Part shown: positions 1 to 34,710 of the stretch, piece by piece
Position numbering within the stretch: position 1 is the first letter of the stretch
Layout: each line of letters opens with the position of its first letter
DNA from: a virus
Taxonomy: Duplodnaviria > Heunggongvirae > Uroviricota > Caudoviricetes
IMG/VR virus record: IMGVR_UViG_3300026484_000248
Location: 1 to 34,710 of that record
Length of the DNA stretch: 34,710 bases
Strand: one strand, 5' to 3'
The notes under the pieces: generated by a model
The model's input: the letters and a program-made list of their open reading frames with translations, nothing else
Told to the model about the DNA's origin: nothing
Database searches by the model: none
Made by a program: the position numbers and the translations under genes

Positions 1-703
1 CAGACTCTTGTAAAACAACATTAACCTCTAGAATTGCATCATCAATAGTTTCTCTAATGGTAGATTTCTTTCTAGTTTCTTGTAAATCTGCTTCATCGAG
101 TAAATATTGCATAAACATATCTCCTAGCCTCGTCTTACCCGTCCCAGGAATACCACTTAATAATAATATATTGCTATCACTTAACATAAATTGACTAAAC
201 ATCTCTTTAATGTCTATATAGGGATAATAATCCTCTGAATTCATTTTAAAGTCATCTTTAACTTTAAACATATCATTTGCTTTTATCTGTTTATCAGCTG
301 TTAAATAAAAGTTTGTAATATTTACGAATAAATCGCTATCTTTATCTTGAAATTGTTGGATAATATCAAAAACTAATTTGGCTTTCTCATAACTATTGAA
401 ATAGTAATTTATTAGTATTTTTTTCTTAGTTTCGTAACTATCAAAAGTAATAAAATTATCCGGCGATTCAAGTACCGAAAAATTGTGAAAAATAGTTATA
501 GGGAAATCTGTTTGCGTAATATTTAAATCTATTTCTTTGATTTTTCTTTGTACTTCTTCTAAATCTTTGTATTTAATTTTTAAATCCGTAAATGCAAGCT
601 TGTATTTACCAAGTACATAGGCTGAGAAGCCTGCATCCTGGTCACTTGTATAGGAATCTTTGACTACATTTATCATAGTCTGAGTTTTTCTGTCTAATGA
701 CAT
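1..703 (-). CDS. AAA+ family ATPase, 3'-partial (runs off window start; not in ORF track)
   Basis: ATG at 703 preceded by AAAGGA. Translation begins MSLDRKTQTMINVVKDS and contains a Walker A motif in the same frame, NILLLSGIPGTGKTRLG (~125-172). Confidence 0.75.
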   Translation of the reverse strand, partial: MSLDRKTQTMINVVKDSYTSDQDAGFSAYVLGKYKLAFTDLKIKYKDLEEVQRKIKEIDLNITQTDFPITIFHNFSVLESPDNFITFDSYETKKKILINYYFNSYEKAKLVFDIIQQFQDKDSDLFVNITNFYLTADKQIKANDMFKVKDDFKMNSEDYYPYIDIKEMFSQFMLSDSNILLLSGIPGTGKTRLGDMFMQYLLDEADLQETRKKSTIRETIDDAILEVNVVLQES

Positions 704-730
704 TTTTTTCCTTTATTTTTATTATAGAGT

Positions 731-752
731 ATTATAACAAGTTTTTTCTTAA
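731..752 (-). promoter_or_regulatory. TTAAG-N11-TATAAT promoter (host sigma70-type)
   Basis: Minus strand TTAAG-AAAAAACTTGT-TATAAT upstream of the ATPase. The TAA is also the stop codon of the upstream ORF. Confidence 0.7.
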
Positions 753-1123
753 TTTTTAAACCAACTATCACCAATATTATTAACCTCTGTTGGTTGTTTT
801 TCATTTTGAATTTTATTTAATTCTTTTATTTTAAGATTAAATAAATTTAATCTTTTAAGAAGCAAATTATATTTAATTCTTAATTCTTTTGTATTTCTTA
901 TAAAACCCATCATATCATTTTTTTCCGTAACCAGGTAATTTACTGTGGTACCATTCACATCTTCAGATTCAACCCACATATCTATTTTATATTTTTGTGA
1001 TAATTGAAAATCATTAGTAGGAAAAGTGGGATAATACGAATTTTGAGGGACAAGAATAAGGTTTTTATCTGCACATCCATTAAACATTATTAAAAATGCT
1101 GTTATAAGTATTATTTTGTTCAT
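749..1123 (-). CDS. Lipoprotein, candidate o-spanin
   Basis: MNKIILITAFLIMFNG-C: basic N-terminus, hydrophobic stretch, lipobox-like Cys17. Directly follows a TM + coiled-coil gene. Confidence 0.55.
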   Translation of the reverse strand: MNKIILITAFLIMFNGCADKNLILVPQNSYYPTFPTNDFQLSQKYKIDMWVESEDVNGTTVNYLVTEKNDMMGFIRNTKELRIKYNLLLKRLNLFNLKIKELNKIQNEKQPTEVNNIGDSWFKN

Positions 1124-1124
1124 A

Positions 1125-1493
1125 TTATACTTCTATTTCAAAAGATTTACTCCTAGTTCTACCTTGAACTTTGGCTTTCTTTTTAACTTCCTTTTCAATA
1201 TTATCTTCAATTACTTCCATTTCTTTCTGTACCCTCTCCGATTCTTTTTTTAATTCTCTAAGAATTTCAACCCTTGCTGTTGTTTCAACTTCTACTGCTT
1301 TGGCTTTTGCCTTAGCCTTTGTTTTTGCCACTACAACATTTGTCTTTGCTATTTTTGTTTCAATAGTTTTAAGTTTATCTTCTGCTTGATATGCTTCATA
1401 TTTAAGCCTGGCAACATAAAGTGATATAAAAATTGCACCTGCTGCCATAACCATATTTTTTATGTTTCCAAAAATACCCAACAAAAAGTTCAT
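1125..1493 (-). CDS. N-terminal membrane anchor + coiled-coil protein, candidate i-spanin
   Basis: Hydrophobic N-terminus (VMAAGAIFISLYVA) followed by a long K/E/A-rich helical region. Confidence 0.5.
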   Translation of the reverse strand: MNFLLGIFGNIKNMVMAAGAIFISLYVARLKYEAYQAEDKLKTIETKIAKTNVVVAKTKAKAKAKAVEVETTARVEILRELKKESERVQKEMEVIEDNIEKEVKKKAKVQGRTRSKSFEIEV

Positions 1494-1747
1494 TATAAAC
1501 CTCTTCTTTTCATTTCTTTTTCAATTCCTGCTTGTTGAAATAATTTAGTATAATCACCAAATCTTCCAGTATTTCCTCTACTCCAGGCTATTAAAGTTTT
1601 ATCATCTAATTTATGAATTTGAGTTAGCAATTCTTTTTTTGTTCTATTATCGCTATCAATTTTCTTCATAAAATCTAATAATACACTATCTACTTTATCC
1701 ATAAAACTTTCTTCAAGTTGTACCACTATTTCTCTAAATGTTTTCAT
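1493..1747 (-). CDS. Small hypothetical protein (possible capsid-internal protein)
   Basis: 84 aa, tightly packed between neighbours. N-terminus MKTFREIVVQLEE resembles T4 internal-protein capsid-targeting leaders. Confidence 0.6.
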   Translation of the reverse strand: MKTFREIVVQLEESFMDKVDSVLLDFMKKIDSDNRTKKELLTQIHKLDDKTLIAWSRGNTGRFGDYTKLFQQAGIEKEMKRRGL

Positions 1748-2038
1748 TTAATTTTTCTCCATTTCGTTTATCTTCTTCATCATCATCTCTGCTGCTTTAT
1801 CACCAAGTTCAGTAGACTTCTTACTACTTGTTCCTGTGAAAAATCCATAAACACTAGCAATTAATCCTGTGAATATCATAAATAATGTAACAACTTGTTC
1901 TGTAATTGGTATAGCCCAAATTATTGAACCAGTGAAAAGTAATAAAACAATTAATAAGTAAATAAATATAGTACTTAATAAAACTAATTTTCTCGTTCGA
2001 GATGTGTTGGCTTCAAGCCAATCAAAAAATTTAACCAT
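1748..2038 (-). CDS. Two-TMD membrane protein, candidate class II holin
   Basis: 96 aa with two hydrophobic helices (LVLLSTIFIYLLIVLLLFTGSIIW; VVTLFMIFTGLIASVYGFF) and a charged C-tail. Strong SD GGAGG and a late promoter upstream. Confidence 0.5.
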   Translation of the reverse strand: MVKFFDWLEANTSRTRKLVLLSTIFIYLLIVLLLFTGSIIWAIPITEQVVTLFMIFTGLIASVYGFFTGTSSKKSTELGDKAAEMMMKKINEMEKN

Positions 2039-2058
2039 AAAAAGTCCTCCTTTATGGT

Positions 2059-2066
2059 TATTTATA
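2059..2066 (-). promoter_or_regulatory. T4-type late promoter TATAAATA
   Basis: Exact TATAAATA 20 nt upstream of the holin-like ATG. Confidence 0.7.
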
Positions 2067-2068
2067 AA

Positions 2069-3235
2069 TTAGAGAAAGGCTGGAGGTTGTGCCATCATCA
2101 TTTCAACAGCAAAAGCTGCGGCACAAATTGCTTTATCTCTAGCAAGACTATGCATATCCTGATATTTAGCACATTGTAAAACTACCTGAGGGATGGAATC
2201 TTGTTTAAACCACTCATCTAAATTTTTAAAAACATAAGTGTAAAGCGAACCTGGGTCGTCTAAGTCTTGTAATTGTTTTCTTACATTAACAAAATCTTTT
2301 GCCTTAATTCCTTCTAAAATAGTTGTAAACTTTCCGCTCAAGTTAATCATAGAAACATCAAGATTTAATTTGTTGTCGTCTATACTTTGTTGGAGTACTA
2401 ATACCATTTTTCTAACTGATGGATACATATTTGAAACAACCGGACCTAAGTCTGCTTTGTTAAATTCCACTCCCTCATTTTCTAGAATAAATTGAAGTCT
2501 TTCAAATATTTGTGTTGCCACATCTTTTTTATTCTGATTATAAAGATTATCAAAATCAAAATGAATAAATCTGTTTCTCAAAGGCTCAATTAATTGCTCT
2601 TTATAATTACAAGTTAAAATAAATGTACTATCTTTTGAAAATTCCTCTATTTTGCCCCTTAGAATTTTTTGTGCTTCTGGAGTTAATCCATCTGCTTCAT
2701 CAATTACTACCAATTTAGGTGAGTCGTCTAACGATACACTAGACACAAAATCAGTAACTTTATTTCTGATGATATTAATTCCATTATCACCTGAACCATT
2801 AATCCACAGAACATCTGCATCCATTTCTTTAATAATTGAATTAACTATTGAAGTATTATGATGTATTACGCCATTTGGTGTTATATATAAATGAGGGTTA
2901 TCTATACTAATATCATAAACATAATCCTTTTTTATGAAAGTTGAATTGGTTTTGGTTATAGACTCATTAATAGTATCAATAACTTTACAATCTTTTGCTT
3001 TTTTTGTTGTACCGTTCTCTTGAAATAAATGTTCTGATGAACATTTAATACTTATTCCATTAGAAAATTCGTATTCGTAAATATCTTTGGGTGACTTTTT
3101 AATGAAACCTCTAATTTTTGTTAATTCACCAGAAGGCGTTTTAATATATATGCTATTTCTTTCAACAACTTTATCTACGGTTGAAATGTTTAATTTTTTA
3201 AATAAATCGCCTATTTTAATTTTAATCTTTTTCAT
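2069..3235 (-). CDS. gp44: Split clamp-loader subunit, C-half: 127-aa IntC fused to gp44 C-extein
   Basis: Intein block B (SIKCSSEHLF), block F (YVYDISID..HLY) and block G (GVIHHN|T), followed by RFC/gp44 motifs VVIDEADGLT (Walker B) and FILTCN, and LRNRF. Confidence 0.9.
   Translation of the reverse strand: MKKIKIKIGDLFKKLNISTVDKVVERNSIYIKTPSGELTKIRGFIKKSPKDIYEYEFSNGISIKCSSEHLFQENGTTKKAKDCKVIDTINESITKTNSTFIKKDYVYDISIDNPHLYITPNGVIHHNTSIVNSIIKEMDADVLWINGSGDNGINIIRNKVTDFVSSVSLDDSPKLVVIDEADGLTPEAQKILRGKIEEFSKDSTFILTCNYKEQLIEPLRNRFIHFDFDNLYNQNKKDVATQIFERLQFILENEGVEFNKADLGPVVSNMYPSVRKMVLVLQQSIDDNKLNLDVSMINLSGKFTTILEGIKAKDFVNVRKQLQDLDDPGSLYTYVFKNLDEWFKQDSIPQVVLQCAKYQDMHSLARDKAICAAAFAVEMMMAQPPAFL
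2855..3235 (-). mobile_element. C-terminal fragment (IntC, 127 aa) of an atypically split mini-intein
   Basis: Ends His-His-Asn with Thr at +1. Contains the block B His and has no endonuclease domain. Confidence 0.85.
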
Positions 3236-3257
3236 TATTATCCTTTATTTTGCTTCT

Positions 3258-3279
3258 TCTATAATACAGCCCTGCTTAA
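3258..3279 (-). promoter_or_regulatory. Degenerate TTAAG-N11-TATAga promoter in the 46-bp spacer between the gp44 halves
   Basis: TTAAG-CAGGGCTGTAT-TATAGA, followed by SD AAAGGA and the IntC ATG. Confidence 0.4.
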
Positions 3280-3281
3280 TG

Positions 3282-3515
3282 TTACTTCAAAAGTTCGTAC
3301 ATTTCTTCAGATACATATAATTCTAACTCTTCATCATAATCTAAACACTTTCCTAGACCTGGATTTGTACTTGATAACAAAATATGAGGAAATCTTTCAT
3401 CTTTTACATATTTTTTAAATTTCTCTCTTGCACTTGTTGGCAATATTACATCATCAATACATTGTGGCCTATATTTCTCACTCCAAATAAAATGTGACTC
3501 ATCTACTAATTTCAT
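3282..3515 (-). CDS. gp44: Split clamp-loader subunit, N-half: gp44 N-extein (56 aa) fused to 21-aa IntN
   Basis: WSEKYRPQCIDDVILP matches the RFC/gp44 N-terminus. The Walker A PGLGK is followed by intein block A CLDYDEEL. Confidence 0.9.
   Translation of the reverse strand: MKLVDESHFIWSEKYRPQCIDDVILPTSAREKFKKYVKDERFPHILLSSTNPGLGKCLDYDEELELYVSEEMYELLK
3285..3347 (-). mobile_element. N-terminal fragment (IntN, 21 aa) of the split intein
   Basis: CLDYDEELELYVSEEMYELLK begins with Cys1 immediately after GK of the P-loop. Confidence 0.8.
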
Positions 3516-3543
3516 TTCGTTCCTTTTAATTTATTATACTATA

Positions 3544-3565
3544 ATTATAGTATAAAAATACTTAA
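3544..3565 (-). promoter_or_regulatory. TTAAG-N11-TATAAT promoter for gp44-N
   Basis: TTAAG-TATTTTTATAC-TATAAT, embedded in the last codons of the upstream endonuclease gene. Confidence 0.65.
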
Positions 3566-4492
3566 TATATTTTCTCTAATGTCTTCAGAAAATATTTCAG
3601 TATTACCATGGTTAATAACTTTGCTGCCAGCGTACTTAACCGCACTATTGTTTTGTAAAATTTCCTGCTCCTGATAATATGCTTCAGCTCCATTTGAATA
3701 AACTTTACTATATATAACTTCATAATTATCTGCTCCAAATCTACGCTTCAGAGATGAAATGACATCTCCCCTAAACAAAGTAACCCCTATTTTCCATAAT
3801 CCTACTATTTTGATATAGTAGAGTATAGTTTTTTTACCCATATAAAACTTAGCTGTATGGAATCCTCCAGAGCATTCGTAACAATGAATTCCTCTAAGAA
3901 CATCATACGGTTTTATTTTCCATTCCTCTCCGCAAGAACATAGATGTAAAGACTTTAAATCTCTTCCTAACATGCATTCTAAAGGTACTACATCTATAGA
4001 ACGCTCTTTAATTTCTTTTAGATATATTAAATGTTCTGCTTTTAAGTGCTTCCTTTTAGAGCAGATTCTACAGTTTATACCTTTACCCTTTCTATATGTG
4101 GTAATTGCTTTAGGGCTTATATTTTCAGTATTGCCACAAAATCTACATCTATGTTTAATGGCAGTTCCAAAAGAGATATAACTTTCTAAGGCTTCCCAAT
4201 ATTCAGATCTTTTACATTTTTCTTTATATTCTCTTATTGCATTTTCTTTATTTGGTCTTTTAGCTTTAGCCTGTTTTTCTTTATTTTGTTTGCTTAAACA
4301 GTTTTTACTACAGCATGTATCCCTAAAACCCTTAGATAGAGAAATAAATTTGGGTGTTTTATTGCAGTATTTGCATTTGGGCTCTTCTAAATCATTAAGT
4401 ATAAGATAAATCCTATACACCTCTATATTAAGATTAGGTTTCAGTCTCCCTGCTTTAGTTAAATAATTTTCTTTTATGAATTCTTTAGTCAT
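3545..4492 (-). CDS. Putative free-standing homing endonuclease: CxxC zinc modules + C-terminal GIY-YIG-like (T5orf172-type) domain
   Basis: Several CxxC pairs (CKYC, CRFC, CRIC, CSCG, CYEC). The C-terminus reads ILYYIKIVGLWKIGVT..KRRF..AYYQEQEIL. Confidence 0.65.
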   Translation of the reverse strand: MTKEFIKENYLTKAGRLKPNLNIEVYRIYLILNDLEEPKCKYCNKTPKFISLSKGFRDTCCSKNCLSKQNKEKQAKAKRPNKENAIREYKEKCKRSEYWEALESYISFGTAIKHRCRFCGNTENISPKAITTYRKGKGINCRICSKRKHLKAEHLIYLKEIKERSIDVVPLECMLGRDLKSLHLCSCGEEWKIKPYDVLRGIHCYECSGGFHTAKFYMGKKTILYYIKIVGLWKIGVTLFRGDVISSLKRRFGADNYEVIYSKVYSNGAEAYYQEQEILQNNSAVKYAGSKVINHGNTEIFSEDIRENILSIFIL

Positions 4493-4529
4493 GATTTAAT
4501 CCTATAGTTAAAATTATAAGAGCGTAAGG

Positions 4530-4549
4530 TGTGGGATAGCAGTCCCACA
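4530..4549. promoter_or_regulatory. GC-rich hairpin upstream of the endonuclease gene
   Basis: TGTGGGA-TAGCAG-TCCCACA, a 7-bp perfect stem in an AT-rich intergenic region. Confidence 0.5.
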
Positions 4550-4612
4550 TTATATATTTTTCAAGTACCACTAAGAGTAGATAACTTATCTATAATGTTG
4601 TTTATAAGCAGT

Positions 4613-5194
4613 TTAAATAGCTATTCGTTCTAGCATTAAACTTTTAATTAATTCTCTTGACTGCTCTGAAAATGAAACATATAATAACAATTTCTCTATT
4701 TTCTGTATTAGTATTTTATTAATTCTACTTTTACTAAGCTCTTCTAAAGATGCTTTGGGATCACTTGATGCCTCCAAATAAAAATAAAATGTAAACCATT
4801 TAATATTATTATTTCTGTACTCGTTGACCATATAGTCCAAATCTACTTTTGACTCCTCACTATTAATTCTGTCTATATCCTCTTTAAGAAATTTTCTATA
4901 ATTAATAATTTCATTTTTAAACTGAATAACTTTTTTGTCGTCTAAGTCTGTTAGTTTTTCAATAGCACCTACTAAAGAAGAAGGACCTTCTTTAAAGTTT
5001 ACATAAAGATTAGAAAGAATAAAATTTTCTCTGGTTTTTAACTTAAACTTAGCCGATGGAAAAATATATGACATTTGTTCCATTTTTTTAATACTATGTT
5101 TAACAGCAAAGCTCCGTTTATTAGACTCTTTATTGTGAAAAGTGGTAAAAATGCCAGCGCACATCTGATACATATCCTTAAAGCTGATACTCAT
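4613..5194 (-). CDS. gp59: Helicase loader gp59-like protein
   Basis: Segments FILSNL, FLKEDIDRI and NNIKWFTF resemble T4 gp59. Adjacent to a gp33-like gene, as in T4. Confidence 0.55.
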   Translation of the reverse strand: MSISFKDMYQMCAGIFTTFHNKESNKRSFAVKHSIKKMEQMSYIFPSAKFKLKTRENFILSNLYVNFKEGPSSLVGAIEKLTDLDDKKVIQFKNEIINYRKFLKEDIDRINSEESKVDLDYMVNEYRNNNIKWFTFYFYLEASSDPKASLEELSKSRINKILIQKIEKLLLYVSFSEQSRELIKSLMLERIAI

Positions 5195-5476
5195 CTACCA
5201 CTCCTCGTCTAACATCTCTATTTCATCAAATAAGTCGTTTTCCATTCTGAAATACCCATCTTTTGCTAAAGTTTTCCTAAATATTGAAGAAAAATCTTTA
5301 TTATCAGCAATAGTATTACCTATTTCTTGTAATGGTATATCTGTATAATGACTATATTCTATAATAGTTTCCAAGAAAGAGAGATCTTGAGCTCTTTCTT
5401 TTTTAAATTTAAAAATATCTTCTATTAACATCGTTGCCTTATGATAAAGTACTGCGTCGCTTTCTATTTTGTTCAT
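5195..5476 (-). CDS. gp33: Late-transcription co-activator gp33-like protein
   Basis: LSFLETIIEYSHYTDIPLQEI resembles the gp33 core. 93 aa, acidic C-tail, next to gp59. Confidence 0.55.
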   Translation of the reverse strand: MNKIESDAVLYHKATMLIEDIFKFKKERAQDLSFLETIIEYSHYTDIPLQEIGNTIADNKDFSSIFRKTLAKDGYFRMENDLFDEIEMLDEEW

Positions 5477-5498
5477 TTACATCCTTTACTGTTACTAT

Positions 5499-5520
5499 AT
5501 TATACAGTAGGGGAACTTAA
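5499..5520 (-). promoter_or_regulatory. TTAAG-N11-TATAAT promoter
   Basis: TTAAG-TTCCCCTACTG-TATAAT upstream of the gp33-like gene. Confidence 0.7.
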
Positions 5521-7590
5521 TTAAAGTTCTTCTACCGTTAATTTACTATATTTATCAATATCTATATGTATAAGCCTATCGAATAATTCTACCTTTTCTT
5601 TTATTTCGGGATTGTGTGAAATAATAATTATATTTTTAGTATTACTAAATTCACTTTTGAGTATCCCTAAAAGTTCTTCCCTACCTGATGCATCTACTGA
5701 GCTATCCAATATCTCATCCAGAACAAGTAAATTAGTTTTTACTCCGTTTCGTTCTTCAATTAATTTTAAGAAACTAAACATAATACTAAAGGAAATCCTA
5801 CTTTTTTGGCCATTACTTAAAGAGTTGAATTCACTATCGTCGTTTCTATTAATTAATCTTTCTTTAAAGTTTTCATCTATAATAAAACTATATTCTAATA
5901 AGCTAAATAATTCTAAGAAGTGATTAATCCCTTTATTTAAAAAAGGTATTTGTTTTTTAATAACAGCACCTTTCAAGTTATTTCCGTCTATAATTGTATC
6001 TAGATATAACAAATCATCTTTAATTTTTAATGACTTTTTAAGGTTTATTAGTAAAGCTTTCATTAAAGCTTGTTTTTCCTTATAAGAGTCATAATTTATT
6101 ATTATAGCTTTTATACTTTGTAATTCTAATAATTTATTTTTATAATATGCTAAATTATTTTCCTGTTCTGTAAGAGTTTCTTTTACCCTTTTCCCATTAA
6201 GTAATTTCTCTTTTAATTTATCTGCGTTAGTTTTGATGACTTGAATCTCTTTTTCTAACGGCACAAGTGTTTCTTGTAAAACCTGGGTTTGTTTGATAAC
6301 ATCTTCGTCTAATAATTGTTTTTTGGCATCTATACTATTTTTATTAATTTGTATACTTTCTTGTACAGTTGTCTTATATTCTTTTAAAGCAATTTCCAAT
6401 TTCTTAACTAAAGAAGTATTAAGATTAATTTTTGTTTTAATGTCTTTTATCAAAGATAGATATTCTTCTTTTTTATGTACTTCGTTATCACAAATTTCAG
6501 TTAAATAATTCGTGGTTTTGCAAGATACGCAAACTATAGAGTTTTTTTCTGCTGCTTCTATTATTTTAACTTTGTTGTCTAAATCCATTTTTTCAGAAGC
6601 TAAAGTTTGATTTTTTTGTTTAATTTCTTGTATTTGTGTTTCTTTAGTTTGTAGATAAAGAATATCATTTTCAGATATAGTACATTCTGAGATTAACTCC
6701 TGATATTTTTTCATATTTTTCTCTTGGATTTTCTGTATTTTTCTAGCATTTTCGCTTCGTTTTTTGTCCAAGTTGATAGTTAAATTACTAATATCTGCTT
6801 GTAGTTCATCATATTCTACTTTTAGAACCTTAAGTTTTTCTAAAGCGTCCTTATACTTCTGAATTGTTTCAGTTGTATTTGCTATATTTTCTTTAGTTAC
6901 TTTTAAATTTTCCTCGTGATGAGCCTTAAAATCGTCATTTTGTTTCTCCGCTTGCTCTATCATCAACTTTTCACTATCAATAGAAGATTTTAAAATATCT
7001 CGTTTGTATTCTAGTTCTTTTAATTCTTGCTTTATATCTGATGTTCTAACTTTAATGGCGGATTTAAGATGCCCAAATATACTGGTATCTGTAAGTACCT
7101 GAAATAAAGATTCTTTCTCACTTTGAGACAATTCCATAAAAGGCTTAGAACTTGGTAAATTAGACGATATAGCGACTAGTTGCCTAAAAATAGTTTCGTT
7201 GATACATAAAATTTCTTCTTCCAAGAATTTTTGGTAGTCTTTTGTGGCTGCTCGTTGTTCTATGAGTTCCCAACTTTGCCCTTCTTTTTTATAGATTTCA
7301 AATTTAGCTGGTTTTTGTCCTCTCAAGACTTTATAACTTAAATCGTCGATATTAAATATAACTTCTGTTTCTAATCTTTTTTTGATAATTCTATTTATTA
7401 AAGAACCTGTCTTTATTTTTCTAAAAGGCTTACCAAAAAGATTAAAAAATAAAACATCAACCATTGTCGATTTGCCCGTCCCATTTAAACCTATTGATAA
7501 GTCCATACCATTTTCTATATTTATGGTAGTATACTCATCTCCATAACTTAGAAAGTTTTTCCACTTTATAATTTTAATTTCTATATTCAT
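5521..7590 (-). CDS. gp46: Recombination endonuclease ATPase subunit (Rad50/SbcC-like)
   Basis: Walker A GLNGTGKST, long coiled coil with CVSC hook, signature LSNGQK, Walker B LLVLDEILD and H-loop ISH. Confidence 0.93.
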   Translation of the reverse strand: MNIEIKIIKWKNFLSYGDEYTTINIENGMDLSIGLNGTGKSTMVDVLFFNLFGKPFRKIKTGSLINRIIKKRLETEVIFNIDDLSYKVLRGQKPAKFEIYKKEGQSWELIEQRAATKDYQKFLEEEILCINETIFRQLVAISSNLPSSKPFMELSQSEKESLFQVLTDTSIFGHLKSAIKVRTSDIKQELKELEYKRDILKSSIDSEKLMIEQAEKQNDDFKAHHEENLKVTKENIANTTETIQKYKDALEKLKVLKVEYDELQADISNLTINLDKKRSENARKIQKIQEKNMKKYQELISECTISENDILYLQTKETQIQEIKQKNQTLASEKMDLDNKVKIIEAAEKNSIVCVSCKTTNYLTEICDNEVHKKEEYLSLIKDIKTKINLNTSLVKKLEIALKEYKTTVQESIQINKNSIDAKKQLLDEDVIKQTQVLQETLVPLEKEIQVIKTNADKLKEKLLNGKRVKETLTEQENNLAYYKNKLLELQSIKAIIINYDSYKEKQALMKALLINLKKSLKIKDDLLYLDTIIDGNNLKGAVIKKQIPFLNKGINHFLELFSLLEYSFIIDENFKERLINRNDDSEFNSLSNGQKSRISFSIMFSFLKLIEERNGVKTNLLVLDEILDSSVDASGREELLGILKSEFSNTKNIIIISHNPEIKEKVELFDRLIHIDIDKYSKLTVEEL

Positions 7591-8738
7591 TATAAATCCT
7601 TATTAACTGTTCTATCAATATCATTAAATATGTCTATTAATAATGGTATTAACTCTTCTTTATTTGATTTTACTGCTTCTGTAATTAAAGTTCTAGTATC
7701 TGAAGTATCTAACTCAACCTCTGAATCTTCTATATAATCAGTTCCGATTATCTCAGAAAGTTCTTCGTTGTTTATTACTGTTGAATTAACTCCTGCTTCT
7801 TTCATAGTATAAAGTATTTCATCAAAATGTCTATCTTTTGCTTTATTGATAAAAAACTTTATCTCATGCTTTTCTAAACTAGGTAATAGCTCTTTGTATT
7901 CTTCATCCGTTAAAAGCTTTCTATGCTTAAAAAGACCTGATACTTCAATATTTCTATCTGTATTTTGTTCGTCATTATATTTTACTTTAATGTATTTCTT
8001 ACTAGAGGTATTTTCAAAGAATTCCAAATAATCATCTTCATCCCAAACATAGAAACCTTTCTCTTCATCATAATCACTAAAATTATTTTGCCAAGGTGTG
8101 CCCAAATATTTAACTAATTTCTTTGTGTCCTTTAAATGAAAGTGACCGCTAAAAACATTTTTAACTTTAGTATTACCTGTAAAAAATTCAGTTGTCAATT
8201 TAGATGTTTCGTCCATATGACCTTTTACTAAGGCAAAGTGCCTAATTTCAAAGTGTCCTAAAACATTATGGCAATCTTTAATTTCATCATAAGTAAAATC
8301 TTCATCCTTTGTTATCCATGGTACGACATAAGTTTTATTTTTATTAATATTAATATAGGTTCTGTTCTCATATAGAATAAAATTATCAGGATAAAGATCT
8401 CTAAAGAATTTCACTAGGGTTACTTCTCTAGATTCACGATGAAAAATATCATGATTTCCTACTAAAGAATGTAAAATAAGATTCTTTTCTTTTATTTTAT
8501 CAAAAAATCTTATTCTTAATTCGTGGATAAAATTAATATCTGTAGTTGTTCTATTATCAAACAAATCACCTAATTGAAATATTTCAGTTATATTATGCTC
8601 TTTCATATAGGGAAATATCTGCTTATCTAATAAACTTAATTGGTCCTTAAGTGTTTCTATATTAAATCTTTTAATACCAAAGTGCATATCCCCTATTACT
8701 ATTAGTTTGCCGTTAATCTCTCTAGTTATTTCCTGCAT
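7590..8738 (-). CDS. gp47: Recombination endonuclease nuclease subunit (Mre11/SbcD-like)
   Basis: Metallophosphoesterase motifs GDMHFG, GDLFD, VGNHD and SGHFH. Start placed at ATG 8738 (TAATG overlap with the gp55 stop, SD AAGGAG) rather than at the track's GTG. Confidence 0.93.
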   Translation of the reverse strand: MQEITREINGKLIVIGDMHFGIKRFNIETLKDQLSLLDKQIFPYMKEHNITEIFQLGDLFDNRTTTDINFIHELRIRFFDKIKEKNLILHSLVGNHDIFHRESREVTLVKFFRDLYPDNFILYENRTYININKNKTYVVPWITKDEDFTYDEIKDCHNVLGHFEIRHFALVKGHMDETSKLTTEFFTGNTKVKNVFSGHFHLKDTKKLVKYLGTPWQNNFSDYDEEKGFYVWDEDDYLEFFENTSSKKYIKVKYNDEQNTDRNIEVSGLFKHRKLLTDEEYKELLPSLEKHEIKFFINKAKDRHFDEILYTMKEAGVNSTVINNEELSEIIGTDYIEDSEVELDTSDTRTLITEAVKSNKEELIPLLIDIFNDIDRTVNKDL

Positions 8739-9946
8739 TACCACTCCTTATCAAATTCTTCAACTTCACTAATTTCTTCTAGAGCTTTTTCGGGTTCTTG
8801 TTCTTTTTTCTTGACTTTTTGGGTTTCTTCAGTTATAATAAGATGTAAACCTTTTAGAGTTTCTTTAGAAGGAAAAGTAAAATTGCCTAACATTAAAGTA
8901 GAAGGTTTAATAATTCTTAAAGTATCTATCTTTGAGTTTTCTAAAATGGGCACAATCTTTTCTTCCATATCCCTAATATAATCTTCATAACTACTTGTCT
9001 TTTCTTCTTCAGGGGTAGTCTTTTTAATATATTTAATCTCTGAAATATTAGCGTTATTTGACTTTAAAATTTCATTAGAATCTTCTATATATTTTACGCC
9101 CTTTTCAATTGCTTCCTCAATATCTTTTAAAGTTCCATTAGATTTTATTTTAACAGAATATTCGTTTATAGGAATAATTTCTTCTTCTTCTATTTTATTA
9201 TCATTATTATAATGTTTAACCCCGTCTAAGTTTACTGATTCTAAAGAGATAGTATGTTTTAGAAATTCATCTTCCTTTTTTCTGATATTAATTATATTAA
9301 CAAAGGCATTAAAACAAATTTGAGTTATATAAGCAAAAGCATTACTTTTACCGCCGGTTCGTTTACTTAAAAGTTCTTCATCAAAATTATCTAAATACAA
9401 TAGAGTTTTTTCAATCGCATTACTAAAAAAGTCTGTTTTCCAGTTATCAGAATATCCACTAAAACTAGGCATTGTTGCTAAGTTTTTTATTATTAATAAA
9501 AGCATTTGGCCAAATTTTTCTTTAGACACTTCGGCTGTTAATTCAACAGTTTTAGCATATTCTAATAGTTGTTTGTCTGTAACTAAAGTTGCTGTGCTAT
9601 TTTCTTCTATTCGTTCTTCTAAAGACATAATATAATCAGCTCTCTTTATTTCAAATGCTTTAAGTACTTGTGAAGCTTTTATTGGTGCTTCCAAATTTTG
9701 GACATATTCTATATTATACCTAATTGCTTCCTGTGCTATATCGTTTTGAAACTGAACTTTAGTTGCATCTTTTCTAAAACGATTGATTTTCTTCTGCGAA
9801 TCGTAATCCCATTTTGCCCTAATTTCCTCTTCTGTTTTTTCTTCAATAGTTTTTAATTGATTGCTATACTTTAAAAAATATAATTGAAATTTTAGTCCTG
9901 GTTCTGAAACAAATTCCCGAATAGAGACTTTTTTCTTTTTAGTCAT
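8738..9946 (-). CDS. gp55: Late-transcription sigma factor, enlarged (402 aa)
   Basis: Core motifs FSGYSDNWKTDFFSNAIE..LDNFD and NAFAYITQICFNAFVNII are typical of gp55. Lies next to gp47 as in T4. Confidence 0.88.
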   Translation of the reverse strand: MTKKKKVSIREFVSEPGLKFQLYFLKYSNQLKTIEEKTEEEIRAKWDYDSQKKINRFRKDATKVQFQNDIAQEAIRYNIEYVQNLEAPIKASQVLKAFEIKRADYIMSLEERIEENSTATLVTDKQLLEYAKTVELTAEVSKEKFGQMLLLIIKNLATMPSFSGYSDNWKTDFFSNAIEKTLLYLDNFDEELLSKRTGGKSNAFAYITQICFNAFVNIINIRKKEDEFLKHTISLESVNLDGVKHYNNDNKIEEEEIIPINEYSVKIKSNGTLKDIEEAIEKGVKYIEDSNEILKSNNANISEIKYIKKTTPEEEKTSSYEDYIRDMEEKIVPILENSKIDTLRIIKPSTLMLGNFTFPSKETLKGLHLIITEETQKVKKKEQEPEKALEEISEVEEFDKEW

Positions 9947-9979
9947 TGGCTATTATCCTTTATTTTCTTTTCTTATTAC

Positions 9980-10001
9980 ATTATACTTAAAAAATACTTA
10001 A
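9980..10001 (-). promoter_or_regulatory. TTAAG-N11-TATAAT promoter for the gp55-47-46 operon
   Basis: TTAAG-TATTTTTTAAG-TATAAT, back-to-back with a plus-strand late promoter. Confidence 0.7.
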
Positions 10002-10005
10002 TATA

Positions 10006-10013
10006 TATAAATA
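10006..10013 (+). promoter_or_regulatory. T4-type late promoter TATAAATA
   Basis: Exact motif upstream of SD AAGGAG and ATG 10032. Confidence 0.75.
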
Positions 10014-10031
10014 ATTACAAAAGGAGATAAT

Positions 10032-10496
10032 ATGTCTAATAGAAACTTCACGCATAATAGCAATTTTACTTTTCAAACTAATCTTTTCGGAGATAATACA
10101 ACTTACGGAATTCAAGAAGTCGCTTTACCTGGCATGAGTTTTTCACATATTCAAGTAGCCCGACAATCTGTTTTAGGTAATTTACAAGGAGATACTCTAA
10201 ATTATAATGATTTAAGTATTAATATTATTATGGACGAAGAATTAAAAATCTGGAAGGAAATAGTAAGTACTTTACAAGATAAAATGAGAAGTCCTGATCA
10301 AGGTATTGGTAAACAAGTTGAGAAAATAGGGTTTCTAGAGATTCAAGATGACAATACACATAAGGTACTTAAATTAGAATTTCACGGAATGATGATTGAA
10401 AGTATAGATGATTTAAGTTATAATACCAATTCAGAAGATGATATTATAACTGTAGGAGTTAATCTAAAGTATGATTATTATACAATAGTTAATTAG
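10032..10496 (+). CDS. gp3: Tail completion / tube terminator protein gp3-like
   Basis: NFTF..QEVALPGMSF..GDTLNYNDLSINIIMDEEL..W pattern of the gp3/gp19 family. The only clear plus-strand gene; has a late promoter. Confidence 0.75.
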   Translation: MSNRNFTHNSNFTFQTNLFGDNTTYGIQEVALPGMSFSHIQVARQSVLGNLQGDTLNYNDLSINIIMDEELKIWKEIVSTLQDKMRSPDQGIGKQVEKIGFLEIQDDNTHKVLKLEFHGMMIESIDDLSYNTNSEDDIITVGVNLKYDYYTIVN

Positions 10497-10608
10497 TTTT
10501 AACATATATTAAGATTAGCTTTTTAAGCTATCGGCGTCATCAAGTTCATATTCTATTTCTTTAAAATCTAACTCTTTATGTAATCTAAGACAATGTTTTT
10601 ATTTATTT

Positions 10609-10627
10609 GGAACTTTCATAAAGTTCC
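10609..10627. terminator. Hairpin between convergent genes (possible terminator)
   Basis: GGAACTTT-CAT-AAAGTTCC, an 8-bp stem directly after the carbamoyltransferase stop. No clear U-tract. Confidence 0.35.
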
Positions 10628-12385
10628 CTAGTTGGAAACTTTAATAATTATTTTATATTCTGGTAAGTAAAGATACTCTAATTTTGATTTCTCTAATGTA
10701 TATAATGCATCATCTATTGTTTCAACAAGTGGGTCACCACCTAAGTTAAAAGATGTATTAAATACTAAAGGAACACCAGTTTGATTTTTAAACTCTGTTA
10801 TCAGATTATGATAATGCTCATTTTGGTCTTTTGTAACTGTCTGAATTCTACAAGTTCCATCAATATGAATTACGCTTGGAATTTTTTCTTCTACGCCTGG
10901 TTGACAATTAACAGCATACATCATATGAGGTGAGCTTTCCATTCCTCTTAAATCGAACCAATCTTTCGTGTCTTCTTTAAGTACAGATGCTGCAAACGGT
11001 CTAAAATATTCTCTATTTTTAATAAGATTTACATAATCTTTACCATCTTTAAAAGTTGGGTCAAACATTAAACTTCTGTTTCCTAATGCTCTTGGTCCAT
11101 TTTCTGATTTACCCTGGAACATAGCAACAATATTTTTATCTCTCATAATTTTAACTGCATCTGCATAAGTTGCATTAGTGTTAATAATTTCAGCATTTTG
11201 TACTTTCGCTACTGCATTTGCAATATCTTCATCTGAATAATTATATTCAAAACCGAAATATAAAGTATCACTTCTTTTTCTTACGGTTGAATCATTAGTT
11301 ACTTTATGATATTGTGCCATAGCAGCACCAATGGCAGTTCCAGCATCATTTGAAATTGGTTCAACATATAAGTTAATACCTTCATCTTTTAATTGTCCTA
11401 AATACCAGTAATTAGCAACACAATTTAATCCATATCCACCTGAAATAACAACATTTTTATTTCCTGACATTTTAACCGCTTTTCTAATTAAATCAAGAAC
11501 TTGTTGTTGAGATTGTGTTTGAACAGCATAAGCCATATCTCGTCTATTTTGAAGTAATGTAACATCTTCAACTTCTTCAAAAGGACCTTCTAATTCTTTA
11601 TATTTATTTGCATTTACTAAAGCACCATTTGGATATGTAGGAATAATTAAATTTCTATTTGTACTTGTCCAAGCGGCTAATCCATCTTCATTATGATAAA
11701 TTTTTGGAATTTTTAAGTTCTCTTTTCCATAAGGAAAAAGTCCCATTGTTTTACCTGCTTCTATAGGTTGCCATCCACAATATTGGGTAACAGCTTCATA
11801 AGCTTTTACAATACCTGCACTTTCATTTATAACTGTTTCACAACCTTTATTATCGGTAAATCTGGCACTACCAAACGGTCCTCTTCCACCAATATGAGTA
11901 TAAATTTTCTTAAACTCTGCTGGATAAGCACACTCAAATATTGATTCTGTTTCCCATACGGTTTCTTGGCCCATTGATAAAAATGTTCCGGCTCCATCAA
12001 CGATTAATGAAACTGCTTTTTCAAAACCACTTCTATAAAAAGCTACTGCTGCATGCTGTTCATGATGATTTTCATGAACCTCAATTACTTTTTTATCTAT
12101 ATCTTTTTCATCTATAAGTCTTAATTTTCTTATAAGAGCTTTATAAACAGTATCTCCTGAAAAATCAGTTCTTGAATCATCTTCTTGTGTATGAGAAATC
12201 ACCAAATAATCTAATTTATCCGTATAATCTAAAATTTTAACTATAGAAGCATAAGGTCCACCATCATATTTTTTTCTTGATAATCGTTCTTCTTCTATAC
12301 TAAAAACAACTTCTCCATCTTTTAGTAAACAAACTCCACCATTATGACCTCTTGCTATACCTGCGATATATCCTGTTTTATTCAT
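10628..12385 (-). CDS. O-carbamoyltransferase (NodU/CmcH/TobZ family)
   Basis: EEERLSRKK, HHEQHAAVAF, DGAG, AGKTMGLFPYG, SGGYGLNCVAN, NDAGTAIGAA, GPRALGNRS, REYFRPFA, HIDGTCRIQTV and NTSFN. Confidence 0.92.
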   Translation of the reverse strand: MNKTGYIAGIARGHNGGVCLLKDGEVVFSIEEERLSRKKYDGGPYASIVKILDYTDKLDYLVISHTQEDDSRTDFSGDTVYKALIRKLRLIDEKDIDKKVIEVHENHHEQHAAVAFYRSGFEKAVSLIVDGAGTFLSMGQETVWETESIFECAYPAEFKKIYTHIGGRGPFGSARFTDNKGCETVINESAGIVKAYEAVTQYCGWQPIEAGKTMGLFPYGKENLKIPKIYHNEDGLAAWTSTNRNLIIPTYPNGALVNANKYKELEGPFEEVEDVTLLQNRRDMAYAVQTQSQQQVLDLIRKAVKMSGNKNVVISGGYGLNCVANYWYLGQLKDEGINLYVEPISNDAGTAIGAAMAQYHKVTNDSTVRKRSDTLYFGFEYNYSDEDIANAVAKVQNAEIINTNATYADAVKIMRDKNIVAMFQGKSENGPRALGNRSLMFDPTFKDGKDYVNLIKNREYFRPFAASVLKEDTKDWFDLRGMESSPHMMYAVNCQPGVEEKIPSVIHIDGTCRIQTVTKDQNEHYHNLITEFKNQTGVPLVFNTSFNLGGDPLVETIDDALYTLEKSKLEYLYLPEYKIIIKVSN

Positions 12386-12412
12386 TTTTATCCTTATTTT
12401 TTCTATTAATGT

Positions 12413-12434
12413 ATTATATTATAATTCTACTTAA
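12413..12434 (-). promoter_or_regulatory. TTAAG-N11-TATAAT promoter
   Basis: TTAAG-TAGAATTATAA-TATAAT upstream of the carbamoyltransferase, with a second TTAAG 5 nt further upstream. Confidence 0.7.
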
Positions 12435-12452
12435 GATTTCTTAATGTTGTAG

Positions 12453-13451
12453 CTATTTACTACAACATTTTCCTGAACTGCAAGATTTTTTCTCTTCTAC
12501 TTGCACTGGTTCTGTATTCATTGTTCCTTTAACATAATTAGAAATACTAATTATATCAGATTCTTGTATATTAAAACATTCTTCATTATTCATTTCCACT
12601 CTTTCATCTTGTGAAATTCTAATAGGGCTGTATTCTCTTGTATCTTTACCTAAATCAATAGTATTGTAATTTTTTGCTCCTGGATATCCAACATTTTCTG
12701 GAAATGTGCTACCAAAAATAACAGTACAAGGTTTATTTAAACCAAAAGCAATATGTTGTCCAACACTATCACACCCCACAAAATGGTCTGCTTGTTTAAT
12801 TACTGATGCCCATTCTCTTAATGAAACATTTATAGTTCCCACTTTTACGTCAGAAGGAGTTTGAATATCTATATTTGCCATCACCATTACAACTGAATGC
12901 TTACTTAACTCTCTAATAATGTCAATTGCTGCTTCATAAGTAATACTTCTTCCACTAGGGTCAAATATTTTACCATTTTCATTAACAACTCCTGAACCAA
13001 ACGGTTGGAAAACTACCATATTAGATTTTCCTGATTGCTGTTTAATATCATTAACAATCATTTGACCTTTAGAAATTTCACTTCTAGTTAAAGAAACTTG
13101 TGCTCTATAATCTTCATAATTATCTGACATATCTCCATTAATTTCTATATCGAAACCTTGTGCAATATTACATTCCTGATTATAATATTTTTTATTCCTA
13201 TAAGGTTCAACTGGAACTATTACAGAATCTTTTATAAAGTCCTTAAATAAATCTTTATGATTTGTATGATAAGTTCTTTTATGAAGTAATTTGTTATTTT
13301 TGAAAAAATCATCTGAACCTTCAGCAACGATAATAAAATCTTCACCTTTTACAGCAAGTTTTTCCAAAGCAGGAATTGAAGCTAGTACTCTACCGGCACC
13401 ACCATTGATAAATATTGACTTTTTTGTTTGATTTTCTGTCTTGTTTGACAT
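12453..13451 (-). CDS. GT-B glycosyltransferase, GT9 (heptosyltransferase)-like
   Basis: N-terminal GGAGRVLASIPALEKL and C-terminal FVGCDSVGQHIAFGLNKPCTVIFGST match the GT9 patterns GD..++.P.+..L and DSG..H+A.A+..P.+.+FG.T. Confidence 0.7.
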   Translation of the reverse strand: MSNKTENQTKKSIFINGGAGRVLASIPALEKLAVKGEDFIIVAEGSDDFFKNNKLLHKRTYHTNHKDLFKDFIKDSVIVPVEPYRNKKYYNQECNIAQGFDIEINGDMSDNYEDYRAQVSLTRSEISKGQMIVNDIKQQSGKSNMVVFQPFGSGVVNENGKIFDPSGRSITYEAAIDIIRELSKHSVVMVMANIDIQTPSDVKVGTINVSLREWASVIKQADHFVGCDSVGQHIAFGLNKPCTVIFGSTFPENVGYPGAKNYNTIDLGKDTREYSPIRISQDERVEMNNEECFNIQESDIISISNYVKGTMNTEPVQVEEKKSCSSGKCCSK

Positions 13452-13466
13452 TGATTTCCTTTGTGT

Positions 13467-13487
13467 AAAAGGAGCAAGGCTCCCTTT
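13467..13487 (-). terminator. Terminator/attenuator-like hairpin in the glycosyltransferase leader
   Basis: Minus strand AAAGGGAGC-CTT-GCTCCTTTT, between the late promoter and the RBS. Confidence 0.4.
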
Positions 13488-13492
13488 ATGTT

Positions 13493-13500
13493 TATTTATA
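13493..13500 (-). promoter_or_regulatory. T4-type late promoter TATAAATA
   Basis: Exact motif upstream of the glycosyltransferase. Confidence 0.6.
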
Positions 13501-13517
13501 TCTTATGTTGTAAAATT

Positions 13518-13540
13518 ATTATAACATAACTTTTACTTAA
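13518..13540 (-). promoter_or_regulatory. TTAAG-N12-TATAAT promoter
   Basis: TTAAG-TAAAAGTTATGT-TATAAT, with an extended -10 TG. Confidence 0.6.
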
Positions 13541-13543
13541 AAT

Positions 13544-13987
13544 CTATACTTCTATTTTGTCTAAAACAGCTATTAAAGCCTCTGTTAATTCTGGATTAAT
13601 TTTTTTATTTTGTGTTACCATTTTTTGTATATTTTTAATATTAGATAAATCATCTTCTTTTACTTCTTCTAATATTAAATTATTTTCTTCATCAATTATA
13701 AAGTTATGATTATTAAAAACTTTATATAAAGATGCATCATCAATATCATCATTATCTGCAATTTCCATATCATTATATTGTTCCCACAAATATGCAACTA
13801 ATAATTCATTTCCTTTTGTCTCAATTTTACCATATTTGTACAGAAAACTAGGATCTTCTTTAAATGTTTCTTCTTTATCGCTAGCATATAAAATAGCACC
13901 TGTTGTATCATCCAATCTTGTGAAAAGTACTTTTGGTACTTTTCTTTTGATTTTTTGATTTTTTATTTCAATTTCAATTTCAATCAT
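13544..13987 (-). CDS. Hypothetical acidic protein
   Basis: 147-aa ORF with SD AGGAG, directly downstream of the Cys/Gly-rich gene. No recognised motif. Confidence 0.6.
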   Translation of the reverse strand: MIEIEIEIKNQKIKRKVPKVLFTRLDDTTGAILYASDKEETFKEDPSFLYKYGKIETKGNELLVAYLWEQYNDMEIADNDDIDDASLYKVFNNHNFIIDEENNLILEEVKEDDLSNIKNIQKMVTQNKKINPELTEALIAVLDKIEV

Positions 13988-13998
13988 CTTATTTCTCC

Positions 13999-15042
13999 TT
14001 ATTTGTATCTTACTAAAACTTGCCCAGTATTACCATAAGCACCATATCCATTACCGTTACAACAAGAACCGTTCCCGCCTCCCCAGCCACCTCTACCTGG
14101 ACCTCTATCTATATTATAGAAACAACAACCACCACCAGAAACAACAGCATGACAACAGCATGCTGATAAAGTGTGATCATTATGAACATGAACAGCAGAT
14201 ATAGCAAATCTATTTTGATGACAACTACTTGTTGAGATACCTCTTCTTGCTTTAACGCCTGCAACATCTATTAAATTTTCATTTTCCGATAAACAAACAC
14301 AAAAATTACCAAAATTGTCATCCGCAAACCCGTCTCTATGTGCGACAGTGTAAGAATATCCATAATCACAATCACATTGATCACCTGTATATATATGTCT
14401 AAATCCTGCACAAGAACAAGCACTTCCACCACAAGCGACAGCTCTAAAACATTTTCCTCCTTCACATCTACAAACAAACGATGTGCAACCATGACAAGCA
14501 TATGCACCAGGACAAGCACCACTTTGACAAGCACCACCAGCACAAAGAATATATTGATCACCAGGTTTCACTTTTACTTTTGTATAAAGATATGCACCGT
14601 CAGCACCGTTTCGCCCAAATCCACAACAAGTTGCATATCCTGTTCCGTTCCCGCCTGCACCCCAAATCTGAAATTCAGCTATAGAAACACCACTTGGAAC
14701 AGTCCAGGTACAAGATTTTCCGCCACTTCCACCACACCAATTTGTTGTACCATCATTTACTGTAATTGTACCAGTTATATTGGACATTAATTCCGGTAAT
14801 TTTATGTCAAGTGAACTATAAGAAGCTCCACATTTACCAGAACAAGCACCATTGGTTTTTTTAGACCCACCATTTAAAAAACTCGCACTTTTTTCTAATT
14901 TAGTTTCTGTTGTAGAAATTCTTTCATCAAAACCATTTACTGTTTTGGTTAATTCTTTTGAAACTGCCGCTGCATCCTTAACAACTTTATCGGTTTTAGT
15001 TTTTACCGCTTCTCCTATTTGTGTTAATATACTTTTTGCCAT
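13999..15042 (-). CDS. Cys/Gly-rich protein (glycine-rich domain), probable virion fibre/appendage component
   Basis: N-terminal coiled coil, then CTWTVPSGV..EFQIWGAGG and VKVKPGDQYILCAG, typical of glycine-rich domains in phage fibres. About 29 Cys by my count. Late promoter upstream. Confidence 0.65.
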   Translation of the reverse strand: MAKSILTQIGEAVKTKTDKVVKDAAAVSKELTKTVNGFDERISTTETKLEKSASFLNGGSKKTNGACSGKCGASYSSLDIKLPELMSNITGTITVNDGTTNWCGGSGGKSCTWTVPSGVSIAEFQIWGAGGNGTGYATCCGFGRNGADGAYLYTKVKVKPGDQYILCAGGACQSGACPGAYACHGCTSFVCRCEGGKCFRAVACGGSACSCAGFRHIYTGDQCDCDYGYSYTVAHRDGFADDNFGNFCVCLSENENLIDVAGVKARRGISTSSCHQNRFAISAVHVHNDHTLSACCCHAVVSGGGCCFYNIDRGPGRGGWGGGNGSCCNGNGYGAYGNTGQVLVRYK

Positions 15043-15061
15043 ATTAATTCTCCTTTTTATT

Positions 15062-15069
15062 TATTTATA
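15062..15069 (-). promoter_or_regulatory. T4-type late promoter TATAAATA
   Basis: Exact motif upstream of SD AAGGAG and ATG 15042. Confidence 0.7.
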
Positions 15070-15090
15070 TGTAGTCATATGACTACATAT
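15067..15090. repeat. Perfect 24-bp palindrome overlapping the late promoter
   Basis: ATATGTAGTCATATGACTACATAT is its own reverse complement. Confidence 0.85.
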
Positions 15091-15100
15091 TATTTTGAAA

Positions 15101-15436
15101 TTACCCAGCGAAAGCTGCAGTAAAATCGTCAATAGTGCCAAATTTATCTTCAGAAATAAGTTTTTCTTGATAATCGGATCTTACTGAAACAACTGCCCCA
15201 CTTGCCGGAGCAGTTTTAAAAGTAATCTTACCAGTTTTAGCATCTGCTGTGTAATCTTTAGAATCTACAACTTTACCGTTTAACATTACCACTAAAGTGT
15301 CTTTATCAAACGATTTAGTAAAACTAACTTCGTTACCGTTTCCTGCAAATTCTTCTGCAGGGGCTATAAAGTTTTCTTTAAATCCTGCTATTATTTTCTC
15401 ATTTCTCTTTGCCATTGTATATGCTATAATATCCAT
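15101..15436 (-). CDS. Small virion structural / fibre-associated protein
   Basis: FAGNG..VSF..LVVMLNGKVV..DYT..GKITFKTAPASGAVVSVR, a beta module common in T4-like virion proteins. Confidence 0.55.
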   Translation of the reverse strand: MDIIAYTMAKRNEKIIAGFKENFIAPAEEFAGNGNEVSFTKSFDKDTLVVMLNGKVVDSKDYTADAKTGKITFKTAPASGAVVSVRSDYQEKLISEDKFGTIDDFTAAFAG

Positions 15437-15459
15437 TTTTAATTCCTCCTATTTTTAAC

Positions 15460-16692
15460 TTACGCTAGTAAATTTTTTATTGCAACTTCAGTAACTTTAC
15501 CGTCATCGTCATAGCTAGTAGTTACTTTTTGTTTACTAATATCAGTTTCTTCAATTAGTTCAGTAATATCACCGTCATCATTTCTTACAATATCGTGTAC
15601 ATATAATGAACCTTCTGTGTACTCTTTAATAGTACTATCATCATTATAAGTAATAGTCATAGGACGAGAATGTTGAATTAATTTAATCTTATTATCGGCA
15701 TCTATTTTATTAATTAAATCTTTATTGATATAAAGTTGACCTGTATTTTGTGCAATCGAGAACTGAGCCCCTTTATAAACATACCCCATTTCCTCATCAA
15801 AAATATGAGTTAATTGAGTTCCAAGTAAAGCAAAATCTGTAATTCTAATTAAACTCATTCCGCCCGTTTTAAAAGGCAAGTGTTTTTCTGCATCAACACC
15901 AATACTCATTGTAGCATCTGGATTTTCTAATTTAAAACTTTCTGAAACCTCAACTTCAACTATTTTTGTACCTGAAGAAGCATCGACCATCGCTAATGAC
16001 GCTCCATCTCTTATAACAGCAATCATCATCCATTTGTCAAGCATATCAGCTTTTTCAACATCCGTAGTTAAATCATAAGTCTCATCTGTTCTATGACTAT
16101 AAACTTTAAAATGGAAAACATTATCGGCGTCTAAAGATGCTTTAATCCAATCTCCATCTCTTTTTGATGAATCGTCTTCATTAACTTTTGCCCATTCAAA
16201 CATTGTTTGGTCATAGTCATAATCTCCAATTTTTACCCATCCTAGTAAAGACCAGTTTCTATTACTAAATTGTCTACCGTTAGTAGTTTCTAATTCCAAG
16301 TAGTTGTCTGTAGTAAATCCGGAATATGCTTGTAATGCTGAACCATCTGCGATAGGGGCACTATCAACAGTCCCTGTTTCAACAAGGTCATTTCTATATA
16401 TACCTCTATCTTTTAATTTACTATTAACCAACCAAGTTCCTACTGTATCTCCTGGGGACCAATCTGAAGTATTAACTGATTGAGCACCTTTTGCCATATA
16501 AGTCCAGTTATCACCATCAATAACACCATCTGTTTTTGGTTGATTATCTTTGTTTGGTTTATCTACTGTACCTGTTTTTGATATAAATGTATCTCCTTCA
16601 TAAAATACATAATCATCTATTACATATTCTGTTGCCGCTGAATAATCACCCTTTTGAACAATTTTAATGTTCCCTAAATTAATTTTCATCAT
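15460..16692 (-). CDS. Putative tail fibre / receptor-binding protein with LamG (ConA-like) domain
   Basis: N-terminal NLGNIKIVQKGDYSAATEYVIDDYVFYEG carbohydrate-binding-like module. Central NWSLLGWVK..WMMIAVIRDG..MSIG..GGMSLIRI is a LamG-like pattern. Confidence 0.6.
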   Translation of the reverse strand: MMKINLGNIKIVQKGDYSAATEYVIDDYVFYEGDTFISKTGTVDKPNKDNQPKTDGVIDGDNWTYMAKGAQSVNTSDWSPGDTVGTWLVNSKLKDRGIYRNDLVETGTVDSAPIADGSALQAYSGFTTDNYLELETTNGRQFSNRNWSLLGWVKIGDYDYDQTMFEWAKVNEDDSSKRDGDWIKASLDADNVFHFKVYSHRTDETYDLTTDVEKADMLDKWMMIAVIRDGASLAMVDASSGTKIVEVEVSESFKLENPDATMSIGVDAEKHLPFKTGGMSLIRITDFALLGTQLTHIFDEEMGYVYKGAQFSIAQNTGQLYINKDLINKIDADNKIKLIQHSRPMTITYNDDSTIKEYTEGSLYVHDIVRNDDGDITELIEETDISKQKVTTSYDDDGKVTEVAIKNLLA

Positions 16693-16716
16693 AATTAAAT
16701 TTCTCCTTTGTTTCTT

Positions 16717-17226
16717 TTATTTATGTTTGCTAAGTAACAAGTTACCTTTAGCATTTATGTTAAAATGTATATCTTTTTCAATTATCCAATATAAATAATC
16801 GTCTGGATTTACTTCAATATCAGTATCTTCAAAACCAGCAATTTCCGATTTGCCTTCATCTTCATCAAAAACATGAACTTCTAAAGAATTTCTATCTTCT
16901 GATCTTTTAATCCCAAGGAATTGAGTTTTTGCTGTTAATTGTAATGCTCCACTATTAATATAAGCCAAAAGACTTTCTCTACTAAGAGCTTCTTTTTCTT
17001 CTACTTTAGCTACTTCAGCAAAAGTTTGCATTGTCATTTCTGATAATGCTATATTTTTTTCTTCCAAATATTGAATTTGTTCTAAAGTTAATGCGGGTTT
17101 CACAAATGTTTTTGAAATTCCGTTTTCATAATCTTCGATTACAACAATTCTTCCTTCTGGAACTTTATCTATACCAGTTTCATCTTTACTTTTAAAATGA
17201 TAATTGGGTTTTCTTGAATATCCCAT
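16717..17226 (-). CDS. Hypothetical protein in the fibre cluster
   Basis: 169-aa ORF with strong SD AGGAGG, co-oriented with fibre genes. Confidence 0.6.
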   Translation of the reverse strand: MGYSRKPNYHFKSKDETGIDKVPEGRIVVIEDYENGISKTFVKPALTLEQIQYLEEKNIALSEMTMQTFAEVAKVEEKEALSRESLLAYINSGALQLTAKTQFLGIKRSEDRNSLEVHVFDEDEGKSEIAGFEDTDIEVNPDDYLYWIIEKDIHFNINAKGNLLLSKHK

Positions 17227-17321
17227 ATTTTCCTCCTTTTGTCGAGACTTATTTTAATATTTCTCACGATAATATATATCTCAATTTTAAACCAACTAAG
17301 AAAATTTCCTAATCTTATTAT

Positions 17322-17329
17322 TATTTATA
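17322..17329 (-). promoter_or_regulatory. T4-type late promoter TATAAATA
   Basis: Exact motif in the 17227-17361 intergenic region. Confidence 0.55.
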
Positions 17330-17361
17330 AAATATATATTATTAAAATAGTGCTTAATTTA

Positions 17362-18531
17362 TTACCAAGTAACTATATTTACCCAGTCACCTTCTGATAA
17401 TTTATTTTCTAAAAAGATAGTTTCCCCATCAGTCGCTTCATAAGTGCTATTTTTTAATTTAATCCCCTCTACAAATATTTGTATTTGACCAGGTATATAA
17501 GTTAAATCAATTTTATATTGATCTTCTTCAGCTTCGATATCATGTTCTTTATATTCAAAATGGAAATCTTTTTTGGTTAAAAGTGGATAATATTCAACCC
17601 CGTCTACTGTAATTTCCCATTTAGATGCTGTTTCATTCCATCTAAGTTGCACATTCTCTTCTGAACCCCTATTTACTTCAAACCCAACATTTTCGTTTGG
17701 TTGAGCTTCTGAGTCTTGATCTGCGTTTAAAAGAATAATATTATCAGACATTTCTATAACATTAGAATTCATTTTTACTATATCACCTAAAACTTCAAGA
17801 GATTTAGTTATAACTACATGATTATCTAATGTTAATTTGTTATCTTCGTTTAACGCTTTAATAGTATTTTTAAGAGTAAGATTTTTTGTTATATTTAATC
17901 CACCTACTATTTCAATTGTACTATCACCTATTACACCATTTTCATTATCGACAGAATTGATTTTATTGCCATTAATAGTAATTTCTTTATTAACAAGTAA
18001 ATTTTCTGAAATATCAACATTACCTTTAATTTCTAAAGTATCTGAACCCTCAACACCATCAGCATCAACAGTAATTATTTTTCCTGAAGTTTTTACATCA
18101 CCTTTAAATTCAGCATCCATACCAACAGAAATATTACTTGCCATCTCAACATCACCAGAAACACCAAGTGCTTTAGAAATTATTACAGTACCGTCAATTG
18201 CTATTGAGCCAGCGCCAGCCACATCATTATTATCTTTAGTAATAATTGTACTATTAAAATTAATATTATCTTCAATTGTAGCAGTTTGGCTTATTACAAT
18301 ATGTTTAGTAATATCTACTGATCCCTCAATAACAACTGTACCAAGACCATCTTTACCATCTGCATCTGTTGTTTTAACTGTATCAGTTACTTCTAAATAT
18401 TTGGTTACTGTTTTTCTTAAGTCTAATTGAGTTTTGTCAATTTTATTTACCAATTGTTTTAAAGGTCTATTTAAAGTTTCCTCATTTGCTCGCTCTCCAT
18501 TGGCAAACCATTCTATATCATCATATACCAT
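17362..18531 (-). CDS. Tail fibre-like protein with beta-strand repeats
   Basis: N-terminal GERANEETLNRPLKQL, short V/I-x-G repeats, and DNIILLN..GFEVNRG..QLRWNETASKW as in T4-like fibres. Confidence 0.65.
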   Translation of the reverse strand: MVYDDIEWFANGERANEETLNRPLKQLVNKIDKTQLDLRKTVTKYLEVTDTVKTTDADGKDGLGTVVIEGSVDITKHIVISQTATIEDNINFNSTIITKDNNDVAGAGSIAIDGTVIISKALGVSGDVEMASNISVGMDAEFKGDVKTSGKIITVDADGVEGSDTLEIKGNVDISENLLVNKEITINGNKINSVDNENGVIGDSTIEIVGGLNITKNLTLKNTIKALNEDNKLTLDNHVVITKSLEVLGDIVKMNSNVIEMSDNIILLNADQDSEAQPNENVGFEVNRGSEENVQLRWNETASKWEITVDGVEYYPLLTKKDFHFEYKEHDIEAEEDQYKIDLTYIPGQIQIFVEGIKLKNSTYEATDGETIFLENKLSEGDWVNIVTW

Positions 18532-18551
18532 TTTAATTCTCCTTTTTTATT

Positions 18552-18559
18552 TATTTATA
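18552..18559 (-). promoter_or_regulatory. T4-type late promoter TATAAATA
   Basis: Exact motif upstream of SD AAGGAG and ATG 18531. Confidence 0.7.
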
Positions 18560-18571
18560 CTTTTCTTTGAT

Positions 18572-18668
18572 TTACTTTATATTTAATCATTATCTTTACA
18601 ATAAGGCGGAGATAATGATGAATTCATACTGTAAAATAGTAATACAGTAATGATTAAATATAAAGTAA
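18572..18668. repeat. 21-bp perfect inverted repeat with a structured 55-nt spacer
   Basis: TTACTTTATATTTAATCATTA (18572-18592) and TAATGATTAAATATAAAGTAA (18648-18668). Confidence 0.8.
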
Positions 18669-18748
18669 TAGTGATATTCATAAAAATATATTCATATATT
18701 TTTCGTATAAAACCTATTAATTGATTATCACCTATTACAAACATTATT

Positions 18749-19030
18749 CTATTTTACTTTATTTTGATTAATTATTTCTTTAATCATATTTTCAGTAATA
18801 ATAATTTTATTACCCATCGAATCAATTCTATCACCCATAGAACCTATATCGTCACTTAATTTGGAAATTAGTTTTTGTTGATTAGTAATTAATGAAGTTA
18901 GAAAATTCATAGCCCCATAAATTAATTTAAAACAAAATCTCATTGCACTAAATATTAATTTATACATTAATGTGCAACATATTTCTATTAAATCAAAAAA
19001 TCTAATAAAAACTTTTCCAATAGTTTCCAA
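18749..19030 (-). CDS. Hypothetical protein (hydrophobic N-half, coiled-coil C-half)
   Basis: TTG start 8 nt after GAGGA; 93 aa. Confidence 0.45.
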   Translation of the reverse strand: METIGKVFIRFFDLIEICCTLMYKLIFSAMRFCFKLIYGAMNFLTSLITNQQKLISKLSDDIGSMGDRIDSMGNKIIITENMIKEIINQNKVK

Positions 19031-19034
19031 TATG

Positions 19035-19100
19035 TTAGTCCTCTGATACTATTTCAATAACTTCAACTATTTTATCAGTTATAATACCAATATTAAACAT
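19035..19100 (-). CDS. 21-codon mini-ORF (MFNIGIITDKIVEVIEIVSED)
   Basis: ATG overlaps the upstream stop (TAATG) and the ORF fills the gap. Its end provides the SD for the next gene. Confidence 0.3.
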   Translation of the reverse strand: MFNIGIITDKIVEVIEIVSED

Positions 19101-19282
19101 TATTTAGTACTATATTTAGCTGCTAAATTGTTGTCTTTAACAATTTCTTCAATTTTTGCTTTAGTAACACCGCTTTTAGCTGATTTAGTAGCTGTAATAA
19201 TCTTTTCTATAACTTTTTTGTTAGAAGTTTCATAATTACTATATCCAGCGTATAATTTTTCTATTAAATTTTGTAAATCCAT
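19100..19282 (-). CDS. Small basic hypothetical protein
   Basis: 60 aa with SD AAGGAG and a late promoter upstream. Confidence 0.6.
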   Translation of the reverse strand: MDLQNLIEKLYAGYSNYETSNKKVIEKIITATKSAKSGVTKAKIEEIVKDNNLAAKYSTK

Positions 19283-19311
19283 TTTAATCTCCTTTTTGTT
19301 TATTTCAATAA

Positions 19312-19319
19312 TATTTATA
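19312..19319 (-). promoter_or_regulatory. T4-type late promoter TATAAATA
   Basis: Exact motif overlapping the Hef-like stop codon. Confidence 0.6.
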
Positions 19320-20736
19320 AAATATATTTTAGATTACCTGAGTCATAAATCTCATAAATATTGTTATTATGACAATTTTCAATGGCGGTTAAAGAAATAT
19401 CAAATTTTTCTAAAATATTCGGTAATTTATGTTTCTGGTATTTTTCTCTAGAAGCTAAATTTAAGTTTTCAATATAAAAATGATTAGGTTTTATAATGTC
19501 AATTAAGTTTCCTATTTTACTATAAACATTATTTTTTGAGGAAAACCTTCTATCAGCAAAAGTAATAATGTCTTCTTTAAAAATGTTTTTAGCATATTTA
19601 AGTAACTTGTTAAAACCTCCTACTACAGTTGTATTTAAAATAGAACAACTTCTTTTCAGTTCCAAATATTTAGCTTTACTTCTATGAGATCTTTTAAAAG
19701 TTATTAATTGTATAAGATTATTATTAAAATATAATCCATATCTATGTGGAGCATTATCCTTTCCTTGTATATGATTATCTTCAAGAAATTTATTTGATTC
19801 CTTACTAGAAACTTCTTTTATAGTACATTTTCTTGCAAAAAATCTATTAGTATTTAATCCAAGTTTTGATTTTAAAATACTTTTAACTATTTCTTTTTTG
19901 AGAATCCATTCATTTTCAAATATATGAATTAGTTGAATATTATTATTTTCACAAATCTCAGTTTTATTAAAATGATATTTTTTATCCTTAAACAAAGAAG
20001 AATGTCCATATAGACCGTTATATTCTATAGCTATGCCTAAATCAGGAATGTATATATCCAATTCTATACCTAAACTTCTATCATTTTCTAAAACTTTTCC
20101 AGTATATAAGGATGTTATAAATTCTAAAACTTCCTTTTCTTGTAAAGAATAACCTTTAATTTTAGGAACACATTTTCTGCATATAATTCCATTAAAAATA
20201 TTTGCTCTTTCCCAAATATGCCCGCATTTATTGCATTTAAACTTTTGGCTTTCAGAACAATTTTTGAACTCATTTATTAAACTAACATTATTTAATTTTA
20301 GTAGTAAAGGCAGTTTTTTATTTAGGAAATGTTTCTTATTTCCTTCTATTTTTCCTTCTATATGAAATTTATTAGAACATTCTACTGAACAAGTATCAAC
20401 ATATCTATTCTCTTCTTTTTTGAATTTACACTTTACTTTGTTGCATTGCTTACATAAAGGTTTTTCTGTTATTTGATTTTTTATTATAAATATAGCTTCT
20501 TTATAAGAGTCAGCTATTTGTGTATCTATATAGTTTTTTATAAGGAAGTTTTGAACTTGTTTATTTTTATATAAAGATCTTTCTCCTAATGTAGATTCTA
20601 TAAAATCAATATATTCTAACGGAGATAATTGTAATACCTCGTTAGAATAAAGTAAAAACTTCTTATATTCTCTTTTATATTTTTGTCGTTCTTTTAATGG
20701 TAGGTCTCGGATTTCTTCTTTACTAAGTTCTTTAAT
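19315..20736 (-). CDS. Hef-like homing endonuclease (~473 aa) with probable ATT start
   Basis: The frame is open from 20748 to 19315. It has CxxC modules, then LDIYIPDLGIAIEYNG..H (Vsr/DUF559-like nuclease) and FLEDNHIQG..VVGGF.KLL..TFADRRFS..YDSG as in Hef proteins. SD AAGGAG lies 6 nt before ATT 20736. Confidence 0.8.
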   Translation of the reverse strand: MKELSKEEIRDLPLKERQKYKREYKKFLLYSNEVLQLSPLEYIDFIESTLGERSLYKNKQVQNFLIKNYIDTQIADSYKEAIFIIKNQITEKPLCKQCNKVKCKFKKEENRYVDTCSVECSNKFHIEGKIEGNKKHFLNKKLPLLLKLNNVSLINEFKNCSESQKFKCNKCGHIWERANIFNGIICRKCVPKIKGYSLQEKEVLEFITSLYTGKVLENDRSLGIELDIYIPDLGIAIEYNGLYGHSSLFKDKKYHFNKTEICENNNIQLIHIFENEWILKKEIVKSILKSKLGLNTNRFFARKCTIKEVSSKESNKFLEDNHIQGKDNAPHRYGLYFNNNLIQLITFKRSHRSKAKYLELKRSCSILNTTVVGGFNKLLKYAKNIFKEDIITFADRRFSSKNNVYSKIGNLIDIIKPNHFYIENLNLASREKYQKHKLPNILEKFDISLTAIENCHNNNIYEIYDSGNLKYIL

Positions 20737-20757
20737 AATAAACTCCTTTTATAGTTT

Positions 20758-20779
20758 ATTATATTTATATTATTCTTAA
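20758..20779 (-). promoter_or_regulatory. TTAAG-N11-TATAAT promoter with nested late TATAAATA (20762-20769)
   Basis: TTAAG-AATAATATAAA-TATAAT directly upstream of the Hef-like SD. Confidence 0.65.
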
Positions 20780-20782
20780 CAA

Positions 20783-21436
20783 TTAGAAAATTATTGCCCA
20801 AGTAATTTCAAACTTAACGGTATCTTCTTTTACCCTCGCAGGAAATGTTTTCATAGAGAATATATCTTCTCCAGCGTATAGTGCTGCTTCTGTATATGCA
20901 ACAACTTCACCTTCTCCAGCTCTATTGCCACATTCATCAGGAATAGTAATTGTAAAAGTACAAGTTCTATCAGCGATTGCTCTTTTAACAGTACATTTTT
21001 TAGTTTCTTTTACTCTTTCGCCTTTTACTTCAGCAGTAGTTTCTTCATCAACTTTAACTGCATCTTTACTTTGAACATTAAAGTTAATTCCATAAGTAAA
21101 GTTTGCTTTACCATTTGAACCGTCTTCTTCTCCGTCTCCATCGGGGTCATCATTATCTGAATCTTCAGCAAATAACATTGTATTACTTGATAAAAATTCG
21201 TTATTTTCCCCAACTTTCTTATAATCTAAAATGTCTGAACCATTATGCCCTTTGTTACCCAAAACAAATTTATCAATAGGAACTCCTGCAGTCCATCCAC
21301 CAACTAATTCAGCCATATTACTTCTTGCTGAATCCATAATTAAGTTTTTATCCTCATATATTTCTACACTACCGTCTTTTTTGAATGCTTTAACTAGGAA
21401 ATGACCTTTCATTTCTACGTTATCTCTTAAATCCAT
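20783..21436 (-). CDS. Baseplate / tail-fibre attachment structural protein
   Basis: KNLIMDSAR..A..YTEAALY..IFSMKTFPARVK..FEITWAIIF, a pattern of tail-collar/baseplate proteins. Follows the gp7-like gene. Confidence 0.55.
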   Translation of the reverse strand: MDLRDNVEMKGHFLVKAFKKDGSVEIYEDKNLIMDSARSNMAELVGGWTAGVPIDKFVLGNKGHNGSDILDYKKVGENNEFLSSNTMLFAEDSDNDDPDGDGEEDGSNGKANFTYGINFNVQSKDAVKVDEETTAEVKGERVKETKKCTVKRAIADRTCTFTITIPDECGNRAGEGEVVAYTEAALYAGEDIFSMKTFPARVKEDTVKFEITWAIIF

Positions 21437-21455
21437 TTGCTTCTCCTTTTGTTTA

Positions 21456-21469
21456 TATTTATATTTATA
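21456..21469 (-). promoter_or_regulatory. Two overlapping T4-type late promoters TATAAATA
   Basis: TATTTATA on the plus strand at 21456-21463 and 21462-21469. Confidence 0.65.
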
Positions 21470-21499
21470 CTTATACTTAAAGTGATAAATGAAGTAATA

Positions 21500-24400
21500 T
21501 TAACTAGCTGCTTCTATATTATTGTCCTCAAGATATACCCATTCTTCTTCATCTTCATCCCATCTATATACTCCACAAGTAAAATGGTCAAAAGAATTAT
21601 GTCTTTCATCATTCTCGTGGAAGTTCCAATCAACCCTGTATAACTCTGCTGAAGCGGAAAATGTTTCGCCCATATAACCACCAATAATGTCCCTACCAAT
21701 AACCATACAGTCGTCTTTATCATCAGAATTTCCAATATAAACTTCCAGAAATTTATTCTGAGTATAGTCTTCTTCTTTACATAAATTAATTGTTTCTTTA
21801 GTATTTGCACTTTCACTTAACATATATTCGAAACCAATCATAAAATTAATAGTTCCGTGACTTCTATCGTCTGACTCTACTTCTCCGCCTATTTCTAAAT
21901 CTGTATCCCCAATTTTAATATTATGAAAATTATCAATTATACTATCATTTAATAATTTTTCTTCTTGTACTAAATCTTTAACTTCAATTTCTCCAAATTC
22001 CTCTATAATATTATTTTCCTGTGTAAATATAATATTTTCAAATTTGTTAAAATCTTGCTCTCCAACTTGCCAATTCCATCTAGCTCGATATGCGTCGGCT
22101 TTAACCATTTCACTGTAACCAGCCCCATTAATATAATTGCAGCCTATAATTAAGTCTTCTTCTCCAATATTCCATTCTACATAAGTATTATAACAATATT
22201 CTTGTTTTGTAGGATTCATATTTCTTATTTCAGTAAAACCAAATACATCACTATAAGAGATTTCATATCCAATAAACGAAGGAACTGTTTCTCCATAAAC
22301 TTCTGTATATTCTATATTAAATTCACCAATTATAAATTGTACTTTTTGGTTTGTTTTATAAACATAATCTCCACCAAAATCAGCTTCTTCCTTAGTTGTT
22401 AAACCCAGAATAACATCCTGAATACTTTTCTCTTCTGTGTTCCATTTTGAAGAGATACTTTTAACTTCTGAATTTATAATATATTCATAATCTTCTCGAG
22501 AATCTTTTGATATATCATCATATCTCCAATTCCACTGCCCTCTATATACATCAGCATTTACTTCTTTGTGATATGCATATCCGTCAATATAAATATCACT
22601 ACCTATATCCAATTGTTCTTTTTCATTAATATTCCAATTAGAATAAGTATTATAACTATAATTGTTTTTCAAATGATTAACATTCCAAGAAATTATATTA
22701 TTATATTCTTCTTGATAATTAAGATAATACCCAATCAATACATTTCTGGTATTTCCTGTTTCATATGAACCTTTACCATTAATATTAAAATCACCAATTC
22801 TAAATACCGGCATATCCTTTTCAAAGTTATCAAAACCAAAATTATGTGAATTGATTATTGTTAAAGATGAATCATCTGCTGTTTTATTAAGCCCATCCTC
22901 ATCTTCTGTAATGCTATCATTAGCAGTAAAATAAGGTGTAAAATTTACTTTCTCAAATTTATCATAAGTTCCTGTTCCTACTTCATTCCAAGTTTGTCTA
23001 AACATATCTGCTTTAACATATTCACTATATCCAAGTGAGCCGATTAAAATACTTTGGTTATCTTCATCAATAGTTCCTATATTCCTTTCATCTCCTACTT
23101 TCCACTCAACAAAAGTATTATAAGTATATAATTCAAAATAAGGATTTATATTAAATCCTATTCCAAAGTGATAGTCATCAGTAAACATATTGTCATATCC
23201 AATATAAACTGGTTTTATATGATTTGAAGCATATAAAACAGTATCGTTAATATTAAAATCGCCTATTTTTAACTTATGCTCATCTTTACTATATTCTTCT
23301 GTATCTACAGTAGAATGTGCAATATGGTCCATAATATTTTCATTTAAATCTACAGCACTTTTAATAATCCCGTCTTCGTCTTCTTTTGTGAAATCTGCTT
23401 CCATAATTGGATAAACAGTAAAATCAAAAGATTCATATTTACTATGGCTTGAATCTTTATCATCAAGATATGTCCATTTAGCTCTATATATTTCAGCTTT
23501 TACTTCTTCGTGATAAGGAGTTCCATCTATATAAGCACAACCAACTTCATATCCTGTATCCCCAAGATTCCAATTAATAAATTCATCATAACAATATTCA
23601 ACTTGATTAGGAACTAAATTCCACATCATTGTAAAATCTAAATTATCTTCGACTGGTTTTAACCACCCAATAGATGCAGGTGCTGTATTATTAAGAGAAG
23701 GATAAAAAATATCTTTTCCAATATTAAAATCTCCTATCTCCGTAAATAACTCTATTCTATCATAAAGGTCATTCCCAGCATCTATTGTTTGTGTAACCGC
23801 TTCAAGACTATCATTAGTTTCCTCTGTTAAGTTATGAGATTCTAATTCAGTAACTTCCATTTCGACTTCAATAGTCTCAAAAGTTTTAGTTTGTAAATTA
23901 ACCGGGTCGGCATCTACTAATTGATCGAAATCTCTTGTTCTATAATTATGTTCATAACTTCCAATCGATAAATCAAAAAATGCTTGTTGGTCGATTCCGT
24001 ATATTGGCAAAGTACCGATAGTAACATAAAATTTCTTTTCTTTAACAGCACAAACAGCTTCTCCGTCAATATCAAATTCCCCTAATTTAATACCATGAGT
24101 AACAGTTTCTAATAATTCTAGTGGTCTACCCTGTTCATCTTCTATAACGCCGTCATCAAATTGTCTAAGGTATTCACTTTCTTTTTCAACATTAAAATCA
24201 TATAATTTATGTTTATAAGTTTTTTCATTTTTAAATAAATTAAACTCAATATCCATATTATAATCTTCCCAAGCTGTGTAAAAATTATTATTTGAATTCT
24301 TTTTTGTTTTCCATTCAGTATTATCTCTTATATATCTTTCAACAGAATTTGGATTTTCTAATAATGCTAAATCATCTATTTCTTTTGGTTTAAAATAATT

Positions 24401-26191
24401 TTCCCATCTTGGACCATCTATATGATTAGAGTTGAAGCCTTTATCAAAGCTGCAAAGGCTGTTATCGGCAATTAACCAATCCCCACCTATAACCAAATCA
24501 ACTATGTCTCCATCCTCTATATAATTAATATCACCAGTTTCTTCATCTACTATTTTTTCAGGTGCAATATGTCCTTTATTGTAAAGAGGTTTAATTCCAG
24601 TTTCACCTATTCTTCCAGTTAATTTATAGTTACCCGGAGAAAGTCTTGCCCAGTTATCCCCAACCCCATAAAAGTTAGTTTCTTCTATTGTATGGTCATG
24701 CGTAGCGTACAAGTTTTTATAAGGGTCTTTTCCTTCTTCCTTAAGAGATATATACTCTGAATAAGGTATTTCTATATCTTTAGTATTCTGTGCTAAGTGT
24801 AAAGTTGTTGGTCTTTTATTTTCAACATAAGGGGTTTTATCTTTTGTGCTTACTTTATAAGTATAAACTGCTTTATATCTTATTAAACAATTATTTCCTT
24901 TATCCTCTACAACCCTACCATTATAAGAACTTGAACTATCTAAAATAGATTGTCTATCAAAATTATAAGGATTAAAGAATTTTAAGTTTTCAGAAACTGT
25001 TTTTTCACCAAATTTAAGTCTGGCTGAGTACCATTTACCTTCAAAATCTCCTCTAATTCTATATGTAATATCTACATAAGGTCTATCAATAATACTATAT
25101 TCTTGAAAGTCTATACTTTCTATAACTTCAAAAGTTTCACCAAGTAAAGTTCTCTTAACTTTGTTAATGGTCAAAATACCATTTTGAATATTTGAAATTT
25201 TTACTTCTTCTATATCTAAATACTGGATTTCACCTGTAGGAAGTTTAGTCTCTGGATCTTTAACAATTTTAACACTTTGTCTATCATATAAAACCACTCT
25301 ACCATTATATTCTTTAACAATTCTTAGTCCTTCACCTTCAGTGCCATCTAAAGGATTATAATCTATTATTAACCCCTCGCGGTCGTCTTGATCCTTTATA
25401 ACATTAAAGGATTTAACTGTACCAAACATTCCAGATTGTGCTATTTCTACTTGTTTAAGTTCCACTCTAGAATTACCATAACAGATAAGCATTGTCTCCC
25501 CAAGAGTTTCAATCTGCTCTAGACCAAAATAATCTTCCATATTTAAGAAAAGTAATCTTATAAAATTCCAGTTAAAGCCAACTGGATGAGCTAAAGGTAT
25601 TACTGTTTTCTCAAATACTTCTTTATAAAGAGAAGTTTCTACTGTATATTCATAAGGAGTATTTGGATTTTCATTTGTGCCTTCTATAAGTTCGAAAAAA
25701 GAATCGCCATTTAAAGACTGAATGCCTGCCTTATTAATAATATCGTAAACAAAGAAAAAACCAGATTTTGTTCCTTTTTTTGTTTTAAACGAACCTGCTG
25801 CATTAATATATTCCGAATTTATTGACTTATCAATATCAGCCACAATACGCAGGTTATCTATAGGTATGTCTAACGCTTCATATATCCCTTTAAATTTATT
25901 AAATATTTTTTCTGAGTCTTCTATGTTATTAAAAGTTTGGTAAATTTCTTGAAGATGTATTTTAAAAATCTCTTTTCTTACTGTATCTAATCTTTTGTTG
26001 GAAGTTTCTTCATACTTTTCAATAAGGTAATCTGTATCTAGTAATTTTAGTGGTTCATTAGTAGTTTCTTCACGAATTGGCCCGAATGAAGAATTATAAA
26101 TCTCTAGTAATTTTGATATTGTTTCATTTTCTTTTAAATTATTTGGAGTGATAGCATCAAATTGTAGCTCTAATTCTGTTTTTTTTCCCAT
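21500..26191 (-). CDS. Large baseplate wedge subunit, gp7-like, with C-terminal repeats (1563 aa)
   Basis: FKTKKGTKSGFFFVY and LAHPVGF resemble gp7-family motifs (KGT..S; HPAG). Directly downstream of gp6. Confidence 0.6.
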   Translation of the reverse strand: MGKKTELELQFDAITPNNLKENETISKLLEIYNSSFGPIREETTNEPLKLLDTDYLIEKYEETSNKRLDTVRKEIFKIHLQEIYQTFNNIEDSEKIFNKFKGIYEALDIPIDNLRIVADIDKSINSEYINAAGSFKTKKGTKSGFFFVYDIINKAGIQSLNGDSFFELIEGTNENPNTPYEYTVETSLYKEVFEKTVIPLAHPVGFNWNFIRLLFLNMEDYFGLEQIETLGETMLICYGNSRVELKQVEIAQSGMFGTVKSFNVIKDQDDREGLIIDYNPLDGTEGEGLRIVKEYNGRVVLYDRQSVKIVKDPETKLPTGEIQYLDIEEVKISNIQNGILTINKVKRTLLGETFEVIESIDFQEYSIIDRPYVDITYRIRGDFEGKWYSARLKFGEKTVSENLKFFNPYNFDRQSILDSSSSYNGRVVEDKGNNCLIRYKAVYTYKVSTKDKTPYVENKRPTTLHLAQNTKDIEIPYSEYISLKEEGKDPYKNLYATHDHTIEETNFYGVGDNWARLSPGNYKLTGRIGETGIKPLYNKGHIAPEKIVDEETGDINYIEDGDIVDLVIGGDWLIADNSLCSFDKGFNSNHIDGPRWENYFKPKEIDDLALLENPNSVERYIRDNTEWKTKKNSNNNFYTAWEDYNMDIEFNLFKNEKTYKHKLYDFNVEKESEYLRQFDDGVIEDEQGRPLELLETVTHGIKLGEFDIDGEAVCAVKEKKFYVTIGTLPIYGIDQQAFFDLSIGSYEHNYRTRDFDQLVDADPVNLQTKTFETIEVEMEVTELESHNLTEETNDSLEAVTQTIDAGNDLYDRIELFTEIGDFNIGKDIFYPSLNNTAPASIGWLKPVEDNLDFTMMWNLVPNQVEYCYDEFINWNLGDTGYEVGCAYIDGTPYHEEVKAEIYRAKWTYLDDKDSSHSKYESFDFTVYPIMEADFTKEDEDGIIKSAVDLNENIMDHIAHSTVDTEEYSKDEHKLKIGDFNINDTVLYASNHIKPVYIGYDNMFTDDYHFGIGFNINPYFELYTYNTFVEWKVGDERNIGTIDEDNQSILIGSLGYSEYVKADMFRQTWNEVGTGTYDKFEKVNFTPYFTANDSITEDEDGLNKTADDSSLTIINSHNFGFDNFEKDMPVFRIGDFNINGKGSYETGNTRNVLIGYYLNYQEEYNNIISWNVNHLKNNYSYNTYSNWNINEKEQLDIGSDIYIDGYAYHKEVNADVYRGQWNWRYDDISKDSREDYEYIINSEVKSISSKWNTEEKSIQDVILGLTTKEEADFGGDYVYKTNQKVQFIIGEFNIEYTEVYGETVPSFIGYEISYSDVFGFTEIRNMNPTKQEYCYNTYVEWNIGEEDLIIGCNYINGAGYSEMVKADAYRARWNWQVGEQDFNKFENIIFTQENNIIEEFGEIEVKDLVQEEKLLNDSIIDNFHNIKIGDTDLEIGGEVESDDRSHGTINFMIGFEYMLSESANTKETINLCKEEDYTQNKFLEVYIGNSDDKDDCMVIGRDIIGGYMGETFSASAELYRVDWNFHENDERHNSFDHFTCGVYRWDEDEEEWVYLEDNNIEAAS
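21540..23780 (-). repeat. About five degenerate ~140-157-aa protein repeats
   Basis: Recurring IG(D/E)FNI and Y(C/T/S)Y(N/D)..W..G..IG..Y.E.VKA..YR..W motifs spaced roughly 420-470 bp apart. Confidence 0.75.
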
Positions 26192-26199
26192 TAAAAATA

Positions 26200-26230
26200 C
26201 TCCTCATTTTTATATTATTTATATGAGGAG
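26200..26230 (-). promoter_or_regulatory. SD-sequestering hairpin enclosing a late promoter
   Basis: Minus strand CTCCTCAT-ATAAATAATATAAAA-ATGAGGAG. TATAAATA at 26216-26223; GAGGAG is the SD of ATG 26191. Confidence 0.75.
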
Positions 26231-26237
26231 GTAGATA

Positions 26238-29200
26238 TTAAGAAACAAATTCTATAGATTTAAATCTTGAGAAAACATTCCTTACTGATTTAATATTATT
26301 ACTTTTAGGATTAATATTCATTACTCTTGTTTTTTCAGTAAAAGCCTCTCTTGGTAAAGGACAAAGTTTATAACTATAATAATCTTCTCCGATGTCGTTT
26401 TTAAAAATTTCCACTTCCAGGTCATCAGTGTAATCTTTCTTAATATTATCAAATTCTGTATTTTTAAATTCTTGAGCTTTTAAAGTTTCTATCTTTTTCC
26501 CGTCTAAATAAATTAGGCTTCCAGCTTTAACCAATTCACTTTTGTCTGTTTGATGGACTTTATAATAAATTAATTTACCTAAATCTTCTCTTGTATATTT
26601 AGTTCCTACTCCGTCTTCGTTATCGTGAACTCTTTCTTCTTCTAGCATTTTTTCAGTAACAACAGATTGAGCATCAATATGCCAATGAGTATGAGAATTT
26701 AATTCAAGTCTAATTATTTTTTCTGTTTTATGAATCCAATAACTTCCTACTTTAAAAGTTTCTGCTGTTTCATCATTTTTATTTTTAGTGTACATAATAT
26801 TAATTTCAGTTGTCTCAGATTTTGAGTTAGTTAAAATATCTTCACTTACATTATTGGCATCCCTTGATTTAAAAGTTCCGTCATTAAGTTCCATATATAA
26901 ATAATCCCCAAATCTTAAAAACCCTTCTGTGTTACAATTAGTTAAATGAGAAACATTCATCCTTCCTCTTCTAGTAACAATACTATTAACTATTGTACTT
27001 TCTTCGTATAAATCTTCAATAGGCCAATCCAAAGGCATAGTAAACTTCCAATCATCGTTATCCCCAATAAGACCAGAGTTATTATCTGTATTAGTTAAAT
27101 CTGTCATTGTAGCATTAATAAAACATCCTTTGTCTGGTGCATATAAACTATCATATAAATCTACACTAAAAGAAACATCAACCTCGATACCGTAATCATC
27201 CCCAATCTTTTCATCAACAGATCTAATCATACTAGAAGTATAAAAAGTCGTATCAAAATGTTCTATTTCTCTTGTAAAGAAGCTTTTTACATTTAAAAAA
27301 ATTTCTTCATTTGTTTCATCTATAGTTTGCCCAAATTTGTATTTAAAGACTTTTACTTCAAGTTTATAATCCATATAAATTGGTTTAACATAATTTAGCT
27401 GTAAAGTAATAATTTTATAATTATCCAGCATATTAAAAATAACATTTTGATCTTTATTATTCTTCTTAGAATCGTATCTTTCTTTACCTGTAATTTGATA
27501 AAAACTTGTAAAGAAAAGCTCAGGATTATCTGTGTTCTTCAAAGAATACTTAGAATTTAATTTTGCATATCCCTGTGGTCTTGAGTAAGGAATGAAACTA
27601 AAATAGATATGCCCGGGTTTATTGACAGGAGTTTCTTCTTCTCCACCCCAGATTTGAGCACTCTGAATAAACTGTTGCGCTTCACAAATTGTTTTATAAT
27701 CATTTTTTGTTACTGCCCTATTTGCAGTATTACTAAATAAAGGTGCTGTTTCTCTAATACTATCTGTATCTTGTATCTCTGTGCCTTCAATATGCAAAAC
27801 ATTTGGGGTTAAAGTTTCCTCTATATAGAACTTAGCTTCAAAATTTTCATCAAGTGGTTCTATTAAAGCATTAGTTGCTCCTTGAGGCCCTTTAGAAGTT
27901 AAAACATTTATTTTGACTGTCATATCTTGCGATAAAGGAGTTCCTGTTCCCGCATATTTAGTATAAATATTAATATAATCTTCGTATTCCTCATCTGACA
28001 TTACAACAAACGATTTTTTACCTCCTGTGCTCTGCTCTGCTAGTAAATAATCTCTTTTATTCCAAGGTATATCGTATTCTATTCCTTCTTCTTGTACTCT
28101 AGTGATAAATACTTCTATACCGTCATCTTCTATGTCGTCATTTCTTATTGTAAAATGTCCGGCATCTACCATATCCCTTGTAATAGGAACGGTAAGCTCA
28201 GGATTACTATAGATTATTTTAGGAATCGGAAGATTTAATTTAGTAGCCTTTTCCCTTTCTAATTTAGAATCTTCTGTTTCATCATTCCATCTTCTAATAT
28301 TCCCCTCTTTAACAATAATTTCTATTTCGTCTTTAACATTTGTAGCATAAACACTAGCGAAAGTAAACTCAGGATCGTAAGGTTTATAACCTATTATCTC
28401 TTCAGTTGCTGGATCTATAATTTCTTCACTATAGCTAAATCTTGTTTTTCTAAAAGGAGTCTTTATTAGTTTATCTATTCTTACTGGGTCTTTCCCTTCT
28501 ACCGCACAATAACAATTATGAAATTCGTTATTATGAGATCTTATAGAAGGTTTATCTTTTGAAATATCAAAAAATAAAACATTAGTTTCTGAGTTAAAAT
28601 CAGAAGCATAAAATCCATCCCACCCGTCTGGCATATTAACTGGGTCATAATCGTTCTCGTTTTCTTTAGTTTCTCCTCTAAAATCTGAGAAAAAGATTCT
28701 TTTAGCTAAATATCCGTCTTTGTCGTGAGTATAATTATATCTTAGTTTTACTTCAGCTGATGAAATATCTTTATCACAAGTATAAGAAATTACTATAACT
28801 GCTTTTTCTAAAGGAATATAGAAATCGTATTCTATTTCAGCTGTATAATTATCATATTCGTCAGTTACCTCTCCGTCGTCTTTTGTTAAAGTTACAGAAG
28901 AAGCTGTAAATGTAAAGTGACTCTCATCTATAATACTTTTATTGCCGTTTGAGTCGGTAACTATAACTGAATTAATTATTTTATTAGTTTCTTCTATAAG
29001 AGTAATGAACCCCTCCTTTATTTCTAAATTCTTATCAATTTTTGTTTTAATCTGCTCATTAATAGTTATTTCATTTTCATTATAATTAATAGACTCGTTA
29101 GCGATATTTTTTATAGTTATCTCGTCGTTATAAGTTATTTCTACACTGCCTAAAGTATCGGCAATTATATCTTCATCAGCTTTAACTTTAACTTTATGGG

Positions 29201-30200
29201 TTATTTCATCTAGAACTACTGCCGTCTTTTCAGTATCAGGCACAAAAGTTTCCGTAATATCTATAGTATTAATAGGTAATTTTATATTATTTCCTTCTAT
29301 TAAAACATTATTTAAGTCAATATGGATTTCGTCTCCATAATCTACTAAAACTAATTCGTCTATACTAATAATAGGGTTTTCAGTAGGAATTTCCATCGTA
29401 AAATAAGTTTTGTTTTTTATAAGGTTTGTATTTAGATGCTGAGTAGTTACTGGCATAGGAAAGGTTGTTCCATTGTTTTCTAAAGTTAATTGAATTCTAA
29501 AATTATTATGGGCTATATCAGTCACAAAAGTATCTATTGTCCCAATTTTAATAAAGTTTCTGAAACCACTTGATCGAGTTCCGTCTGTTATAAATACTTC
29601 TTGCCCATATTGAGAATACAAAGGGAGTTTCTCCCCCTCAACAATTTCTAGAAGTAGTCTTGGAGTCCCTACTGGTTCTTTGTGTAGGATTTTACATATT
29701 TGTCCTTCTTCTGTTACTAAATATTTATTTTTAGATAAGGAATTGCTTAAATAAACAGCAGCTAGCTTATTATTATTTTCATTAGTAAGTATTTTAATAT
29801 AGGCATAAGTTCCATAAACATCAAGAATACTTTCACCGAAGTAAACATAGTTATTACCATTACTTGAAAAGTTCGAATATTTATTAAGAGTAACTTCCCC
29901 AGATTTAACTACTTTAAGTTTTATTCTATATTGAAAAGATACTTTTCTTTTATGAGTATAACCCATTTGTCTAGCATGCTTAATAACATTTCGTCTATCT
30001 GATGCCTGAGAAATAAACATTTCATTAAGCCCGAAAGTAAAGTTAGTATTACTAATAACAGTCGAGTAAGCTAATAAATTTATTAATTGTGAAACATTAG
30101 ATCCTTCATATTCAGCATCTTTTATTCCAAATTCTTCAATAGCTTTTCGTTTTAATTCGTTTTTTATTTCGTCCAATTCATATGGTACTACTTCTAACAT
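26238..30200 (-). CDS. gp6: Baseplate wedge subunit gp6, enlarged (1320 aa)
   Basis: DAEYEGSNVSQLINLLAY..NEMFISQASDRRNVIKHARQMGY, plus IRETAP..NRAVTKNDY..WGGEE. Confidence 0.9.
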   Translation of the reverse strand: MLEVVPYELDEIKNELKRKAIEEFGIKDAEYEGSNVSQLINLLAYSTVISNTNFTFGLNEMFISQASDRRNVIKHARQMGYTHKRKVSFQYRIKLKVVKSGEVTLNKYSNFSSNGNNYVYFGESILDVYGTYAYIKILTNENNNKLAAVYLSNSLSKNKYLVTEEGQICKILHKEPVGTPRLLLEIVEGEKLPLYSQYGQEVFITDGTRSSGFRNFIKIGTIDTFVTDIAHNNFRIQLTLENNGTTFPMPVTTQHLNTNLIKNKTYFTMEIPTENPIISIDELVLVDYGDEIHIDLNNVLIEGNNIKLPINTIDITETFVPDTEKTAVVLDEITHKVKVKADEDIIADTLGSVEITYNDEITIKNIANESINYNENEITINEQIKTKIDKNLEIKEGFITLIEETNKIINSVIVTDSNGNKSIIDESHFTFTASSVTLTKDDGEVTDEYDNYTAEIEYDFYIPLEKAVIVISYTCDKDISSAEVKLRYNYTHDKDGYLAKRIFFSDFRGETKENENDYDPVNMPDGWDGFYASDFNSETNVLFFDISKDKPSIRSHNNEFHNCYCAVEGKDPVRIDKLIKTPFRKTRFSYSEEIIDPATEEIIGYKPYDPEFTFASVYATNVKDEIEIIVKEGNIRRWNDETEDSKLEREKATKLNLPIPKIIYSNPELTVPITRDMVDAGHFTIRNDDIEDDGIEVFITRVQEEGIEYDIPWNKRDYLLAEQSTGGKKSFVVMSDEEYEDYINIYTKYAGTGTPLSQDMTVKINVLTSKGPQGATNALIEPLDENFEAKFYIEETLTPNVLHIEGTEIQDTDSIRETAPLFSNTANRAVTKNDYKTICEAQQFIQSAQIWGGEEETPVNKPGHIYFSFIPYSRPQGYAKLNSKYSLKNTDNPELFFTSFYQITGKERYDSKKNNKDQNVIFNMLDNYKIITLQLNYVKPIYMDYKLEVKVFKYKFGQTIDETNEEIFLNVKSFFTREIEHFDTTFYTSSMIRSVDEKIGDDYGIEVDVSFSVDLYDSLYAPDKGCFINATMTDLTNTDNNSGLIGDNDDWKFTMPLDWPIEDLYEESTIVNSIVTRRGRMNVSHLTNCNTEGFLRFGDYLYMELNDGTFKSRDANNVSEDILTNSKSETTEINIMYTKNKNDETAETFKVGSYWIHKTEKIIRLELNSHTHWHIDAQSVVTEKMLEEERVHDNEDGVGTKYTREDLGKLIYYKVHQTDKSELVKAGSLIYLDGKKIETLKAQEFKNTEFDNIKKDYTDDLEVEIFKNDIGEDYYSYKLCPLPREAFTEKTRVMNINPKSNNIKSVRNVFSRFKSIEFVS

Positions 30201-30219
30201 ATCTGTACTCCTTTATTCT

Positions 30220-30227
30220 TATTTATA
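30220..30227 (-). promoter_or_regulatory. T4-type late promoter TATAAATA
   Basis: Exact motif overlapping the gp25 stop, upstream of the gp6 SD. Confidence 0.65.
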
Positions 30228-30579
30228 CATTTACCTTATAAATGTATTTTAATTCTTGATTTTGTGTGTCCCCTTTTATGGTAAAATAAATTGCAATTAT
30301 TATTCTATTATAATCTGGGTCATCATTTACTTCTACTTTAGTTATTTTTACTCTTGGTTCCCATCGCTCAACTGCATACCTAATATCCTCTTCTATAAGT
30401 TGAGCTATTAGTGGGTCTAAAAACTCAAAAAGATATCTGGACATTAGGCATCCAAATTCCGGATGTCCTGGTACCGAACCTACTGGTGTTGCTATTATAT
30501 TTTGTAAAGATGCCATTACAGCATCGGCATTTTTTAAGACACCTGTTTTATAGTTGCTTGGTATATCTACGTAATTCAT
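30223..30579 (-). CDS. gp25: Baseplate wedge subunit gp25
   Basis: AVMASLQNIIATPVGSVPGHPEFGC..IRYAVERWEPRVKI. Confidence 0.92.
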   Translation of the reverse strand: MNYVDIPSNYKTGVLKNADAVMASLQNIIATPVGSVPGHPEFGCLMSRYLFEFLDPLIAQLIEEDIRYAVERWEPRVKITKVEVNDDPDYNRIIIAIYFTIKGDTQNQELKYIYKVNV

Positions 30580-30587
30580 ATATCCTC

Positions 30588-31607
30588 CTAAAATAGGTTA
30601 TTTACAATATTATCTCTAGATTGTGACATACTTGAGACTATAGAAGAAAAGGGGTTTTTGTCATCAGGAACTTTTGCTTTTTTTACCTTTGCTGCAGCTT
30701 CAGCGGCTATTTGCCGTTTAACATTTAAATACTGAAAATATCTATTTTGTAATTTATTACATTCTTTTAACTGTTCTGGTGTTAAATCTTCAAAAAATTT
30801 AAAGAATCTTATGCTACCATTACCCATATCTATAGGCATTATAAATTTTGTCTTGTTTTTATCATACCATAAAAAGTCGTCTTGCATAATTGAATCCTTT
30901 AAAGGACGACAGTTAGATTCTATACATCTAGTAATATCCCTCCAATCCTTATAATCATTTAAATAATTTGTACTAACTAAATATTCACTTAAGCTATCTA
31001 TCATTTCAAATAAAGGAAGGTCAGCTGGATTTATTCTGTCCGCCAGTACTTTCTTAATTACATTATTTGCTGATTTAATCATAGAATTCATACTCCCAGT
31101 AAAAGAATTTAACGCACTATTAATATATTTATTAGCACTTCCTGTTAATTTATTAGCACTACCTACGGCACTATTAAATGGGTCAAGTATATCCCCCATC
31201 AACCCAGGTCCTTTAGTGCTTAATTTACCACTTAAAGTATCGGCGAGACATATAGGAATATCACTGATTTTCGGAGCTGTAATTTTTGAAATACTCAAGT
31301 CCATATTAAAACCACTCAACTGAGGTAATTCAAACCCTATATCTGAGGGCATTCCCAATTTTAATTTAAGTATCGGTTCTATTCTATCTACTATTATTTC
31401 CCCACCTAAATGAGAACTTCTTAACTTAAGAGTTATAGCAGTATGTTTAATTGAAGCTTCAACACAAGCTGCTCCTGTTGCAAAATTTTCAAAATCTACT
31501 ACATTAGGCACTTCAGGCAAAGAAGGCTTATCTATATTAGCCATAGCGGCTTCTAAATAGTATCCTTTATTTAATAATTCATTAGCATCTTCCAATCCAA
31601 ATCCCAT
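30588..31607 (-). CDS. Hypothetical protein between gp5 and gp25
   Basis: 339-aa ORF with its own late promoter and SD. No recognised motif. Confidence 0.6.
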   Translation of the reverse strand: MGFGLEDANELLNKGYYLEAAMANIDKPSLPEVPNVVDFENFATGAACVEASIKHTAITLKLRSSHLGGEIIVDRIEPILKLKLGMPSDIGFELPQLSGFNMDLSISKITAPKISDIPICLADTLSGKLSTKGPGLMGDILDPFNSAVGSANKLTGSANKYINSALNSFTGSMNSMIKSANNVIKKVLADRINPADLPLFEMIDSLSEYLVSTNYLNDYKDWRDITRCIESNCRPLKDSIMQDDFLWYDKNKTKFIMPIDMGNGSIRFFKFFEDLTPEQLKECNKLQNRYFQYLNVKRQIAAEAAAKVKKAKVPDDKNPFSSIVSSMSQSRDNIVNNLF

Positions 31608-31625
31608 AGAAACTCCTTTTAAAAG

Positions 31626-31633
31626 TATTTATA
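31626..31633 (-). promoter_or_regulatory. T4-type late promoter TATAAATA
   Basis: Exact motif upstream of SD AAGGAG and ATG 31607. Confidence 0.7.
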
Positions 31634-31637
31634 AAAA

Positions 31638-32651
31638 TTAATTTAATTTAATTACTCCTGCTTTAATAATAATACTAGGCCCTCCATTTGTTTTTTGTCC
31701 TGCTGAATATGTCTCTGTTACTGCGCCTGTTACCTTAACATCCATTGTAGCCTTATAAATTTGTGCCACTTTACCTTTGATGGTTTCTTTGTGATCTCCC
31801 CCTACTAAAATTGTTTCTTTGGCATCATATTTTGTTTCAACATCAGCCTGGACAGTTGTTCTTTGATTCATTTTAACTAAACGATTGTAATCTTTATTAA
31901 CTATTTCATATCTATTATCTACAGTCTTAAACATATAGTCACCTTTTTCTTGTATTTCCCAATAAGTGCCCGATTTATGAAAAAAGTGAATCCTCTCATT
32001 TCCGGGCGAACTATCATATTCCACAAAAGAATGCCCTACAGTTTCAAAGACAGTATTATTTGGATATTTTGCTGCTGAAGTTTTTTCAAGAATCTCGTCC
32101 CAAGTTCCGCCAGTACTTGTAGGAATTCCTTTGTCTTTATTAGCATCTCTGATTTTTTTAATAGGAGTCTCAGCAAACTTTCTATTGGCAGCAAGCCTAT
32201 TAATATCGGGTTCTGATAATCTTTTTTTGATGGGATATACTTTATCAGGGTCGTGAAAACCGCCAGTTGCTTTATCAGCACCAGGCCCTTGTTTTGTTGA
32301 GACCCCATAAATTATACCAGTTATAATTGGCCTATTCCAATCTCCACCGTCTAAAAATACCCATACCCAGGTTCCTTTAACTGGAACTGCCGAAATACCT
32401 ATCCCAGACATTCCACCGTGAAATCCTGTGCTAACTGCTAACTCTGCCCAAGGTAGTTCTGCTGTAGGAGTTCCTATATTTTTACCGGTTCTTTTAGCAT
32501 TTTCAGAATGAATTCCTAATATTCTTACTTTACATCTACCTAAAGGTCCTCCCTTTTCGCCCGAATCATCATTATCTTCTACTACTGCCCGATAAAAAAC
32601 ATTTTGAGTAGGATTAAGATTATGTAAGTGATCTGCATTATTTAAAAACAT
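31638..32651 (-). CDS. gp5: Baseplate central spike gp5-like (OB-fold + beta-helix, no lysozyme domain)
   Basis: AVVED..LGRCKVRILGIH..ELPWA..GTWVWVFLDGGD..RPIITG, then YPNNTVFET..GNERIHFFHKSGTYWEI. Confidence 0.88.
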   Translation of the reverse strand: MFLNNADHLHNLNPTQNVFYRAVVEDNDDSGEKGGPLGRCKVRILGIHSENAKRTGKNIGTPTAELPWAELAVSTGFHGGMSGIGISAVPVKGTWVWVFLDGGDWNRPIITGIIYGVSTKQGPGADKATGGFHDPDKVYPIKKRLSEPDINRLAANRKFAETPIKKIRDANKDKGIPTSTGGTWDEILEKTSAAKYPNNTVFETVGHSFVEYDSSPGNERIHFFHKSGTYWEIQEKGDYMFKTVDNRYEIVNKDYNRLVKMNQRTTVQADVETKYDAKETILVGGDHKETIKGKVAQIYKATMDVKVTGAVTETYSAGQKTNGGPSIIIKAGVIKLN

Positions 32652-32662
32652 TTTATCTCCTT

Positions 32663-33778
32663 CTATTTACTAAATTTAGCTCTTGCCAAAGTTAAACGCT
32701 GTATAAAATCAGTCGGTGTAATGATGTCTACACATTCTATAATTAACCACTCACCATTAATATTTGCTTCAGGTTCAGTTATTTTTACACTATTAACAAA
32801 ATCTAACTCTACTATTTCTCCAATATTAGTACTAAATTGCCCTGGCACTATCATTTCTAAAGTAACACTTTTAAAAGCATTTTTGCCCCACATCATTTTT
32901 ACATTATCTTTAATATGATAATCTGTTTTATAAAAATGCTTGTTACCAGTTCCGGGCAATTTTAAATCTTTACTTCCTTTACTTCCTAGTTCCCCTAAAG
33001 CTTTCTTAAAGTCGTTATCAGTCCACTTAGCATGTTTATTAGACGGGTCAAAACTTGCTACTTTTCCTGTTGCTTGAAATGTATTAGCTTCAATAAGATT
33101 ACCAAAGTTAGAACTAAACTCAAATACTCTTCTTTTATATGAGGTATTGGGAGTCTTAAGCATAAATTTATCTTTTGAATTACTTTCGCTAAAAAGTTTT
33201 TTTAAAGGTTGAATAACAAATTCTTCCCTTGTCTGGAACCACATCATATTATTATTTTTGGCTAACCAGTGTGAAACTACATTAAAAGGAACATGCAGAG
33301 GCATAACAAAATTTTCATGCTTTTCTGCTGGTTTTCCAAAGTTTTTTTTCTTCCCTACCAATAAAGGTTTCATAGTTTCATCGTGGTCTATTATTCCTAC
33401 CATATCTTCTTTTTTCCAGCTCATTTCATTGTACATTTGAGTAGTAGCAATTGTTATGGGGTCGAGTAATTCTAAAGATGTTAATAATTGATTCTCATTA
33501 CTTTTAGTATAAGACACTTTTATAACCCTAAATTCTTGCTTTGAAACATTTCCTTCTGAATCTGTTAAAGCCATTACAAATTTATTATCACCTCTAATAG
33601 GTAAGTTTTCAACAAGACTACTAATATCTCTAAATAATAAAGTTCCTACTATTTTAAAGTTTTCTATACTCCATTTTACCTTAAGGCTAATTATTTGAGC
33701 ATTAGAAAGTTTTACTCCGTCTATAGTTAAACTAAAATCTTTTAATTGATTATCTTCTATACCTAAAACATATCCCAT
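32663..33778 (-). CDS. Baseplate hub protein, gp27-like
   Basis: 371 aa between gp53 and gp5. C-terminal PGQF..IGEIVEL..GEWLIIEC is typical of hub (gp27/gpD) folds. Confidence 0.55.
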   Translation of the reverse strand: MGYVLGIEDNQLKDFSLTIDGVKLSNAQIISLKVKWSIENFKIVGTLLFRDISSLVENLPIRGDNKFVMALTDSEGNVSKQEFRVIKVSYTKSNENQLLTSLELLDPITIATTQMYNEMSWKKEDMVGIIDHDETMKPLLVGKKKNFGKPAEKHENFVMPLHVPFNVVSHWLAKNNNMMWFQTREEFVIQPLKKLFSESNSKDKFMLKTPNTSYKRRVFEFSSNFGNLIEANTFQATGKVASFDPSNKHAKWTDNDFKKALGELGSKGSKDLKLPGTGNKHFYKTDYHIKDNVKMMWGKNAFKSVTLEMIVPGQFSTNIGEIVELDFVNSVKITEPEANINGEWLIIECVDIITPTDFIQRLTLARAKFSK

Positions 33779-34296
33779 TAGTCGTCCTTTTCTATAATTA
33801 TCTTAGGATTAATTTTATTTACGCCTTGGACGGCATCTAAAGCTGCTTCTAATTCTGATAATTTATCAACGGAAATATAATTAATATATCTGTATTTTTC
33901 ATTTAAAACTACTTCGTTTTCTAAAATTTCTTTATATTTAATAGCGATCTTTTCATTACTTAAAACCCCACTAAGTAGTTTCCCTCTCTTTAACCAACTC
34001 GCCAGCTTAATATCAGCTCTTGATAACACTATATCGTAATTAACAGGCAAATCGTGCATACTTGTTATATCATTTAAAGCTAACAACAAATCCCAATAAA
34101 AAGTAGTCTTATATAAATCTTGTGATATGGCTTCTATCAAACGGTCATTTTCTACCTTAACTTGTAAAGTATATTCTGCACTTTTAAATTTAGGAGGGAT
34201 ATTAGCCAAAAGATTTAAAGTTGTAGTATTTCTTACATTTCTACCTAAAAAATTTGTTGATTCAAACTTAAGGTATCTATTTTTCATTAACTCCAT
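33778..34296 (-). CDS. gp53: Baseplate wedge protein gp53
   Basis: RLIEAISQDLYKTTFYWDLLLALNDI..DLP is the LysM-like gp53 motif. Confidence 0.75.
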   Translation of the reverse strand: MELMKNRYLKFESTNFLGRNVRNTTTLNLLANIPPKFKSAEYTLQVKVENDRLIEAISQDLYKTTFYWDLLLALNDITSMHDLPVNYDIVLSRADIKLASWLKRGKLLSGVLSNEKIAIKYKEILENEVVLNEKYRYINYISVDKLSELEAALDAVQGVNKINPKIIIEKDD

Positions 34297-34305
34297 ATTT
34301 TTCTC

Positions 34306-34710
34306 CTACATCCAATCCGATCTATCTTTAATACCAAATTCAACGAATTTCATATTTAAAGTAATATGCTTAGGCATCATATCTATATAGGTACTGGCAT
34401 ATCCTTGAGCAAAGTAACTTATAGAATAACTTTCCATTGCCATTTTATGAAATTGCATTGCTTTGTCTATTATAGGGTTTGAAAATTTAATTTTATATAT
34501 AAAAGGCTGTTTTAGCATTCCTGGTTTTCCGTCTTCTGAAGTTTTAGCTGGAGAACCTCCTATTTTTATATTCATAAGTATTACAGCGATTGCTGCAGAT
34601 TCTAACATACTCTCAGGAATTAGTTGCCAAGTTCCGTCCCAACTTCTTGGAGCTGTTCCTTTGTAAACTTGAGTCAACATAGGGTCTAGTACAGCACCAC
34701 CCATATAAGA
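34306..34710 (-). CDS. gp48: Baseplate tail-tube cap/initiator gp48-like, 5'-partial
   Basis: DPMLTQVYKG..PRSW..WQLIPES..ES..I..I..K..SP..P..IKF. The frame is still open at the window end. Confidence 0.6.
   Translation of the reverse strand, partial: SYMGGAVLDPMLTQVYKGTAPRSWDGTWQLIPESMLESAAIAVILMNIKIGGSPAKTSEDGKPGMLKQPFIYKIKFSNPIIDKAMQFHKMAMESYSISYFAQGYASTYIDMMPKHITLNMKFVEFGIKDRSDWM

What the first reader, a model, noticed from the sequence alone, without database searches (positions are those of the whole stretch)
2069..3515. Clamp-loader gene gp44 split in two by an atypically split intein (21-aa IntN, 127-aa IntC)
Seen: gene 1 ends ...PGLGK|CLDYDEELELYVSEEMYELLK*. Gene 2 starts MKKIKIKIGDLFKK, carries block B (CSSEH) and ends the intein at GVIHHN|TS. 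Splicing would rebuild Walker A GLGKT and give 56+261=317 aa, a normal gp44 length. IntN is strongly acidic (8 D/E, 1 K) and the IntC N-terminus is basic, the charge complementarity expected of split inteins. Known: most split inteins have long IntN and short IntC; short-IntN inteins are a rare class valued for protein semisynthesis. The site corresponds to the P-loop position used by archaeal RFC inteins. Inference: the clamp loader depends on protein trans-splicing with a Thr +1 nucleophile, possibly a new ultra-short split-intein tool and a post-translational control point.
Basis: partly seen in the sequence, partly recalled or inferred. Interest (0 to 1): 0.9.

Follow-up and report, generated by a model that had tools for sequence, protein, structure and literature searches.

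The report
Phage clamp-loader gene split by intein
A deep-sea-vent phage encodes its DNA-polymerase clamp loader as two adjacent genes that most likely are stitched together after translation by a self-splicing protein element whose first piece is only 21 residues long; this is a real new example of a rare but already known kind of split intein.

Summary
On the minus strand, a 77-aa ORF (3515..3282) carries 56 aa of gp44 up to the Walker A lysine, then a 21-aa acidic IntN. A 46-nt spacer closed in both relevant frames follows. A 388-aa ORF (3235..2069) carries a 127-aa IntC ending HHN|T, then 261 aa of gp44.

The join gives 317 aa and aligns without a gap to intein-less gp44. IntC folds as a HINT domain, and a complex model places IntN as the missing first strands.

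The split is not an artefact. A contig from a second sample bridges it with no differences. Six diverged metagenomic relatives keep the same split, with IntN under purifying selection.

Relatives show every stage: no intein, contiguous intein, an inserted ORF of up to 429 aa (a putative nuclease gene) between the halves, its decayed remnants, and short spacers as here. The break lies at the 'S1' site, as in the published VidaL and PolB16 inteins, but the sequence is far from VidaL.

The 21-aa IntN is not a record; 15-16 aa are published. The proposed regulatory role has no support.

This scan has noted atypically split clamp-loader inteins in other genomes (e1-5320432, e1-5406545).

Verdict: new member of a known kind. 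Splicing itself is untested.

The parts
3348..3515 (-). gp44 N-extein, residues 1-56, ending at the Walker A lysine (GLGK)
   Evidence: It aligns to the N-terminus of intein-less gp44 proteins and to N-fragments P0028-P0030.
3285..3347 (-). IntN, 21 aa (Cys1, block A strands, then an acidic tail), followed by stop codon 3282-3284
   Evidence: It is conserved in 6 relatives with pN 0.17-0.30 against pS 0.63 or more. In the complex model, chain residues 60-68 pair antiparallel with IntC residues 3-11.
3236..3281 (-). 46-nt spacer between the halves. It has stops in the N-fragment frame and in the IntC frame, and AAAGGA before the ATG. It is probably what remains after loss of the inserted ORF.
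   Evidence: The AAAATAA(A)GGA stretch before the start codon is shared with relatives. In L005 and L015 it is the 3' end of the inserted ORF or its relic.
2855..3235 (-). IntC, 127 aa: strand and helix after the S1 site, block B (SSEH), block F (VYDISI..PHLY), block G (HHN)
   Evidence: Pfam PF14890. PF14890 matches at 2969-3229 and 2855-2962. AF2 model pLDDT 88.4, and the listed Foldseek PDB matches are nearly all inteins. PDB sequence hit to Cat intein C (E 1.8e-4). Invariant H69, D108, H125, H126, N127, T128 across 26 homologues.
2069..2854 (-). gp44 C-extein, 261 aa starting with Thr+1 (completes Walker A), Walker B VVIDEADG, lid and collar domains; includes the stop codon
   Evidence: Pfam AAA 2.1e-8, DNA_pol3_delta2 4e-7, Gp44_lid 0.012. 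37% identity to Campylobacter phage gp44, E 2e-49. It is the only copy in the 100-kb record.
3545..4492 (-). 315-aa free-standing ORF directly upstream of the N-fragment: zinc-finger-like CxxC repeats plus a weak GIY-YIG-clan C-terminus; a putative homing endonuclease. It is adjacent to the split intein but is not one of its parts.
   Evidence: It is absent at this position in relatives, where the 190-aa gene abuts the gp44 N-fragment. It is related to the 490-aa ORF between the halves of the second gp44 intein in L005 (E 1e-8). Pfam gives only sub-threshold hits to GIY-YIG, T5orf172 and MUG113 across the three ORFs. PHROGs gives nothing.

Best explanation
The large clamp-loader subunit (gp44) of this T4-like phage from a hydrothermal-vent metagenome is made as two polypeptides. 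The first is ExtN(56 aa)-IntN(21 aa). The second is IntC(127 aa)-ExtC(261 aa), translated from its own ribosome-binding site 46 nt downstream, probably on the same transcript. The acidic IntN supplies the first strands (block A with Cys1) that the IntC HINT domain lacks. It docks against the basic N-terminal strand of IntC. The reassembled class-1 intein then carries out protein trans-splicing: N-S acyl shift at Cys1, transesterification to Thr+1, Asn127 cyclisation and O-N shift. This joins GLGK to TS and rebuilds the Walker A loop of a 317-aa gp44. The break lies at the 'S1' position, after the first two strands. It most likely arose when a free-standing ORF (a putative homing endonuclease gene) inserted into that loop of a contiguous mini-intein and was later deleted, leaving the short spacer. 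Shown: the anatomy, the conservation, the fold, the modelled docking and the evolutionary series. Inferred: that splicing happens, its chemistry, co-transcription and the order of evolutionary events.
For: The anatomy and the exact extein join are shown. The spliced 317-aa product aligns across the junction without a gap to the intein-less gp44 of pf16, Melnitz and RHph_Y68. An intein-less allele reads GLGKTS (P0031).

All catalytic positions are present and invariant in 26 homologues: block B His, block F Asp, HHN and Thr+1. Cys1 is invariant in 7 N-fragments.

The AF2 model of IntC has pLDDT 88.4. Its listed Foldseek matches in the PDB are nearly all inteins, including the atypically split Cat (6DSL) and VidaL (6VGV).

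The complex model gives ipSAE 0.83 against a best control of 0.01. That mark was reached by 58 of 80 solved complexes and 2 of 110 mismatched pairs. The three runs share at least 69% of contacts, and the partner pLDDT is at least 53. My own alignments were used, so the counts hold only roughly. Split-intein complexes are solved, so the pass may reflect likeness rather than binding.

Contiguous inteins sit at the same site in relatives: P0009, P0011 and P0012 at 65-67% identity, plus LR756508.1 and L044. Their sequence runs straight through the split point.

The same split, with a 21-23 aa acidic IntN, occurs in L005, L008, L009, L016, L017 and L018. IntN has pN 0.17-0.30 against pS 0.63 or more, similar to the extein.

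The offset between the two reading frames differs among these loci and the spacers carry stops. This rules out a conserved frameshift or ribosomal bypass.

A contig from an independent sample bridges the junction identically. Only one gp44 is present in the 100-kb record.
Against: No experiment or proteomic data shows the spliced product. Pfam's intein match is below its curated cut-off (31.9 against 35.8 bits). Block B reads SxxH rather than the usual TxxH. The viral record is only about 46% complete, so a second, intact clamp-loader gene elsewhere cannot be excluded. Thr+1 is a weaker nucleophile than Cys or Ser in many inteins, so efficiency is unknown. The complex model can pass through resemblance to solved split inteins.
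Confidence: 0.85

Rival explanations
1. The two polypeptides assemble non-covalently through the intein pieces, acting as interaction domains without splicing. A fragmented phage NrdA is known to be reassembled without ligation in this way.
For: A precedent for non-covalent assembly of a gene split by a mobile element exists (PMC3045599, listed). The complex model speaks only to docking, not to chemistry.
Against: The break is inside the Walker A loop (GK|T), which needs a continuous backbone. A 148-aa intein left there would disrupt the ATP site. Every splicing residue is invariant across 26 diverged homologues in several host proteins, which is not expected if chemistry were dispensable.
Confidence: 0.05
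2. The split copy is a decaying or non-functional gp44. Clamp loading is supplied by another gene in the unsequenced half of the genome or by the host.
For: The record is about 46% complete. The inserted ORF that probably caused the break has been lost here, which shows ongoing erosion at the locus.
Against: Both halves are intact ORFs with a ribosome-binding site. IntN and the extein show pN/pS well below 1 across six pairwise comparisons. The same layout persists in six diverged relatives. No second gp44 was found in 100 kb.
Confidence: 0.06
3. The split is an assembly or sequencing artefact, or it is read through by frameshifting or ribosomal bypass so that a contiguous intein precursor is made.
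For: The spacer is short (46 nt). Phage T4 gene 60 shows that 50-nt bypass exists (my own knowledge).
Against: A contig from another sample and study covers 3023-3700 with no differences. The IntC frame is closed by a TAA 9 nt before the ATG, and the N-fragment frame has two stops. Relatives have spacers of 47-102 nt, or 1.2-1.3 kb with an inserted ORF, and every possible offset between the two frames. No conserved recoding signal is therefore possible.
Confidence: 0.02

Closest known systems
VidaL intein (PDB 6VGV; Burton et al. 2020, cited in PMC13014065) and PolB16 OarG intein (PMC10189870): naturally atypically split at the S1 position
   Same: They are natural split inteins from metagenomic phage-like DNA. 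They have a very short IntN (16 and 15 aa) that carries only the first strands, and a long IntC that carries block B and everything after it. The split comes right after strand beta2 (PMC13014065). VidaL is also cysteine-dependent. The IntC model matches 6VGV structurally (TM 0.62).
   Different: Sequence relationship to VidaL is remote: 19% identity in the structural alignment, and profile E 0.05. IntN here is longer (21 aa) because of a 9-residue acidic tail after the strands. The host protein is gp44 and the +1 residue is Thr. PolB16 is Ser1/Ser+1 and cysteine-independent.
AceL-TerL / GOS-TerL / consensus 'Cat' atypically split terminase inteins (PDB 6DSL)
   Same: Cat C is the closest solved relative in the single-sequence search (E 1.8e-4, 26% identity). 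They have a short IntN and a long IntC, come from phage genes, and use Cys1 (AceL, Cat).
   Different: Those inteins are split at S2, after the first helix (IntN 25-37 aa; PMC13014065, PMC11766414). Here the helix belongs to IntC. They use Cys+1, whereas this intein uses Thr+1. The host protein is the terminase, not the clamp loader.
'Fractured genes' of Dassa et al. 2009 (PMC2677866)
   Same: [quoted passage not shown] One locus without the endonuclease (gp41-7) was described. The gene-breaking model fits the series seen here (L018 intact, L016 broken, L015 remnant, L005 relic, window none).
   Different: The eight host enzymes listed there do not include a clamp loader. All but the terminase intein break at the canonical endonuclease-insertion site. 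In this window no gene lies between the halves, and a related ORF sits upstream instead.
P-loop inteins of archaeal RFC small subunit and Walker B inteins of cyanobacterial DnaX (PMC4760082)
   Same: They are inteins in orthologous clamp-loader ATPases at the P-loop (RFC-S site a). The second intein seen in relatives sits right after Walker B, as in DnaX.
   Different: As described in the passages I read, those are inteins of cellular clamp-loader genes. I saw nothing about them being split. I did not verify the exact residue of insertion.

Membership tests
Class 1 intein (HINT splicing domain) | Nucleophile (Cys/Ser) at intein position 1 | tested here: met
   Cys57 of the 77-aa ORF follows GLGK directly. 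It is invariant in 7 N-fragments and in the contiguous homologues.
Class 1 intein (HINT splicing domain) | Block B TxxH, block F Asp, and terminal His-Asn | tested here: met
   SSEH (Ser in place of Thr), VYDISI and HHN are present. H69, D108, H125, H126 and N127 are invariant in 26 sequences.
Class 1 intein (HINT splicing domain) | Cys/Ser/Thr at +1 of the C-extein | tested here: met
   Thr128 is invariant and is the Walker A threonine.
Class 1 intein (HINT splicing domain) | HINT fold | tested here: met
   AF2 pLDDT 88.4. Nearly all of the 50 listed Foldseek PDB matches are inteins, with probability 1.00. The profile matches the gp41-1 intein at E 7.8e-9. The Pfam PF14890 match is below its cut-off.
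Class 1 intein (HINT splicing domain) | In-frame insertion whose removal restores the host protein | tested here: met
   The 317-aa join aligns without a gap to intein-less gp44. An intein-less allele exists (P0031).
Class 1 intein (HINT splicing domain) | Protein splicing activity | not testable with these tools
   This needs expression and detection of the ligated product.
Naturally atypically split intein, S1 type | IntN well under 40 aa and IntC over 100 aa on separate ORFs | tested here: met
   IntN is 21 aa and IntC is 127 aa. The ORFs are separated by stops and a frame change.
Naturally atypically split intein, S1 type | Break after the first two strands and before the strand-helix that precedes block B | tested here: met
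   Alignment with contiguous homologues places the break between ...EIEVFI and KLKIGDLF. In the model, IntN intein residues 4-12 pair with IntC residues 3-11. Helix 8-14 lies in IntC.
Naturally atypically split intein, S1 type | The halves associate and trans-splice | tested here: inconclusive
   The complex model supports docking (0.83 against a control of 0.01), but it is not a measurement. Splicing is not testable here.
Fractured gene (Dassa et al. 2009) | Free-standing endonuclease gene between the two intein halves | tested here: not met
   The window has only a 46-nt spacer. The feature is met in relatives L016 and L018, and by a remnant in L015. The nuclease family of that ORF is unidentified.
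T4-type clamp loader large subunit gp44 | AAA+ module with Walker A/B plus the gp44 lid, and similarity to known gp44 | tested here: met
   Pfam AAA 2.1e-8 and DNA_pol3_delta2 4e-7; Gp44_lid 0.012 is sub-threshold. tblastn to Campylobacter phage gp44 gives 37% identity, E 2e-49.

The most novel reading that the evidence does not exclude
The gp44 P-loop intein lineage records repeated, independent breaking of a mini-intein at the non-canonical S1 loop by an invading free-standing ORF. All intermediate stages are preserved in nature. In close relatives (L005 and four other proteins) gp44 is encoded in three pieces, which must be joined by two different split inteins: this S1-atypical one, and a canonical one after Walker B. 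That would be a natural tandem trans-splicing pair, with an IntN short enough for peptide synthesis and a Cys1/Thr+1 chemistry that I did not find among the published atypically split inteins whose +1 residue I could check.
Probability: 0.55. Interest if true: 0.6.

Novelty: new member of a known kind. Interest (0 to 1): 0.45.

Why it matters
Naturally atypically split inteins are few, and they are sought after because a short IntN can be made as a synthetic peptide for protein semisynthesis and labelling. This locus adds a sequence-distant S1-type example with Cys1/Thr+1 in a new host protein. It comes with a ready-made panel of natural variants: IntN of 21-33 aa, and contiguous and split sisters. 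That panel could be mined for fast or orthogonal pairs. For biology, it shows that an essential replication ATPase of a vent phage probably depends on trans-splicing within its ATP-binding loop. The relatives give an unusually complete picture of how a mobile ORF breaks an intein at a non-canonical site and then disappears.

Tried and rejected
- blastn of 1500-5500 against cultured phage records found no match.
- The apparent tblastn coverage from residue 58-70 in RHph_Y68, Melnitz and pf16 was a spurious extension. Their gp44 genes are of normal length and intein-less.
- No RNA holder is listed for this stretch.
- Run X1, the likely source, laid no contigs. By the tool's own note this can be false.
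- The promoter/terminator scan found fewer promoter-like sites than shuffled sequence, and no minus-strand terminator between the halves. It is not informative.
- The ORFs between or beside the halves could not be assigned to a nuclease family. There are only sub-threshold GIY-YIG, T5orf172 and MUG113 hits, nothing for the L018 and L016 ORFs, and nothing in the PDB or PHROGs. My impression that their C-terminus looks Vsr-like or PD-(D/E)xK-like is untested.
- The Burton 2020 and Thiel 2014 papers are not held. I therefore could not compare VidaL host proteins or +1 residues directly.
- UvsX-type and helicase-type relatives do not match VidaL by sequence either.
- Frameshift or bypass read-through was considered and rejected, because frames and spacers vary.

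Full report
**What is in the sequence.** Two ORFs lie head to tail on the minus strand.
- ORF 3515..3282 (77 aa) reads like the N-terminus of a T4-type gp44 up to the Walker A lysine (GLGK).
- It then continues with Cys and 20 more residues (8 Asp/Glu, 1 Lys) and stops.
- After 46 nt, ORF 3235..2069 (388 aa) begins, in a different frame.
- The spacer carries two stops in the first frame. A TAA closes the second frame 9 nt before the ATG, and an AAAGGA ribosome-binding motif precedes the ATG.
- The first 127 residues of the second ORF end in HHN. The next residue is Thr, followed by a complete AAA+ module (Walker B VVIDEADG).
- Pfam reports Intein_splicing on residues 3-89 (E 1.4e-7, just under the curated cut-off). 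It also reports AAA, DNA_pol3_delta2 and, weakly, Gp44_lid downstream.
- Joining residue 56 of the first protein to residue 128 of the second gives 317 aa. This aligns across the junction, without a gap, to the intein-less gp44 of phages pf16, Melnitz and RHph_Y68.

**It is real DNA, not an artefact.**
- The window is the first 34.7 kb of a 100,462-bp IMG/VR virus record, estimated at 46% complete.
- The stretch occurs in hydrothermal-vent metagenomes.
- A 2,476-nt contig from a different sample and study covers 3023-3700 with no differences and no gaps.

**It is an intein.**
- An AlphaFold2 model of IntC plus 13 extein residues, built on 26 homologues, has mean pLDDT 88.4.
- Its listed Foldseek matches in the PDB are nearly all inteins. 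They include RadA, DnaB, NpuDnaE and gp41-1, the atypically split Cat intein 6DSL, and VidaL 6VGV at rank 24.
- By single-sequence search the closest solved chain is Cat C (E 1.8e-4). With a profile, the gp41-1 intein scores 7.8e-9 and VidaL only 0.05.
- In the 26-sequence alignment, the block B His, block F Asp, His-His-Asn and Thr+1 are invariant. Cys1 is invariant in all N-fragments.

**Where it is split.**
- Contiguous inteins sit at exactly the same gp44 site in relatives: P0009, P0011 and P0012 at 65-67% identity, plus LR756508.1 and L044.
- Aligning them shows that IntN equals the first two strands (CLDYDEELELYV) plus a 9-residue acidic tail. IntC begins with the next strand and the first helix.
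- This is the 'S1' position. PMC13014065 gives it for the natural VidaL (16-aa IntN) and PolB16 OarG (15-aa IntN) inteins. AceL-TerL and GOS-TerL are instead split after the helix ('S2').
- A complex prediction places IntN residues 60-68 antiparallel to IntC residues 3-11. It also places IntN near block B, block F and the HN|T end.
- The complex score is ipSAE 0.83 against a best control of 0.01. That mark was reached by 58 of 80 solved complexes and 2 of 110 mismatched pairs. The runs share at least 69% of contacts, and the partner pLDDT is at least 53.
- My own alignments were used for that prediction, so the counts hold only roughly. Split-intein complexes are solved, so the pass may reflect likeness rather than binding.
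- Charge complementarity holds locally. IntN is -3 to -9 in all seven loci, and the first 16 residues of IntC are 0 to +5 in the ten homologues counted (+5 in the window). Whole-IntC charge varies from -6 to +10.

**The split is maintained by selection.** The layout recurs in six diverged metagenomic loci: L005 (also L006/L007), L008, L009, L016, L017 and L018. Each has an N-fragment ending in a 21-23 aa IntN.
- Across the four loci compared codon by codon, IntN shows pN 0.17-0.30 against pS 0.63 or more. This is much like the adjacent extein, at pN 0.19-0.25.
- The offset between the two reading frames differs from locus to locus.
- The gaps range from 46-102 nt to about 1.2-1.3 kb.

No conserved frameshift or bypass can therefore explain expression. 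Only one gp44 is found in the 100-kb record, although the missing half of the genome leaves room for doubt.

**How the break probably arose.** The relatives form a series.
- L018 has an intact 429-aa ORF between the halves.
- L016 has the same ORF broken into 273 + 154 aa.
- L015 keeps a 92-aa remnant, made of the N-terminal 15 residues fused to the C-terminal 75 or so.
- The 102-nt spacer of L005 aligns almost base for base with the 3' end of that remnant.
- L017 (62 nt) and the window (46 nt) keep only the AAAATAA(A)GGA stretch before the IntC start.

An intein-less allele also exists (P0031). This matches the gene-breaking model of Dassa et al. 2009 (PMC2677866), but at a non-canonical site.

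In a maximum-likelihood tree of the IntC region, the contiguous forms P0009, P0011 and P0012 branch at the base of the window's clade (clade support 97/97; the split forms are nested at 94/91). Two other contiguous forms pair with split forms elsewhere: L044 with L025 at 100/97, and LR756508 with L029 at 94/82. So the split or contiguous state changed at least three times. The tree is midpoint-rooted, so the direction of change is not established.

The nuclease family of the inserted ORF could not be identified.

**The neighbouring ORF.** In the window, a 315-aa ORF (3545..4492) lies directly upstream of the N-fragment. In relatives, the conserved 190-aa gene abuts the N-fragment at that place. 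This ORF is related to the 490-aa ORF that sits between the halves of a second gp44 intein in L005 (E 1e-8). It has only sub-threshold GIY-YIG-clan hits. It is a plausible free-standing homing endonuclease, but that is unproven.

**How common this is.**
- The same IntC family, starting at the same point and ending HHN|T (one terminase-like locus, L027, ends NHN|S), is attached to several other proteins: UvsX/RecA, AAA ATPases, DnaB-like or RadA-like helicases, and 650-aa terminase-like proteins.
- A scan of IMG/VR returned 42 loci. They include further split gp44 genes (L020, L021, L025, L029-L032).
- Their N-fragments have IntN of 24-33 aa and lie 127 nt to 1.4 kb upstream of IntC.
- The window's 21-aa IntN is the shortest I saw in this family. 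It is longer than the published minimum.
- This scan has also noted atypically split clamp-loader inteins in other genomes (e1-5320432, e1-5406545) and a fractured nrdA elsewhere in this genome (e1-1857129, e1-1857130). I did not re-test those.

**Comparison with the literature.**
- Published natural atypically split inteins have IntN of 15-37 aa (PMC13014065, PMC10189870, PMC11766414).
- The eight host enzymes of the 2009 fractured-gene survey do not include a clamp loader.
- A full-text search for 'clamp loader' plus 'split intein' plus 'phage' gave only two papers, neither describing this.
- Inteins in the P-loop of archaeal RFC-S, and after Walker B in cyanobacterial DnaX, are known (PMC4760082).
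- I could not read Thiel 2014 or Burton 2020, so a gp44 example in their supplementary lists cannot be excluded.

**Verdict.** This is a genuine, selectively maintained, S1-type atypically split class-1 intein in gp44, and a new member of a known kind. Trans-splicing is strongly implied but untested. The claims of a record-short IntN and of a regulatory role are not supported.

Noticed in passing
L005:3001-6232 (also proteins P0002, P0006, P0008, P0013, P0020): In close relatives gp44 is in three pieces. After the S1-split intein there is a second, canonically split intein right after Walker B (VVIDE|C...), with a 490-aa free-standing ORF between its halves and a 35-aa IntC ending SN|C. The window's gp44 lacks this second intein (VVIDEADG).
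   Followed up: partly
window 3545-4492 (-): A 315-aa ORF with CxxC zinc-finger-like repeats and a weak GIY-YIG-clan C-terminus is inserted between the conserved 193-aa gene and the gp44 N-fragment. It is absent at this position in relatives and is related to the ORF inside the second gp44 intein of L005.
   Followed up: partly
L034, L038 (UvsX); L022 (RadA/helicase-like); L024, L027 (terminase-like); P0016, P0017 (AAA): The same S1-split intein family, with an acidic 24-30 aa IntN, sits at the GK|T (GK|S in L027) P-loop site of several other phage ATPases. Contiguous UvsX versions occur in L039 and L056-L059.
   Followed up: partly
L008:3238-3284 and L009:1780-1829: The region upstream of the inserted ORF carries GTATAAATAG or GTATAAATAT, which resembles the T4 late-promoter core TATAAATA (my own knowledge). 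The window's spacer has GTATTATAG at the matching place.
   Followed up: no
L001:2727-3941 (LR756508.1): Directly downstream of the contiguous-intein gp44 of this 484-kb uncultured phage lies a 404-aa ORF whose C-terminus has a CxxC...CxxC motif. It looks TnpB/IS605 OrfB-like by eye.
   Followed up: no
own record G000:C1:52742-57781 (outside the window): There are three further Intein_splicing matches, some with in-frame stops. They correspond to the fractured nrdA described by earlier notes of this scan.
   Followed up: no
window 10628-13451 (-): A carbamoyltransferase (Pfam E 1.9e-57) and a family-9 glycosyltransferase-like gene lie in the phage genome. They are possible auxiliary genes for sugar or nucleotide modification.
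   Followed up: no
window 2-703 (-): An ORF truncated by the window end carries a P-loop (GIPGTGKT) and matches nSTAND3 at exactly the curated cut-off (27.2 bits).
   Followed up: no

Follow-up and report, generated by a model that had tools for sequence, protein, structure and literature searches.

Co-inherited glycosyltransferase, carbamoyltransferase and Cys/Gly-rich fibre-tip-like genes in a low-GC T4-like phage: a candidate system for virion tip decoration

The gene pair described here, encoding a glycosyltransferase (GT) and a carbamoyltransferase (CT), has been annotated among the 'LPS genes' of cyanophages since 2005-2010 (PMC3037559). In cyanomyoviruses (P-SSM2, S-SSM7, S-CAM1, S-CAM3, P-SSM5 and Sf-FS3), it comprises T4-GC 302, a hypothetical protein, and T4-GC 303, a Nol-like carbamoyltransferase. 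Sullivan et al. committed to no function for this pair (PMC3037559), while published readings of the glycosyltransferases in marine myophage host-recognition clusters favour modification of the host surface (PMC7029224). The same enzyme classes meet in the LPS inner core of Pseudomonas, namely WaaC/WaaF and the putative 7-O-carbamoyltransferase WapO (PA5005), to which our CT is likened by class; the product there is 7-O-carbamoyl-L-glycero-D-manno-heptose (PMC8005017, PMC7168646). TibC and Aah, on the other hand, are enzymes of GT9-like fold that are encoded beside their adhesin substrates (TibA/AIDA-I) and heptosylate them in the cytoplasm, with no carbamoylation step known. A precedent for phage-encoded glycosylation of virion proteins comes from mycobacteriophages, as cited in PMC11256854, which takes two glycosyltransferase genes to suggest capsid glycosylation; these systems differ from ours in using other glycosyltransferase families, in targeting capsid and tail tube, in their Gram-positive-type hosts and in involving no carbamoyl group. 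Besides, the phage-encoded 5-hydroxymethylcytosine carbamoyltransferase of the MetaGPA study belongs to the same two-domain Pfam family as our CT, yet its gene neighbours are thymidylate-synthase-like and its substrate is DNA or nucleotides (PMC8670742), whereas a glycosyltransferase and fibre genes surround the CT studied here.

We analysed a window of 34,710 nucleotides from an uncultured T4-like phage (IMG/VR record IMGVR_UViG_3300026484_000248), represented by a 100-kb contig that is 46% complete. As originally predicted, positions 10628-15042 hold four open reading frames, all on the minus strand: those of the CT, the GT, a 147-aa orphan and a Cys/Gly-rich protein of 347 aa. GT and CT make up the T4-GC 302/303 pair known from the cyanophage 'LPS genes', with which they share the order GT then CT (seen likewise in P-SSM2, S-SSM7 and S-CAM1), protein identities of 42-45% for GT and 46-64% for CT (64% to that of S-SSM7), and a position downstream of the tail fibre and Cys/Gly-rich paralogues. 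In contrast to the cyanomyoviruses, the carrier has a GC content of 29% and a gp46 only ~30% identical to that of cyanophages, and its 100 kb lack both the heptose-supply genes and the Phage_tail_APC chaperone-like gene. This locus is new in two respects: its low-GC carrier is not a cyanophage, and recombination has left a sharp break between GT and CT.

The CT (10628..12385, minus strand, 585 aa) is an O-carbamoyltransferase of the TobZ/NodU/NovN/GdmN type, whose N-terminal domain is Kae1-like and whose C-terminal domain is YrdC-like (Carbam_trans_N, 2e-27; Carbam_trans_C, 1.9e-57; phrog_1601, 3e-169) and sequence matches in the PDB to 7xb6, GdmN, TobZ and NovN. Judged by its residues, the enzyme is intact with complete motifs, as it keeps the family-invariant H107/H108/H111, D130, D347, GPRALGNR 430-437, RPFA 462-465, H507/D509/R513 and NTSFN 543-547.

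The GT (12453..13451, minus strand, 332 aa; phrog_8954) has a predicted GT9 fold. Pfam Glyco_transf_9 scores 27.7 bits against a cut-off of 22 and covers residues 209-265 only, while the best Foldseek matches of the AlphaFold2 (AF2) model (pLDDT 88) are all GT9 enzymes, i.e. 3tov, TibC (4rap), WaaC (2gt1) and WaaF (1psw). TibC fits the model with a TM score of 0.55-0.58 at a sequence identity of ~12%, equal to the fit of WaaC and WaaF. When aligned with E. coli WaaC/WaaF in hhalign, the phage protein shares a single match with them, the donor motif D228-S229...H233. Its invariant R21 falls at the catalytic D13 of WaaC in an N-terminal local alignment, a placement based on a short alignment whose score was reached by 3 of 500 shuffles and on an agreeing position in the model, not on structural superposition. 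The GT retains the GT9 donor motif and appears to carry Arg21 in place of the catalytic Asp. Besides, its acceptor domain has almost no net charge (median -1, pI 6.4), as opposed to +8 in WaaC and +5 in WaaF. Because of this invariant arginine and the non-basic acceptor domain, the GT does not resemble the enzymes that build the LPS core. Its family was also found in phage contexts only: the 11 matches among 185,579 species genomes all lie on MAG contigs that carry GT-CT, of which ten also encode homologues of fibre or Cys/Gly-rich proteins while L098, the eleventh, has baseplate and fibre-assembly genes, and in Vibrio phages a distant homologue sits between two giant virion or tail genes.

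The Cys/Gly-rich protein (13999..15042, minus strand) contains 29 cysteines and 56 glycines and is laid out as a long N-terminal helix followed by a glycine-rich beta domain, with the conserved motifs C-x-W-T-V-P...W-G-A-G-G and, C-terminally, PG-GG...V-x-Y. Its AF2 model is of moderate confidence (pLDDT 64; confident core, residues 85-205) and suggests a fibre-like fold, since Foldseek matched it to the fibre of cyanophage Pam3, the Bxb1 tail tip and the ALK/LTK glycine-rich domain; a P-SSM2 protein was the best match in BFVD. The acidic 147-aa orphan (13544..13987, minus strand) matched nothing in Pfam, PHROGs or NCBIfam and showed no similarity to the 227-aa protein of the relative L084. 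While it is present where the original prediction had placed it, it falls outside the conserved unit, as its slot is taken by a 2OG-Fe(II) oxygenase in the nearest relative, L086, and by a fibre-assembly-chaperone-like or DUF6445 gene in cyanophage-type loci. Further upstream, four late genes (15101..18531, minus strand; 111, 410, 169 and 389 aa) had been termed fibre genes. They fit that label only in where they lie, in having late promoters and in their repeat- or beta-helix-like sequence; database homologues were not found, and we regard them as candidate distal fibre or receptor-binding proteins; the 389-aa product combines beta-helix-like repeats with a weak Bactofilin match.

All members of the conserved unit are late genes. 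A T4-type late promoter, TATAAATA, lies 42 nt upstream of the GT start codon (13493..13500, minus strand), another 20 nt upstream of the Cys/Gly-rich gene (15062..15069, minus strand), and a motif scan placed those of upstream genes at 17322-17329 and 18552-18559 (minus strand). The window contains 19 copies of TATAAATA where 13.2 would be expected, a number that chance can explain; what exceeds chance is their placement, with 10 of 12 minus-strand copies located 19-42 nt 5' of a start codon, a zone that makes up 5.7% of the window. In the late transcript of GT, the 5' leader includes a short G+C-rich hairpin (13471..13483, minus strand). Whereas this late promoter of the GT bears out the original prediction, the early-type one proposed alongside it comes down to a weak consensus match, the extended -10-like TGTTATAAT (13518..13526, minus strand) with a poor -35, and a scan of this DNA (71% A+T) showed that sigma-70-like sites are not overrepresented there.

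It had been proposed to examine whether the two enzymes are conserved together and along with the Cys/Gly-rich gene, and this is what we observed in every evaluable locus. CT is the same-strand neighbour of GT in 77 of 80 related viral loci; in the other three, the contig ends within 1.4 kb of GT. For the tip gene, we counted the 41 loci whose flanks extend for at least 7-8 kb. All 41 have a Cys/Gly-rich fibre-tip-like gene no more than 2.3 kb from GT-CT; this gene is co-oriented and upstream in 35 of them, and the arrangement is inverted in the other 6, so that the linkage outlasts rearrangement. In a set of 50,697 phage records, proteins homologous to the Cys/Gly family were confined to phages that also carry GT-CT. 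Cys-rich proteins are likewise paired with GT-CT in the low-GC relatives L084 and L085, and they are present even next to the most divergent pair (L098; GT 38%, CT 40% identity), where a tail-fibre-assembly protein is encoded directly upstream of GT. The conserved unit consists of three genes, encoding at least one Cys/Gly-rich fibre-tip protein, GT and CT, all expressed late with virion genes; the trio is strictly co-inherited and the GT family restricted to phage fibre modules. Relative to L086, a recombination boundary maps to 12417..12502: nucleotide identity is 92-100% from ~12416 down to 8632 and 57-89% across the GT gene, upstream of which the two sequences cannot be aligned. Correspondingly, the CT proteins are 99.1% and the GT proteins 64% identical.

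What, then, do the two enzymes modify? Among the acceptors proposed originally, virion fibre proteins are best supported by this neighbourhood conservation, the target itself being putative. We give roughly an even chance to what we consider the best reading, i.e. late cytoplasmic heptosylation and subsequent O-carbamoylation of the co-inherited fibre-tip proteins, for which speak the tip-gene linkage, the late promoters, the fibre-like tip fold and the fact that TibC matches the GT as well as WaaC/WaaF do. However, enzymes that mask a receptor would show the same linkage to receptor-binding genes, and the closest characterised chemistry, that of WaaC/WaaF and WapO, acts on LPS (PMC8005017). 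Remodelling of the host surface, which the original prediction had restricted to the LPS/LOS receptor, is the main, though rather unlikely, alternative: GT and CT might place a carbamoylated sugar on whichever envelope glycan the tip proteins use as their receptor, be it LPS/LOS core, O-chain, capsule or S-layer glycan, thereby blocking superinfection or keeping progeny from sticking to debris, and would travel with receptor-binding genes because each cassette targets one receptor. Such a role has been proposed in the literature on marine myophage host-recognition clusters (PMC7029224, PMC3037559), the heptose-supply genes of relatives are of LPS type, and between our phage and L086 the GT allele was exchanged along with the variable fibre side. 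On the other hand, the GT appears to lack the Asp that is catalytic in WaaC and does lack the basic surface by which WaaC/WaaF bind the lipid A core, its expression is late rather than early, as judged from the promoters, and cellular LPS clusters with members of its family were not found in the 185,579 species genomes. Moreover, the abstract of a review (PMC4515613) describes cyanobacterial LPS as devoid of heptose and Kdo, the usual GT9 acceptor context, and cyanophages (median locus GC 38%) share the pair with the present phage, whose GC content and gp46 presumably reflect a very different host.

We consider it improbable that the acceptor is something else altogether, for instance a different protein of the virion (sheath, capsid decoration), one of the host's proteins or some small glycoside, with the fibre region acting as a hypervariable insertion hotspot only. 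The closest solved relatives of CT (TobZ, NovN and GdmN) do act on small molecules, a tryptophan halogenase, 2OG oxygenases and cupins are encoded nearby in some relatives, and accessory genes are known to accumulate in the fibre region (PMC7029224); yet a hotspot by itself cannot account for adjacency to one protein family in all 41 loci, through inversions and distant lineages, and searches including Pfam and PHROGs returned no biosynthetic genes in the window besides GT and CT. DNA hypermodification, in which CT would carbamoylate 5-hydroxymethylcytosine or a base-linked sugar and GT would glycosylate DNA, had also been put forward. It is disfavoured to the point of being very improbable, even though a phage carbamoyltransferase of the same Pfam family makes 5-carbamoyloxymethylcytosine (PMC8670742) and phage DNA glycosyltransferases exist: in the MetaGPA study, thymidylate synthase, dCMP deaminase and MazG-like genes accompany the CTs that modify DNA, while glycosyltransferases adjoin CTs on unmodified contigs (PMC8670742); the 100-kb contig yielded no thymidylate-synthase or dCMP-hydroxymethylase homologue, and the genes are late, in a structural operon among fibre genes.

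Returning to decoration of the virion tip, heptose is the most likely sugar, as CTP_transf_like, PfkB, phosphoheptose isomerase, cupin and epimerase genes, an ADP-heptose-type supply, follow CT in 19 of 41 loci, i.e. in about half of the relatives, and in cultured cyanophages. Since the 100-kb contig (46% complete) contains none of them, the donor in the present phage is a guess. The known carbamoyl-heptose of Pseudomonas makes the proposed chemistry plausible; donor sugar, reaction order and, above all, acceptor are what we infer. In the cytoplasm of the infected cell, GT would move a sugar from its nucleotide donor, most likely ADP-heptose or a tailored heptose, to a phage-made acceptor. Phage genes would provide this donor in about half of the relatives; here it would come from the host or from genes in the half of the genome that is not sequenced. 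The acceptor would most likely be the adjoining Cys/Gly-rich tip protein or the fibre that it caps. Using carbamoyl phosphate and ATP, CT would then O-carbamoylate a hydroxyl on the transferred sugar, and the outcome would be a carbamoyl-heptose decoration at the host-recognition end of the virion.

The window makes up the initial 34.7 kb of an IMG/VR contig (100,462 bp, CheckV completeness 46%, 29% G+C) that belongs to an uncultured T4-like myophage, and nearly all genes of the window lie on the minus strand. Baseplate genes resembling gp48, gp5, gp25 and gp6 occupy 34.7 to 26 kb; a 1563-aa gene and several smaller late genes, all without homologues, separate them from the module, past which follow a gp55-like late sigma factor, gp47/gp46 and the clamp loader. 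An ORF check recovered, exactly where the original prediction had placed them, the four minus-strand genes of the module: a Cys/Gly-rich protein of 347 aa (13999-15042; 29 Cys, 56 Gly), an acidic 147-aa orphan (13544-13987), the GT9-like glycosyltransferase GT (12453-13451; 332 aa) and the carbamoyltransferase CT (10628-12385; 585 aa). By megablast, the region matched none of 50,697 phage records, and tblastn found no phage homologue of the 410-aa protein encoded upstream. Close to the module, a lone plus-strand ORF of 154 aa (10032-10496) has a late-type promoter of its own (TATAAATA at 10006-10013), matches the middle and C-terminal part of the tail-tube family phrog_45 (1e-18) and is kept in the nearest related locus, L086. 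The 402-aa gp55-like protein (8738-9946, minus strand) is sigma-like from about residue 124 and thus has an N-terminal extension of ~120 residues without known family. Among the fibre-region genes, a 248-aa ORF with a TTG start (within 19315-20782, minus strand) matches only the C-terminal half of the ~540-600-aa HNH homing endonucleases of phrog_3339 and phrog_559, and no ORF as long as 60 aa lies in the 720 bp upstream of it. This 248-aa ORF may be what is left of an endonuclease that has decayed or been split.

Both enzymes are tightly linked to the Cys/Gly-rich gene. A protein search returned 2770 GT family members at E<=1e-5. While a scan of viral contigs with the single GT sequence gave no matches, the alignment-based scan did, and at least 505 GT loci were confirmed in the viral collection. 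In the best 80 viral-contig loci, all ORFs were clustered and the cluster representatives annotated. CT lies on the strand of GT in 77 of these 80 loci and downstream of it in 76; the other three loci end less than 1.4 kb from GT. All 41 loci with full flanks carry CT, and all 41 have a Cys/Gly gene within 2.3 kb. The recurrent order is a long fibre gene (~1100 aa), one to three Cys/Gly-rich paralogues, a chaperone-like Phage_tail_APC gene (~240 aa), GT and CT. Even where the fibre/tip/chaperone block is downstream and inverted (six of the 41), it adjoins GT-CT. Hence GT, CT and the Cys/Gly gene proved co-conserved as proposed, which the 147-aa gene did not: other genes take its place even in L086.

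Downstream of CT, 19 of the full-flank loci have genes for heptose supply (CTP_transf_like, PfkB, phosphoheptose isomerase, cupin, SDR epimerase) and 21 have one to three copies of a 294-aa gene, with both present in a single locus, so that they are almost mutually exclusive. The cultured cyanophages P-SSM2, S-SSM7 and S-CAM1 show the former arrangement. In 24 loci, a 298-aa gene is inserted between GT and CT. Neither this gene nor the 294-aa genes matched Pfam or PHROG, and both are absent from the window; an atlas search gave weak leads, DUF6071/GDSL-like for the 298-aa gene and fibre-like for the 294-aa genes. We also considered a conserved step of hydroxylation followed by glycosylation and rejected it, as the DUF6445 genes that cyanophage-type loci have upstream of GT showed no detectable relation to the 2OG oxygenase that L086 has at this position.

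Two different Cys/Gly queries against the 50,697 phage records matched only carriers of GT-CT (S-SSM7/S-SSM6a, Sf-FS3, P-SSM2/P-SSM5, AG-345-F15, S-CAM1 and S-CAM3). Among 185,579 prokaryotic species, represented by one genome each, GT occurred in just 11 loci, all of them contigs of metagenome-assembled genomes with GT-CT. Fibre or Cys/Gly-rich homologues accompany the pair in ten of the 11; the remaining one, L098, has genes for the baseplate and for fibre assembly. We take all 11 to be mis-binned phage DNA. L098 has the most divergent pair (38% identity for GT, 40% for CT) in the order baseplate genes, two Cys-rich proteins, Phage_tail_APC, GT-CT, HAD phosphatase and epimerase. Its two proteins before GT (670 and 249 aa; L098:4162-6923) contain 9-10% Cys and many Trp and have no detectable similarity to the Cys/Gly family. 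What is conserved seems to be the high cysteine content. Besides, a remote GT homologue sits in Vibrio phages between two giant virion or tail genes, there without CT.

As to the Cys/Gly-rich protein itself, an alignment with 19 relatives revealed the conserved patterns C-x-W-T-V-P...W-G-A-G-G...C-C and, C-terminally, P-G-x-G-G...G-x-V-x-V-x-Y, in a family with ~10% Cys and ~18% Gly. Its structural model (pLDDT 64, with a confident core) comprises an N-terminal helix of 55 residues and a domain rich in beta structure; the best Foldseek matches of the model in the PDB were the cyanophage Pam3 fibre, the Bxb1 tail tip and the glycine-rich domain of ALK/LTK. The scores (7ypx, E 8e-5; 9d93, E 1.3e-4; ALK/LTK, probability 1.0) are to be read against TM values of only 0.2-0.4 and the pLDDT of 64. 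In BFVD, 161 matches were obtained at E<=0.001; among the matches listed, many are named 'glycine-rich domain-containing protein', and the best viral one is a P-SSM2 protein. With moderate confidence as to the fold, we take it to be a small receptor-binding protein of the fibre or its tip. The 147-aa orphan had no family match, nor did it resemble the 227-aa neighbours, free of Cys, in L084, a related low-GC locus.

CT has the two-domain architecture of its family (Pfam Carbam_trans_N, 97 bits against a cut-off of 24; Carbam_trans_C, 193.9 against 27) and matches phrog_1601 at 3e-169. The alignment of a 15-member profile to the solved enzymes 7xb6, NovN, GdmN and TobZ covers both domains, and the 15 sequences share with these enzymes the invariant motifs H-H-x-x-H, D-G-x-G, N-D-A-G, GPRALGNRS, RPFA, H-x-D-x-T-x-R and NTSFN, which belong to the metal site and the carbamoyl-adenylate site. 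We read CT as an active O-carbamoyltransferase dependent on ATP and carbamoyl phosphate. It is a family member only and not a NodU orthologue, scoring 144 bits against the cut-off of 1000 for the NCBIfam equivalog NF041651.

GT is less readily classified by profile. It exceeds the cut-off of Pfam PF01075 (GT9; 27.7 bits against 22), but the match spans only 57 residues, and it reaches 15-26 bits with the NCBIfam equivalogs for heptosyltransferases I/II/III, whose cut-offs are 135-467. In the AlphaFold (AF2) model (pLDDT 88), GT adopts a GT-B fold of two Rossmann-like domains that is nearest to GT9 structures: the best 30 PDB matches by Foldseek were all GT9 (E 1.6e-9 to 4e-6, TM 0.38-0.60), including 3tov, TibC (4rap/4rb4), WaaC (2gt1/2h1f/2h1h/6dfe) and WaaF (1psw). 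The protein heptosyltransferase TibC was matched as well as the LPS enzymes WaaC and WaaF. The donor motif is retained: GT D228-S229-V-G-Q-H233, whose D228-S229...H233 residues are invariant across 30 family members, was aligned by hhalign to D261-T262...H266 of WaaC and its equivalent in WaaF (motif D-(S/T)-G-x-x-H). Beyond this nucleotide-sugar donor motif, hhalign aligned nothing between the GT family and the two E. coli enzymes, and mapping of acceptor-domain residues by profile failed for that reason. A short N-terminal local alignment did match G-R-V-L-A-S-I-P-A-L of GT to G-D-V-L-H-T-L-P-A-L of WaaC (score 31, reached by 3 of 500 shuffles), and the two motifs share the same strand-loop-helix position in the model. 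The Asp of the WaaC motif, Asp13, is catalytic. By this short but non-random alignment, the invariant Arg21 of GT would sit where WaaC has Asp13. The N-domain also differs in net charge, being +8 in WaaC (pI 10.0) and +5 in WaaF (pI 9.4), with a median of -1 (pI 6.4) in the phage GT family and 0 in the window GT; the charge calculation thus found, in neither the window GT nor its family, the basic acceptor domain suited to anionic Kdo2-lipid A. Given Arg21 and the near-neutral acceptor domain, GT has the GT9 fold and donor site but appears to lack two acceptor features of the LPS-core enzymes. Its C-terminus (12453-12482) is a tail rich in Cys, C-S-S-G-K-C-C-S-K, and the family consensus has a C-terminal Cys by majority. 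The tail could be a metal or disulfide site and is of interest since TibC carries an iron-finger. A complex prediction for GT and the Cys/Gly-rich protein, run without controls, scored 0.00 and counts neither for nor against binding.

How the cassette evolves is illustrated by its nearest relatives. The gp46 of the window phage is ~30% identical at most to that of any phage in the collection, cyanophages giving the best matches. Its CT is 64% identical to that of S-SSM7. In the tree, this CT and those of the low-GC contigs L084-L086 (28-33% GC) form a clade with full support, which is nested next to that of S-SSM7 and lies a long way from that of P-SSM2/S-CAM1. Such a placement suggests that the cassette has moved laterally from one phage lineage to another. 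Cys/Gly-rich proteins also occur in L084 and L085, and heptose genes in L084. L086 is 97-100% identical to the window in DNA from CT through gp55 and gp47 (CT protein, 99.1%), whereas the GTs share 64% of their protein and 57-89% of their DNA sequence and the genes upstream are unrelated. The mosaic break falls in or near the GT-CT spacer (~12417-12502), and GT therefore goes with the variable side, that of host recognition. In a set of 18 locus pairs whose CTs are at least 95% identical, this pair alone has a divergent GT. We did not use the mirror-tree correlation of GT and CT (Pearson 0.67) as evidence, for it is confounded by shared ancestry.

The module is presumably transcribed late. With 19 copies against 13 expected, the late-promoter motif TATAAATA shows no over-representation in the window, but 10 of its 12 minus-strand copies fall within the zone 19-42 nt ahead of start codons, which makes up 5.7% of the window. 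One copy precedes the Cys/Gly gene by 20 nt and another GT by 42 nt. Of the late and early-type promoters originally predicted for GT, the late one was thus recovered; the early-type candidate consists of TGTTATAAT, which resembles an extended -10, and a poor -35; a sigma-70 scan showed no enrichment. The unusually long 42-nt leader of GT is accounted for by a 5-bp G+C-rich hairpin (13471-13483) downstream of the late promoter and ahead of the start codon. No TATAAATA motif was found upstream of CT, which is probably co-transcribed with GT.

What, then, does the pair modify? In Pseudomonas, the inner-core LPS heptose added by GT9 enzymes bears a 7-O-carbamoyl group ascribed to WapO/PA5005 of the same cluster (PMC8005017, PMC7168646), a precedent that makes carbamoyl-heptose the most economical prediction for the GT-CT product. 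Context for the predicted ADP-heptose donor comes from the heptose kinase, nucleotidyltransferase, isomerase and epimerase genes after GT-CT in 19 of 41 loci; by tblastn and Pfam, the 100-kb contig, 46% complete, has no heptose-supply genes. Modification of DNA, one of the targets originally proposed, is very improbable: the characterised 5hmC carbamoyltransferase accompanies thymidylate-synthase homologues, and carbamoyltransferases on unmodified contigs adjoin glycosyltransferases (PMC8670742). By that yardstick the window phage differs from the 5hmC system, as no thymidylate-synthase-family gene (PF00303, the dCMP hydroxymethylase partner) was found in the 46%-complete 100-kb contig.

For the phage's own fibre-tip proteins as acceptor, we see roughly an even chance. 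This acceptor is favoured by the strict linkage that survives rearrangement, by late expression and by the phage-only distribution of GT, and further by a GT without LPS-type acceptor features, by the composition of cyanobacterial LPS, which a review describes as free of heptose and Kdo (PMC4515613), and by the presence of GT-CT in phages presumably infecting very different hosts. That GT-CT instead modifies the host receptor is the less likely option, although it would equally explain the linkage to receptor-binding genes and is how glycosyltransferases in host-recognition clusters of marine myophages have been read in the literature (PMC7029224). If the tip is the acceptor, marine T4-like phages would possess a dedicated system for protein O-heptosylation and O-carbamoylation, in which a phage-only GT9 offshoot with Arg for the catalytic Asp would decorate cysteine- and glycine-rich fibre-tip adhesins, and whose transferase allele would be swapped together with the tip genes at host-range shifts, as the GT|CT break suggests. 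Taken as a whole, this joint reading is tentative, its odds lying somewhat below even.

The gene pair as such is already annotated in cultured cyanophages, where the T4-GC 302/303 cassette of cyanomyoviruses likewise sits in the fibre region beside Cys/Gly-rich genes and consists of homologues of GT and CT, the second directly after the first. Sullivan et al. (2010) regarded these cyanophage 'LPS genes' as being of unknown function and possibly stuffer DNA (PMC3037559). New are a minimal module of tip protein, GT and CT, with no sugar-supply genes next to it, in a distant T4-like lineage of low GC, the recombination break at GT|CT, and the Asp-to-Arg and charge differences that would set the window GT apart from LPS heptosyltransferases. 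The GT family is abundant in ocean metagenomes, and ever since the first cyanomyophage genomes its role has posed a question of annotation. Tip decoration, if true, would be unprecedented both as carbamoylation of a protein glycan and as heptosylation of a virion, and would account for the cyanophage 'LPS genes', unexplained since 2005. Were the host envelope the target, GT-CT would be a portable receptor-masking cassette. Were it the fibre tip, these phages would chemically edit their own receptor-binding surface, which would bear on fibre engineering, on the prediction of host range and on how marine viruses adsorb and decay.
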